DNA of 64,000 bases, taken from Somniosus microcephalus. Lineage: Eukaryota. Shown here piece by piece: positions 1 through 64,000 of this stretch. The position numbers were made by a program, and so were the translations under genes. Under the pieces are notes generated by a model that did no database searches, was not told where the DNA came from, and saw nothing but the letters and a program-made list of their open reading frames with translations. How positions within the stretch are numbered: position 1 is the first letter of the stretch; the number at the start of each line of letters is the position of its first letter. The stretch is from the NCBI GenBank assembly GCA_052327205.1, contig CM126213.1:120156001-120220000 (forward strand). Direction: 5' to 3'.

Positions 1-72
1 ACTGTCCTTGTCAATCACATGTCCACAGTATGAGATTTCCTTTTTGAAAAACTCACACTTGTCTCGGTTCAC

Positions 73-2007
73 TCAGAGCCCATACTCCCATAACCTGATG
101 AGCACCTGTTCGAGGTTGGAAAGGTGGTCGTTGTCATTCTTGCCAGTAATGATGATGTCATCAAGATAACACTGAGTACCTGGGATCCCCTGCAGGACTT
201 GGTCCATTGCCCTTTGCCAGATTGCAGGAGCTGATGCCATTCCGAATACCAGCCAATTGTACTGGTAAAGGCCTTTGTGCGTATTTATTGTCAGGTACTT
301 CTTTGATGCATCATCAATTTCCATTTGGAGATAGGCCTGGGCCAAGTCAATCTTTGTGAAGCGTTCCCCTCTTGACAGGGAATCAAAGATGTCCTCAATG
401 CGAGGCAATGGGTACTGTACTGTGTGGAGGACTGGGTTAACAGTCACTTTAAAGTCTCCACAGATGCGCACTTTTCTTGGCTTTCCTGGTTTTGTGCTGG
501 AGGTTTTCTTCATCACTGGAACTATAGGTGTGGCCCATTCACTCCAATCCACCTTGGACAGGACCCCTAACTGCTCCAAGTTCTCCAGCTCTGCTTCTAC
601 TGAAGGGCGAATTGCATGAGGCACTGGTCTGGCCTTGTGGAACACTGGATTTGCGTTCTCCTCAATCTTAATTTTTGCTTTCATGCCCTTAAGTGTTCCT
701 ATTCCCTTCTTGAACACTTCCTGAGAGTCAGAGAGTATTTGTGACAGTCTCACAGGAGGGGCATTGCTGTCCTCCTTTGCTGACACAAACAGTGCTTGGA
801 TGGTGTGCCAATCCAACTGTATTTTCCTGAGCCATTCGCGTCCCAGCAATGGTGGTCCTCCATTTTCCTCTACATAGAGGTTCAATTGCGGTATTTTTTT
901 TTCTTTGTATGTCACTGTCACTTTTATTTTACCTTTGGGGCACACTCTTTGTCCTGTGTATGTCTTTAACAGTACTTTAGTTGGCCTTAGCGGTATGTGT
1001 GAAAACAGTCGTTTGTAGTCATGTACAGAGATCACTGTTAAAGCTGAGCCTGTGTCCAACTCCATTTTCAGCCTAACTCCTGCCATTTCTGGAGTAACCC
1101 ATATTATTCTGTGATCCCCTGTCTCTTTCACACTGTGTAGTTTTAGACAAGCCAGATCCTCTTCCTCTGAGTCTGTATCACTTTTTTCTTTATCTGAACC
1201 GTCTCCAGTCACGTAGAGTACCTTCTTGTATTTATCTTTGAAAGGTTTCTTGTTTTCAGTCACTTGATGTACCTTTTTGTTACTCTGTATTGTATCAGTT
1301 TTCGGCTTCTTATTTGCTTTGCAGACTCTTTCAATGTGCCCTCGTCTGCCACATTGTCTGCAGTCTTTGTATTTAAACCAACAGTCATTGTGGTCATGTG
1401 ACATTTTGCCACAGCGATGGCACTTCTTTTCTTGTTTCAGTGACATTTTATTAGTTGAATATTCCAGGGATTTTTGTTGAATTTCTAAAGCGCCACGTGC
1501 TGCTGCTTCCATTGATATTGCAATACTCAGAGCCTTCTCCAATGTGAGGTCTTTTTCAGACAGGAGCTTCTTTTGTGTGCTTTCACTTTGCATGCCACAC
1601 ACAAATCTGTCCCTCAATGCGTCTGATAAGCCCACTCCAAATTGGCAATGTTCTGATAATTTGCGCAACTTTGCCAAATATTCAGAAATGCTTTCATTTT
1701 TGCTCTGGTTCCGTTTATGGAATTTAAATCTTTCGGCTATGAGCAGTGGTTTGGGGCTTAAATGGTCTTGGAGTGTGTCCACTATTTGTTTGAATGTTTT
1801 GTTTGCTGGCTTTTCAGGGGTTAATAAACTACGTAGCAGCCCGTATGTCTTTGCGCCCATAACACTCAGCAAAACAGTGGCTTTCTTTTCTACCCCCACT
1901 CCGTTAGCCTCACAGTACAACTCCACTCTTTCAATGTAAGTTGCCCAGTCTTCAATGCTGCTATCAAATGCTGCAATCATGCCAATCATCGCCATTTTTT
2001 TTTCCAA
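73..2007 (-). pseudogene. Gypsy gag-pol polyprotein (gag, two CCHC-type knuckles, aspartic protease, RT), ending at a premature stop
   Basis: CHRCGKMSHDHNDC and CRQCGRRGHIERVC knuckles, LDTGS protease, WATPIVPV, RICGDFK, YLDDII; pol-like sequence continues past the TGA at 73-75. Confidence 0.9.
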
Positions 2008-2155
2008 ACCCGTTTTTCTTTCTTTACTAGTTAGCTAGCGTCCTGCAAGTCCTGTGCACTTTTCACTTGACTTACGTATCCCCTGCCTAGCTGAGCAAGC
2101 GTGCTCCATTTTCTCTACCTTCTCGCTCCTTTCTTCCAAATTTCGGTGTCCTCTG

Positions 2156-2339
2156 TGTTATGTTCATAAATAAATAGACGTTTTCATTATGAACAGCTAG
2201 CTTGCGCTAGTCATTTATTCAGCCATGCAGACTAGTGTACAGGCATCCATCTTGACTACTGCCTTGTGGGTAGCCCACTACTAAACATACAGCTCCACCT
2301 AGTGTACCATTTTAGAATGACATGTTACTGATCATTACA
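2156..2339 (-). repeat. 3' LTR of element 2
   Basis: Direct repeat of 11502-11685, about 8 substitutions by eye. Confidence 0.95.
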
Positions 2340-2553
2340 TCCCCCTTCCTTAGAGGTTAAACAAAATCAATATCAATCAATCATAATGACATAAGCATCT
2401 TCACAACAGTCAACACATTTTCAAAGCTTTACTTTATGAACTCTAAGCTTTTCATTATTTTATTATAGTTTTATTTATACTCAAAGATTAAGTCTATCAG
2501 GCTTTTTTACTTCATGTGTGGATCTTCTCAGCACAGGTAGGTCTGATGTGTTT

Positions 2554-5500
2554 TCATGAGAGCTTGTATGTGTTTGTGTTAGATTGTTCTGGTGGTGAGT
2601 GACAAGATTCAGTTGCAGCATTGTCATCGATTTGCTCTTGGATAGTTTCTTGTGTTTTCAGGAGGGAACGGCGGTTCCTCATGAGAATCTGTCCTTCCTC
2701 AGTCCTAACAGTGTATGACCTTGGTCCTACTTCCTCAAGAACTGTAGCTTTCCTGTTCCATGCATCTGGATCCTCAATCCTAACAACATCATCCCTTGTC
2801 AATGGTTTCAGAGTTTTGGATGACTTGTCATAGTGTGATTTCTGTTTCAGCTTTAACAGTTGAAGTCTCTGTCTCAGTTCCTTACTCTGCTTTTCTTTTG
2901 CACATCAGGGTAGCATTGTGCGCAACTTGCGACCCATTAGGAGTTCAGCAGGTGAAGAACCACAGTCTAAAGGGGAGGCTCGGTAGCTCAGCAGGGCGAG
3001 ATAAGGATCAGACTTGCTTTCTGTTGCTTTCTTCAGTAGCTGTTTGAGAACTTGAACACCTTTCTCTGCCTTACCATTCGACTGAGCATACAGAGGACTG
3101 GATGTGATGTGTTGAAAGTCATAATGTGCTGCAAACTGTTGCCACTCCTTACAGTTGAAGCACGGACCATTGTCGCTAACGGCAATCCTGGGAATTCCAT
3201 ATCTGGCGAAGATGGATTTAACATGCATTATGACACTGCTTGCTGTGGTGCTTGAGAGCAGTGCCATCTCAGGATAGTTAGAATAGTAGTCAATCACTAT
3301 TAGATAGTCTTTACCATTCAAATGAAAGAGGTCCATACCAACCTTTTGCCATGGTGCTGTTGGTAATTCAGCTTCTATCATTGGTTCCTTTGCTTGTTTG
3401 TTTTGGTGTTTCTGACATGTCTCACATATGCCTATCATGTTCTCAATTACCTTATTTATGCCAGGGCAATAAACAGTGTCTCTTGCTCTCCTTTTGCATT
3501 TTTCAATTCCAAGGTGTCCCTCATGAATCCTTTTGAGCATGTCTCGACGTAGAGCCTGTGGAATGACTATTCTGTTCTGTTTTAGTAATAGTCCACTTGC
3601 GACACTCAACTCTGACCTGATGTGATAGTACTTTGGACAGGAACCTTTTGGCCAACCATGATGAATGTTCTCTATTACTGTTTGTAACACTGTATCTTTT
3701 ACTGTTTCTTCTGCTATTTGCTTTGATTTTGTGTCTGACACGGGCAGCGCAGCAGTGACCATACTCACATGAACATTCACGTCTTCCTCAGTAGAGCTCA
3801 CATGACTCATTGTGGGTGCTCGGGATAGTGCATCTGCTAACACTATGTGTTTGCCTGGTGTGTAGATCAGTTCAAAGTCATATCTTTGCAGCTTCATCAT
3901 GAGTCATTGAATCCTTGGAGACATCTCATTCAGGTTTTTTTTTATGATGGCAACCAGTGGGCAGTGGTCTGTCGCAACTGTGAAGGTGGGAAGTCCATAT
4001 ATGTAGCCATGGAACTTTTCTAGTCCAACTACCAAGCCTAGACATTCCTTTTCAATCTGGGCGTATCGACACTCAGTATCAGTCATAGACCTGGAGGCAT
4101 AGGCAACAGGCTTCCAATCTTCACCCTCTGCTTGTAGCAAGACCGCGCCTAGGCCATCTTTTGATGCATCCGTTGATACTTTGATTCTCTTTGTTGGGTC
4201 AAAGAAGGTGAGTACAGGTGTGGTTGTCAGCACTGTTTTGAGGTTCATCCACTCTTGTTCATGTCTTTCTGTCCATGCGAACTCATTTGTTTTATGTAGC
4301 AGGTCTCGCAGACAGGCTGTCTTGGCTGACAAGTTAGGAATGAAGTTTATCATCCCCATGATGCGTAGCACTCCTTTTTTGTCAGTGGGTCGGGGCATGT
4401 TGAGTATGGCGTTTACTTTTTCCATATCTGGCTCTATTCCTTTACCAGATAGATTATCTCCTAGGAAAGTGACTTCCTGGATGCCAAACTGACACTTGGC
4501 TTTGTTGAGCTTCAGTCCATTCCGGCGTATGCTCTGTAGCACTTTAGTCAGTCTCTCATTGTGTTCTTTCAGTGTGGAGCCCCAGATGATGATGTCATCA
4601 ACATAGACCCGAACTCCTTCCAGACCTTCAATTATGTGTTCCATCGCTCTATGAAAGATTTCAGATGCAGATATTATCCCGAAAAGCATGTTGAGGAAAC
4701 AATACCTGCCAAATGGTGTGTTGAAGGTACAGTATTTGGTGCTCTCTTCATCCAGTTTTAGTTGCCAAAATCCTTGTGAGGCATCGAGCTTTGTGAAGTA
4801 TCTGACACCTGACATTTCACTGGTGATTTCTTCTCGCTTGGGAATCTGGTAGTGTTCATGTTTTATGTTTGCATTTAAGTCCTTTGGATCCATGCATACT
4901 CTTCGATCATTGTTCTTTTTCTTTACACATACCATGGAGTTAACCCAGTCTGTTGGCTCTTCGACTTTCCTGATGACTCCTAGTGTGGTCATTCTGTCCA
5001 GTTCTTTCTTGAGCCGGTCACGCCGGGGTGCTGGAACTCTCCGTGGAGCATGTACCACTGGCTGAGCATCCTCCTTTAGCTGGATCTTGTAAGTGAATGG
5101 TAGAACTCCAAATCCTTTGAACACATCCTAGAAATTACTCACTACAGAATCCACCGAGTCATCTGGTCTGCTTATGGCACAGTTTATACGGTAGACTCTC
5201 TTGACCAGTTCTAAGTCCTCACAAGCTTTGTCACCTAGTAGTGAATCAAGTCCTTCAGCCACAACAGAAAACATGAGATGATGCACTTTGTCTTTGACTT
5301 TCACTTTAAGTGTGCATACGCCTAAGCTATCTATTTTCTGTCCATTATAGTCCTTCAGTAGTACTGACTTTTTCTGTATTTTGGGCTTTTCTTTCATATT
5401 TTTAATGTCACTCATACTGATTAAGTTTGCTTTTGCCCCAGTGTCTAGTTTCAATGTAACTAATGCTCCATTTACCTGCAGTGGCATCATCCATTTGTCC

Positions 5501-5589
5501 TCTTTTACTGCATTAACTTTATGTTCAGCATTGTCCATTCCTGAGGGCTGCACATTTTCTGTATCCTTTTCTATATTGTCACATGACAC
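2554..5589 (-). pseudogene. Element 2 pol (protease, RT, RNase H, integrase), broken by stops/frameshift
   Basis: ORFs 5128-5601 (LDTGA), 3904-5124 (YVDDII, TDASKDGLG, YAQIEKE), 2905-3900 (HHCC: HEGHLG..CETC; SDNGP; SNGKAE), 2554-2802 (GPRSY C-terminal). Confidence 0.92.
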
Positions 5590-6279
5590 TGTACTGGCCA
5601 CGCTAGACGTGCTCCTATCTAGCTATCCAGCAAGTTAAACACTCATTCATAATAATTCTTCGTGAAGCGGTTGCTGTTTGAAGCTTTTACTTGAACGAAT
5701 TTGTGAAACTGTAAACAAAGACAAAGTATGTTTTGTACATAAACTGAGTACTACACATTCGATATTACACAAGATATAAACATATTTACAACAGTAGAAT
5801 AGACTAATTGTATAACTAACTAACATTTGTAACTAACTTCTGTAACTATTAAATATTAACCTTTTATAAACATAGTATTATCAAAATATTACTCTGACAA
5901 CATTGCTATTATGCTAAGAACTAAAGATACTCACAGGTATTGCGTTTGGCCTAACATATGAAGTCAGATTACACTGGATTGAAAATCCCTCATGGACTTC
6001 TCCATTACTCAAGTCAGGTTCTTCCTGGTAAAACTGCTTCCTGGGGTCAACAGGAAGAAAGGTAGGAAGGTCAAATGACCTCTCACAGGAAGAAAGGAAC
6101 AAAGGTCAAATGACCTCACACAGGAAGAAAGGAACAAAGGTCAAATGACCACACACAGGAAGAAAGGTCAGATGACCTTTCCAGCATACAAACTATTAAC
6201 ACAATAACCGCCACCAGAGGGTGCTATCTGCACACATAAAATTTTCAGAATGTGACATAATGTCCATCGGTCCAGAACA
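5590..6279 (-). repeat. 3' LTR of element 3, with internal ~35-bp tandem repeats (6068-6178)
   Basis: Direct repeat of 9922-10611, about 9 substitutions by eye. Confidence 0.95.
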
Positions 6280-6296
6280 CTCCCCGTCTGGGGTCA

Positions 6297-9200
6297 TTAA
6301 CGACTCCACATAGTCCGAACTCTACTTGTCACTGGAGTCCTCTGGCGACAAAAGAAGAACCACCTCAGAGACGGTCTGTCGATGTCGATGATAGGATGCA
6401 GCTTCCGTAGACTGCTGTGAGGGGGTAGGTTGTGTTCTGCTACGCACAGTTCCAACCTGGGTATGGTGAGGTCTGGCTGGGGTGCCAACTTGCCTCTATC
6501 AAAGACGAAGCCGATTTTGCTTTGTCCTTCTTGAGTGGTGACCTTCAGATAAGCCACACTTGCAATGGCCTTAGCGGATGCGTCTGCAAAGACACAAAGC
6601 TCTTTGAATTGGGCATTTAAGGGAGAGAAAGACGAATAACAGCGAGGTATTCAGATCTCCTGTAAGTCTTGGAGTGAGTCTCTCCATCTGTCCCACTCTG
6701 CTTCCATCTCTTCAGGGAGAGGTGAATCCCACTCTTCAGCGTGTGTGGAGAGTTCCCTGAGGAGCAGCCTGCCTTGTATGGTGACAGGGGCTAAGAAGCC
6801 AAGAGGGTCGTATAGGCTGTTGACTGTAGAGAGCACTCCTCTACGTGTGAAGGGTTTCTTGGCGTCTAGGACTTGGAACGTGAACGTGTCTGTTGCTATG
6901 TTCCACGACACCCCTAGGCTACGCTGTAGGGGGAGGTCATCAGTGAAGAGGTCTAGGTCCTTGACGTCCTTAGCACGATCTTCAGGGGGGAATGCCTCCA
7001 TCACTGCTGGTCTGTTGGAGGCTATCTTATGCAGCCTGAGGTTGGATAGTGCAAGTAGTTTTTGGGCTCGTCCGAGGGTACTGATGGCCTCTGCTTCGGT
7101 CGGGAATGACTTCAGTGCGTCGTCGACGTAGAACTCTCGTTCGATGAACCCTCTCACATCACTGCCAAAGTCGTCGTCTTCTTCCTTGGCAGCCCTCCTT
7201 AGTCCGTATATGGCGACAGCAGGGGATGGGCTATTCCCAAAGACATGGACACGCATTCTGTAGTCCACACTGTCTCTATTAGGGTCATTATCCCGATACC
7301 ACAGGAAGCGGAGGAAGTCTCTGTGGTCTTCTCTCACCACGGAGCAATGAAACATGTGCTGGATATCGGCAGTGATGGCGACGGGCTCTTTCCTGAATCT
7401 CATGAGCACTCCCAAGAGGCTGTTGTTAAGATCAGGCCCTGTGAGGAGTACGTCGTTGAGAGAGATGCCCTGATATGGTGCACTGGAGTCAAACACCACG
7501 CGGATCTGTCCACTGCATGGGGTAAGGTAGCTTGGACGACCATTCTCCAAGATGGAAGTCTTGAGCGTGCTCACCTGAGATGGCTTGTGAGCGCCCTCGA
7601 AGCACACATCTCCAACAACGACCCAGCCGAGGTCTAGCCTTTGGGCGAAAGGGGCGTCATGTGGACCGTTGATCTGCTCCCTTATCTTATGTACCCTCAG
7701 GATGTCTCTTCCCAACAACAGAAGTATGCTTGCATCTGGGTCAAGAGGTGGGATCTCGTCTGCAATGCGTCTCAGATGACGGTGATGACGAGCTGCATTC
7801 GGAATGGGAATCTCGGAACGGTTGCCGGGGACTTGATTACATTCGATGAGTGTAGGAAGGGGGAGACTAATTTTCCCGTCAACTGACTCAACAACGTAAC
7901 CGCAGGCCCTCCTGCCGGCTGTCTCTGAAAGTCCAGCACACGTCTTCGGTGTGTAAGGCAACGGACTTCCTTTGATCTTGAAGATGTTGAAGAACTCGGA
8001 TCTTGCTAGAGAACGATTGCTTTGTTCATCTAGTATGGCATACATCTTTTCAGATTCCTGGCGACATCCTGCAGGGTACACATTAACGAGGCATATCTTG
8101 GAGCATGCTCTTGCGCTCACTCCTTCTCCACACACCTCGGTGCACCTGGATGTAATCTCCGTACCAACAGCTCCCTCTCTCTCCCCGCTGTGCTCTGATG
8201 CGGGAGGAGGCGTTTCTGACTTCCAAGGAGCTGGGCCTGGGTGTAGTGCTGAAACGTGCCGATCACTTTCACATTCGCTGCATTTTGCATCCACCTTGCT
8301 GTTCTTGGCGAGATGGCTCGTGGACGAGCAGCACCTGAAACATATAGAGTTCTCTTTAAGATATTGTTTCCGATCTTCCAGGGACATCTCCCTGAAGCCT
8401 CTGCACTTCTTTAAAGGATGGGGCTTGTTGTGGATAGGGCATTGTTTGCTCATATCCTCAGGTTTCTTCTGAATCTTTGTGTGCTCAGTTGAGGACACTT
8501 GCATTCTGTGGACAGATATTGGTGTCTTTCCATGTCTGTCGAACTTGTCTCTTCTGGCAAGTGCTGGTTGGGAGGAGAAGAAGTTGAAGCTGGGGTCGTT
8601 CCTGGCTTTGGCTTCTTTACGGATGAATTTAACGAATGCAGAGAATGGTGGGAACGCCGCATTGTGCTTTAGCTTGAACTTTGATCCAAACGTTATCCAC
8701 TTCTCCTGCAGGTTAAATGGATGCTTCTCAATGATGGGACTTACCCCTCTGGAAGTGTCTAAGTACGATAGACTGGGTAGGTAGCCATCCTGCTTTGCGG
8801 CTTCGAGTTCCGACAGCAGATCTCCAAGGTCGCGGAGCTTCTGGGGTTCCTTACTCGTCAACCTCGGAAAGTTCGCCAACCTGCCAAAGAGAGCCCTTTC
8901 AATGGCTTCGGGTGAGCCGTAGCTTTCTTCCAGCCTCACCCAAGCCTTCTTCAACCCCTCTGGCAGCTGCCCCACATTGGCCGCTTTTATCCTGCAGGCC
9001 TGTCCGGCGGACTCTGGGCCGAGCCACTTGATAAGGAGGCCGAGCTCTTCTCCTGCCGACAGGTCTAAGCCCGATATGGCATCGTGGAAGCAGGACTTCC
9101 AAGCCCGATAATTCTCTGGCCTGTCATCAAACTTGATTAACCCCGAAGTCACCAGCTGGGTGCGTGCAAGGTATTTGGCGAGGTCATAGGTGCTGGGACC

Positions 9201-9798
9201 TGGGCCAGGGTTGCCTTGGCTGGGAGCTCTGTTGGGGGTCTCAAGGGACCGAGAGGGGATTTGTCTCCGACTTTCTCTATTCGGCGTCCTATTCCTTTGC
9301 ACCATGTCTTCCGTTCTGCTGGCGGAGACTCTGCGGCTTGAAGCACGCCGTCTGCTTTGACCTTGGTTGGCAACTTGTGTCTCGGCTAATGCAGCATCTA
9401 TCTCTTTTTATTGCTGCAGAGCCTCTAATGTGGCTTGGAGACGGGCCTGTTCAGCCTGGCGTTCCACCTGGCCTGTTCGCTTGGAATTCAGCTTGGAGTC
9501 GGGCCTGTTCTGCTTGGAGCCGGGCCTGTTCTGCTTGGTGTTCAGCTTGGAGACGGGCCTGACTTACTTTTATTTCTATTTCACTGTCCGTATGCGCAGC
9601 TCTGGCGTGAGCTGCTACTAGTTTAGCAGGTGCTTTGGCGAGGGCTATGCTTACTCTAGAACCACCCGATGACCGTGAGCCAACTTGCGACCTGTAGTAA
9701 CCGGTGCTTATAGACCGATTGTCATGTTCTACAGTTTCGTCTGCCTGTTTAGGGTCTTCTACTTGCTGCAAAGCATTTTTGTTATTATCTTCTGACAT
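6297..9798 (-). pseudogene. BEL/Pao gag-pol remnant (gag with Cys/His knuckles, protease, RT, partial RNase H; most of integrase deleted)
   Basis: ORF 6651-9305: CPIHNKPHPLKKC, CFRCCSSTSH, ILDEQSNRS, VVFDSSA, DIQHMFH, HVFGNSPSP, FYVDD, LYDPLGF; ORF 6297-6557 TIPRLELC; gag N-terminus 9451-9798. Confidence 0.9.
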
Positions 9799-9921
9799 GT
9801 TGATGTGAGGTAGATGTGCTCTACGAGGCTAAGGCTTACTCTGGGCTCCTCCTGCTCCGCTCTTCACAGCTAGCCGTATTGCTATCTTTTCACTGATATC
9901 TTTTCACTGATATCTTTTCAC

Positions 9922-10611
9922 TGTACTGGCCGCGCTAGACGTGCTCCTATCTAGCTATCCAGCAAGTTAAACACTCATTCATAATAATTCTTCGTGAAGC
10001 AGTTGCTGTTTGAAGCTTTTACTTGAACGAATTTGTGAAACTGTAAACAAAGACAAAGTATGTTTTGTACATAAACTGAGTACTACACATTCAATATTAC
10101 ACAAGATATAAACATATTTACAACAGTAGAATAGACTAATTGTATTACTAACTAACATTTGTAACTAACTTCTGTAACTATTAAATATTAACCTTTTATA
10201 AACATAGTATTATCAAAATATTACTCTGACAACATTGCTATTATGCTAAGAACTAAAGATACTCACAGATATTGCGTTTGGCCTAACATATGAAGTCAGA
10301 TTACACTGGATTGAAAATCCCTCATGGAATTCTCCATTACTCAAGTCAGGTTCTTCCTGGTAAAACTGCTTCCTGGGGTCAACAGGAAGAAAGGTAGGAA
10401 GGTCAAATGACCTCTCACAGGAAGAAAGGAACAAAGGTCAAATGACCTCACACAGGAAGAAAGGAACAAAGGTCAAATGACCTCACACAGGAAGAAAGGT
10501 CAGATGACCTTTCCAGCATACAAACTGTTAACACAATAACCGCCACCAGAGGGTGCTATCTGCACACATAAAATGTTCAGAATGTCACATAATGTCCATC
10601 GGTCCAGAACA
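9922..10611 (-). repeat. 5' LTR of element 3
   Basis: Direct repeat of 5590-6279. Confidence 0.95.
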
Positions 10612-10616
10612 GACAC

Positions 10617-11456
10617 CATTCCTACAAAAAATGTCTCACTTAAATCAGTGTCCTCAATCACATTGACTTGTTGCCCTTTCTTTGTTTTTACTTTTGAAAA
10701 GCATTATTTGGCAAAGTGATTATTTCCATTACATTTTATGCACATTTTCCCAAATGCTGGGCATTGTCTTGACTGGTGCTGGTAACCACAGCATTTACAA
10801 TTAAAAGTTCCATCCTCCGATTGCTTTGCATTTCTGTTCTGCCCACGTTTCTTCCCTTTGTAGGACACAGCACCGACAGCAGCACTGTCATTCACTACAG
10901 TCGCATTATTATTAATTTCACTGAAAGTCTTTGCGTGCTGTTGAGCTAGCTCACTGGCATGGCATATTTTCACAGCATCCTCCAATGTTAGTTCGGTTTC
11001 TCTCAACAAACGTTCCCTGACTTTTTTATCATGAATACCAAACACAATCTGGTCACGAATCATGGATGATTTCAATTCAGAGAAATTACATGTCTGTGCT
11101 TTCAGTTTCAGATCAGTCACAAAGCTATCAAAAGTCTCATTTTGCTGCTGTGTCCGTGAACGGAACACGTACCTCTCATAGGTCTCGTTCTTTTTGGGAG
11201 AACAATGTGTATCAAACTTCTTTAGCACGACGTCCATCTTTTCTCTGTCCTCCTCTTGATCAAATACAAATGTATTAAATACCTCTATCACCTGCGGGCC
11301 TGCAACCGTGAGCAGTAACGCTATTTTCCTTGCATCTGGCATCGTACCGAACCCGATGGCGGCAATGTAGAGTTCAAATTGTTGTTTGAAAGTCCGCCAA
11401 TTGCAGTCGACATTCCCCGTGAGTTTCAAACCCTCTGGTGGCTTCAAATTCCCTAT
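10617..11456 (-). pseudogene. Element 2 gag
   Basis: ORF 10704-11447 (NWRTFKQQF, ERYVFRSR, IRDQIVFG, CPAFGKMCIKCNGNNHFAK); premature stop; sequence resumes across element 3 into the protease region. Confidence 0.88.
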
Positions 11457-11501
11457 GTCGCGTCTCGCAATATTCAGCAGATATTACCAATCCTGGTACC
11501 A

Positions 11502-11685
11502 TGTTATGTTCATAAATAAATAGACGTTTTCATTATGAACAGTTAGCTTGAGCTAGTCATTTATTCAGCCATGTGGACTACTGTACAGGCATCCATCTTG
11601 ACTACTGCCTTGTGGGTAGCACACTACTAAACATACAGTTCCACCTAGTGTACCATTCTAGAATGACATGTTACTGATCATTACA
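11502..11685 (-). repeat. 5' LTR of element 2
   Basis: Direct repeat of 2156-2339, adjacent PBS. Confidence 0.95.
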
Positions 11686-11741
11686 CTCTGGATGCAATGC
11701 CAGAATAGGAAGACGTAGGTTCATAATTCTCATCGCCAATT

Positions 11742-11940
11742 TGTTGTGTTTGTACCGCTATACACAACTACATAAAATAATAAAGCAGCAGAGACTGAGA
11801 GTAACTTCAAGTGATCTTTACTTGTTAACTGGAACTTCGGCACTGACTATACAAATCGATACGTGTCTGTTATATACACTTGCAACTAAGAATGTACATC
11901 CGCAAAACAAAGTAGTCCCTTCAATGTTGTATACATTACA
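11742..11940 (-). repeat. 5' LTR of element 1
   Basis: TG..CA termini, adjacent PBS-like TGGCGATGAG; partner LTR outside the window. Confidence 0.75.
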
Positions 11941-12269
11941 AGGGGCATGGATAGGGTAGATAAAAGGAACTTTTCCCCTTAGTAGAGGGGTCAATAACCT
12001 GGGGGCATAGTTTCAAGGTAAGGGGCAGGAGGTATAGAGGGGATTTGAGGAAAAACTTTTTCACCCAGAGGGTGGTTGGAATCTGGAACTCACTGCCTGA
12101 AAGCGTGGTAGAGGCAGGAACCCTCACAACATTCAAGAAGCATTTAGATGAGCACTTGAAATGCCATAGCATATAAGGCTATGGATCAAGTGCTGGAAAA
12201 TGGGATTACAATAGACAGGGCTTGATGTCCGGTGTGGACACGATGGGCCAAGGGCCTCTTTCTGTGTTG
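11941..12269 (+). mobile_element. CR1 LINE 3' fragment; target of element 4 and abutting the LTR of element 1 (tail resumes at 21479)
   Basis: FFTQRVVGIWNSLP-coding motif and CR1-type 3' tail gatgggcc..ctgtgttg|tataactcta. Confidence 0.85.
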
Positions 12270-13233
12270 TGTAAGGGGGGCATCTTTTAACTGGTTTATG
12301 GTAATTCACCTGGCCAGCAGCCTTTTGCTGCTGCACTCTAAACCAATTTACAAACAACGGTTTCGAATCGCTACCCCTCCTTCAGTTCTGAGTGGAGGAA
12401 CTTATAATTAATGATATTAAAACGGACAAGTGGTTTGGATGAGAGAAAAATCAAGTTTTATTACCTAAATAAACTACAATCAAAAGAATAAACTATGCCA
12501 CACGAACACAGTAATTACAGTAAAACTATATAACAGGGGGTTGCAGACAGCGAAAACGAGGGATGAAATGACTACAATGTTATTTAAACAATCTTAGCAA
12601 TTCCCTTAAATCACCACCCCAAACTCCTGCTAGGTTGCCTTGTTGAGGAGTCAGAACACCCTGCTCACCTGTGGTCCAGCGAAGTAAAAAGAGAGAGATA
12701 GCTTCTCAGCAGCTATCTTTTATACCTGGTGAGGTCCTGCTGTTCTGCCCTGCAAGGGCTGTGTGCAAAATTCCCCACCCAAAGGGTCCAATACACAAGA
12801 GAAAGCTGTGATTGGCTAACTCAGAGTGGTTGGACTGGGTTAATGTGTCTTCCGAAGCTCCCTGGGCTGAAACAAAAGGGAAATACAACTGCTCTATTGT
12901 CCAGAATGGTAGGTGATTTAGGCCCATTCAGTTCTTAAACGGTTCCCATTCAAGATACAAAAGTCTCTTCTGCAGTTTAGTGTATCCACTCGATATACAA
13001 ACAAATGCTAATAGCATTTGATTGCTTTGTAAACAAAGCATTGTCCTGTGGCAACGTTTTGTCTCCATTGAACCTTACTTCCAGACACAGAAAGCGGCCT
13101 CCAAGCCCCTTTGTCTTCGGCCATGTGGTGCGACAGCCATTTTTATCCCTGGAAATTTAAAAGCACAACGCCCAGGGATTCTTTAATCAAAAAAATTAAT
13201 CTTCAGAACTGTAAATTATTGCGAATTCTTACA
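12270..13233 (-). repeat. 3' LTR of element 4
   Basis: Direct repeat of 20515-21478, about 8 substitutions by eye. Confidence 0.95.
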
Positions 13234-13538
13234 GTCCGCCCTTGAATACTTCCAGCTTGCTTGTAGTATCCTCTTGAAGAAATGAGCAATAATTTCTGAC
13301 CCCTCACAAACAACCATCCCCTGTATTTACCTAATAGCTATCTGCCACTGATCCCCGTCCCGTCTATTCCCCTTAAATCAAGAAAAAAACCATGGTACGG
13401 TAGGCATCTTACAGATACTTCAGTTTTCAATAAGGGGTCTCGCTTGTAAAATTATACAATGTAAACCAAATTTACAATCACTTTTTTTTACATCATAACT
13501 TATTACAAAATGTTGCAATCTTAGTTACACAATGTAAT

Positions 13539-13654
13539 CAAAATGATCCCAAGCACGGAGAGGGTCCTATGCCTCTGCTCAACTTGGAGTTGTCACAAAA
13601 TGGTCCCAAGCACGGAGAGGATCCTACGCCTCTGCTCAACTTGGGGCTGCAACA
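13539..13654. repeat. Two tandem ~57-bp stem-loop units in the 3' UTR of element 4
   Basis: CCAAGCACGGAGAGG..CCTCTGCTCAACTTGG occurs twice. Confidence 0.85.
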
Positions 13655-15918
13655 CAAAATACAAAAAAATCATTAAACATTTGAGACAACATGCTTAAAT
13701 AAACCCCAATCATCACGTGCCGATGATGGGTCGCGAAATTCGAGTGGGTATTGCTCCTCCCACTGGGGCAGTAAATGTACCTTCCACCCCCCTTTGATTG
13801 TCTTAAACTTTAAAACAGGCAGAATGGATTTACAGACCAGCCTGCTCCGCCAGCCCCAAGCCATTCCCTTGTCCTTTTGTGGAGGCGGGGTACCCCTCAC
13901 GTTTAAAATATACCTTAGCACAGACCGAGACCGGGGAGCATGGGGTCACAACTCCCAGTCCCTCCCCCTCCCGTCTTCCCTCGACTGGCTGCAGAAAATG
14001 ATGGGTGCCTGTGTGGCGGCTTTCCCTGGCCCCACACAAACCCGGCCACCCACTCATCCTTCCCAGCCACACTTACCCTCTTTGCCCGTGGGCCCCCGGG
14101 TGAGTTCCTCCCTTCCCCGACCGCACCCACGCGACTCTTGGGCCTCCCCCTCCCCTATACAATCTTTCCCGGGCCATCACCACCCACTCCCGGGGAATGC
14201 GTCCCTATGACCAGGCGCCCGCGCTTCCCCATCATGACTCCTCAACAGCGAGGTCTCCCGCAAGTGAACTTCGGTCAGGATGGTGCTGGGTTGGGGGCCG
14301 TGCCCCACCCAGCTGGGGCCCATCTCCTCCCCGTAGGAGGAGTAGGCAAGTTCCTCCGGACCCTGTCCGGTTTTTCCCAAAAATCGCTGCGGGGTCTCCT
14401 GGATTCGTCCAGTGGCGAGGTGATCCCCAATATTCCGTATCCGTATCGTCATTCGATGCCCAGCTCGGGCTGGGCGAACATGGCTGCTTCATTTTCCAAT
14501 CTCCTGCAAAAACTTAAAAGGACATGCAGCCAGGTCTCACTGACCTGCTGCCTTAGGTGGAGACATGGTCGGGTCCCTCGACCTCGGACCAAAAATACAA
14601 ACATTTGGCACACATGTAAACTTAAACTCTTTGCACTTAAACTTAAAACAGTTATGTCAACAAAACTTAAAATACACCTTAAAAACATGCTATTTTCACA
14701 CCAAAGCTATAATACAAATGCCGCCCGTCTCCGGACGGCCAGGCTTATCTCTGGCACTGTCGCAGATTGCTGCTGGCTGCAGCGAAGCTGGACTGCCTCC
14801 TGTCTCTGGTCCCCCGCAGCTTATGGCTGTTGAGTGGGGACCCCTGTTCTTTGGCTTCTCTCTGGTTCGGGAGACCGCCTTACTCCCCTGTAAAGTGGGT
14901 GACCATGCTTTCTTAGGCTGGGGCACCCGCTGAGACCTGAGGGGTGTCTCTATGGGGGAAACTTTGGCTGGCAGACCCTGAGCTGGGGTCACAGCCCCAG
15001 CTGGCTGGGAACCTTCTCCCCCATGTCCAAATAGCCCGCACTGTATAATGTACCTGGCAGCCTGCCGGTGCAAATCTCTCTCTGGGTTTGTCTGCTCTTC
15101 CCTGCCCACTCCTGTGCTGGGAGCAGGTATACTCTCACCACCCGCTGCTGGTGGCTGGAAATTTTCCTCCCCATGTTTAAAACCTGGTGTCAGCTCCCTC
15201 CCTATGTCTCCTGCAAGAGGGATTGCTATCCCTGCCCCCCCAGGGTCCCACATCATGGGGGGGACCACTCTAGAAGCGGGCTGGGAAGCTGGTCCCTTTA
15301 AACAGGCCACAGTGCCTGTCTTTACAGGCGGTGAACTTGAACTTGCATGGACAGCAAACTCATGTTCCCTCACCCAGGTGGCTTTAACTGGGGAATTTTG
15401 GACCTGCCTTTCGTCTGGGGCCAAAACTATCCCGTGTGCCTCCCTTGTCCCGGATTTCTGCTACTGGACCTGCTCTACAGGGGTCCCAGAACTCTCCTTC
15501 CCTGTTCCCTGGCTTAAACAGCTTACTCTGAACATGAATGGCTCCTCCCCCCACACAAGCCACAGAGCTTGCCTGTGAACTTGTGCCTGCTGTGGGCTGA
15601 GGATTCCTATTCTCAGGTTCACTCCTCACGGGCGGACCGTACCTCCGTTGTTGGAGGGGGTACACTGGTCCTGGTCCCCGCCTGCCTAGCGGGACCTGCT
15701 GGTGTTCTCCTACCACCCCATTGTCCACCCCTCCTCGCTGCCAGAGCTCCTCAAGACTCGGAGCTGTGGGCTGCGGTCTTAGTGTCTCTAATTCCCTATC
15801 CAGCACCGTTCTGGGTGCTGCCTGTGGGATGGTTCTACTTCGGCTGCCAGTAAAGTCCAGCTGAACTGCCTTTGGGCTGATCAGACAAATCATCCCCTTT
15901 GATGCCTTTAAAGCCATG

Positions 15919-16684
15919 TGTTCTGCCCTCGCAACGCGCTTCTATGCAGAGCTAGACAGATAGCGAACAACTCGATATCTTCCAATAAAATCACAAGGCT
16001 TGACTTTTCTTGTAACGCTTTACTGAACGATTCTAATTGGAAGATATCGAGTTGTTCGCTATCTGTCTAGCTCTGCATAGAAGCGCGTTGCGAGGGCAGA
16101 ACAGTAAAAAGACAAACAATTTCCAAGACTCAAGCATGGGGACAATACAACTGCCCAGAGCCTGCGCTGCTGTAGGAGCACCGTGGTGTAGGTCTGTGTC
16201 CCAGCGAGGGCTCCACGAGGACTACGTAGCAGTCCTGTGGGGAGCGTGATGACCTCATCACGCTCGGTAGCGTTGTCCGCGCTTGGGGCGTCACGTGATG
16301 CGCGTGGTCGCGTTTCTGGCCGTGGAGGCCGAAGTCGGGAGCGGGAGCTGGAGGCCAGGCTGAGCCGATGCTTGCCGCGGGAGCGGAAGATCGCGTCGCT
16401 CCCGGCGGCTGGTAGATGCGGCCAAAGACGCTAGGCCGGGCTGTGCCGGCAGCCTTTCTGGAAGGCCGAGTCGGGCCGGCAGCCGCCTCACGCACGTCAC
16501 ACGTGCCGTGACGTCAGCACGCTACGTTGTACGTGACGCGACGTCAGCACGCTAAGGCGCGTCTTAAAGGGGCAATGGCCCTAAAAGGTAAGTTAAAGGG
16601 GCAACGGCCCCAACAGGTAGGTTATACATATATAAGTAAGTTAAATACATACAGTGAGGTTAAGTTAGAGGGAGAGGCAGCACA
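15919..16684 (-). repeat. 3' LTR of element 5, containing a 68-bp perfect inverted repeat (15919-15986 / 16036-16103)
   Basis: Direct repeat of 19078-19843; arms read as exact reverse complements. Confidence 0.95.
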
Positions 16685-16778
16685 CTCCCCGCTTGGTACA
16701 ATTCCATTGTACCACTACAGATACAAAATAAACCTGAAGAAAACGTCCTTTGGCTGCAACATACTCAGAGTTCGTTCT

Positions 16779-19022
16779 CTAGGTTACTTCAGAAAGGAGG
16801 ATCTCTGAGACTGGCCTCAGAAACACGTTGATAGGCCCCTCCTTGACAATCTTCACCTCCACCTTGCGGACCCTCTTGTCCCTGGTCGGCAGAGTTTTGA
16901 CAACCAGGCCCACTGGCCATTCATTTCTGCGTGCTTGGCTGTCTTTCAGCAAGACAACGTCTCTCACTTTGACGTTTGGCTTGTCTTCTGTCCATTTCCT
17001 ACGGCTCTGTAGGGTGGACAAATACTCTCCTCTTTGCTTGGGGAATGTCTGTCCCTCTTCAAGACATTTGAATTCCTCCTTGAAGACATCATGCTGGACA
17101 GAGCGAATGATCACACCTTTGGCTTGTGATGGCTCACTTGTGCTGGATACTTCTTTAGAACATTTCCATCCTTTGCGTTCTATGTTGTCCGAATTCCCCT
17201 TGAAGGATGCTGCTACATGAATGAGTCGGGCTGTGGTTCGGCAGAGTGTTCTCCAGCTTGAGAATCGCTCGAAGCTTTGTGAGCCCAACTGAGATTCTGA
17301 GGCTTTGGTGACCAGGGTCGTAACTTCAGGCCGAATCTCGGTATCAGCTTCAGGCTCCACAAGGGTGAAGGGATTGGACTCAGGAGTCTCCTCTGTGTTG
17401 ACATTAGACAGGAAAGAGGGGCCCGAGAACCAACTGCTTTGCTGTAGGTGTGCTGCTGGTATAGACCTGGTAGCATGGTCTGCAGGGTTCAGGTCCGTGG
17501 GGACATAGCACCACTGGTCAGGGTGAGTGGATCGTCTGATACGAGTCACCCAGTTGGAAACATACACGTAAAACCTTCTTGTGGAGTTGTGGATGTAACC
17601 AAGTACAATCTTGCTGTCCGTGAAGAACTTGACGGCGCCCACATCGATGTCAATCTTGTCTCTGATCAACTGTAGGTTCCATTTTGCTTCTTTTTCAGGG
17701 AGGAGTGGAGCATCCCACTCACTCTGATCCGATGAGAGTTCCCGTACAAATGCTTTTCCTTGCATTGTTATGGGAGCTACGAACCCCAAAGGGTCGTACA
17801 AACTGTTGACTGTGGACAGGATGTCTCTCCGTGTGAATGGCCTTTCTTCACGGGACACCAGGAATGTGACGCTGTCTGTTTCCAGGTTCCAGGAGAGCCC
17901 CAGGCTCCGTTGAAGGGGGGGAGGATCCACTCCAAGGTGCAAATCCTTCAGATCCTTGGCACGGTCCTCTGCAGGGAAGGCTTCCATCACCTGTCCACTG
18001 TTCGATGCTACCTTGTGTAGTCTCAGGTTGGGCTCTTTCCATGACCAACAACTTTCAGGACGGCCATCTAACTCCAGAAGGCCCGAACTCAACAACTCTC
18101 GGCGGATAAGGCACCCAGCGAGGTCCTGTGTACCCTGTGGCTCGGGTGAGGACTGCTTGGCTGGATTGGCCGAGTGCTGTGGAGGTCTCTGTAGGTAAGT
18201 CTTGCTTGTTTCTTCTCCTTTAAGCTCAGTGTCTCCAAAAACAGGCTGTTTGCTACTGTGTTGAGTAGCTGGTTCTGCGTTGAGATAGTTGGATGTTTCC
18301 TTGGAGAACAATTTGGAGTGTTGTTGGACACACTCACTTGTACGTTGCACTGGACTGAGGGGCTGTCCCAGAACATATGTTTCCTGGCTGGGCTCCCCGC
18401 CTTCGTTCTCCTCACCTTCTTCATAAGCTGCGGCTTTAGCTTTAGCGGCAGCGGCAGCTCTCTGGCTTTGGAGAATGTGGAGACTGGCAGCGAGGTCAGC
18501 TCTCTGCTTCATAACCCTAGCTTCTTTTTCAGCAAGGGCCAATTGAGCCTGGGCAGCTTTTGCCTTGGCACGTGCTTTGGCGGCTGCAGAAGCTGTCGAT
18601 GACGACGGTCTGCTGGACTGCCGAGATGATCTAGTGGATACTTTAGAGGACTGTGCTGTCTGCTTCATCACACTAGCGTCGAGGTCAGCTCTCTGCTTCA
18701 TCACACTAGCGTCGAGGTCGGCTCTCTGCTTCATAAGGTCAGCTTTCTGCTTCATCATACTAGCTTCGAGGTCGGCTCTCTGCTTCATAAGGTCAGCTTC
18801 TTTTTCAGCGAAGGACAATTGAGCCTGGGCAGCTTTTGCCTTGGCACGTGCTTTGGCGGCTGCAGAAGCTGTCGATGACGACGGTCTGCTGGACCGCCGA
18901 GATGACCTAGGGGATACTTTAGAGGGCTGTGACTTGGCATCGTTTGCTAGGAGAGGCTCATGCTTCTCGCTTGACTGGTCGACGTCCTCTAGGGTATATT
19001 GTTTTCCTGAGCGTAGACTCAT
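16779..19022 (-). CDS. 747-aa fused BEL gag / RT C-terminus / RNase H part / integrase C-terminus ORF, lacking catalytic cores
   Basis: ATG start; AAAKARAKAKAA gag repeats; NLRLHKVASN, SLYDPLGF, FTDSKIVLGYI, NPADHATR, EYLSTLQSRRKW, RNEWPVG; no YVDD, protease or integrase core. Confidence 0.8.
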   Translation of the reverse strand: MSLRSGKQYTLEDVDQSSEKHEPLLANDAKSQPSKVSPRSSRRSSRPSSSTASAAAKARAKAKAAQAQLSFAEKEADLMKQRADLEASMMKQKADLMKQRADLDASVMKQRADLDASVMKQTAQSSKVSTRSSRQSSRPSSSTASAAAKARAKAKAAQAQLALAEKEARVMKQRADLAASLHILQSQRAAAAAKAKAAAYEEGEENEGGEPSQETYVLGQPLSPVQRTSECVQQHSKLFSKETSNYLNAEPATQHSSKQPVFGDTELKGEETSKTYLQRPPQHSANPAKQSSPEPQGTQDLAGCLIRRELLSSGLLELDGRPESCWSWKEPNLRLHKVASNSGQVMEAFPAEDRAKDLKDLHLGVDPPPLQRSLGLSWNLETDSVTFLVSREERPFTRRDILSTVNSLYDPLGFVAPITMQGKAFVRELSSDQSEWDAPLLPEKEAKWNLQLIRDKIDIDVGAVKFFTDSKIVLGYIHNSTRRFYVYVSNWVTRIRRSTHPDQWCYVPTDLNPADHATRSIPAAHLQQSSWFSGPSFLSNVNTEETPESNPFTLVEPEADTEIRPEVTTLVTKASESQLGSQSFERFSSWRTLCRTTARLIHVAASFKGNSDNIERKGWKCSKEVSSTSEPSQAKGVIIRSVQHDVFKEEFKCLEEGQTFPKQRGEYLSTLQSRRKWTEDKPNVKVRDVVLLKDSQARRNEWPVGLVVKTLPTRDKRVRKVEVKIVKEGPINVFLRPVSEILLSEVT

Positions 19023-19077
19023 GGTAGCTGAGTGGTATCTTCCTGCGCTTGAGCCCGCTGTGCTGTTGTCTTTTTAC

Positions 19078-19843
19078 TGTTCTGCCCTCGCAACGTGCTT
19101 CTATGCAGAGCTAGACAGATAGCGAACAACTCGATATCTTCCAATAAAATCACAAGGCTTGACTTTTCTTGTAACGCTTTACTGAACGATTCTAATTGGA
19201 AGATATCGAGTTGTTCGCTATCTGTCTAGCTCTGCATAGAAGCGCGTTGCGAGGGCAGAACAGTAAAAAGACAAACAATTTCCAAGACTCAAGCATGGGG
19301 ACAATACAACTGCCCAGAGCCTGCGCTGCTGTAGGAGCACCGTGGTGTAGGTCTGTGTCCCAGCGAGGGCTCCACGAGGACTACGTAGCAGTCCTGTGGG
19401 GAGCGTGATGACCTCATCACGCTCGGTAGCGTTGTCCGCGCTTGGGGCGTCACGTGATGCGCGTGGTCGCGTTTCTGGCCGTGGAGGCCGAAGTCGGGAG
19501 CGGGAGCTGGAGGCCAGGCTGAGCCGATGCTTGCCGCGGGAGCGGAAGATCGCGTCGCTCCCGGCGGCTGGTAGATGCGGCCAAAGACGCTAGGCCGGGC
19601 TGTGCCGGCAGCCTTTCTGGAAGGCCGAGTCGGGCCGGCAGCCGCCTCACGCACGTCACACGTGCCGTGACGTCAGCACGCTACGTTGTACGTGACGCGA
19701 CGTCAGCACGCTAAGGCGCGTCTTAAAGGGGCAATGGCCCTAAAAGGTAAGTTAAAGGGGCAACGGCCCCAACAGGTAGGTTATACATATATAAGTAAGT
19801 TAAATACATACAGTGAGGTTAAGTTAGAGGGAGAGGCAGCACA
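19078..19843 (-). repeat. 5' LTR of element 5
   Basis: Direct repeat of 15919-16684. Confidence 0.95.
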
Positions 19844-20514
19844 CCATGTTAAGGCTTTCTATCTCTGCCCTACAGGGGCCACGATCTGCTTCCTCAAACC
19901 TTAGGCCGCAGGCCAGCTTATAAGCTGCCTTTACTTCCCTAAACTTCTCCTCCTGCTCTGTCCCTTCTGAGGTGAGGCGGGCATTCTCTTCCCATAGTCT
20001 CATCTCGCTCCTCTTTACTCCTATAATTTGGTACTTTAGGAATTCTATCTCGTTCCTTGCATGGCTTTTTCCCTCGCTAGCTTCTTGGGTGAGGTGTGCG
20101 ATTTCCTCCCGTAGCCTCATCTCACAGTCCCTTGCCTCTGTGACTTCCTGCACAAGGCGCTCTATAAATGCCTGGCATTTTGTGACCTCTAGTGTGAGGC
20201 ATGCATTCTCTTCCCGCACCCTCATTCCACTAGCTCTGGCCTCATACACCTCTCTGAGGCGTTCTACCTCCGCCTGGCATTTTTCAAGCTGGGACTCCCG
20301 ATTCTTGGCATCTTTAACCTCCTCCTGCACCCTCTTCTCACCCTCCTTAACCCAGCCACCTATACCATGATAGGCCAGCCTACACGCTGCTGCTAACATC
20401 CGCAGGGCTACCCACATACTGAAAACAACGAGAGAAACTATAGCTGATGCTTTCTTCAGATCCAGACCACTTATTAAATCAAAAAATGCCTCCACTCCTA
20501 CCTGGCTTGCCATT

Positions 20515-21478
20515 TGTAAGGGGGGCATCTTTTAACTGGTTTATGGTAATTCACCTGGCCAGCAGCCTTTTGCTGCTGCACTCTAAACCAATTTACAAAC
20601 AGCGGTTTCGAATCGCTACCCCTCCTTCAGTTCTGAGTGGAGGAACTTATAATTAATGATATTAAAACGGACAAGTGGTTTGGATGAGAGAAAAATCAAG
20701 TTTTATTACCTAAATAAACTACAATCAAAAGAATAAACTATGCCACACGAACACAGTAATTACAGTAAAACTATATAACAGGGGGTTGCAGATGGCGAAA
20801 ACGAGGGATGAAATGACTACAATGTTATTTAAACAATCTTAGCAATTCCCTTAAATCACCACCCCAAACTCCTGCTAGGTTGCGTTGTTGAGGAGTCAGA
20901 ACACCCTGCTCACCTGTGGTCCAGCGAAGTAAAAAGAGAGAGATAGCTTCTCAGCAGCTATCTTTTATACCTGGTGAGGTCCTGCCGTTCTGCCCTGCAA
21001 GGGCTGTGTGCAAAATTCCCCACCCAAAGGGTCCAATACACAAGAGAAAGCTGTGATTGGCTAACTCAGAGTGGTTGGACTGGGTTAATGTGTCTTCCGA
21101 AGCTCCCTGGGCTGAAACAAAAGGGAAATACAACTGCTCTATTGTCCAGAATGCTAGGTGATTTAGGCCCATTCAGTTCTTAAACGGTTCCCATTCAAGA
21201 TACAAAAGTCTCTTCTGCAGTTTAGTGTATCCACTCGATATACAAACAAATGCTAATAGCATTCGATTGCTTTGTAAACAAAGCATTGTCCTGTGGCAAC
21301 GTTTTGTCTCCATTGAACCTTACTTCCAGACACAGAAAGCGGCCTCCAAGCCCCTTTGTCTTCGGCCATGTGGTGCGACAGCCATTTTTATCCCTGGAAA
21401 TTTAAAAGCACAACGCCCAGGGATTCTTTAATCAAAAAAATTAATCTTCAGAACTGTAAATTATTGTGAATTCTTACA
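20515..21478 (-). repeat. 5' LTR of element 4
   Basis: Direct repeat of 12270-13233, adjacent PBS. Confidence 0.95.
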
Positions 21479-21509
21479 GTTGTATAACTCTAAGACTATC
21501 TATGAGAAC

Positions 21510-22120
21510 TGTGGCTTTATAAACAGAGGTATGGAGTACAAAAGCAAAGACGTTAAACCTTTATAAATCACTGGTTAGGCCCCAGCTGGAGTATTGTGTT
21601 GAATTCTGGGCAGCACACTTTAGGAAGGATGTCCAGGCCTTAAAGAGTGTGCAGGGGAGATTTACTAGAATAGTACCAGGGATGTGGGACATCAGTTATG
21701 TGAAGAGACTAGAGAAGCTGTGATTGTTCTCCTTAGAGTAGAGAAGGTTAAGAGGAGATTTAACAGAGGTGTTCAAAATCATGAAGGGTTTTGAGAGAGT
21801 AAATAAGGAGAAAGTGTTTCCAGTGGCAGAAGGGTCAGTAACCAGAAGACACAGATTTAAGGTAATTAGCAAAAGAACCAGAGGCGAGATGAAGAGAATT
21901 GAGCAAGTAATGATCTGGAATGCACTGCCTGAAAGGGTGGTGGAAGCAGAATCAATAATAACTTTCAAAAGGGAATTGGATAAATACTTGAAGGGGAAAC
22001 ATTTGCATGGCTATGGGGAAAGGGCAGGGGAATGGGACTAATTGGATAGCTCTTTCAAGAGCACAGGCACGATGGGCAGAATGGCCTGCTTCTATGCAGT
22101 ATCATTCTATGATTCTAGAT
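21510..22120 (+). mobile_element. CR1 LINE 3' fragment
   Basis: LVRPQLEYCV and IWNALPERVVEAESIITFKRELD motifs; tail ctatgattcta. Confidence 0.85.
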
Positions 22121-22539
22121 TGTGCTATTGTGATTGCGATGCATTATTACTCCTCATTCTCCTCAAACCCTCTGTGGTTTTTGACAATCAACCAAAGCAT
22201 CCTCCTCCAATCTTTTCCTCCATATTCACTTCTGTGGTACTCTCTTATGGTTCTACAACATTGCCAGGACATCTCCTGCAGTGGCTTTTCTTTGAGTACT
22301 CACATAGTCACTTCTAGTATTCCCCAAGATTCCATGTTTGACTCCTTCCTATTGATCTATATGTGACAATATCTGTCAACTTTCACATTTATGATGACGA
22401 TACCATCTCCACTACCACCCTTAATTCCATGATGGTTGCAGTACTGTTAGACTGCTTGAGCAACCTCAAGTTATAGATGAACCAGAATATTTTTCAGCAG
22501 CTCAACATCAGAAAGACTGAAACTATTTTAGCCCTTCCG

Positions 22540-23130
22540 ACAAGATATTTATGGATAAGGAAGGCTATTTGGTCCATATTAATTCATCCATCCAAAAAGA
22601 TCCTAAAGTCCTCCAAATGCATCATCGGATTGTTGCTTAAAAGACTCCTGGATTTTTGCCTCCAGTACTCTATCTGGAAGTCCATTCCAAGTGTTGATCA
22701 CTCTTAGTGTGAATAAGTACTTTCTGATATTGGCCTCAAATTTACCTTTTGCTAGTTTGAACCTGTGTTCCTTCACTCTACTCTTGCAGTATAATTTAGA
22801 GTAACATTCCACATTTTATCACTTCCATTCCCTTAACTATCTATCTTGTATACCTTTATAAAATCACTTCTATAGATGCCTCCTTTACAAGTGGAAAACC
22901 ACAAGTTTATCAGGTCTTGCTTCATAAATCAGACCACCCAATTTGGGATCAGCTTCATGGCTCTTATCTGTATTGCCTCCGCTGCTTGAGTATATCTCTT
23001 GTTTCTTGCCAACCAGAACTGGACACAGTACTCGAGGTGCAGTCTGACCAGTTGCTGTACTGTTTGATCAATACTTCCTCTGACTTATATTCTACTATTT
23101 TGCCTATGTAGTTAAATATTCTGTTGGCAT
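22540..23130 (-). mobile_element. Old CR1 3' fragment within L2-like debris
   Basis: ORF 22603-22812 LFTLRVINTWNGLPDRVLEA. Confidence 0.65.
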
Positions 23131-23702
23131 TGTCCTAGGTGCGATACCATCCTCATCCTAACCAATAAAATATTTAACTACATAGCCAAAGCAGTAGAAT
23201 ATAAGCCAGAGAAAGCCCACTCAAGTTCAACATAATAGTACACAACCTCAGGACCCAACTTGACCCTGCACTGAGCTTCGATCCCACATCTAATCCATCA
23301 CCAAGGCTGTCCTCTTCCACTTCTAAAACATCACCCTCATTGCCACTGAAAATTTCTTCCTTACCTTTGTCACTGCCAGATTCAATTGTTTTAATGACCT
23401 GTTCCCTGACCTTTTGTGTTACACCCTACATAAGGGAAAGAAGAAAGAACTTCCATTTATATAGCACCTTTCACGACCTCAGGATGTTTCTCAGTCAGTG
23501 GAGTACTTTTGAAGTGTGGGCACTGTTGTAATGCAAGTAAATGTGACTGCCAAATTGCACACAGCAAGGTCCCACAAACAGCAATGAGATAAATGACCAG
23601 ATAATCTGTAATAAACTCCAACTCTTCCAGAATTCCGCCGCCTGCATCCTATCTGGCACGAAGCACCACTCACCTAACGCCTCTGTTTTTGTGGATTTCT
23701 GT

Positions 23703-24440
23703 TGGCCCAGAAATTCGGGTCGGGGGCTTCCCGCGGGTGCAAGCCCCCGACCTACACTTACCTAGCACGCCGGCAGTTGACCTCTTGGCCTGCGTGGAAT
23801 TCCTCTCCGAGGCCTGTCCCAGAGGCTGGCGCGCTATGCTGGCGTGTCCCAGGGGCATAGTTAGTGCGATGCGTCCCCTGGGATCACGTGAGCAACAGGC
23901 AGCCAATCGGAGCAGGGAATGCTCCATTCATAAGTCTTGACAGATAGACCTGTCAAAATGTATAAATGCTGAGGCTGTAAAGCTGTACTTTACCTTCAAA
24001 TAAATTTTTAAAAAACATCACACTTTGTAAATAAACTATAAATGACATTAAATAACTTTTTTAAACAAAAATTTAAATTTTTGGAAAAAGTAATTTTATA
24101 AAAAAAGGGGCTAAAAATAAACTTAGCTTGCTTTAAAGTATTTAAAAGTAAAAAAACCTGTGGAAAAAATGTTTTAATTTTAAATAATTGACCGCTTACC
24201 TTTGAAAATGAAGTCCTTACGGCTGCTTTTTACATTTCTAAAATGTACAGACTTACCCGCACGTTAAAACCTGTAAAAAAAAAGGAAGTTCAACGCACAC
24301 GCGCAGACTCCCGCGCGCACACGTTCGACCTCTGAAGCCCTTGGTTCAGAGGATCGGAAGTGCCGGTTTCCCGCGCATGCAAGATTCCGGCACTTCCATC
24401 GGGTCCGTACTCACGCGTTGGGACCCGAATTTCTGGGCCA
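23703..24440. mobile_element. Harbinger-type MITE just upstream of the FAM98B start
   Basis: TIRs TGGCCCAGAAATTCGGGTC / GACCCGAATTTCTGGGCCA; flanks TGT/TAT (imperfect 3-bp TSD); TIR core GAAATTCGG shared with the autonomous element at 53502. Confidence 0.75.
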
Positions 24441-24542
24441 TATCCCTAGCCTTCGGTATTAAAAAAAATCCTATTGGACTTCTGAGGGAGCATTCCCCCA
24501 AATGTCTTTTTTACTCTCTGATCTGCTGTGTAGTTTTAAAAC

Positions 24543-24697
24543 TATATATATGTGTGTGTGTATGTATGTGTGGGTGCATATGCATGTATATGTATAAAGA
24601 ATGTGTATTTATTTGTATATCTATGAATGTGTATGTACAAGTATGTCTATGAATGTGTGTTTGTATATAAAGTAAATTATTATTATATGTATATATG
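24543..24697. repeat. Degenerate (TG/TA)n microsatellite
   Basis: Visible alternating tg/ta tract. Confidence 0.8.
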
Positions 24698-24699
24698 CA

Positions 24700-24948
24700 G
24701 TACCTCCTCCCCACCGCCAGGAAGGCGATGTTTTGGGAATGCAAAAGGTTTCCAGCAGGACGGGGCCTTCTTTTTCTATTTTTGTTAAACAAAGGAGCGG
24801 GAGGAGGTTTGAAAGGAGCGAGTGCCGTGAATTGAGCGGGAGCGGGCCAGTGTCTGCTTCAGGGCCGGTGCTTTAGTTGGATTGAGTCGGGTCCGAACAG
24901 GCCCGGCGGCCGCTCCGTTAACCCGCTGATTGCCGGCTACTGCTCGCT
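24700..24948 (+). promoter_or_regulatory. Probable CpG-rich promoter / 5' UTR of FAM98B
   Basis: GC/CpG-rich non-repeat stretch directly before the start codon; TSS cannot be determined from sequence. Confidence 0.55.
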
Positions 24949-24986
24949 ATGGAGGGCGACGTCCTGGACATGCTGGATGCTCTGGG
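24949..24986 (+). CDS. FAM98B: FAM98B coding exon 1 (MEGDVLDMLDALG)
   Basis: ATG at 24949, donor GTAAGT at 24987; matches recalled human FAM98B MEGDVLDTLEALG. Confidence 0.9.
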
Positions 24987-25999
24987 GTAAGTAAGCTTGA
25001 AGCGCTTCCATTTCACCCGAAAAAGAAGCAGGCCCGCTTGACTGTCACTCGCAACTTCTTGCAGGTCGCCGGTGTGTTGGGTTTTAATTTATTGGTAAAA
25101 AATGAAGATTAAAAGGAATCAAAGTGGTGATGACCACCCCCCAAGTGACGTTCATTTTTTTTTTAAGAGCAATGAGTTCATTGAAGTACATTGGATTTAC
25201 AGCACAGAAACAGGCCATTAGGTCCAACTGGCCTATGCTGGTGTTTATGCTCCACACCAGCCTCCTTCCACCCCTCTTCATTTCACCCTATTAACATATC
25301 CTTCTATTCCTTTCTCCCTCATTTATTTTATCTCGCTTCCCCTTAAATGCATCTATGTTATTCACCTCCGCTACACCTTGTAGTGAGTTCCATATTCTCA
25401 CCAGTCTCTTGAGCAAAGAAGTTCATTCAGTACCATAAAATATCTGGAATCTTGTGCAAAATCTAGGCTGAAACTTCAGTGCCATACTGAGGGAGTGCTG
25501 CACTGTCGGAGGTGCCATCTTTCGGATGAGAAGTGTCGGCTGTGATTTTTGTGCTCCAGTCACTGGAGTGGGGCTTGACTCCACAACCTGCTGACTTGGA
25601 GGTGAGTGCTACCACGGATCCAAGGCTGACACCTATCCACTTCCTCTATTTACTCGTGTTCTCCCTTTTCTCTTACTCTTGCTCTCTGCACTCGGTCGCT
25701 CTGGTTGCTCTCATGCACTCTCTATTCCCCTTGCACTCTATCTCCCTGCCCCCACTGCCAAAATTAAGCAGTTCATAAATGTGAAACTTTTAAGTGGGAA
25801 AAATAATTCTGCATCTTGTTTTCAAATTGTCTGTGACTGATCAATAACTTCACCCTGCCAGCATAACTCAAAATGGGCCAATGAGACACAAACCAAGCCA
25901 GGATGGGCACGCTCTGTAATTGCATTGCTTGTGCTCCAGAGTTAGCCGTGCCTCCAGCCTAGCTGTTCCAGTACAGCGACAACACTGGCATCTACCCAA

Positions 26000-27400
26000 T
26001 AATGTGGAAAACTTCCCAGCATGTCCTATCCACAAAAAGCAGGACAAATCCAATCCGGCCAATTACCGCCCCATCAGTCTACTCTCAAACATCGGCAAAG
26101 TGATGGAAGGTGTCGTCGACAGTACTATCAAGTGGCACTTACTCACCAATAACCTGCTCATCGATGCTCAGTTTGGGTTCTGCCAGGACCACTTGGCTCC
26201 AGACCTCATTACAGCCTTGGTCCAAACATGGACAAAGGAGCTGAATTCCAGAGGTGAGGTGAGAGTAACTGCCCTTGACATCAAGGCAGCGTTTGACCGA
26301 GTGTGGCATCAAGGAGCCCTAGTAAAACTGAAGTCAACGGGAATCGGAGAAAACTCTCCACTGCCTGGAGCCATACCTAGCACAAAAGAAGATGGTTGTA
26401 GTTGTTGGAGGACAATCATTTCAGCCCCAGGACATTGCTTCAGGAGTTCATCTTGGCAGTGTCCCAGGCCCAACCATCTTCAGCTGCTTCATCAATGACC
26501 TTCCCTCCATCACATTCATAAGTGCGGATGTTCACTGATGATTGCACAGTGTTCAATTCCATTAGTAACTCCTCAGATAATGAAGCATTCATGCACGAAT
26601 ACAGCAAGACCTGGACAACATTCAGGCTTGGGCTGATAAGTGGCAAGTAACATTCGCGCCACACAAGTGCCAGGCAATGGCAATCTCCAACAAGCGAGAG
26701 TCTAACCACCGCCCCTTGACATTCAACAGCATTACCACCGCTGAATCCCCCACCATCAACATCCTGGGGGTCACCATTGACCAGAAACTTAACTGGACCA
26801 GCCACATAAATACTGTGGCTACAAGAGCAGGTCACAGGCTAGGTATTCTGTGGCGAGCGTCTCACCTCCTGACTCCCCAAAGCCTTTCCACCATCTACAA
26901 GGCAGAAGTCAGGAGTGTGATGAAATACTCTCCACTGGCCTGGATGAGTATAGTTCCAACAACACTCAAGAAGCTTGACAGATCAAAGCCGCCCGCTTGA
27001 TTGGCACCCCATCCACCAACTTAAAGATTCACTCCCTCCACCACCGGCGCACTGTGGCTGCATTGTGTACCATCTACAAGATGCACTGCTGCACCTCCCA
27101 AACCCGCAACCTCTACCACCTAGGACAAGGGCAGCGGGCGCATGGGAGCACCATCACCTGCAAATTCACCTGCAAGTTCCCCTCCAAGTCACACACCATC
27201 CTGACTTGGAAATATATCACCGTTCCTTCATCGTCGCTGGGTCAAAATCCTGGAACTCCCTCCCTAACAACTCTGTGGGAGTACCTTCACCACACGGACT
27301 TCAGCGGTTCAAGAAGGCAGCTCACCACCACCTTCTCGAGAGCAACTAGGGATGGGCAATAAATGCTGGCCTTGCCAGCGACGCCCACATCCCAGGAACA
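26000..27400 (+). mobile_element. 5'-truncated CR1-group LINE (RT to 3' end), frameshifted
   Basis: NYRPISLLS, QFGF, ALDIKAAFDRVWH, ILGVTIDQKLNW; tail GATGGGCAATAAATGCTGGCC..CCCACATCCC. Confidence 0.88.
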
Positions 27401-28370
27401 ATTTTTTTTTTTAATTATGTTCTTCTGGAATCAAATGGCCATAATGTAAGAATTTTATTCACCCACCATGAGGTTTTACTGAAATCCTTAAAAAAGGGAT
27501 TAAAAAAATCTGTAGAACATGCATGAAAATTTCACATCCACCATTATTCTTTACTGAAGTTGTAATGATAATACTGGGGGCTTGTAATTGCCACCTTTAA
27601 TCTCAAGTAGATTTCAGTTATTTACAGTATCGACTGCAGTATTCTATCCACTATAAGGTGGAATGCAATAAAGCTGTAATTCCCAGTGTTGTGCTCTGAA
27701 CCTTTTATAAAAAGTTCAGAATAACTACATAATGTTTCTGGTATCCTATAATTATTAACTTGTTAAAATTTCTGCTACAGCTCTGCTTACTACTACCTTA
27801 ATTTCCTTACAGAAGAAGGTAAGTTTAGTGGAAGTTCCTTCGCTGTAGTATATAATCCCATCTAGTTATGAAATTTTTAAGTCCCCGGCCTTAAAGGGGG
27901 AATTTAAAAACAATGATTCCCGTAGTATTCTAGAGACCTTAGATTTCAGCTTCATAAACCCCTTCAATTGATTTCAGCTATGCGCATCATACAATCGAAC
28001 AGTGTTTGGCATTCAGAACACAAAAGGATATTGAACGCTTGGTTATGGAGCCCATAAAAATTGTGACATTTTCCTCCTTTGCTATCTTCTGTTACTTTCA
28101 TTGGACCTCGGTAGGTTTTGCAAATATTGTGAACATTACCAGAGAATGCCTGTGTTTCCTTTGCCCAATTTTCTTGTCTATTCTGGATTTTGAAGATCAG
28201 ATTTTACTTTACTTTTGCAAGTCTCCTAATCGTCTGTCTATGTTTCCATAAAGCTGAGATTATTCCTGCTTTATTAACTTTTCTATTTGACCAATTAGAC
28301 CCATGTTTTGATATTTACTTTCTACTTCTATTGATCATTAAATGGTATATCCATTTACTTTTTGATGCAG

Positions 28371-28519
28371 GTACAGTGGACCCTTGTTAGAAGAAGAAGC
28401 TCTTTTGAAAGCAGTTGAGACTGGGCCAACCTCTTCAGAATTTACTGAACTCTGCGTGTGGCTAACGTCACAGATTAAAGTGTTATGTAATTTGGAAGAA
28501 AGTATAAATGCTACTACCA
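28371..28519 (+). CDS. FAM98B: FAM98B coding exon 2 (YSGPLLEEEALLKAVETGPTSSEFTELCVWLTSQIKVLCNLEESINATT)
   Basis: tgcag acceptor, gtaag donor, phase consistent with exons 1 and 3. Confidence 0.93.
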
Positions 28520-29668
28520 GTAAGTACCGTCTAGTATCAGAACCTCTATCGTTCAAACACTGTGCTCCCCCACCCCATCTTCCCCTCTCCTAAGAAAAAA
28601 ATGACTGAGACCAGACAGACTTGTTCCATGGCCCTGTAAATTCCTCTTTTTAAAATAAAATGTTTCCAAGAAGTGTTTAACTTGAAGTTTTGCTCCATTG
28701 GTCCCTCTGAGGAGAAAGTAATTACTTCTCATTATATACAAAATGATGATCGGTAAGAACCCGTGTCATAGTGGTTTATGTGTCCTAATAATGGCTGTAA
28801 CTTAAGCTTTTAATTGGGAAGTTCAATTAATATTTTGGCAATAGTATATCAAAGTCTGAGTAGAAAATTATCCTCGAAATGATACTCGGTTAGTCCATGT
28901 TTAAATTCAGGCAGATGATGACATCAATTTACCCCTACAGTTTTTACACCCAGTAACATTGGCTAGATGAAAGCAACGTAAATGTGATTTTAAATTAATT
29001 GCTACAGGAAGCAAGACATCTTGTCAATTTACTACCTTCAGTAGAATCCCCTTTCTGGGTGAGTGGGTGCGGAAGCTGAGTACTTAATAGATGTAATACA
29101 AGTTTTAAAAAATGCTAATGGAGATAATAAGGAGTCTAAAGATTGACAAATCTCCATAACCTGATGGTTTCCACCCGAGGGTAAGTGAGGAAATTGTAGA
29201 TGCTCCAGTCATGATCTTCCAAAGCTTTCTGGATTCAGGAATTGTCCTCTTGGATTGGAAAATTATCAATGTTACTCCATTATTTAAGAAGGCTATGAGA
29301 GATAAACTAGGAAATTCTAGGCCTAATGTCTGTTGTGGGGAAGTTACCAGAATCTGTTAACAACAATAACTTGCATTTATATAGCACCTTTAAACGTAGT
29401 AAAATGTCCCAAGGCGCTTCATAGGAGCATTATCAAACAAAATTTGACACCAAGCCACATAGAGATATTAGGACAGATGACCAATAGCTTAGTCAAAGAT
29501 TCCCTCCTTAAACCTCTCCGTCTCTCCACACCCCTCTCCTCCTTAGACGGTTCTTAAAACCTACCTCTTTGTGCAAGCTTTTGTTGTTAGGTTTAGGGAA
29601 AGATTTCCAGAGCTTAGGGCCATGGCAGCTGAAGGCATGGCTGCCAGTGGTGGAGCGGTTAAAATCGG

Positions 29669-32600
29669 AACCGGTTCTGGGGGAGGTGGGACCAGTTCAA
29701 ACCGGACGGTTTGCACCTGGGCAGGGCTGAGACCGATGTCCTAGGGGGAGTGTTTGCTAGTGCTCTGGGGGAGGGTTTAAACTAAAATGGCAGGGGGTTG
29801 GGAACCTGAGCAGGGGGAAAGAGGAAAGGGAAACGAGGATAAAAGCAAAAGATAGGAAGGAGAAAAACAAAAGTGGCAGTCAGAGAAATCAACGGTTTAA
29901 ATCAAACATGGCCACAGTAAATAATAATTCTAATAGGTCTAAGAGCGTTAAAAAAACAAGCCTGAAGGCTTTGCGTCTTAATGCGAGGAGCATTCGTAAT
30001 AAGGTGGATGAATTAGCTGCGCAAATAGAGGTAAACGAATATGATTTGATTGGGATTACGGAAACATGGCTCCAGGGTGGTGAAGGCTGGGAACTCAACA
30101 TCCAGGGGTATTCAATATTCAGGAAAGATAGGCAAAAAGGAAAGGGAGGTGGGGTAGCATTACTGGTTAAAGAAAGGATTAACACAATTGTAAGGAAGGA
30201 TATTACCTCTGATGATGTGGAATCTGTATGGGTAGAACTGAGAAATACCAAGGGGCAGAAAACAGTGGGAGTGGTATATAGACCTCCAAACAGTAATGCG
30301 GAGGTTGGGGATGGCATTAAAAGGGAAATTAGAGAAGCGTGCAAAAAGGGCACAGCAGTCATCATGGGTGACTTAAATCTACATATAGATTGGGCTAACC
30401 AAATTAGTAACAATACTGTAGAGGAGGAATTCCTGGAGTGTTTACGGGATGGTTTCCTGGACCAATATGTCGAAGAACCAACCAGAGATCAGGCCATCTT
30501 AGACCGGGTATTATGTAACGAGAAAGGATTAATTAGTAATCTTGTTGTATGAGACCCCTTGGGTCGGAGCGATCATAATATGATCGAATTCTTCATTAAG
30601 ATGGAGAATGAAGTAGTTGACTCAGAGACTAGGGTCCTGAATGTAAATAAAGGAAACTACGATGGTCTGAGGCGCGAATTAGGTAGGATTGATTGGGGAA
30701 TGTCACTCAAAGGGTTAACGGTGGATAGGCAATGGCAAACATTCAAAGACCGCATGGATGAACTACAGAATTTGTTCATCCCAGTTTGGCATAAAAATAA
30801 AACAAATAAGGTGACTCAACCGTGGCTAACGAGGGAAATTAGGGATAGCATAAGATCCAAGGAGAGGACATATAAATTGGCCAGAAAAAGCAGCAATCCA
30901 GAGGATTGGGAGCAGTTTAGGATTCAACAAAGGAAGACAAAGGGATTAATTAAGAAAGGGAAAATGGAATATGAAAGTAAGCTTGCAGGGAACATAAAAA
31001 CTGACTGTAAAAGCTTTTATAGATATGTGAAGAGAAAAAGATTGGTGAAGTCAAGCATAGGTCCCTTGCAGTCAGAATCAGGGGAATTTATAATGGGGAA
31101 CAAAGAAATGGCAGACCAATTAAATACATATTTTGGTTCTGCCTTCACAAAGGAGGACATAAATAACCTCCCAGAAATGTCGGGGAACATAGGGTCTGAT
31201 GAAAGGGAGGAACTGAAAGAAATCAGTATTTGTAGGGAAATGGTGTTAGGGAAATTGATGGGATTGAAGGACGATAAATCCCCAGGGCCTGATAATCTAC
31301 ATCCTAGGGTACTTAAGGAAGTGGCCCTAGAAATAGTAGATGCATTGCTGATCATCTTCCAACATTTGATGGAATTTGGAACAGTACCCATGGATTGGAG
31401 GGTAGCTAATGTTACCCCACTATTCAATAAAGGTGGTAGAGAGAAAACGGCCTGACATCGGTAGTGGGGAAAATGCTAGAGTCCATTCTAAAAGATGTAA
31501 TAGCAGATCACTTGGAAAACAGTGACAGGATCGGACAAAGTCAACATGGATTTACAAAAGGCAAATCGTGCTTGACTAATCTACTGGAATTTTTTGAGGA
31601 TGTAACTAGTAAAATAGATAAGGGAGAACCAGTGGATGTGGTGTATTTGGACTTTCAGAAGGCTTTCGATAAGGTCCCACATAAGAGATTAGCATGTAAA
31701 GTTAAGGCACATGAGATTGAGGGCAAGGTATTGACTTGGATAGAGAACTGGTTGGCAGACAGGAAGCAAAGAGTTGGAATAAACGGGTCTTTTTCCGAGT
31801 GGCAGGCAGTGACTAGTGGGGTACCTCAGGGATCGGTCCTTGGACCCCAGCTATTCACAATATATATTAATGATCTAGACAAGGGAACTAGGTGTAATAT
31901 CTCCAGATTTGCAGATGACACAAAGCTGGGTGGATGTGTGTGCTGTGAGGAGGATGCCAAAAAACTCCAGGATGATTTGGACAGGTTGGGTGATTGGGCA
32001 GAAGCATGGCAGATGCAATATAACGTGGATAAATGTGAGGTTATCCACTTTGGTGTCAAAAACAGGAAGGCAGATTATTATCTGAATGGCAATAGATTGG
32101 GAGAAGGGGAAGTGCAACGAGACCTGGGTGTCCTTGTGCACAAGTCGCTGAAGGTAAGCATGCAGGTGCAGCAGGCGGTTAGGAAGGCAAATGGTATGTT
32201 GGCCTTCATAGCGAGAGGGTTTGAGTACAGGAACAAGGATGTCTTGCTACAGTTGTACAGGGCCTTGGTGAGGCCGCATCTTGAGTATTGTGTGCAGTTT
32301 TGGTCGCCTTATCTGAGGAAGGATGTTCTTGCCATGGAAGGAGTGCAGCGAAGATTCACCAGACTGATACCTGGGATGGCAGGAATGACGTATGAGGAGA
32401 GATTGGGTCGATTGGGCTTGTACTCGCTGGAGTTTAGAAGAATGAGAGGGGATCTCATTGAAACTCATAAAATTCTGGCAGGACTGGACAGACTAGATGC
32501 AGGGAGGATGTTCCCGATGGTTGGGGAATCCAGAACCAGGGGTCACAGTCTAAGGATAAGGGGTAGGCCTTTTAGGACAGAAATGAGGAGGAATTTCTTC

Positions 32601-32818
32601 ACCCAGAGAGTGGTGAACCTGTGGAATTCTCTACCACGGAAGGCAGTAAAGGCCAATTCATTAAATATATTCAAGAAGGAGTTGGATATATTTCTTAAGG
32701 CTAAAGGGATCAAGGGGTATGGGGAGAAAGCAGGTACCGGGTACTGAACTTGGATGACCAGCCATGATCGCATTGAATGGCCTACTCCTGCTCCTGTCTT
32801 CTATGATTCTATGTTTCT
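29669..32818 (+). mobile_element. Near-complete CR1 LINE (ORF1 esterase C-terminus plus ORF2 APE endonuclease-RT), inactivated by one stop and a short deletion
   Basis: DGLHL ORF1 motif; LNARSI, GITETW, SDHN, DFQKAFDKVPH, GVPQGSVLGP, FADD; tail ctatgattctatgtttct; candidate TSD AATCGG (29663-29668, 32819-32824). Confidence 0.93.
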
Positions 32819-33365
32819 AATCGGGGATGCGCTAGAGGCCAGAATTAGAGGAGTGCAGATATCTCTGACATTTGTAGGGCTGGAGGAGGTTACAGAGATG
32901 GGATGGGGAGAGGCCACGGAGAGATGTGAAACAAGGATGAGAATTTTAAAAAGGACAGTGTGACAGAGCACTTGGACGAATATGAACTAAACAGAGAGCC
33001 AGAGTGGATTTGTAAAGGGTAAGTCCTGTCCAACGAACCTAATTGCATTTATTGAGGAGATAGCAAATGTGGTAGATAAAGGAGTGTCTATGGATGTTAT
33101 TTATATGGACTTCCAGAAGGCATTCGGTAAGGTTCCACATAAGAGGCTGTTAACAAAAATGAAACCGCATGGAATGGGAGGCAACCTATTGACATGGGGA
33201 GGGAATTGGTTAGAAAGTAAGAGATAGAGTAGGGATAATGAGTATGTGCTCAAATTGGCAGGATGTGACTCGTGGTGTCCCCCAGGGATTTGTACTTCAA
33301 TTTTTAATTGAAGAACTGTTACAAACTTTCAGTACATGGCAGTCGCATTAGATCAGTTAGTACTA

Positions 33366-33673
33366 CAGGTAGACTACCTTTTTATCCGAACTTCCGAAAA
33401 CCGAAACCCTCTAAAAACCGAAGGTTTTTTCGTTCAGCGTAAGTCGTGCGCACGACATGACCAGAGTGGCACACGACCCCAACCCCCGCCGCCGACCCCC
33501 CCCCCCCCCGCGGACCCTCGCCGACCCCCGCGGACTCCCGCCGACCCTGACCCCCCGCCGACCCACCCCCGACAAATTTCCCAGTCTTATAAAATACCTT
33601 CCGAAATCCGAAATTTTCCGAAAACCGAAACACGGCTGGTCCCGAGGTTTTCGGATAAAGGATAGTCTACCTG
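33366..33673. mobile_element. pogo/Tigger-type MITE
   Basis: TIRs CAGGTAGACTACCTTT / AAAGGATAGTCTACCTG, TA on both flanks. Confidence 0.85.
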
Positions 33674-33729
33674 TACTACTTTCGTATGATGGGAAAAGCT
33701 TATAATGGTTTGATTATCCATTCAATGGC

Positions 33730-34770
33730 CTCCTGAGGTGCCGAGTGGAGAAATGAGGTGCCTCCTGCACAGATCTTAGTGGGCAGGTTGATGTGTTCCA
33801 TGGTCTGGGACTCATGGCCACGGTCGCATTTCGGGTCATCCCTCATCTTCCACTTGTGGCATCGTCCATGTCCTGTGCGGATTGGGTTGAGCGCCTTCGA
33901 GGGAGGTTGAAGCCAGGGACCTCTGCTGTTGGGTCATTGATGAGGTGTTGGTTCTTTATGTTACATGCGTCCCACGATTCTGTCCATCTGGATAGTGGGT
34001 TGATACCAGCTGCATGAACATTGACGGCCGGTGCAATTTTAAGTGCTTTCGTGGTTGTTTTTTTTCAAGTCTTTGTGAATGAGAAGGTTGAAGTGGCTCG
34101 TGATTTTTTTCTATCTCACGGAGCACGGTGGTGTCGTGGAAAATGACACGCGGGGCAATATGGCACAGCGCCAGGAGCCACTCAGTTGGAGTGGACTTGA
34201 GCGTCCCTGACACCGTCCTCATGGCAATACTTAGCTATACGTCCATGATCTTTGTGTGGCGGCTGCAGGAGCATGAGGCAGAGCGGTATTCTGAAGCAGA
34301 GTAGACTAGGGCCACTGTTGCAGTGCCAAGTGTTCTGGCTGTGCTTCCCTATGATGTTCCATCGAGTTTCCGGATCAAGTTCATCCTGGTTTTTACGGTT
34401 TGGCTGGTGAGATGAGGCCGATAGGCGAGAGCCCGGTCCAGGGTGCCGCCCAGGTATTTTGTGTGCGGTTCATGGGTAAGTCGCCTTCTGCAGAATGAAA
34501 CGTTGAGTTCCTTCCCGGCGGCGATGTTGTTCAGCTGGAACGCCAACACAACTGTCTTCTCTGGATTGGGGCGAAGGCGCCAGGCCCAGAAGTAGCATTC
34601 CGGTAGGTCTACGTCGCTTGTCATCATCCTACCTACTTCCTCTAGCGTTGATGCCTGCGTCAGCAGTGCTATGTCATCGGCATAGGCAAACATCTGGGAT
34701 TTGGTGCAGGGCATGTCCGCTGCCGGTGCAAGCACCGACCCCTGTGGCAGATCATTGTTGCGCATCCTTG
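33730..34770 (-). mobile_element. Degraded RTE/RTE-X-like LINE RT 3' fragment
   Basis: LPQGSVLAP, FAYADDIAL, WRLRPNPEKT, KYLGGTLDR, TLKSTPTEWL. Confidence 0.75.
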
Positions 34771-35059
34771 TTAGTTAGTGAAATGAGAACTATGTGATCT
34801 GATAGATAGCAGCCAGATTTACTGGCATATATTGGAATCAGCTGCTTGTGCTTTATACAGCTGCCATTTCTGAGTGAGTTTTGTCTGCTCACGTGATATA
34901 TTGCTTTAGCATTGGTGGGAGAGATTTGTGACCTAGAGTTTCCTGTTTTCTTGGGTAGATTCAGCTTCTTGACAACAAATATTAAAGGAAACATGCATTA
35001 TGTTTTTCTCTACTTATTTTGTAATAAATGTTTAATTCTACTGGCTCTTGCTATTTAAG

Positions 35060-35194
35060 GTGCAGATGATGTTGAAAGCTTTCTGCTGGAGATTAATGGC
35101 TTCCTAAAAGAGATGTCTTGCCCTTACTCAGCGTTCCTCACAGGAGATTTTAAAGAGAGACTAAAAAAGAAGGAAGACTGCTTAAAACTTTTGT
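35060..35194 (+). CDS. FAM98B: FAM98B coding exon 3 (ADDVESFLLEINGFLKEMSCPYSAFLTGDFKERLKKKEDCLKLL)
   Basis: ttaag acceptor, gtaag donor; strong match to recalled FAM98B sequence; not in the ORF track. Confidence 0.93.
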
Positions 35195-35650
35195 GTAAGT
35201 TAAATTATTATACTCTAGCATGGTACAATTCTTATAGCTGATATTTTCCATGAATTTGTTGCAGGAATTGCTACTGGAATCTTTTGTTACATTTAAAATG
35301 TAAAATTGTTTGTACATTAATTTCTTTGCAATATGTTATAAAGTAAGTTTTAGAAGTAGTAATACTGTTTGGCAGCACTATGTGGTACTTTCATCTGAAA
35401 GGTTTTAAGACCGTGTCTCACTCACCACCATTCGCCACAAGGTGTCCCCAAAATACCTTGTTACTGCAATTCAGTGGCGTCTTTGACTGGAGCTTTGAAG
35501 GATCTTTAGCATAGGCAGCCCCTTGGTACCTTTTCAAAGTGGCTATTCTTCACTGGTTTACCTAAATACGAGCATACGAAATTGGCGGGTAGGAAAGCAT
35601 CAGCTGGTCCATTAAGTCTTCCCCACAGTGAATAGTGAATGTCAACATAA

Positions 35651-36385
35651 TGGCTTGGAATTTGCAGTCAGCAACAAAGCGACGGTGATCGCCACTGCCC
35701 ACAAAGATCTCATGATCTCTGTGGCAAAAACTTTAGCTTTCTCAGTGTTAATTTGATTGTAGCGCTGTCAGAAGGGGATCCCTAGCGTAGGGCAGCAATG
35801 ATGTATGTCATCAAGCTGTCTAAACAGCCAATCACATTGAAGAATTCTCAGTTAGCAAACCAGGAAATAAAAAGCACCGATTATCAATTCACTTTTTAAA
35901 AATTTTAGAGAGCGAAATAACGATTGGGACATAAACATGGGGTTATGATAGAAGCTGAAATATAAACAAACTTTAAAAAAATAATTTTTTTAATGTTAAA
36001 ATTCTGGTAATTTTTATCATCATGGTGAAATTTGGCATTCCATAAATATAAAATTCGTTTTTCAGGGCCAGAACGATTGTTCAGCAGTCAATATGTTGTT
36101 AAAACCCCAGTTATACCTATTCCAACAAGGCTTAACTTTTTATGGGGTGTTTAACAGCGATAGTAGATCGGAAAAGCTTGAGTTTTCGTCAGTTCAACTG
36201 ATTTCACTGATTGCTGGTTCTGGGGAGTTCCACAGCGCAGCGGAGCAGGGAATGACTGATCGCAACTTCAGGATTTCTGCATTTAGCTGTGCTTGCACTA
36301 AATCCTGAAGTTACGGTAAGTTTCAGCGGGGTAATGGCGGCAAACACTGACAGTTCGCTGTCATTACCACCGGAAATCCAGGCCA
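35651..36385. mobile_element. Old Harbinger-like MITE; relatives at ~51950-52716 and ~58600-58861
   Basis: Degenerate TIRs TGGCTTGGAATTT / GGAAATCCAGGCCA; shared internal motif GCAACTTC(C/A)..ATTTC among copies. Confidence 0.6.
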
Positions 36386-36807
36386 TTGTTTGATTGTGGA
36401 GGCATCACGCCCAAGATTGATGATGTTCTCTCTCACCATCCAAACGCAAGCTCTCCAATAGGAGTCACTTGATAGGAATCAGGATGGGAAACCTTGTTGA
36501 TTTTTCCTTTTACCCCATCCATGCCTTTCACAATCGAGGAGCACAAGGATGATCAGTGGTCAGCTAACTCAACAAAAACTAAATCAAACTTGAGACATCC
36601 TAGTCTATATGGCTAGTGTATATACCTACTACTCCAGGATCATCCTGGAGAGCAAAGATAGCCCTGGCTTTGTTGCACCATGACCAATCTTCTGTTTAAA
36701 CCCCTCTACCCTCATCTCCAACAACAGTGCAAGGAGCTCATGGACATCTTTTTCACTAATATTCAGACCATCCATTTGGCTGCCTCTGCTGCTACTTCCC
36801 CCCTCTC

Positions 36808-36809
<2 letters not shown>

Positions 36810-36866
<57 letters not shown>
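36810..36866. repeat. (CA)n microsatellite inside an L2-like fragment
   Basis: Uninterrupted CA run. Confidence 0.98.
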
Positions 36867-36867
<1 letters not shown>

Positions 36868-37274
36868 ATAGATGGGAACCTGTGTTTTTCTCCTATCTCC
36901 CCTCATTTCCTCTTCAAATTCATCTTGTCCATGAGGCCCACCTCCTGCTCCTTTGTCCCCATTACCACTAAACTGCTGACCACCCAGCTTCCCTTCCTGT
37001 CCCCTGTGCAAGCCAACATTGTAAATGGTGCCCTCTTTGTTGTCCCCCTCCTTTTCAAAATCGCTGTCATCGCCGCCTCAATCTGAAATCTGTTTTGTTA
37101 GACCAGGGTATTAAAGGTTTCGGAACCAAGGCAGGTAGATGAAGTTAAGATACAGATCAGCCATGATCTAACTGAATGGCCTAACAGGCTCGAAGGGCTG
37201 TATGGCCTACTGCTGTTCCTATGTTTCTTTGGGACGTCCTGAGATTGTGAAAGGCACTATGTAAATTCTAGTTC

Positions 37275-39425
37275 TTAGAATCATAGAATGCGCGGAAGAA
37301 GGCCATTCAGCCCGTCGAGCCCGTGCCAGCTCTCTGCAAGAGCACCTCAGCTAATCCCACTCCCCCCGCCCTTTCATCGTAGCCCTGCAAATGTTTTTCT
37401 TTCAGGTACTTATCCAACTCCCTTTTGAAAGTCGTGATTGAGTCTGCCTCCACCACCCTTTCCGGCATTGCATTCCAGATCCTAACCACTTGCTGAGTAA
37501 AAAAGTTTTTTCTTGCGTCGCCTTTGGTTCTTTTGCTAATCACCTTAAATCTGTGTCCTCTGGTTCTCGACCCTTCTGCCAATGGGAACAGTTTCTATCT
37601 ACTCTGTCCAGACCCCTCATAATTTTGAACACCTCTATCAAATCTGCTCTAAGGAGAACAACCCCAGCTTCTCGAGTCTATCCACGTAACTGAAGTCCCT
37701 CATCCCTGGAATCATTCTCATAAATCTTTTCTGCACCCTCGCTAAGGCCTTCACATCCTTCCTAAAGTGCAGTGCCCAGGATTGGACACAATACTCCAGT
37801 TGAGGCCAAGTGTTTTATATAGGTGGTTCATAATTTCCACACTTTTGTACTCTCTCTACCTCTATTCATGAAGCCCAGGATCCCGTAAGCTTTTTTAACT
37901 GCTTTCTCAACATGCCCTGTCATCGTCAACGATTTGTGCACATATACCCCCAGGTCTCTCTGTTCATGCACTCCCTTTAGGATTGTACCCTTTAGTTTAC
38001 ATTTCCTCGCCTCATTTTTACCAAAATGTATCGCTTCACAATTTTCTGCATTAAATTTCATCTGCCACGTGTTTGTCCATTCCACCAGTCTGTCTATGTT
38101 CCCTTGAAGTCTATCACTACCCTCCTCACTGTTCACTATACTTCCAAGTTTTGTGTCATCTGCAAATTTTGAAATTGTGCCCTGTCAAGTCATTAATATA
38201 TATCAAGAAAAACTGTGGTCCTAGTACTGACCCCTGGGGAACACAACTGTATACCTTCCTCCAGTCCGAAAAACAACCGTTCACCATTGCTCTCTGTTTC
38301 CTGTCACTTAGCCAATTTTGTACCCATGCTGCCACTGTCCCTTTTATTCCATGGGCTTCAACTTTGCTGGCAAGCCTATTATGTGGTACTTTGTCGAACG
38401 CCTTTTGAAAATCCATGTACACCACGGCAACTGCATTGCCCTCATCAACCCTTTCTGTTACCTCATCAAAAAACTTGATCAAGCTGGTTAAACACGATTA
38501 GCCTTTAACAAATCCATGCTGGCTTTTATTAATTAATCCATACTTGTCCAAGTGACTGTTAATTTTGTCCCTGATTATTGTTTCTAAAAGCTTCCCCACT
38601 GACCAGCCTATAGTTGCTGGGTTTATCTTTACAACCTTTTTTGAACAAGGGTGTAACATTTGCAATTCTCCAGTCCTCTGGCACCACCCCTGTTTCTAAG
38701 GAGGATTCGAAGATTATGGCCAGTGCCTTTTTCCTTCACTTCCCTCAGTATCCTAGGATGCATCCCATCCGGTCCTGGTGACTTATCTACTTTAAGTACA
38801 GCCAGCCTTTCTAGTACCTTGTCTTTATCAATTCTTATCCCATCCAGTATCTCCACTACCTCCTCCTTTACTATGTATATGGCAGCATCCTCTTCCTTGG
38901 TGGAGACATTTAGTACCTCAGCCATACCCTCTGCCTCCATGTGTAGGTCTCCTTTTTGGTCCCTAATTGCCCCCCCTCCCCTTATTACCTGTTTACTATT
39001 TATATGCCTATAGAAGACTTTTGGATTACTTTTGTGTTAGCTGCCATTCTATTTTTGTACCCTCTCTTTGCCCCTCTTATTTTCTTTTTCACTTCTCCTC
39101 TGAACATCCTATAATTAGCCTGATTCTCAGATGTATTCTCGACCTGATATCTGTTATAGGTGCTCTTTTTCTGCTTCATCTTACTCTCTATCTCTTTTGT
39201 CATCCAGGGAGCTCTGACTTTAGTTGTCTTACCTTTCTGCTCCAGTGGGAATGTACCTCGACTGTACCCAAACCATCTCCTCTTTAAAGGCAGCCCATTG
39301 TTCCACTACAATTTTGCCTGCCAATCTTTGATTCCAATTTACCCGGGCTAGATCCTTTCTCATCCCACTGAAATTTGCATTCCTCCAATTAAGTATTTTT
39401 ACTCTAGCTTGCTCCCTGTCCTTCT
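37275..39425 (-). mobile_element. 5'-truncated degraded CR1 LINE
   Basis: DFQKAFDKVPH, VPQGSVLGP, KSPGPDGMHPR, FFTQQVVRIWNAMP; tail next to tagaatcatagaa. Confidence 0.9.
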
Positions 39426-39872
39426 AAGTTTAAAAACAGAATTAGTTCTAAGTAAACCTTTACCTAGAATTGTTCTTATTTTAAAAAAATAATAATTTTA
39501 GCACCAAACTGGATGCTTTTATTTTTTTTTAAATCTAAGTGTTTGCAATGTGCTCTGTTAAATATTGATCCTTTGCATGTACTGTATGGCAGTGTGTTGG
39601 AAATGTGATTGTGATCATGAACTGAACTTTGCTTTCTTTCTCGGCACAAGATGAATTTTCTTTGGAGCCTTATTGAAGAGCAACTAATAAGGTGTTTTGT
39701 TTTAATAAATAAAATGCATGAAGATAAAGTAAATTAGGTGCTTAATTTCCTCTCCAATGGAAATTGACGACTGTTTGCTTTTATCAATAAGTTTTTTAAT
39801 TTGTTAGCTATAGATCTGTTAAAAAGATGCAAATACACAAGGCCTCTTGTCTTTATATATGTTTGCTTCCAG

Positions 39873-40054
39873 TATATCTGTCGTCTGAGCTTCAAACTGC
39901 TAGGATTCTGCACTGTAAATCTCCTCCAGTGTCTAAAGCTGAAGACAATGAAGACGTTCGTCAGGAAATTAAATCTATCTGTGCAACACTGAGATTGGCC
40001 TGTCCTGTATCTGGTGCTGCTGATGCACAATTATTTCAGACTATAGAGGAAAAG
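39873..40054 (+). CDS. FAM98B: FAM98B coding exon 4 (YLSSELQTARIL...QTIEEK)
   Basis: tccag acceptor, gttggt donor, phases consistent. Confidence 0.9.
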
Positions 40055-40138
40055 GTTGGTGCTTCAGTTTGTTTTTCTCCAGTCTTGATGTGTATTTGCT
40101 TTATTGAAACGACTTCTCAATATATCTTGTTCCCCCAG

Positions 40139-40219
40139 GTGAAAAATATTACTTCCAAAATTCCCAAAAACCATGTGGGAGAACCATTGCTGAAGCTAAC
40201 ACTAACTCCTGACCACTGG
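40139..40219 (+). CDS. FAM98B: FAM98B coding exon 5 (VKNITSKIPKNHVGEPLLKLTLTPDHW)
   Basis: ccccag acceptor, gtaaga donor; matches recalled KNHVGKPLLK motif. Confidence 0.92.
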
Positions 40220-42342
40220 GTAAGAGACTGCATTTAAGAAAGAAAAAAAACTTCACACAGAATGATTTACTTCGACTTGCAATCGCTGTTATGTGGGTAA
40301 ACAGTGCAGCTATTTTATGCACAGCAACATCTCTTGATCAACAATTAAATGAATGGCCAATGTGGTTCAGGGCAGAATATTGGCCTGGACACTGGCAGAG
40401 TTAACTGTCCTCTTTGCATAAGGCTATGGGATTTTTAACATCCACATAAATCACAGGAACATTGCAAGTGCCAGCCTAAATTATCAGCTGAAAATTTGAC
40501 ATTCAAGTTATCAATGACCAGGCTGACTTTTGAGCCTAACTATATGCCTTTTTTATTCAACATTATTAAGAGGCAGGAGACCAGTACAAAGGGCCAGCAG
40601 ATTGTAGAGTTTACCTTGGTGGCTGTTGGCTTAAAACTATATTTTGAGGGGGTAAGTCATGATATTGTTAGGTTTGCTGTTAAACTCTGAAGAGGTAACA
40701 GTTCAGTTTAATATGCAGGAACAGCTGAAGCCTGTAATGTAATCATAGAATGGTTACAGCACAGGAGGAGACTATTCAGCCCGTCGAGCCCATGCCGGCT
40801 CTCTGCAAGAGTACTTCAGCTCGTTCCACTCCCCCGCGCTTTCCTCGTAGCCTTGCAAATTTTTTCCCCTCCGGTACTTATCCAATTCCCTTTTGAAAGC
40901 CACGAGTGAGTTTACCGCCACCACCCTTTTAAGCAGCGCTTTCCAGATCCTAGCCACTTGCTGCGTAAAAAAGTTTTACTTCATGTCACCTTTGGTTCCT
41001 TTGCCAATCACCTTGAATATGTGTCCTCTGGTTCTCGACCCTTCCGCCAATGGGAACAGTTTCTCTCTATCTACTCTGCCTAGACCCCTCATTATTTTGA
41101 ATACCTCTATCAAAACTCCTCTGACTTTCTCTGCTCTAAGGAGAACAACCCCAGCTTCTCCAGTTTATCCACGTAACTGAAGTTCCTCATCCCTGGAATT
41201 ATTCTCGTAATTTTTTTCTGCACCCTCTCTAGGGCCTTCACATCCTTCCTAAAGCATGGTGCCCAGAATTGGACACAGTACTCCAGTTGAGGCCGAACCA
41301 GTGTTTTATAAAGGTTCATCACAACTTCCTTGCTTTTGTACTCTATGCCTCTATTTATGAAGCCCAGTATCCCGAATTCTTTTTTAAACTGCTTTCTCAA
41401 CCTGCACTGCCAACTTCAACGATTTCTGCACATATAGCCCCAGGTCTCTCTGTTCATGCACCCCCTTTAGGATTATATCCTTTAGTTTATATTGCCTCTC
41501 CTCATTCTTCCTACCAAAATGTATCACTTCGCACTTTTCTGCGTTAAATTTCACCTGCCATGTGTCCGCTCATTCCACCAGCCTGTCTATGTCTTCTTGA
41601 AGTCTATCACTATCCTCCTCACTGTTCACTATACTTCCAAGTATTGTGTCATCTACACATTTTGAAATTGTACCCTCTACTCCCAAGTCCAAGTCATTAA
41701 TATATGTCAAGAAAAGCAGTGGTCCTAGTACTGACCCCTAGGGAACACCACTGTGTACCTTCCTCCAGTCCAAAAAGCAAACATTCACCACTACTCTGTT
41801 TCTTGTCACTTAGCCAATTTTGTACCCATGCTGTCACTGTCCCTTTTATTCCATGGGCTTCAACTTTGCTGGTAAGCCTATTATGTGGCACTTTATCAAT
41901 CGCCTTTTGGAAGTCCATATACACCACGTCAACTGCATTGCCCTGAACAACCCCCTCTGTTACCTCATCAAAAAGCTCAATCAAGTTAGTTAAACACGAT
42001 TTGCCTTTTAACAAATCCGTGCTGACGTTCCATAATTAATCCACACTTTTCTAAGTGACTATTAACTTTGTCCCTGATTATTGTTTCCAAAAGCTTCCCC
42101 ACTACCGAGATTAAACTGACTTGCCTGTAGTTGCTGGGATTATCCTTGCACCCTCTTTTGAACAAGGGTGTAACATTTGCAATTCTCCAGTCATCTGGCA
42201 CCACCCCCATATCTAAGGCCGATTGGAAGATTATGGCAAGTACGACTGTGATTTCCTCCTTAACCTCCCTCAGCATCGTAGGATGCATCCCAACCGGTCC
42301 TGGTGACTTATCAACTTTAAGTTCAGACAGCCTTTCAGTACC

Positions 42343-42441
42343 AGAACAGAAAATGCTGGACATACTCAGCAGGCCAGGCAGCATCCGTGGAGAGAGGAAC
42401 AGAGTTAACGTTTCAGGTCTGGGACCCTTCATCAGAATATT
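42343..42441 (-). mobile_element. Short Penelope-terminal fragment inserted in the CR1
   Basis: Reverse-complement match to 63210-63275; flanked by ~14-bp duplication AGCCTTT(C/T)AGTACC. Confidence 0.6.
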
Positions 42442-42838
42442 AGCCTTTTAGTACCTCCTCTTTATCAATTTTTATCTCATCCAGTAACTCCACTACCTCC
42501 TCTTTCACTATGACTTTGGCAGCATCTTCCTTGGTGAAGACAGATGCAAAGTACTCATTTAGTACCTCAGCCATGCCATCCACCTCCATGTGTAGGTCTC
42601 CTTTTTGGTCCCTAATCGGCCACATCCCTCCTTACTACCCATTTTTTATTTATATGCCTATAGAAGACTTTTGAATTCCCTTTTATGTTAGCTGCCAATC
42701 TATTCTCATACTCTCTCTTTGCCCCTCTTATTTTCTTTTACGCTTCCCCTCTGAACTTTCTATATTCAGCCTAGTTCTCACTTGTATTCTCAACCTGACA
42801 GCTGTCATATGTGCCCTTTTACTGCTTCATCTTACTCT

Positions 42839-43544
42839 GGGGACAAAATTCGGTTGCTTTGCACCTCACGTTAGCGCCCTAAGGGGGCGCTAACAGGGCG
42901 CAAAGCAGTTAGCGACCGGGCGTGCCGCCACTAACGCCTCCCGCGAAATTCAGCGGGAGATTAGCGGCAGCTGGTAGCACCCCGTGGCGTTGCGCCTCTG
43001 GCGATGATGTCATCGCCGTGCGCGGCGCCCCGGTCGCAAACGTTGGTTGTACCCCCTGACGTACTGCCGGACGCTATACCTGACAGGGTCAGTGGGGCGC
43101 ACGTGCTGCCGGGATGGCGATATTTAAAGGGGAGGTGCTAGGCGGCCATTTTATTTGCTAGCCGCCTGCCAGCACCTGCCACGGGGTTCTGACCGTGATT
43201 GGGCAGCCCGGCACTCCTCTTGAGTGCCAGGCTCTTTTGCCAGCACTCTGCTCCCTGGTGGCCCAGCTGGTCCCCGGTTCGCACTGCGCAAGGCCCCTCC
43301 TCTTTAATAAGGGGAGGAAGGCCTGCAGTGCCGGCGTGCGTGGTGCTGCGGCACATAGCGCCGAGATATTGGGCTGGAACGCCCCAAGAGGGAGGAGGAG
43401 CGCTTCCAGTAGCGTCCTGCCTCCTGCTTGGGGTGCTACCATTGAATTTCGGGCACGGGGGGGGTGCTAACTTTTTCGGGATGCTAAAAGTAGTGCCCTG
43501 GCGCAGTTAGCGCCCCAAAGGGGGCACAACCCAATTTTTACCCC
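42839..43544. mobile_element. Harbinger-type MITE
   Basis: TIRs GGGGACAAAATTCGGTTG / CAACCCAATTTTTACCCC, TCT TSD, repeated TTAGCGCC motifs. Confidence 0.85.
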
Positions 43545-44357
43545 TCTTTCGTCATCCAGGGAGCACTGGCTTTAGTTGCCCTACCTTTCCCCCTCGTGGG
43601 AATGTACCTCGACTGTTCCCGAATCATCTCTTTAAAGGCAGCCATTGTTCGATTACAGTTTTGCCTGCTAATCTTTGATTCCAATTTACCTGGGCCAGAT
43701 CCGTTCTCAACCCACTGAAATTTGCCTTCCTCCAATTAAGTATTTTTACTCTAAATTGCTCACTATCCTTTTCCATAGCTAATCTAAACCTTATGATACT
43801 ATGATCACTATTCCCTAACTGTTCCCCTACTGACACTTGCTCCACTTGACTCACCTCATTCCCCAGAACCAGATCCAGCAATGCCCCCTTCCTCGTTGTG
43901 CTGGAAATGTACTGATCAAGAAAGTTCTCCAGAACACACTTCAGAAATTCTTCCCCATCTCTGCCCTTTACACTATTATTATTGCAGTCTATATTGGAAT
44001 AATTGAAGTCATCCATTATCACTACTCTGTATTTCTTGCACCTCTGTAATTTCCCTGCAAATTTGACCCCTCCAGGAATCTCTCTCTCCAGCACTAACAT
44101 TCTCCTTAACCAATGCTCCCACCCCATTTCCATTCTTTCCTGAACACCTTATATCCAGGAATATTTAAAACCCAATCCTGCCCTTTTTTGAGCCAGGTCT
44201 CCGTTATCGTCACAACATCATATTCCCATGTGGCTATTTGCGCCTGCAGTTCACCAACCTTATTTACCCGCTTCATGCATTTACACACATGCGCTGTAAA
44301 CCTATCTTAGACCTTCTTCTATTCTCTCTTAATCTGACCCCACCTAATAGCTTACTA

Positions 44358-44687
44358 CAGGGAACTTTCTGGTATCCGGCACGGACCGGACCGACGTGTT
44401 GCCGGTTCATCAACAATTCCGGATAATGGAACGTTATAGTAAAAGATACGGAGCTCAGAGCTCCGTATAAAGCAACAAACCCTGTTGCTTAACAGCTTCA
44501 AAACAATCGGCACAAGTTGCAAGCGTCTCTGTAGCTTAGCAACAGCTTCAGCTACACCCTTGCAAAGCAACAAATAGAGTAAAAAAAGTAACTAAAAGTA
44601 AAAAAAGTTACCTGAACCGACTCCTGAATTTTGCCGGTGGATAAAGCGTTCCAGTTATTTAGGGGCCGGTTAATCGAAAGTTTCCTG
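44358..44687. mobile_element. pogo/Tigger-type MITE
   Basis: TIRs CAGGGAACTTTC / GAAAGTTTCCTG, TA TSD. Confidence 0.8.
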
Positions 44688-45904
44688 TATTTCTTACTCT
44701 AGTGCTATCTGTCTCTCCCCATCCTTTGTGCATGTTGTTTCTCCTTTCTACTGCTACATCCTGGTGCCCATCCCCCTGCCAAATTAGTTTAAACCCTCCC
44801 CAACAGCACTAGCAAACCCCCCTGCGAGGACATTGGTTCTGTCTCTGTTGAGGTGCAAACTGTCCAGCCTGTACAGGCCTCATCTCCCCCAGAACCAGTC
44901 CCAATGTCTCAGGAATCTGAAGGCCTCCCTCCTGCACCATCTCTCCAGCCACACATTCATCTGCTCTGACCTCCTATTTCTGTACTCGCTAGCTCATGGC
45001 ACAGGGAGTAATCCAGAGATTACTACCTTTGAGGTTCTGCTTTTTAATCTCTTACCTAGCTCCCTAAAATCTGCCTGCAAAACCTCATCCCTCTTTTTCT
45101 ACCTATGTCGTTGGTACCGATGTGGACCACGACATCTGGCTGTTCACCCTTTTCCCCCCCCCCCCCCCCCCCCCCCCCCAAGAATGTTCTGCAGCTGCTC
45201 AGTGACACCTTTGACCCTGGCACCAGGGAGACAACATACCATCCTGGAATCACGTCTGAGGCCACAGAAACGCCTGTCTGTTCCCCTGTAATGTACCTGT
45301 GTGACATGGTAGGCACTGGATGTTTATCTCAGTTGACCATATATGCGGGAATTGTCTTTCACTGTTTGCACTCAAGCTCAAAGTTTCTGAACTTGAAAGA
45401 AGAAAGTACTCTTCCAAAAATGTCTAAAATTGCAAATGCCGAATGGGATCTTGTGTGTGTTGTAGGAGGGCACTGGCACTGATACCCATGGAACTATACC
45501 TCTGTATGAAGTAGCACCTTCAGGGTAGAAAATTGGGAGCAAAATAAAATTGCAGTGAAATTAATGCAAATAATTTTTTTAAGTCTGACTTTTAATCTGG
45601 CCTTTCTGAGCTCACTTTTAGTATCTTGCAGATGTTAGTTTGAAATCTATTTTTAGTATAAGAATTAAATGATTTTTAAAAATATTAGTGGCAGGGTTGA
45701 TTAGAGGGCAGAGTTTTTCATTAAAGCATCACGAAGACTATTTGATAATAAAAGAAAACAAAACAGTTGTCTTGGCAATAATGCTTTTAGGTTTCATGGA
45801 AAAAGAAACAGAATATTATCCCCAAACATTGTAAAATTAAAGAATCCCATGTCATAACAGTTGAATTTGACTGCTATTCAGGTATATGGTGACTGAACAA
45901 CGAA

Positions 45905-46452
45905 CAGTAGAAACATAGAAGATAGGAGCAGGAGTAGGCCATTTGGCCCCTTGAGCCTGTTCCGCCATTTAATGAGATCATGGCTGATCATCCAAATTCA
46001 GTACCCTGTCCCTGCTTTCTCCCCATATCCCTTGATTCCTTTAGCCTTAAGAAATATATCTAACGCCTTCTTGAATATATTTAATGAATTGGCCTCTACT
46101 GCCATCTGTGGTAGAGAATTCCACAGGTTCACCACTCTCTGGGTGAAGAAATTCCTCCTCATCTCAGTCGTAACTGGCTTACCCCTTATCTTTAGACTGT
46201 GACCCCTGGTTCTGGACTCCCCTGCCATCGGGAACATCCTGCATCTAATCTGTCTAGTCCTGTTAGAATTTTATAAGTTTCAATGAGATCCCCTCTCATT
46301 CTTCTGAACTCTAGCGAATATAAGCCTAATCGACTCAATCTCTCTTCATACGTCATTCCTGCCATCCCAAGTATCAGTCTGGTGAATCTTCGCTGCACTC
46401 CCTCCATGACAAGAACATCCTTCCTCAGATAAGGTGACCAAAACTGCACACA
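45905..46452 (-). mobile_element. CR1 3' fragment, same young subfamily as 29669-32818
   Basis: Near-identical C-terminal peptide ...KAKGIKGYGEKAGTGY. Confidence 0.9.
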
Positions 46453-49420
46453 GGAGTGTACTTCCTTTGGATATTTGTTATAGAAAATCCCAGAGAGGAC
46501 CTTGTTTTCAAGCAAAGCTTGGTGTCCTAAATAAATTGGTTGCAAATCCAAAATCCCATGTAATAAAAACAGAATTTGACTCTGTCACTGTAAACAAGTG
46601 CCTGGAATTATTGCCTGGAGTTCTTGAGTAGAGTGTATAAACACACATTATAGAAAAGCAAATGTAGGCATCAAGATGGAGGAAAGGATTGCATGGTCAG
46701 AGAAATGTGTTGCTGAAGTAATGAATTTGGGAATTGTCATTGTTTTAATTTTTTTTGTTGGTGACTTCAGTTGCAGTAGTTAGAATTGAACCTGTAGTTT
46801 TATTTTTATGAAGATGGTACTGTACTGTGGACTGTTTTCTGCTGAATCTGACTTCAGTATTACATGTCAGTTTCTATATCTGGCCCTATTGCCCGTACCA
46901 ATGTAGATCATCTTCGAAATAGCTACAGTATGGCAGATGGACTTAATGGATTTATTAAGTGTACAGTCATCAATAAGTAGCTTGTTTGGATTGCTGAGGT
47001 TACGCTACAAAGACATAAATGGATGGTGGGCAAATTGTATTAATTGCTATACCCGAGAGCTGATGGATGGCCAATAGTTGTTCTATGAATGAATGACTAG
47101 ATCAATAGTAGTTAGTGACCTCTAAGCTCTGCATTTTCATATACAGCTGCAGATCTTGTGTACTGTGGATATGAGACATATGATTTATGTGCATGTGCGC
47201 AATTCTGTGCCGAACAGCTTGTGAGCAGTTGATCTGTCTTCCTTGAATCCAGATTGAGAGTTAATCCAGAGAGTTCATGGAGCTGATGAATCTCATATTT
47301 CACGATCGATTGAATAATATTCAAATGTTCTGAGGTCAGATGGGTTTGTGGGTGAATGCATCTGATCCATGATTTATAGTTGTCAAATGCATACACTTCT
47401 ATTGACCAGGTATAGTTTGAAGATATGAGCTGGAAAGGGAGAGAGAAGGAGGCAAAAAGAAGTCGAGATAGAAACTTCTTTGCAGACTTAACAGTACCAA
47501 TATTTGTAGCTAGAGAGGCACAAGAAGGCAAGAGGTTATTTTTCTCATACTCTGCCCAAAAAGCCATTAAGAAAGAAAGCTGTAAAAATACACACACTAT
47601 TTTGCTCCAAGTGCCCACTGCTGGCACCTTCAAGACATATGGTGGCCACACATGAATCAAGCTGGTGTCCTCCTAACTCTGACCTACTCGCCATATTAGG
47701 AACATCTTGGCTTCTTCAAATGCGACTCTTTGTGGCACCATTTCTGCTTCTCACCTACCCACCTTTGCTTATGCATATCCTCGATTGCTTCTAGCTCCAC
47801 ATCCCACTCCCCTCCCCCAGAGTGCTTCCAGTTCCTCACTGGTTCCAGCCTGATTTCTCCCCCTCATATCTCTTAGACCCTATCAGTGCTCTAGTCCTTG
47901 CAGCTCAGTTCTTTGCTTTGTCCTCAGTACTTCCAGTCTTCAATTTCTACTCTGGCCCCAGCTTTTATCCACCTCCAGTACCATATCGGCACGTATGCAC
48001 CCCCCCCCCCCCCCCCAAAGCACTCCCAGCCTCTCTCTGCTATAATTCCACCAAGTATTCCCCATACCCATATGCTCCCATACTTCATCTTCAGCATCGT
48101 TATTATCTCAAGGTCCTGTCCGCTCCCCCTCAGGCTGTGGCTTTTCCCTCCTACTCTTGAACTCCATTTCCAAGTAAATAAGTAAAGGAATATGTGACAG
48201 AACCAGATGAACACACTGAAGAAAAGAGAGGAGACTAAAGGAAGTAGAGACAAAGGAATTGCGAACAGGAATTGGGCAGAGTGCAGAGTGGTGCAGATAC
48301 TAGTGAGATAAATGTGACAACCATAAGTGAGAGGCGAACAAACAAAGATATTTAACAAAAAGAACTTCAGATTGGGGAAGAAACGGGTACAATTACAGAA
48401 AGATATATAATTTATTCTTGAGCAATGCCATCTAGATCAACTATATTATACATTGTTACATGCTGTAATTCTCCTGTCGCCTCTGACTCAGTCGTGAACA
48501 CACGCAACATCCATTTGTATTAATCATATGACCTTGTCTTCATGAAACAACGTCTTCTCCAATTGAGCAATATCACACAAAATATGCTTATATTGGGAAA
48601 ATAACCTTGTACCTAAAATAATGTAAAAGAATGCGTTGAAACAAGGGGTAGCTGTTTTTTTACATTCTGGATGTGATTTGTCTGCCAAGCTAGTTTGTAC
48701 CATCTGACATCAATTTTCTCTCCCTCACTGCACTCCTGCTAAAACAATGAGTATTTGTATTAGCTTCCCTTCTGAAAAATTAAACTCTTTCAAGATTTCT
48801 GATAAAACCCTGTCTGTTGATCTCTGATGGCATCGAGTAGCTACTGAGCCCAGTAGTGTACAAGAGATGAATTAACACACACAATCCTTTAATAGTGACA
48901 TTAATAGTTTTTGCAAACAAGCTGCTCTTCTCTCTGCTTCCTATTTTTGCCTCCACTCCAATTGTATAATATAGAATGTGTTTAAACTAAACTGGATAGG
49001 AAAAAGAATTGTGCTGCTGATGGCACTTGGTCTATAATAGCTCGTACAGTAGTTTTATATTGGAGCGCACCTACCTTATTGCAGCAATTGCATTTGTTTA
49101 ATGCACCAAATATCCATTATGGCACCTCTAAGTGAGGTTACAAAGTAATACTTAATTATTGTCAGTTTTAAACTGATCTAACCAGTGTCCTTGCTTCAGC
49201 CAGTATACCTTCTTGCCTTCTCTCTCCTCTGCTTGTCTCATTATTTATTGACCTGGTCCATTTATTATACCTATTGTGTCTTAATTTCATTCCCTTATCT
49301 TTTAGTTCAGGTCTTAGTGTCTCCTTTTTGTCGTTTCATTGTATTTCATCCTTTGTGTTGCTGCCTTTTCCAGAACAATTGTAAATCACTAGCTATATAC
49401 AGATCATATTGTTCAAATTA

Positions 49421-49775
49421 CAGGAAACTCTTTTTTATCCGGCACCGACGGGACCGGCGTGGTGCCGGTTGATCAAAAAGTCTAGATTACAGAGAGGTAT
49501 ATTTACCAGTGTACGAGAGCCCCGTACACGGCCACAGGTGCAGGAGCCCCGGTTACACGGCACTTGTGCAGGAGTCCCGGTTACACGGCCACAGATCCAG
49601 GAGTCCCTGTTGCATGGCCATAGGTGCAGGAACCCCGGTTACACGGCCACAGATCCAGGAACCCCGGTTACACGGCCACTAATATATAGCAAAACTTACC
49701 TGAACCTACTCCTGAATTTTGCCGGTTAAGAGAGATTTCCAGATATTTAGGTGCCGGTTAAAAGAGAGTTTCCTG
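49421..49775. mobile_element. pogo/Tigger-type MITE with internal ~29-bp tandem repeats
   Basis: TIRs CAGGAAACTCT / AGAGTTTCCTG, TA TSD; about 6 copies of CAGGAGYCCCGGTTACACGGCCACAG. Confidence 0.85.
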
Positions 49776-50412
49776 TATTAGTAGAGCATGCACACCAAAG
49801 TAAAAGTATGTGTTCAGCATGGCATTCAAAACGTCCAAAGGGGTTTTGATTAAAAAAATCCACACAAAGATCTAATTAAACTCAAAGCTATGTGAAATGA
49901 TTAAGAAATTGGCTGAGGTAGAGGAAATAATGAGTTCTTGCTAGAGGAGTAATATTGTAGTTGGGGGAAATACTGAGTGGAGTACCTCTGCGCTCGGTGC
50001 TGGGGCCAGGACCGTTTTTAATAATTTACATAAACAACCTGGATTCAGAAACTTAATGGAAAGTGGTCAGATTTGCAAATGATAGCAAATTAAAAGAGGA
50101 AGTGGAATCATAAGAGGCAGCTCCGAAATGACAATGAATTGGACAAAATATGTAAGTGGGCAGAAAATTGGCAGGTGAAATTTAATGTGGAAAGTGCTGC
50201 ACACGAGAAGGAAAAACACACAGTGCAGGTACTTAATGAATGATATTGAAAAAGCTAATGAAGAAGTTGAAAGGAGGAGTCTTGGTAGATTCAATGCTAA
50301 ACATATCCATCCAAAGCAGAACAGCAATCAACAAGACCAATAGGATGTTGAACTGCATAGCTAAGACAGTAGAATATGTCGGGGTAATGGCCGTGTCTAT
50401 TTGCAACACCAA

Positions 50413-51129
50413 GGCCTAGAAATTCAGTGGGCTGCGCCACCAGTTAGCGCCCAAAGAGGGCACTCAGTGGCTTTAGCGCCACTGGCCACGCCTCCCGCGA
50501 TATTTAGCGGGGCGCTAATGGCGGCGTTAGCTTGTAGCGCTGCGCCGCCACCGATGACGTCATTGGTGTGCACAGCGCCCCGCTCCTGCCCCGATTGCGA
50601 TATTTGGTCGCGCCTGCCTCTGTAATGCCGGTCGCAAATCGCGACTGGTTCACAGGGCTTACCTGTGGCGGTAGTGGTGCAAATTAAGGTGGAGGTGCAG
50701 GGCGGCCATTTTTTCCGGTGGCCGCCTGCCAGCACCTCCTCGCGCCGCCCTCCCCGGCCTCCTGATCCACCCCCCGGGCAGTGCCGGCTGTGTCCCAAAA
50801 GCCCGGCACTTCTCCTCGGTGTCGGGCTCTTTTGCTGGCACTCGCGATCGGTGATCGCGCTGGTGCAGGCCCCTCCCCCTTAAGGGGAGGAAGGCCTGCA
50901 GTACAGCAGCGCGCCGTGCCACAGCATGTGGCGCTGTGGCACGTAGCGCGGCGATATTCAGTTTGAGCGCCCCAAGCGGGACGCGGGGAGCCTCGAGCAG
51001 CGCCCCGAGTCCCTCTTGGGGCGCTCCCACTGAATATCGGGAGGGCGCAAGCGGCTCTGGCCGGAGCGCAAATTCCGGCACCCAGGCGAGCTTGGCGCCC
51101 CAAACGCGGCGCTACCGAATTTCTAGGCC
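50413..51129. mobile_element. Harbinger-type MITE inserted in an old CR1 fragment
   Basis: TIRs GGCCTAGAAATTC / GAATTTCTAGGCC, CAA TSD; internal similarity to 42839-43544. Confidence 0.87.
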
Positions 51130-51654
51130 CAAATGTCTGATTGTTCCCCTTGGAGGACAGTTTGCCAGGAATATGTAATTTAAACCTGCCTGCTGAAGAG
51201 TAATCAAGATCTTTGCAATGTGTAATTTGATCCATCATTGTGACAGCCAGGCTCCAGAGTTCACAGTGCTAACACTACTGCTTCCACCCCGCCCCCTTTA
51301 CACCTGCATCATGTTCTCCCTCTCCTACTGCGCCCCACCCCCAAGACCGCAGCGGTTCAAGAAGGCTTCTCACTACCACCCTCTCGAGGGCAACTAGGGG
51401 TGGTCAATAAATAAATGAATTTTTAGAAACTAAGAGTGTATTCTGTGTTGGTGCTACAACATGTATAACATTACATTTGTGTGTTATTTGCCAAACTCGA
51501 CTATTCCAGTGTTCTCCTGGCCAGCTTCCCATCTTACACCCTCAATGAGCTGGAGTTCATCCAAAACTCTGCTGCATGTACCCTAATACGCAGCACGTCC
51601 CATTCAACCATCACCCCTGTGCTCGTTGACCTACATTGGCTCATGGCCCACCAA

Positions 51655-51813
51655 CTATGTTCCCACTAAGCTGCGCAGCTGTCTGGTGGTCCCATGCAAG
51701 CTGCTTACCGGCTTTTGAATGGGAAATTTACCGCATGCTCGAAATTTTGAATATTGGGCCACGCAGCAGGTTAAAGGGACCGTGCACCCAAACAAAAATT
51801 AGGGGGAACATTG
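51655..51813. mobile_element. hAT-type MITE
   Basis: TIRs CTATGTTCCC / GGGAACATTG; 8-bp TSD CCCACCAA / TCCACCAA (1 mismatch). Confidence 0.7.
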
Positions 51814-54075
51814 TCCACCAACACCTTGATAATCACAGCAAACTTTCTAATGCTCTGGCCAGACTGCATATTGAGTACTGTATCTGGCTTTGAATACCAA
51901 GAAATAAGAGACATTCAAGCTCTGGTAGCAGTCTAGAAAAGAGTTATCAGCCCTGATTTTTGCGGCCAGTGGCGAAGGAATGGTGCTCGCTGTTCACCTC
52001 AAAAAGCTGCCCACAAAGTTTTAGCGGGCTCTAGAGCGTAGACTTCCTCTTTTCCAGTTTCAATTTGATGCCTTCTACAGGGGATCCATGGCATCTGTCA
52101 ACCGGACAAGCAGCAGGGAGGCTAATCAACCAATCTGATTGAAGAATCCTCACAGATGGCAAAGCAGGAAGTAAAAAAAAAACAGGAAATATAAATGACC
52201 TTTAAATCATGGTACAGAAAGCAAAATAAAGATTGGGACATACACATGGGATTAAGGGCGAAACTTAAATAGAAGAACACAAACTTTAAAAAAAAATAAT
52301 TTAAATATTTTTTAGAAAATCTGCGACAATTAATTTTCTTAGGGAATGAAACTCCACACTTGTAAAATTAATTTTTCAGAGCCAGAGAGGTTGTTCAGTA
52401 ATTATGACTTACTACGCCGTTTAAAAACTTAGTTACTCCTGATTGAACAAGACTTAAGTTTTTCATCGGTCTTTAGTGCGATAATAGTGGGTAATTAGTT
52501 TAAGTTCACGCCTTAGCAGTGATTTCTGTGGTGATTCTATCGGCAAAGACTGCAACAGCGCAGCCTGTGGAGGAGCAGGATATCACTGACAGCAACTTCC
52601 AGATTTCCCTGTTTAACTGCGCATGTGTGGACACCAGAAGTTGCTGTCAGTTTTACCCAGTGATAACTGTGAGCATTGACAGCCTCGCCGTTATTACTAC
52701 AGCAAATTCTGGGCCATTAAGTTGGTCCCCAGTGTCAGGGGCCTAAGTTCTGAGGAAATACTGGAGAAACGTGGACTTTTCAGCCTAGAGTGGATGAGTG
52801 GCACGGACTCGATGGGCCGAATGGCCTCTTTTGGTGCCGTTATGACTCTGAGTCTGAAAAAGTGATCTTGTAGAGTTATATAAGATTGTTACTGGTGTAG
52901 AAAAATTAACCTGGAATATTCAGATTAAATTGCAGATGTAGAATTAGGGGACAGGTGCTCAAACTAGTAAAAGGAACTTTAGGACTGATAATTTGGAAAT
53001 TTTTCCTCATACAGTAATCAATGTGTGTAATAAACTTCAGATAGTCATGGAGACGAAAACCTTGGAATCAATTTTTTTTAATTGGATGTTAAGGGGGTGG
53101 AGTGGGGGATGCCGCCATTATAATCTCACTGGCTGGATAAACTAAGATGGACAAATGGTCTTCCTCATCAGGAATTATCTTGTGATCAGCACTTATTTTT
53201 ACATTTGAGTAGTTTGTAATAACTTTAAAACCAGGTCTTGCATTCACATGTGACAAGTTTGAGCGACTTTGTTAAATAAAAAACTTTGGGGGAAAGTACC
53301 ATTGCCACAAGAACTACAGCTGTTGAAGAAGAGCCCTGGCCATCTTCTCGGAGGATACGGGATGGGTATTAAATACAGTTGTGCCAGAATCACCTGCATC
53401 CTGAAAATAACATTTTTTAAAGCCAATTATTTAAGAAGAATTTTTTTTGACGTATTGCTTGGCTGCTTTAGCAGCTCAACTCAGCTGCTGTTGGACTCTC
53501 TGGGGGAGAAATTCGGTTGGTTGCGCCACCCATTAGCGCCTAAAGAGGCCGAGAAGTGGGGCGGTAACCAACTAGCGCCCGGGCGCAGCGAATCCTGCGC
53601 CTCTTCCCATATTGAGCGGACATTTTGCGCCGGTGCTAAATCTTAGTGCCCGCTTACGGGCGCAGGCAAATCATAACGTCATTTCAGTGTGCAGCGCCTT
53701 TTGAGCGCCCCGGACCGGAAATTCAGTGGCGCGCCCCTCCGTTCTGCCTGGCGCTAATAAGGACAGCTTGCCTGGAACGTTCCCCAGTCGCTGTCGGGCT
53801 GGGGGGGGCGTTCTTTAAAGGGGACTGCTGTGGTATAAAAGCGGCAGCCATTTTTAGAGCACAACTTCTTCGAGAGTTAGAGAGTTGCTGAGCTGCACAT
53901 TTCACCACTGAGCCAGCACTGGCAGAAGAACTTCAGCCTTCTGACCATCACCTTGCTGTTGGTGAGCATTTCAAACGGGGAGACTTTCTGTGCGCACTTA
54001 TTATGGGGGCTGCATTGGAGGGGAATGTCCTGTTGTTGAATCATCTGGAAAGGGCACAGGGAGAGAGGGGCAGGC

Positions 54076-55110
54076 ATGGCCAGACGGAGGAGGGCCAACA
54101 GACGTCGCCACACCAGACCTTACGCTGCCAGGGTTTTCCGACAGCAGTTTTCCTACATGAACATGTCGGAGGAGCAGTGTATCAGAAGGCTGCGCTTTAG
54201 AAAGGAGGTGGTGATTGAGCTGTGCCACCTGCTTCAGCCAGATCTGCAGCCTCAGATAAGGTGCAGGACATCTCTGTCGGTGGCTGCGAAGATGACTGTT
54301 GCCGTAAACTTCTACGCAACCGGCTCCTTTCAGGCCGCAGCTGGGGACATAGCCAACATCTCGCAGTTTGCGGTGCTTTGCTGCATCCGTCAAGTGACGG
54401 ATGCCCTGTTTAAAAGGAGGCAGCAGTACATCTCCTTCCCAATGACCCCGGACAAGCAGCGGGAGCGTGCAGAGGGCTTCGCAGCAATAGCGAACTTCCC
54501 CATGGTGCAGGGTGCCATTGACTGCACGCACGTGGCTTTGCGGGCGCCTGTATTGAATCCGGAGGAGTTCCGCAACCGCAAGGGGTTCCATTCCTTGAAT
54601 GTCCAGCTGGTCTGTGACCACCAACAGCTGATCCTCGCAGTGAATGCGCAGTTCCCAGGCAGCAGCCATGACGCCTTCGTCCTGCGCCAGACTTCTGTTG
54701 TAGACCTTTTCGAGGCCCCGGCTCACCCAGGAGGCTGGCTTCTTGGGGACAAGGGCTATCCTCTGTGCCCGTGGCTGATGACCCCGCTCCGTTCGCCCAG
54801 CACCCCTGCTGAAGAACGCTACAATGCGAGCCATCAGGCGACGAGGAACATTGTGGAGCACACAATCGGCGTGCTGAAGCAGCGTTCCCGCTGTCTGGAC
54901 CATTCCGGAGGAGCCCTGCAGTACTCGCATGAGCGAGTCTCCCACTTCGTGGTTGTATGTTGCATGCTGCATAACCTCGCTATCCTACGTACCCAGCCAA
55001 TGCCACCAGACATTGAAGCACCAGCGGAGGAGGAGGAGCAGGACCATGATGGGAGGGAGGCACAAACTGGAAGGGCCGTCCGTCAGAGGCTGATCAGAAG
55101 TCACTTCTAG
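54076..55110 (+). CDS. Harbinger transposase (HARBI1-like DDE nuclease), 344 aa, open
   Basis: FYATGSFQ, GAIDCTHV, NRKGFHSLNVQ, PGSSHD, LLGDKGY, RNIVEHTIGVLK, CCMLHN. Confidence 0.95.
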   Translation: MARRRRANRRRHTRPYAARVFRQQFSYMNMSEEQCIRRLRFRKEVVIELCHLLQPDLQPQIRCRTSLSVAAKMTVAVNFYATGSFQAAAGDIANISQFAVLCCIRQVTDALFKRRQQYISFPMTPDKQRERAEGFAAIANFPMVQGAIDCTHVALRAPVLNPEEFRNRKGFHSLNVQLVCDHQQLILAVNAQFPGSSHDAFVLRQTSVVDLFEAPAHPGGWLLGDKGYPLCPWLMTPLRSPSTPAEERYNASHQATRNIVEHTIGVLKQRSRCLDHSGGALQYSHERVSHFVVVCCMLHNLAILRTQPMPPDIEAPAEEEEQDHDGREAQTGRAVRQRLIRSHF

Positions 55111-55682
55111 GCTCCTCTCACGGAATGCATGCTGACATTCCAAGAAGAGGAATGGAACCGTTCCGATACCCCAAAGCCTGTGAAGGGCAAAATGCATGTA
55201 AATAGCAGACATGGCCATTGTAAATAAAGTTTTTTATTGTACAAAATGTGCTTCCTTCCAACAAGACAAAGCAATGGCAACAGAAAGCAAAACTAACACA
55301 CTGACACATAAGTGCCTCGCACACCCGGGAGACTGTCCAAAACATAACTAACATTCAGACCAGCATCCTCGGCCTTGATTTCTACAAATAAGACGTTTCA
55401 GCAGCACCTTCTACTCTTTTCCCCCTTGATGGTGATCTGCTTCTCTTGCGAGATTGGCCCATTCCCTCCCTGCAGCTCCTCCGTAATGGGACCCCAGTGG
55501 CTGCAGCAAGGCTGGGGGAGGCCTGCTGACTGTCCGAAAGCGCAGATGCCCCTGAGGGACGACCTCTGGGCCTGGAGGGCCCGGCTGCTGACTGCTCCAA
55601 CTGTGCATGGGTGGAAGCAGTCTGTCCTGCAGGTGGTGGCAGCTGCAGTGGAGACGTGCCAGCGGTGGCATCTGGAATGCTG

Positions 55683-57223
55683 TCATCCTGAGAGCGGACA
55701 GCTGCTCCCTGGTCGGCCGACACAGTGGCACTCTGATGGGACAGCATACGCAGCAATCGGATGGTCCACAGATTGCTGGCCTGCTGTGGTGCTGCAAGGG
55801 CCCCGGGTAATCCTGCCTGATCCAGCGAGGGTGGCAGCAGTCAGTGTTCGCGTGGCCTCAATCTGCGTCTGCATGAGACCAGCGAGTGACTGCGTGGCAG
55901 CACTCGGCAGTTGCGTGGCAGGTGCCAGTGCTTCGGCGAAGCCCTGGACGGTCCTTTCCCGTGCTGTCCCGAAGCCCTGGACAGTCCTTTCCAGTGCTGT
56001 CCCGAAGTCCTGCGCACTCCTTGCCTGTGCTGCGCTGAAGTCTTGGACACTCCTTGCCAGTGTCTCAATGGATTCAGGCATCCTTGCCACTGCAGCCATG
56101 AGCTCAGTGTGCCTCAGCCCAGCCTGGGCGCTAATTTCTGTGAGGGCACGCACCTCTCCTGCGCTCTGTGCAGCAGCACTCGTGGCCTGACTCGCCCTCC
56201 GGGGAGACGGCCCCCGAGCTTCCCTATCCCCCTTGCGTTGCTGCAGCCCGCTTGTTCCTGGAACTGGTTCCTCCTCAGAGCATTCCCCCCCGCTCCCCTC
56301 CAGGGAAGTCGTCTCCCCAGTCTGCAGAGGGGCTGGCTCGCCTGAGGGTGGTAGGGATGGTCCGGCTTCCTCCTGCTCGTCGCCTCCGGAATCAGTGGCA
56401 GTAGCAGCTTGAGGGCCCGGCTCTCGAGCTGGTGATGCAGCATCTGAAAACAGGGAGGTTGAAGAGTGGCTTTAGCGAAAGGACAGGGTGATTGCAAGGG
56501 ATGCATGAGTGCTGCAATGCACTGACTTGGGTCCAAAGTGAAAAAGCATGCTGGTGGGGGGAACAAGTGGAAGGAGAGAGCTCAAAAAGGTGATGACCTT
56601 ACCATCGTTGTGCACAATGGGGTCGGCAGCTCCGGAGGTGACCGGACCACTCATCCGGCTTCCAACAATCTGGTGGACTCGCTCCTCGAGGTCTGTGAGG
56701 GTCTGCAGGTGAGGCCGGCCTCCTCCGGTACGAAGCTGCTCTCTACAGTTCTTGGCCTGCAGGAGAAAGGACGGGAAGTGATGAAACATGCTGCCCTGAG
56801 CTGACATTACATGCCCCCCATGGTAGAATAGCCCTTACATTATGCACTGAGCTGAATGTGCATGTGTGTTTCCAGAAAGGGCCATGGGTGCTGGCTGGCA
56901 GATGGCCATTGGGACTTCGCGCACCCTCTGGCCATAAAGTCAGGTGCAGATGGAAGGATGAAGATGAATGTGAAAAAGGCACTCACCCTAACGACCTGAG
57001 TGAGGTCATTGAACTTCTTCCTGCATTGCACAGGAGTCCTGGGCACCACGCTGCTGGAGGTGACTCTTTGGGCAACATCCCTCCAAGCTCTGCGGTATTT
57101 GCTCTGATGAGGCCTCCTGCCATTCTCTGGGTACAGCACAGCTCGCCGGCGCTCCACTGCGCCAACCAGATCATCCAATGCCCCATCGCTAAAGCGCTCC
57201 GCTCTCTGCCTGACCCTCTCCAT
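55683..57223 (-). CDS. Harbinger Myb/SANT-like DNA-binding protein; predicted exons 57223-56987, 56756-56603, 56443-55683 (383 aa)
   Basis: RAERFSDGALDDLV..AWRDVA..RTPVQCRKKFNDL; donors GTGAGT and GTAAGG; acceptors ctcctgcag and gttttcag; frame joins ORF 55683-56153. Confidence 0.85.
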
Positions 57224-57672
57224 GTCTTGGAAGTTTTGAACACCACAGGTAGGTCACTGCCGATTTTGAGGCCTACAAGGCGTAGAGTGTGGCTGCTGAT
57301 GTTAATTGACCCGCCCCTTTAAGAGCTGGCCGGCGCCAGCGTGTCTCGGGGAAATCGATTATTGACAGCACCTGCGCTGCGCCCGGCCGCCGAGAAATTG
57401 AGTAGCGCCGCCGGGTTAGCACCTTAAGAGTACCATGCAGCGCCTGATTTAGCGCCGTAATCACCTTCAGGGGCGCTGCAACCCAATATCGCTCGAGGCG
57501 GCGATAAATTGCGCCTGGCGCTAAACTTTGCGTACCGCCAATACTAGCGCCCCAAACGGGGCGATACCGAATTTCTCCCCCTCTATATTTAGTGGGCCTG
57601 TGTAATATGCAACATGATGTAACTTATTTCTCTATGGATAGTAACCTGTATTTGTATCTTCTTTCTGCTCAG

Positions 57673-57789
57673 GAAACCCTTATGACAATAAATGCTGCTT
57701 TCACCAGTGAGTATGAATGCCGCAGAAGAATGTTGATCAAACGTTTAGATGTGACTATCCAGTCATTCGGGTGGTCTGACAAAGCCAAG
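57673..57789 (+). CDS. FAM98B: FAM98B coding exon 6 (ETLMTINAAFTSEYECRRRMLIKRLDVTIQSFGWSDKAK); gene continues beyond the window
   Basis: ctcag acceptor, gtaaat donor; FAM98 signature EYECRRRML.KRLDVT.QSF.WSD.AK. Confidence 0.95.
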
Positions 57790-59649
57790 GTAAATGTCGA
57801 CGTCTATGACCACATTCTAACTTTAAAAATTGAGAACCCTGTTTGTTTTTTACTGAGGGAATGCACTGTGGAGTGAATAAATGTACTAACTAAATGTTAA
57901 CAAGTTGGGTGTTTTAAAATAAATCCAAGAATGCTTAACATTTTGTCATTTCACGTCAGCATGAGCGTGGTTATGGACATTTAAGTGCTTTCTCGGTAAG
58001 TTAGAAAGGTATGAAGGGTGTTGCTTACTTAAAAACTAATTTTAAGTTGAGCTCCCTGCTGTACTTAATTCCCAATATCTGTCTAAAGTGTCGGGCAGAA
58101 GCCAGGACTCCTCCTTTTGAGTGGGGTGGGGGAAAGAGAGGTGGGAAATCTGGAGGAAGGAGTTGCTGTCTGGCTACATTCTCGCCACTCCTAGTGACTG
58201 GCTCATAGCAGCCCTGGTAAAGGCGTACGTGCAGGTCACTTGTATGTTGTCTGGAAAAGGTAGGAAAACGGAGGGTGAAATATGCATTGGGATAAAAATC
58301 AACTATGACATGTTTCTTTGGTGCAACACTGCTATTAGTTTTCAGATTATTTAGATAACCAATGAAATACATTTCTAAAAGCAGCCCTCGTTTAAAAACA
58401 AAAATACAATCTTTTGTGCCAACTCGATGGCGGCCTCTTTCTGTGCTGTACTATTCAATGATTCTATGAATTAAATATATATATTCAAATTGGAAAATTA
58501 AGTATTCAAAGGGTTTAAATAACAGCTGTTTTGTACAAAAATTGCCTTCCGATATGAGAAGATATATGAAATGTTTGTCTTTTTTTTACGTAATGAAAGA
58601 TAGTTGGACTTCGTAACAGCGTAATTACTGCAGAAGAGCCGAAGTTTTCATCCGTTTCCCTGATTTGAGAGATTTCACTGATTGCTAGCTATGTGTGGGG
58701 GGGGGCGGGGGTGCACAGCGCAACCAGTGTCGGAGCAGTGAATGGCAGACCGCAACTTCAGGGTGAGCCTGCGCCAAATCCTGAAGTTGCGTCAGTTTCA
58801 AAGGCAGAATGACGGCGAACGCTGCCAGTTCGCTGTCATCCAGACCACAAATTCCAGGCCATTATTTGCAATGTGCCGCTTGAGATTAAAAGATCAGTGC
58901 TCCACACACTGCCATTTTAGCTGGTGTTGAGTGGAGTTTTTAGTATAACACCCAATTGGTAATTTCCTCCAAAGCATCGGGGCGTGTTTGGCAGCATAGA
59001 TCCTTTAAATTCATGGAGAATATGTCAGATTTTCTTTAATTACCTTTAACCAAGAGAACACATCATTAACAACCTTTTAACTAAAACAATTGTTTCACCT
59101 ATCATAGCCCTAATTTCCATGCACTGCTAATATTTGCAGATTACACTAACATACTTAAAACAAGTGCAGGTAAGACAATTGCCACTGCATAGTTTAAGCA
59201 TCAAAGCTAAATAGCTATGACCAGTGTCATTTCAATTATAATTTCAATTATTAGTCTGTTAACAGGAGTAAAACATAATTTGCCTTAAGCTACGTGTTTT
59301 GTCAGTGCCAAGGTAAAGCTTCTCCCTGCATTGTGGTCAAGTGGTCTGCTGATTCCTCAGAAGGTGAGACCACGAATAGTGGGAGTAATGAATAATAGAG
59401 GCTTCACTGTAGGTGAAGGAGAGGCTTGTGCAACATTGTACCTGATCATTACTTTTCATTTCATTTTAAATTGAGTGAGTTCGTATGCACAAAATTCTTA
59501 ATGTTACAACCATAAATCTAATTAAGTAATTTTGTTTGCTTTCAACCTTCTCTGGCTATCTTGTAAAATAGTTAAATCGTATTGTAGTATTTAAAGGGTA
59601 GGGTAACGGGTTGGTGTTGATCTAGACAAAACTTGTCAAAGATCAATAC

Positions 59650-60120
59650 TCAACAACAACTTGAATTTATATAGTGCCTTTAATGTAGAAAAACATGCCA
59701 AGGAGCTTCACAGGAGTGTAATCAGACAAAAATTGACACTGTGCCAAAGAAGATGATATTGGAATGGGTGACCAAAAACTTGGTTAATGAGGTAGGTTTA
59801 AGGAAGGCCTTAAAGGAGGAGAGAGATATAGATGGAGAAGTTTACAGGGAGAATTCCACAGCTTGGGGTCTGTATGGCTGAAGGCAGCTGCCAATGGTGC
59901 GTTGAAGGGAGTGGGGGGAGGGGATGGTGATGTAAAAGAAGCAGAGTTAGTGGACTGCAGAGATCTTGGAGGGTTGTAGGGCTCGAGGAAGGTTACAGAG
60001 ACAGGGAGTGGTGAAGCCATGAGGTGATTTGAACACGGTTGAGCATTTTAAAATCGAGATATTGCTGGTCCGGGTGGCAATGTAGTTCAGTGAGCACAGG
60101 GGTGATGGGTGAGCCGGACT
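59650..60120 (-). mobile_element. L2-like LINE 3' fragment
   Basis: AFSHTDPKLWNSP motif and tail shared with the SINE copies. Confidence 0.65.
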
Positions 60121-60899
60121 CCAGAAGAAATCTTATTAGATAATTCAAAGCTGCTTTTATACTGAGACCCCCATTTTAGTGCTGCTGGCTCCCAATGTGC
60201 AGGTGTTCAGCAGGAGCTGGTAAGCCCAAAGTAAACTTGCTGAATTTGCTAAATTGTCTTCAGGAAAGACCTGCATTTTGCTCACTACCCGCTTAATGGA
60301 TCTGCTAAATTTACTTAGTGCTTGCTGCGTGAGACTAGTGCACCAGGAGCCAATGGTACTTGTAACAATCCAAAAACAACCACCGTATTATTTCTGCTAA
60401 TTAACATCTAATATTGAAAAAGATGTGTGTTAAGAAAAATGTACATGTCATTGGTGTGGTTGAGAGCTATCTAATCCTTGAATGTTGTTAGTTCGTTCTA
60501 AATAAAATTGCTGATGCAGTAAAAAAAATAATTTAGTTTTAACTTTATTAGGTAATTGGAAGTGACGAGCACATAATGTAGGCTGACACTTCAGTCTCTA
60601 TTCTCTCCCCTCCCCCCTCCCTGCACCCCCTTTGAATTCACCCAGTCCAACTTCCACCTCTGCACCCTCCAGTCTGAGAACCATAGACTTGAGCACATTT
60701 GACTCAGTTCTCTTATCATTCACTGCCAGATCTTGCTGGACCACTCCTTGAGAGTTACTGCATCTCCCTTTCCTACTACACCCATGATTATCCTTGAGAG
60801 CGAGAACAGTCTTGCAGTGCTTTTAGCAACAAACTGACCTTTCCGCTCCCCTTTTGGTACTTCATCCATCCTCATCTCTAACGACGAAAAAGACAGAAA

Positions 60900-61245
60900 G
60901 ATGTGCATTTATACAGCACCTTTCCCGACCTCCAGACGTCCCACAGTGCTTTACAGCCAATTAAGTACTTTTGAAATGTAGTCCCTGTTGTAATATAGTA
61001 AACGCAGCAGCCAATTTGTGCACAGCAAGGTCCCACAAACAGCAGTGAGATAAATGACCAGATCATCTGTTTTAGTGACGTTGGTTGAGGGATAAATATT
61101 GACCAGGACACCAGGGCAAACACCCCTCTTCGAAATAGTGCCCTGGGATCTTTTAGGTCCACCTGAGAGGACAGACGGGTCCTCGGTTTAACGTCTCACC
61201 TGAAAGACGCTGCCTCCGACAGTGCAGCGCTCCTTCAGTACTGTA
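60900..61245 (-). mobile_element. Deu-domain SINE (SacSINE1/AmnSINE-like); partial copies at ~23450-23610, ~25470-25530, ~40260-40450
   Basis: Minus-strand GCTGCACTGTCGGAGG..TTAAACCGAGG..CTCAGGTGGAC..AAAGATCCC core, recalled as the Deu domain; repeated in the window. Confidence 0.7.
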
Positions 61246-61929
61246 TGAGTAACAGAAGCTGATAGCTTTTTTTGGCTTGAAGGTTGAGATCATGTGTCTG
61301 GCCCTACCTCCCCCAATCCCAGTCTCATAACACTATGTAACTTCCCTTGCTCCCACCTGCTCATAGGGCTCATCTCCTCCCTGAGACCAATTTCCTGTGT
61401 CGATCTAACTCCTGACCACACAACTGCCTTTTCCTTGACCTAATGCATGCTGATGTTTTCAACAGCTCCCTTTCATCAGTTATTGTTTTCATGGCTTTCA
61501 AAACTTGGAATCACCCCCCTCCTCAAAAAGCCAATCTACAATCTCTCCAATTACCACCACATTTCTAAACTCCCTTCCCCCTCCAAGTCTGCAAATGTGT
61601 AGTTGTTGCCGAAATCTGGAATCGGCTTTCCTATGCTTCTCTGTTCAAATCCTTTCAGTTCATTTTTTGCCCATTCTAGCCATCTGCCCAGCTGCTCATA
61701 TAAGCTGAGCCCAGTGGTGCACAATTTCGGTCTCCTGCTTGACCCTGAGTTGAGCTTCAAACTCCCTATCCTATCCATCATCCAAACCACCTATGTCTAC
61801 TAATGCAACATTGCCTACCTCTGTCCTTATCCCCACTACTGCTGAAAGTCTCATCCACACCTCTTGTCATCTGCAACCTACAGAAGCTACAACTTATCCA
61901 AAACTGCCCACATTCTATTCATACTAGTA

Positions 61930-62076
61930 CATACGTTAGGGGGATTAAATACGTGGGGTTACGGGGATAGGGTGGGATATGTGTTGGTGTAGGGGTTACA
62001 GGGATTGGGTGGGATATGGGCCGATGGGCCGAAATGGCCTCTATCTGCACTGTGGGGTTTCTGTGATTTCTGTGAT
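61930..62076 (+). mobile_element. HE1-like SINE 3' fragment
   Basis: AAATACGTGGGGTTACGGGGATAGGG..GATGGGCCGAAATGGCCT..CTGCACTGT tail. Confidence 0.55.
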
Positions 62077-62544
62077 ACTGCCCTGTCACCTTGACCACGC
62101 CAACATTTACTGGCTCATTTCTACACACATTAAATTCAAAATCTTTGCTGTCATTTAAAATCCCTCCATTGCCTTGCCTCCCCACACTCCTGTAAATTTC
62201 TCCAGCCCTACATGCCAACCCATGCTCGCTGAACTTCCAACATTCTCAAAACTTACTTGTTTGACTGTTTTGGTCTCCTTTATCCCTGGCTTAAATCTTC
62301 TGCAATTCAACAATTTTTGCTAATTCAACAGTTGTTTTTGCTTCTGTGTAGCACCTTGGAATGTTTGAAAGCACTATATAAATTCAAGCTGTTAAATGTC
62401 ATGATTGGCTGGCTATTCCTATTCTAATAACCCCTTGCATGAAAAATGCCTTCCTCCTTTATGCTTTTAGTACTAATCCTTGGTTTGTTCTCCTTTGCCA
62501 CTACTTCTCCTCTCCAACCTTTCATAATTTTGAACACAAATTTC

Positions 62545-63280
62545 TCCATAAATGTTCTCTCCGCGACACCCTGGTCCACTCCTCTATCACCCCCAACACC
62601 CCTTCCCCTTCGCCCGACACCTTCCCGTGCAAGCGCAGGAGATGCAACACCTGCCCTTTTACCTCCTCCCTTCCCACTGTCCAGGGCCCCAAACACTCCT
62701 TCCAGGTGAAACAGCGATTTACTACTTGTACTTGCATATTAGTATACTGTTCGCTGCTCACGATGCGGTCTCCTCTACATTGGGGAGACCAAACGAAGAT
62801 TGGGTGACCGCTTTGCGGAACACCTCCGTTCAGTCCGCAAGCGTGACCCCGAGCTTCCGGTGGTCTGATACTTTAATTCTCCCCTCCACCTCCACTCTGA
62901 CCTTATCTCTCGATTAGGCACTTTAAAGCCTTCTGGACTCGGCAATTTCTGATCATAACCTCTGCCCCCATTTTTTTCAGATGGCAGCTGTTGATGATTT
63001 TGCTATTCCCATTTACACCTCCTCTAGATCCATCTTTTTGTTTACTTGTCCCATTACCATCTCCTTTTGCTTTGTACAATCATCTCTTTTGTCATTTAAT
63101 CGCTTCTGCCTTCCACCCCATCACAGACCTTCCCTTTTGTTCTTTCGTCCCCATCCCCCTTTCCCTGCCTCTGCACTTAAAACCTGATATCTCTAACTTT
63201 TTCCAGTTCTGATTGACCTGAAATGTTAACTCTGTTTCTGTCTTCACAGATATTTCCAGCATTTTCTGTTTTTATTTGCT
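62545..63280 (+). mobile_element. Penelope-like element fragment (GIY-YIG endonuclease and 3' end)
   Basis: FPCKRRRCNTCP, QRFTTC, then frameshifted LYIGETKRRLGDRFAEHLRSV. Confidence 0.85.
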
Positions 63281-64000
63281 TCCCCATAAACTTCTTTGCT
63301 CCATTGAATAAAGCCCTCCCCTCCCATTCCCGTTATCGTTTAGTGAATCTAAGCTGCACTTTTTCCTTGTACCCTATATACTTTTTACAGTCCAGTGCTT
63401 AAAATGACACACAGTATGCCAGCTGAGTCCTAACCATTGTGTTGTATGTATTCATTATCACCTTGCTTTTTGTTCCTTGCCTGCATATTTAAAACCAAAA
63501 ATCCTATTCCATTTGCATACCTGGTTTTGAAATCTCTGTATCTGCACTTTGAGATTTCATTGAGAATTTGGTATGTTTCAATTCGCTTTTCCTTTTCCCA
63601 CAATGTGTTACTTCAAACTTATCTAATGAGCTGCATATGCCTCCTCTATTTTCTATATCTTTCAGAGTTTTCCCTCGCAGTTTACCTTGTCCCTAATTTG
63701 GTATCAACAGCTCATTTTTCTCAGTGTCCAAATCATTTATGTAGGATGAAAGGTCCCAACTCTGATCCTTGGGATGCACTACTGACTACATCTGACCAGT
63801 CTGAGAAACAGTCACTTGCCTCTTCTATGCTTTATATCCTTTAGCTATCCATATTGTAACTTCACCTTTAAAACATTAGGCCTTTTTTGCAAGTTTTATG
63901 CTGCGTATTCATAAAAGACACACCTTCCTAAGCTGGGGTCCATTCTATGAATTTAAATTACACCTCTAGCTTAGAGACCAGAGCCATGTATACCCTTTGG

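Follow-up and report, generated by a model that had tools for sequence, protein, structure and literature searches.

What primes reverse transcription in a retrotransposon whose LTR folds back over its own primer site, and why should that LTR carry so long a hairpin? Both questions are raised by an element on the minus strand of the window (the whole 64,000-nt stretch of DNA analyzed here), which the initial annotation had put forward as a candidate self-priming or hairpin-controlled BEL retrotransposon. Its features in the window are as follows.

15914–15918, plus strand: TSD CCATG, with its second copy at 19844–19848
15919–16684, minus strand: 3' LTR with the same hairpin (arms 15919–15986 and 16036–16103; junction sequence 16104–16115)
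16685–16694, minus strand: polypurine tract AAGCGGGGAG, adjoining the 3' LTR
16779–19022, minus strand: internally deleted gag-pol ORF (ATG at 19022; Peptidase_A17 fragment, DUF5641)
19066–19077, minus strand: non-tRNA primer-binding site GTAAAAAGACAA, adjoining the LTR directly
19078–19843, minus strand: 5' LTR, BEL/Pao, intron-less hairpin form (766 bp, TG...CA)
19078–19145, minus strand: U5 end of the 5' LTR, with one CpG-type mismatch to the inner arm
19146–19194, minus strand: hairpin loop, corresponding to the normal R region, with the poly(A)-like AGTAAA at 19178–19183
19195–19262, minus strand: insert of 68 bp that copies the element's own U5 in inverted orientation from the base next to the predicted primer end; likely captured minus strong-stop DNA
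19263, minus strand: predicted 3' end of the primer, the last base of the anti-PBS
19263–19274, minus strand: anti-PBS TTGTCT/TTTTAC, an exon-exon junction with its joint between 19269 and 19268

Both LTRs contain the 68-bp inverted repeat with a 49-nt loop that the initial annotation had described. The arms of the 3' LTR (68 nt, 15919–15986 and 16036–16103) are 100% complementary, and those of the 5' LTR carry one mismatch and extend to 80 nt at 99% complementarity (19066–19145 and 19195–19274, again with 49 nt between them), forming the proposed ~80-bp duplex over the U5 end and the primer-site position; the hairpin measures 68 bp per LTR and 80 bp once the primer site is included. Folding, one of the checks proposed at the outset, placed it far below shuffled sequences (-176.3 kcal/mol versus -67.1 ± 4.9 for 200 shuffles; z = -22; 0/200 as good). 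The AGTAAA reported in the loop is present, and the claim that the element transposed with its hairpin agrees with the presence of the hairpin in both LTRs (15919–16684 and 19078–19843), which are 99.87% identical, and with the TSD CCATG. On the element (minus) strand GTAAAAAGACAACA directly follows the 5' LTR and TTGTCTTTTTAC directly precedes the inner arm, and that arm is preceded by a 12-nt complement of the primer site GTAAAAAGACAA, which is non-TGG, as had been noted. An 11-nt primer had been proposed at the LTR end: the complement does end exactly at the minus-strand start, but its length is 12 nt.

By protein and architecture the element is BEL/Pao, a variant that departs from the group in its primer-site trait. 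Its ORF matches Peptidase_A17 and DUF5641 (Pfam), and it has direct LTRs, 766 bp long in the window copy and ~960 bp where the intron is present, and the polypurine tract AAGCGGGGAG. An internal deletion has taken large parts of pol compared with a long relative, L069, in which the domains run DUF1759 (weak), RVT_1 (weak), Peptidase_A17, integrase H2C2 plus rve (weak) and DUF5641; no protease was detected by Pfam in the BEL polyprotein. These traits resemble those of Belpaoviridae (Semotivirus), which share LTRs of 0.2–1.2 kb, a ~10-nt polypurine tract, the order Gag–RT–RNase H region–integrase, and Peptidase_A17 with DUF5641. The ICTV gives typical belpaovirids an 18-nt PBS complementary to the 3' end of tRNA-Arg or tRNA-Gly and calls their replication poorly understood (PMC8742986). 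BEL/Pao priming is taken as tRNA-based; the hairpin family differs in that it does not show this 18-nt site. The window copy is itself nested in another minus-strand LTR element (12270–21478) with 966-bp LTRs (99.2% identical), a 4-bp TSD GTTG and an ordinary TGG-type primer site 2 bases past the LTR, whose scanned internal ORFs gave no Pfam match.

The sister copies revealed what the initial annotation had missed, namely that the complement of the primer site is absent from the DNA of normal copies, where an intron interrupts it and splicing alone creates it. A DNA search of the 6.4-Gb source genome returned 38 other LTR matches among 40 scored places, and the alignment was broken at the arm in all of them. 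Inspection covered 25 of the 28 other loci: 23 contain a 254-nt sequence, GTAAGT...TTTCAG, between TTGTCT and TTTTAC, and 2 precisely lack it. Once the intron is removed, TTGTCT adjoins TTTTAC, and the joined sequence is complementary to the whole 12-nt stretch that follows the LTR, GTAAAAAGACAA. Exact junction patterns in the source genome matched at least 633 LTRs with the intron donor junction, at least 15 with the clean spliced junction and at least 7 with the junction followed by T, all lower bounds because exact matching misses copies with mismatches. Six of these last 7 matches are hairpin LTRs, from three insertions (C7, the window and C21), and the seventh is a locus we call L114. The proposed collection of genomic copies thus extends the hairpin beyond one copy, to 3 elements and 6 LTRs, but does not make it a family feature, as it is found in 6/654 LTRs matching the three patterns (<1%). 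At two places in the source genome (C12:219657300–219665200, L076, and C42:1983639–2011557) we observed tandem arrays of the deleted element with LTRs in common, with periods of ~3.1 and 3.35 kb.

A second BEL/Pao family in the window provides its own case of a split complement.

9922–10611, minus strand: 5' LTR of the second family (66% RT identity to the first; junction ATATCT/TTTCAC)
10041–10266, minus strand: its intact intron, 226 nt
9910–9921, minus strand: its primer site GTGAAAAGATAT, complementary to its own junction and the first of three tandem units

We compared junction and primer site in eight LTRs: those of the hairpin family and of this second family, five on metagenome contigs (L167 and L168, 86–87% identity; L171, L173 and L184, 49–54%), and that of a third family of the source genome. 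The metagenome contigs are collapsed repeat assemblies, and the five were those among 27 metagenome loci with a whole LTR adjoining the primer site, the 22 incomplete loci being left out. All seven LTRs with a GT[A/G]AAAA-type site contain a canonical GT-AG intron of 105–254 nt, and after its removal have 12, 12, 12, 12, 14, 14 and 13 nt of complement to the site versus 6–7 nt unspliced, each exon giving 6–7 bases. A PBS complement within the element's own LTR RNA, the trait of the Tf1/sushi group, is therefore present in 7/7 at 12–14 nt after splicing, and in 7/7 the helix ends exactly at the first base past the LTR. This set reaches down to ~50% RT identity and includes five distinct primer-site sequences, and its donors are all GT(A/G)(A/G)GT and its acceptors all YAG after a pyrimidine-rich tract, despite differing intron sequences. 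When each LTR was set against the foreign ones among these five sites, the longest complement was 8 nt, showing that the complement is family-specific and that it co-varies with the primer site across families, as the initial annotation had suggested checking. Shuffled primer sites never reached the observed length (0/300 in each case), and none of the eight primer sites examined begins with TGG; that of the hairpin family begins GTAAAAAG.

Further features accompany the junction. A second short helix lies beside the duplex in the hairpin family, L167 and L168, and a poly(A)-like signal occurs 15–40 nt downstream of the junction (AATAAA in L171, L173 and L184, AGTAAA in the window). The predicted fold of a natural intron-less LTR gives the helix between anti-PBS and PBS a probability of ~1.0 for 10/12 pairs. 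Distant relatives (L169, L170, L171, L173, L176, L177 and L184) also share a conserved donor-like AG/GTAAGCCG 30–45 nt past the primer site, which may belong to a second intron or may bind U1 and so suppress the 5' poly(A) signal. In the second family (9882–9921, minus strand, and loci L083–L111) the primer site occurs as 1–4 tandem units of GTGAAAAGATA(T/G)-CA; the added units end in T, the 12th base of the junction, and the last unit has G, as if the added units had been copied from the primer during plus-strand transfer.

The third family (L147–L166; LTR ~431 bp, 44–45% RT identity) has no such intron. It carries, inside the LTR, an unsplit 10-nt complement of a non-tRNA site 3 nt off the LTR end (a TTA spacer, then GTCAAAAACT), which indicates that the intron is not required by all BEL elements with a self-complement and makes this family a candidate intron-free self-primer. 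Its complement gains 5–6 more pairs past a 4-nt bulge and is preceded by an acceptor-like AG. A search with DUF1759 gave 150 matches, and ~17 of the 20 examined had clear LTR pairs, all of one further family; a search of viral contigs gave 0 loci. A genome-wide pattern for additional families was rejected, as its 7941 matches (12446 for the control) were swamped by another abundant repeat.

Splicing of the LTR was detected in RNA of a relative. Reads from runs X6 and X7 (a related organism, one study; 24% and 31% of reads) were mapped to an intron-bearing 5' LTR, and both runs contained a joint from 2082 to 2337, a 254-nt GT..AG skip found on one strand only, supported by 8 reads from 1 start in X6 and 14 reads from 8 starts in X7. 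Sense depth in X7 was 15–29 within the intron versus 71–187 over the following 380 nt; this dip is not due to mapping, because the opposite strand covers the intron at 114–179. The 254-nt skip was not found in the DNA contig sets X2 and X4, in which rare variants are dropped by assembly, and intron-less DNA copies could be the source of some junction reads. The second family gave a weak signal in this RNA: 2 X7 reads fit its predicted junction, no joint rose above the listing threshold, and the intron showed no dip.

The genome also retains integrated copies that probably record the spliced RNA. The 15 intron-less LTRs are distributed unevenly: the intron is missing from the 5' LTR only in 8 distinct insertions, from all LTRs in 2, and from the 3' LTR only in 0 (two-sided p = 0.008). 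Two of the 8 exist as segmental duplicates and were counted once, with the 3' LTR of one duplicate left out. The LTR pairs of seven 5'-spliced elements differ from each other (L071 unscored, L078 dropped as a duplicate), and 19/36 of their first-exon differences fall at positions 400–580 (p = 0.006); six intron/intron control pairs have 0–1 differing sites, though these were best query matches and are biased young. The differences are consistent with a minus strand that continued onto a second RNA at its spliced 5' end.

All three hairpin insertions have a 5-bp TSD, and in each of them the arm starts with the base that follows TTTTAC and stops at a common (C)AAT. Among the five LTRs with both arms intact, the arm has 0–1 differences from its own U5 and 2–4 from the U5 of other elements; since each arm matches its own U5 variant, the hairpins point to separate events in different subfamilies. 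L061, the 3' LTR of the C7 hairpin element, has one CpG-type change shared by arm and U5 in complementary form and absent from the 5' arm, which suggests repair or conversion inside the hairpin after insertion. The remaining fossil, L114, has two identical 913-bp intron-bearing LTRs (TSD GTTAT). Past its 5' LTR stands an inverted copy, 525 nt long, of the complete spliced first exon; this block runs from the junction hexamer at the primer end to LTR base 1 and meets the inner region across 6 matching nt. Spliced sequence next to unspliced LTRs calls for an RNA template, and a plus strand that continued into a spliced primer still attached to it would yield just such a block. In all four fossil insertions the joint falls at one and the same base. 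We considered the block's single difference as a marker of the transcription start and rejected it, as it falls at a CpG site that is polymorphic among copies.

We favor, at a probability of roughly 0.7, a reading in cis in which the family self-primes reverse transcription through its own spliced RNA and the hairpin is a frozen accident of that priming. The cap-proximal intron of the 5' LTR would be spliced, with that of the 3' LTR mostly retained, and within the particle the junction would pair with the primer site, assisted by the adjacent second short helix. A cut after ...UUUUAC, probably by the element's RNase H by analogy with Tf1, would release the predicted primer, a spliced LTR RNA ending ...UCUUUUUAC. 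Minus strong-stop DNA (~120 nt) would then jump via the R region to the unspliced 3' end, so both new LTRs would regain the intron, and copying of the primer would regenerate the primer site. The strong-stop DNA of the window copy may have folded back at the short (C)AAT match, recopied its own 68 nt and run on into the still-attached spliced primer before normal completion, which would place the spliced junction and the inverted U5 in both LTRs. A fold-back of strong-stop DNA, one of the alternatives offered by the initial annotation, thus best explains the 68-bp arm, and the long hairpin is likely a rare by-product that marks a splicing-dependent self-priming system. The second helix, 15–25 nt upstream, and the LTR differences at 400–580 suggest a first exon longer than an 11-nt primer. 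The main gap is that, judged by sequence alone, a primer looks no different from a template reached by a jump via these 12 nt: given another primer of the same sequence, the fossils could have arisen by a template jump onto spliced RNA through the 12-nt match.

It seems to us unlikely that the primer acts in trans, coming from a short, spliced LTR transcript of its own or from a spliced RNA with a trimmed or cleaved 3' end. Such a primer would suit the L114 block, which reaches LTR base 1, and the signs of two RNA templates in the 5'-spliced elements (19/36 differences at 400–580, p = 0.006; 0–1 in controls). However, fold-back on plus strong-stop DNA would likewise reach base 1, the block's single difference from the LTRs is a CpG site, the control pairs are biased young, and the 8:0 bias means that spliced 5' ends joined to a primer site do exist. 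We judge it improbable that a host RNA (a tRNA fragment or other small RNA) is the primer and that the junction helix instead has a role in packaging, translation or the control of poly(A). The tRNA-Arg or tRNA-Gly priming given by the ICTV for belpaovirids (PMC8742986) argues for such a primer, but 0/8 sites start with TGG, the helix ends at the first base past the LTR in 7/7, and each of the five site sequences matches its own junction, so that several host RNAs would have to be invoked.

The 68-bp arm itself could in principle be chromosomal in origin, if replication had switched templates across the 12-bp inverted repeat in an intron-less 5' LTR and the product had later spread to both LTRs. 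Quasi-palindrome switches are able to yield this geometry and intron-less 5' LTRs exist, yet we hold this origin very improbable: it needs three rare parents, none seen among the 7 pattern matches, all of which are accounted for; the primer site is absent from the 3' LTR; every one of the three insertions has the arm in its two LTRs and is flanked by a 5-bp TSD; and a chromosomal switch offers no route to the spliced block of L114 beside an intron-bearing LTR. The initial annotation had also raised the idea of a hairpin that controls poly(A) or supplies siRNA; as an evolved device spreading with the element, it is largely refuted. Its high stability and three carrier insertions speak for a device, but it occurs in <1% of LTRs (6/654), every carrier is a single-copy insertion whose arm copies its own, different U5 variant, and its Rfam matches are sub-threshold miRNA precursors only, as any long hairpin would give.

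The cis reading resembles priming in Tf1 and Tf2 of Schizosaccharomyces pombe and in the wider Tf1/sushi group, where no tRNA is used and an LTR-internal stretch of 11–14 nt pairs right after the 5' LTR. According to a review (PMC7175516), Tf1 RNA anneals to the PBS through its first 11 bases and is cut by RNase H between bases 11 and 12; in the BEL family too a cut would be needed to free the 3' end of the primer. Tf1/sushi elements are, however, Ty3/gypsy (chromovirus), whereas the window element is BEL/Pao by Pao-specific Pfam domains and not a member of that group. The complement in the window's family is also absent from DNA and splice-assembled, with 6–7 nt per exon; it seems to lie well inside the RNA, beyond the first 11 bases, and its intron would return each cycle from the unspliced 3' LTR. 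We found no report of self-priming or of an LTR-intron primer in BEL/Pao in the largely open-access literature searched. The available parts of PMC554778 and PMC3118150 contain nothing on tRNA, priming or PBS, and those of PMC3601003 and PMC13524379 nothing bearing on BEL/Pao self-priming. This locus adds a set of integrated intermediates and an RNA joint, and the fossils fix the predicted primer end to the base.

If true, a splice-built primer would differ as a route from both tRNA priming and Tf1-type self-priming and would link transposition to the splicing state of the host. The element would also escape silencing by tRNA fragments at the PBS, and the absence of a PBS from the annotation of such elements would be explained. 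A primer of this kind also shows a way for an intron to persist in a retroelement. We think it probable that this is a splice-primed BEL/Pao lineage, widespread in fishes, frogs and invertebrates, in which a spliceosome-built LTR primer replaces tRNA, the RNAs of the 5' and 3' LTRs are unequal, and genomes keep primer-linked minus- and plus-strand fossils including this hairpin.

Relatives in the RT region, at 63–88% identity, were found in many teleosts, frogs, a sturgeon, a sea star and a tick, with no named clade reference (Suzu, Sinbad or other) coming up in the searches; the tree, which has neither an outgroup nor named references, supports no clade name and no order of events. Zebrafish and Xenopus relatives at 66–73% RT-region identity make the question approachable in model animals. 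Identity to bony-fish proteins reaches up to 86% in the RT region, a high figure for a transposon should its host be a distant vertebrate, and horizontal transfer is a possible cause.
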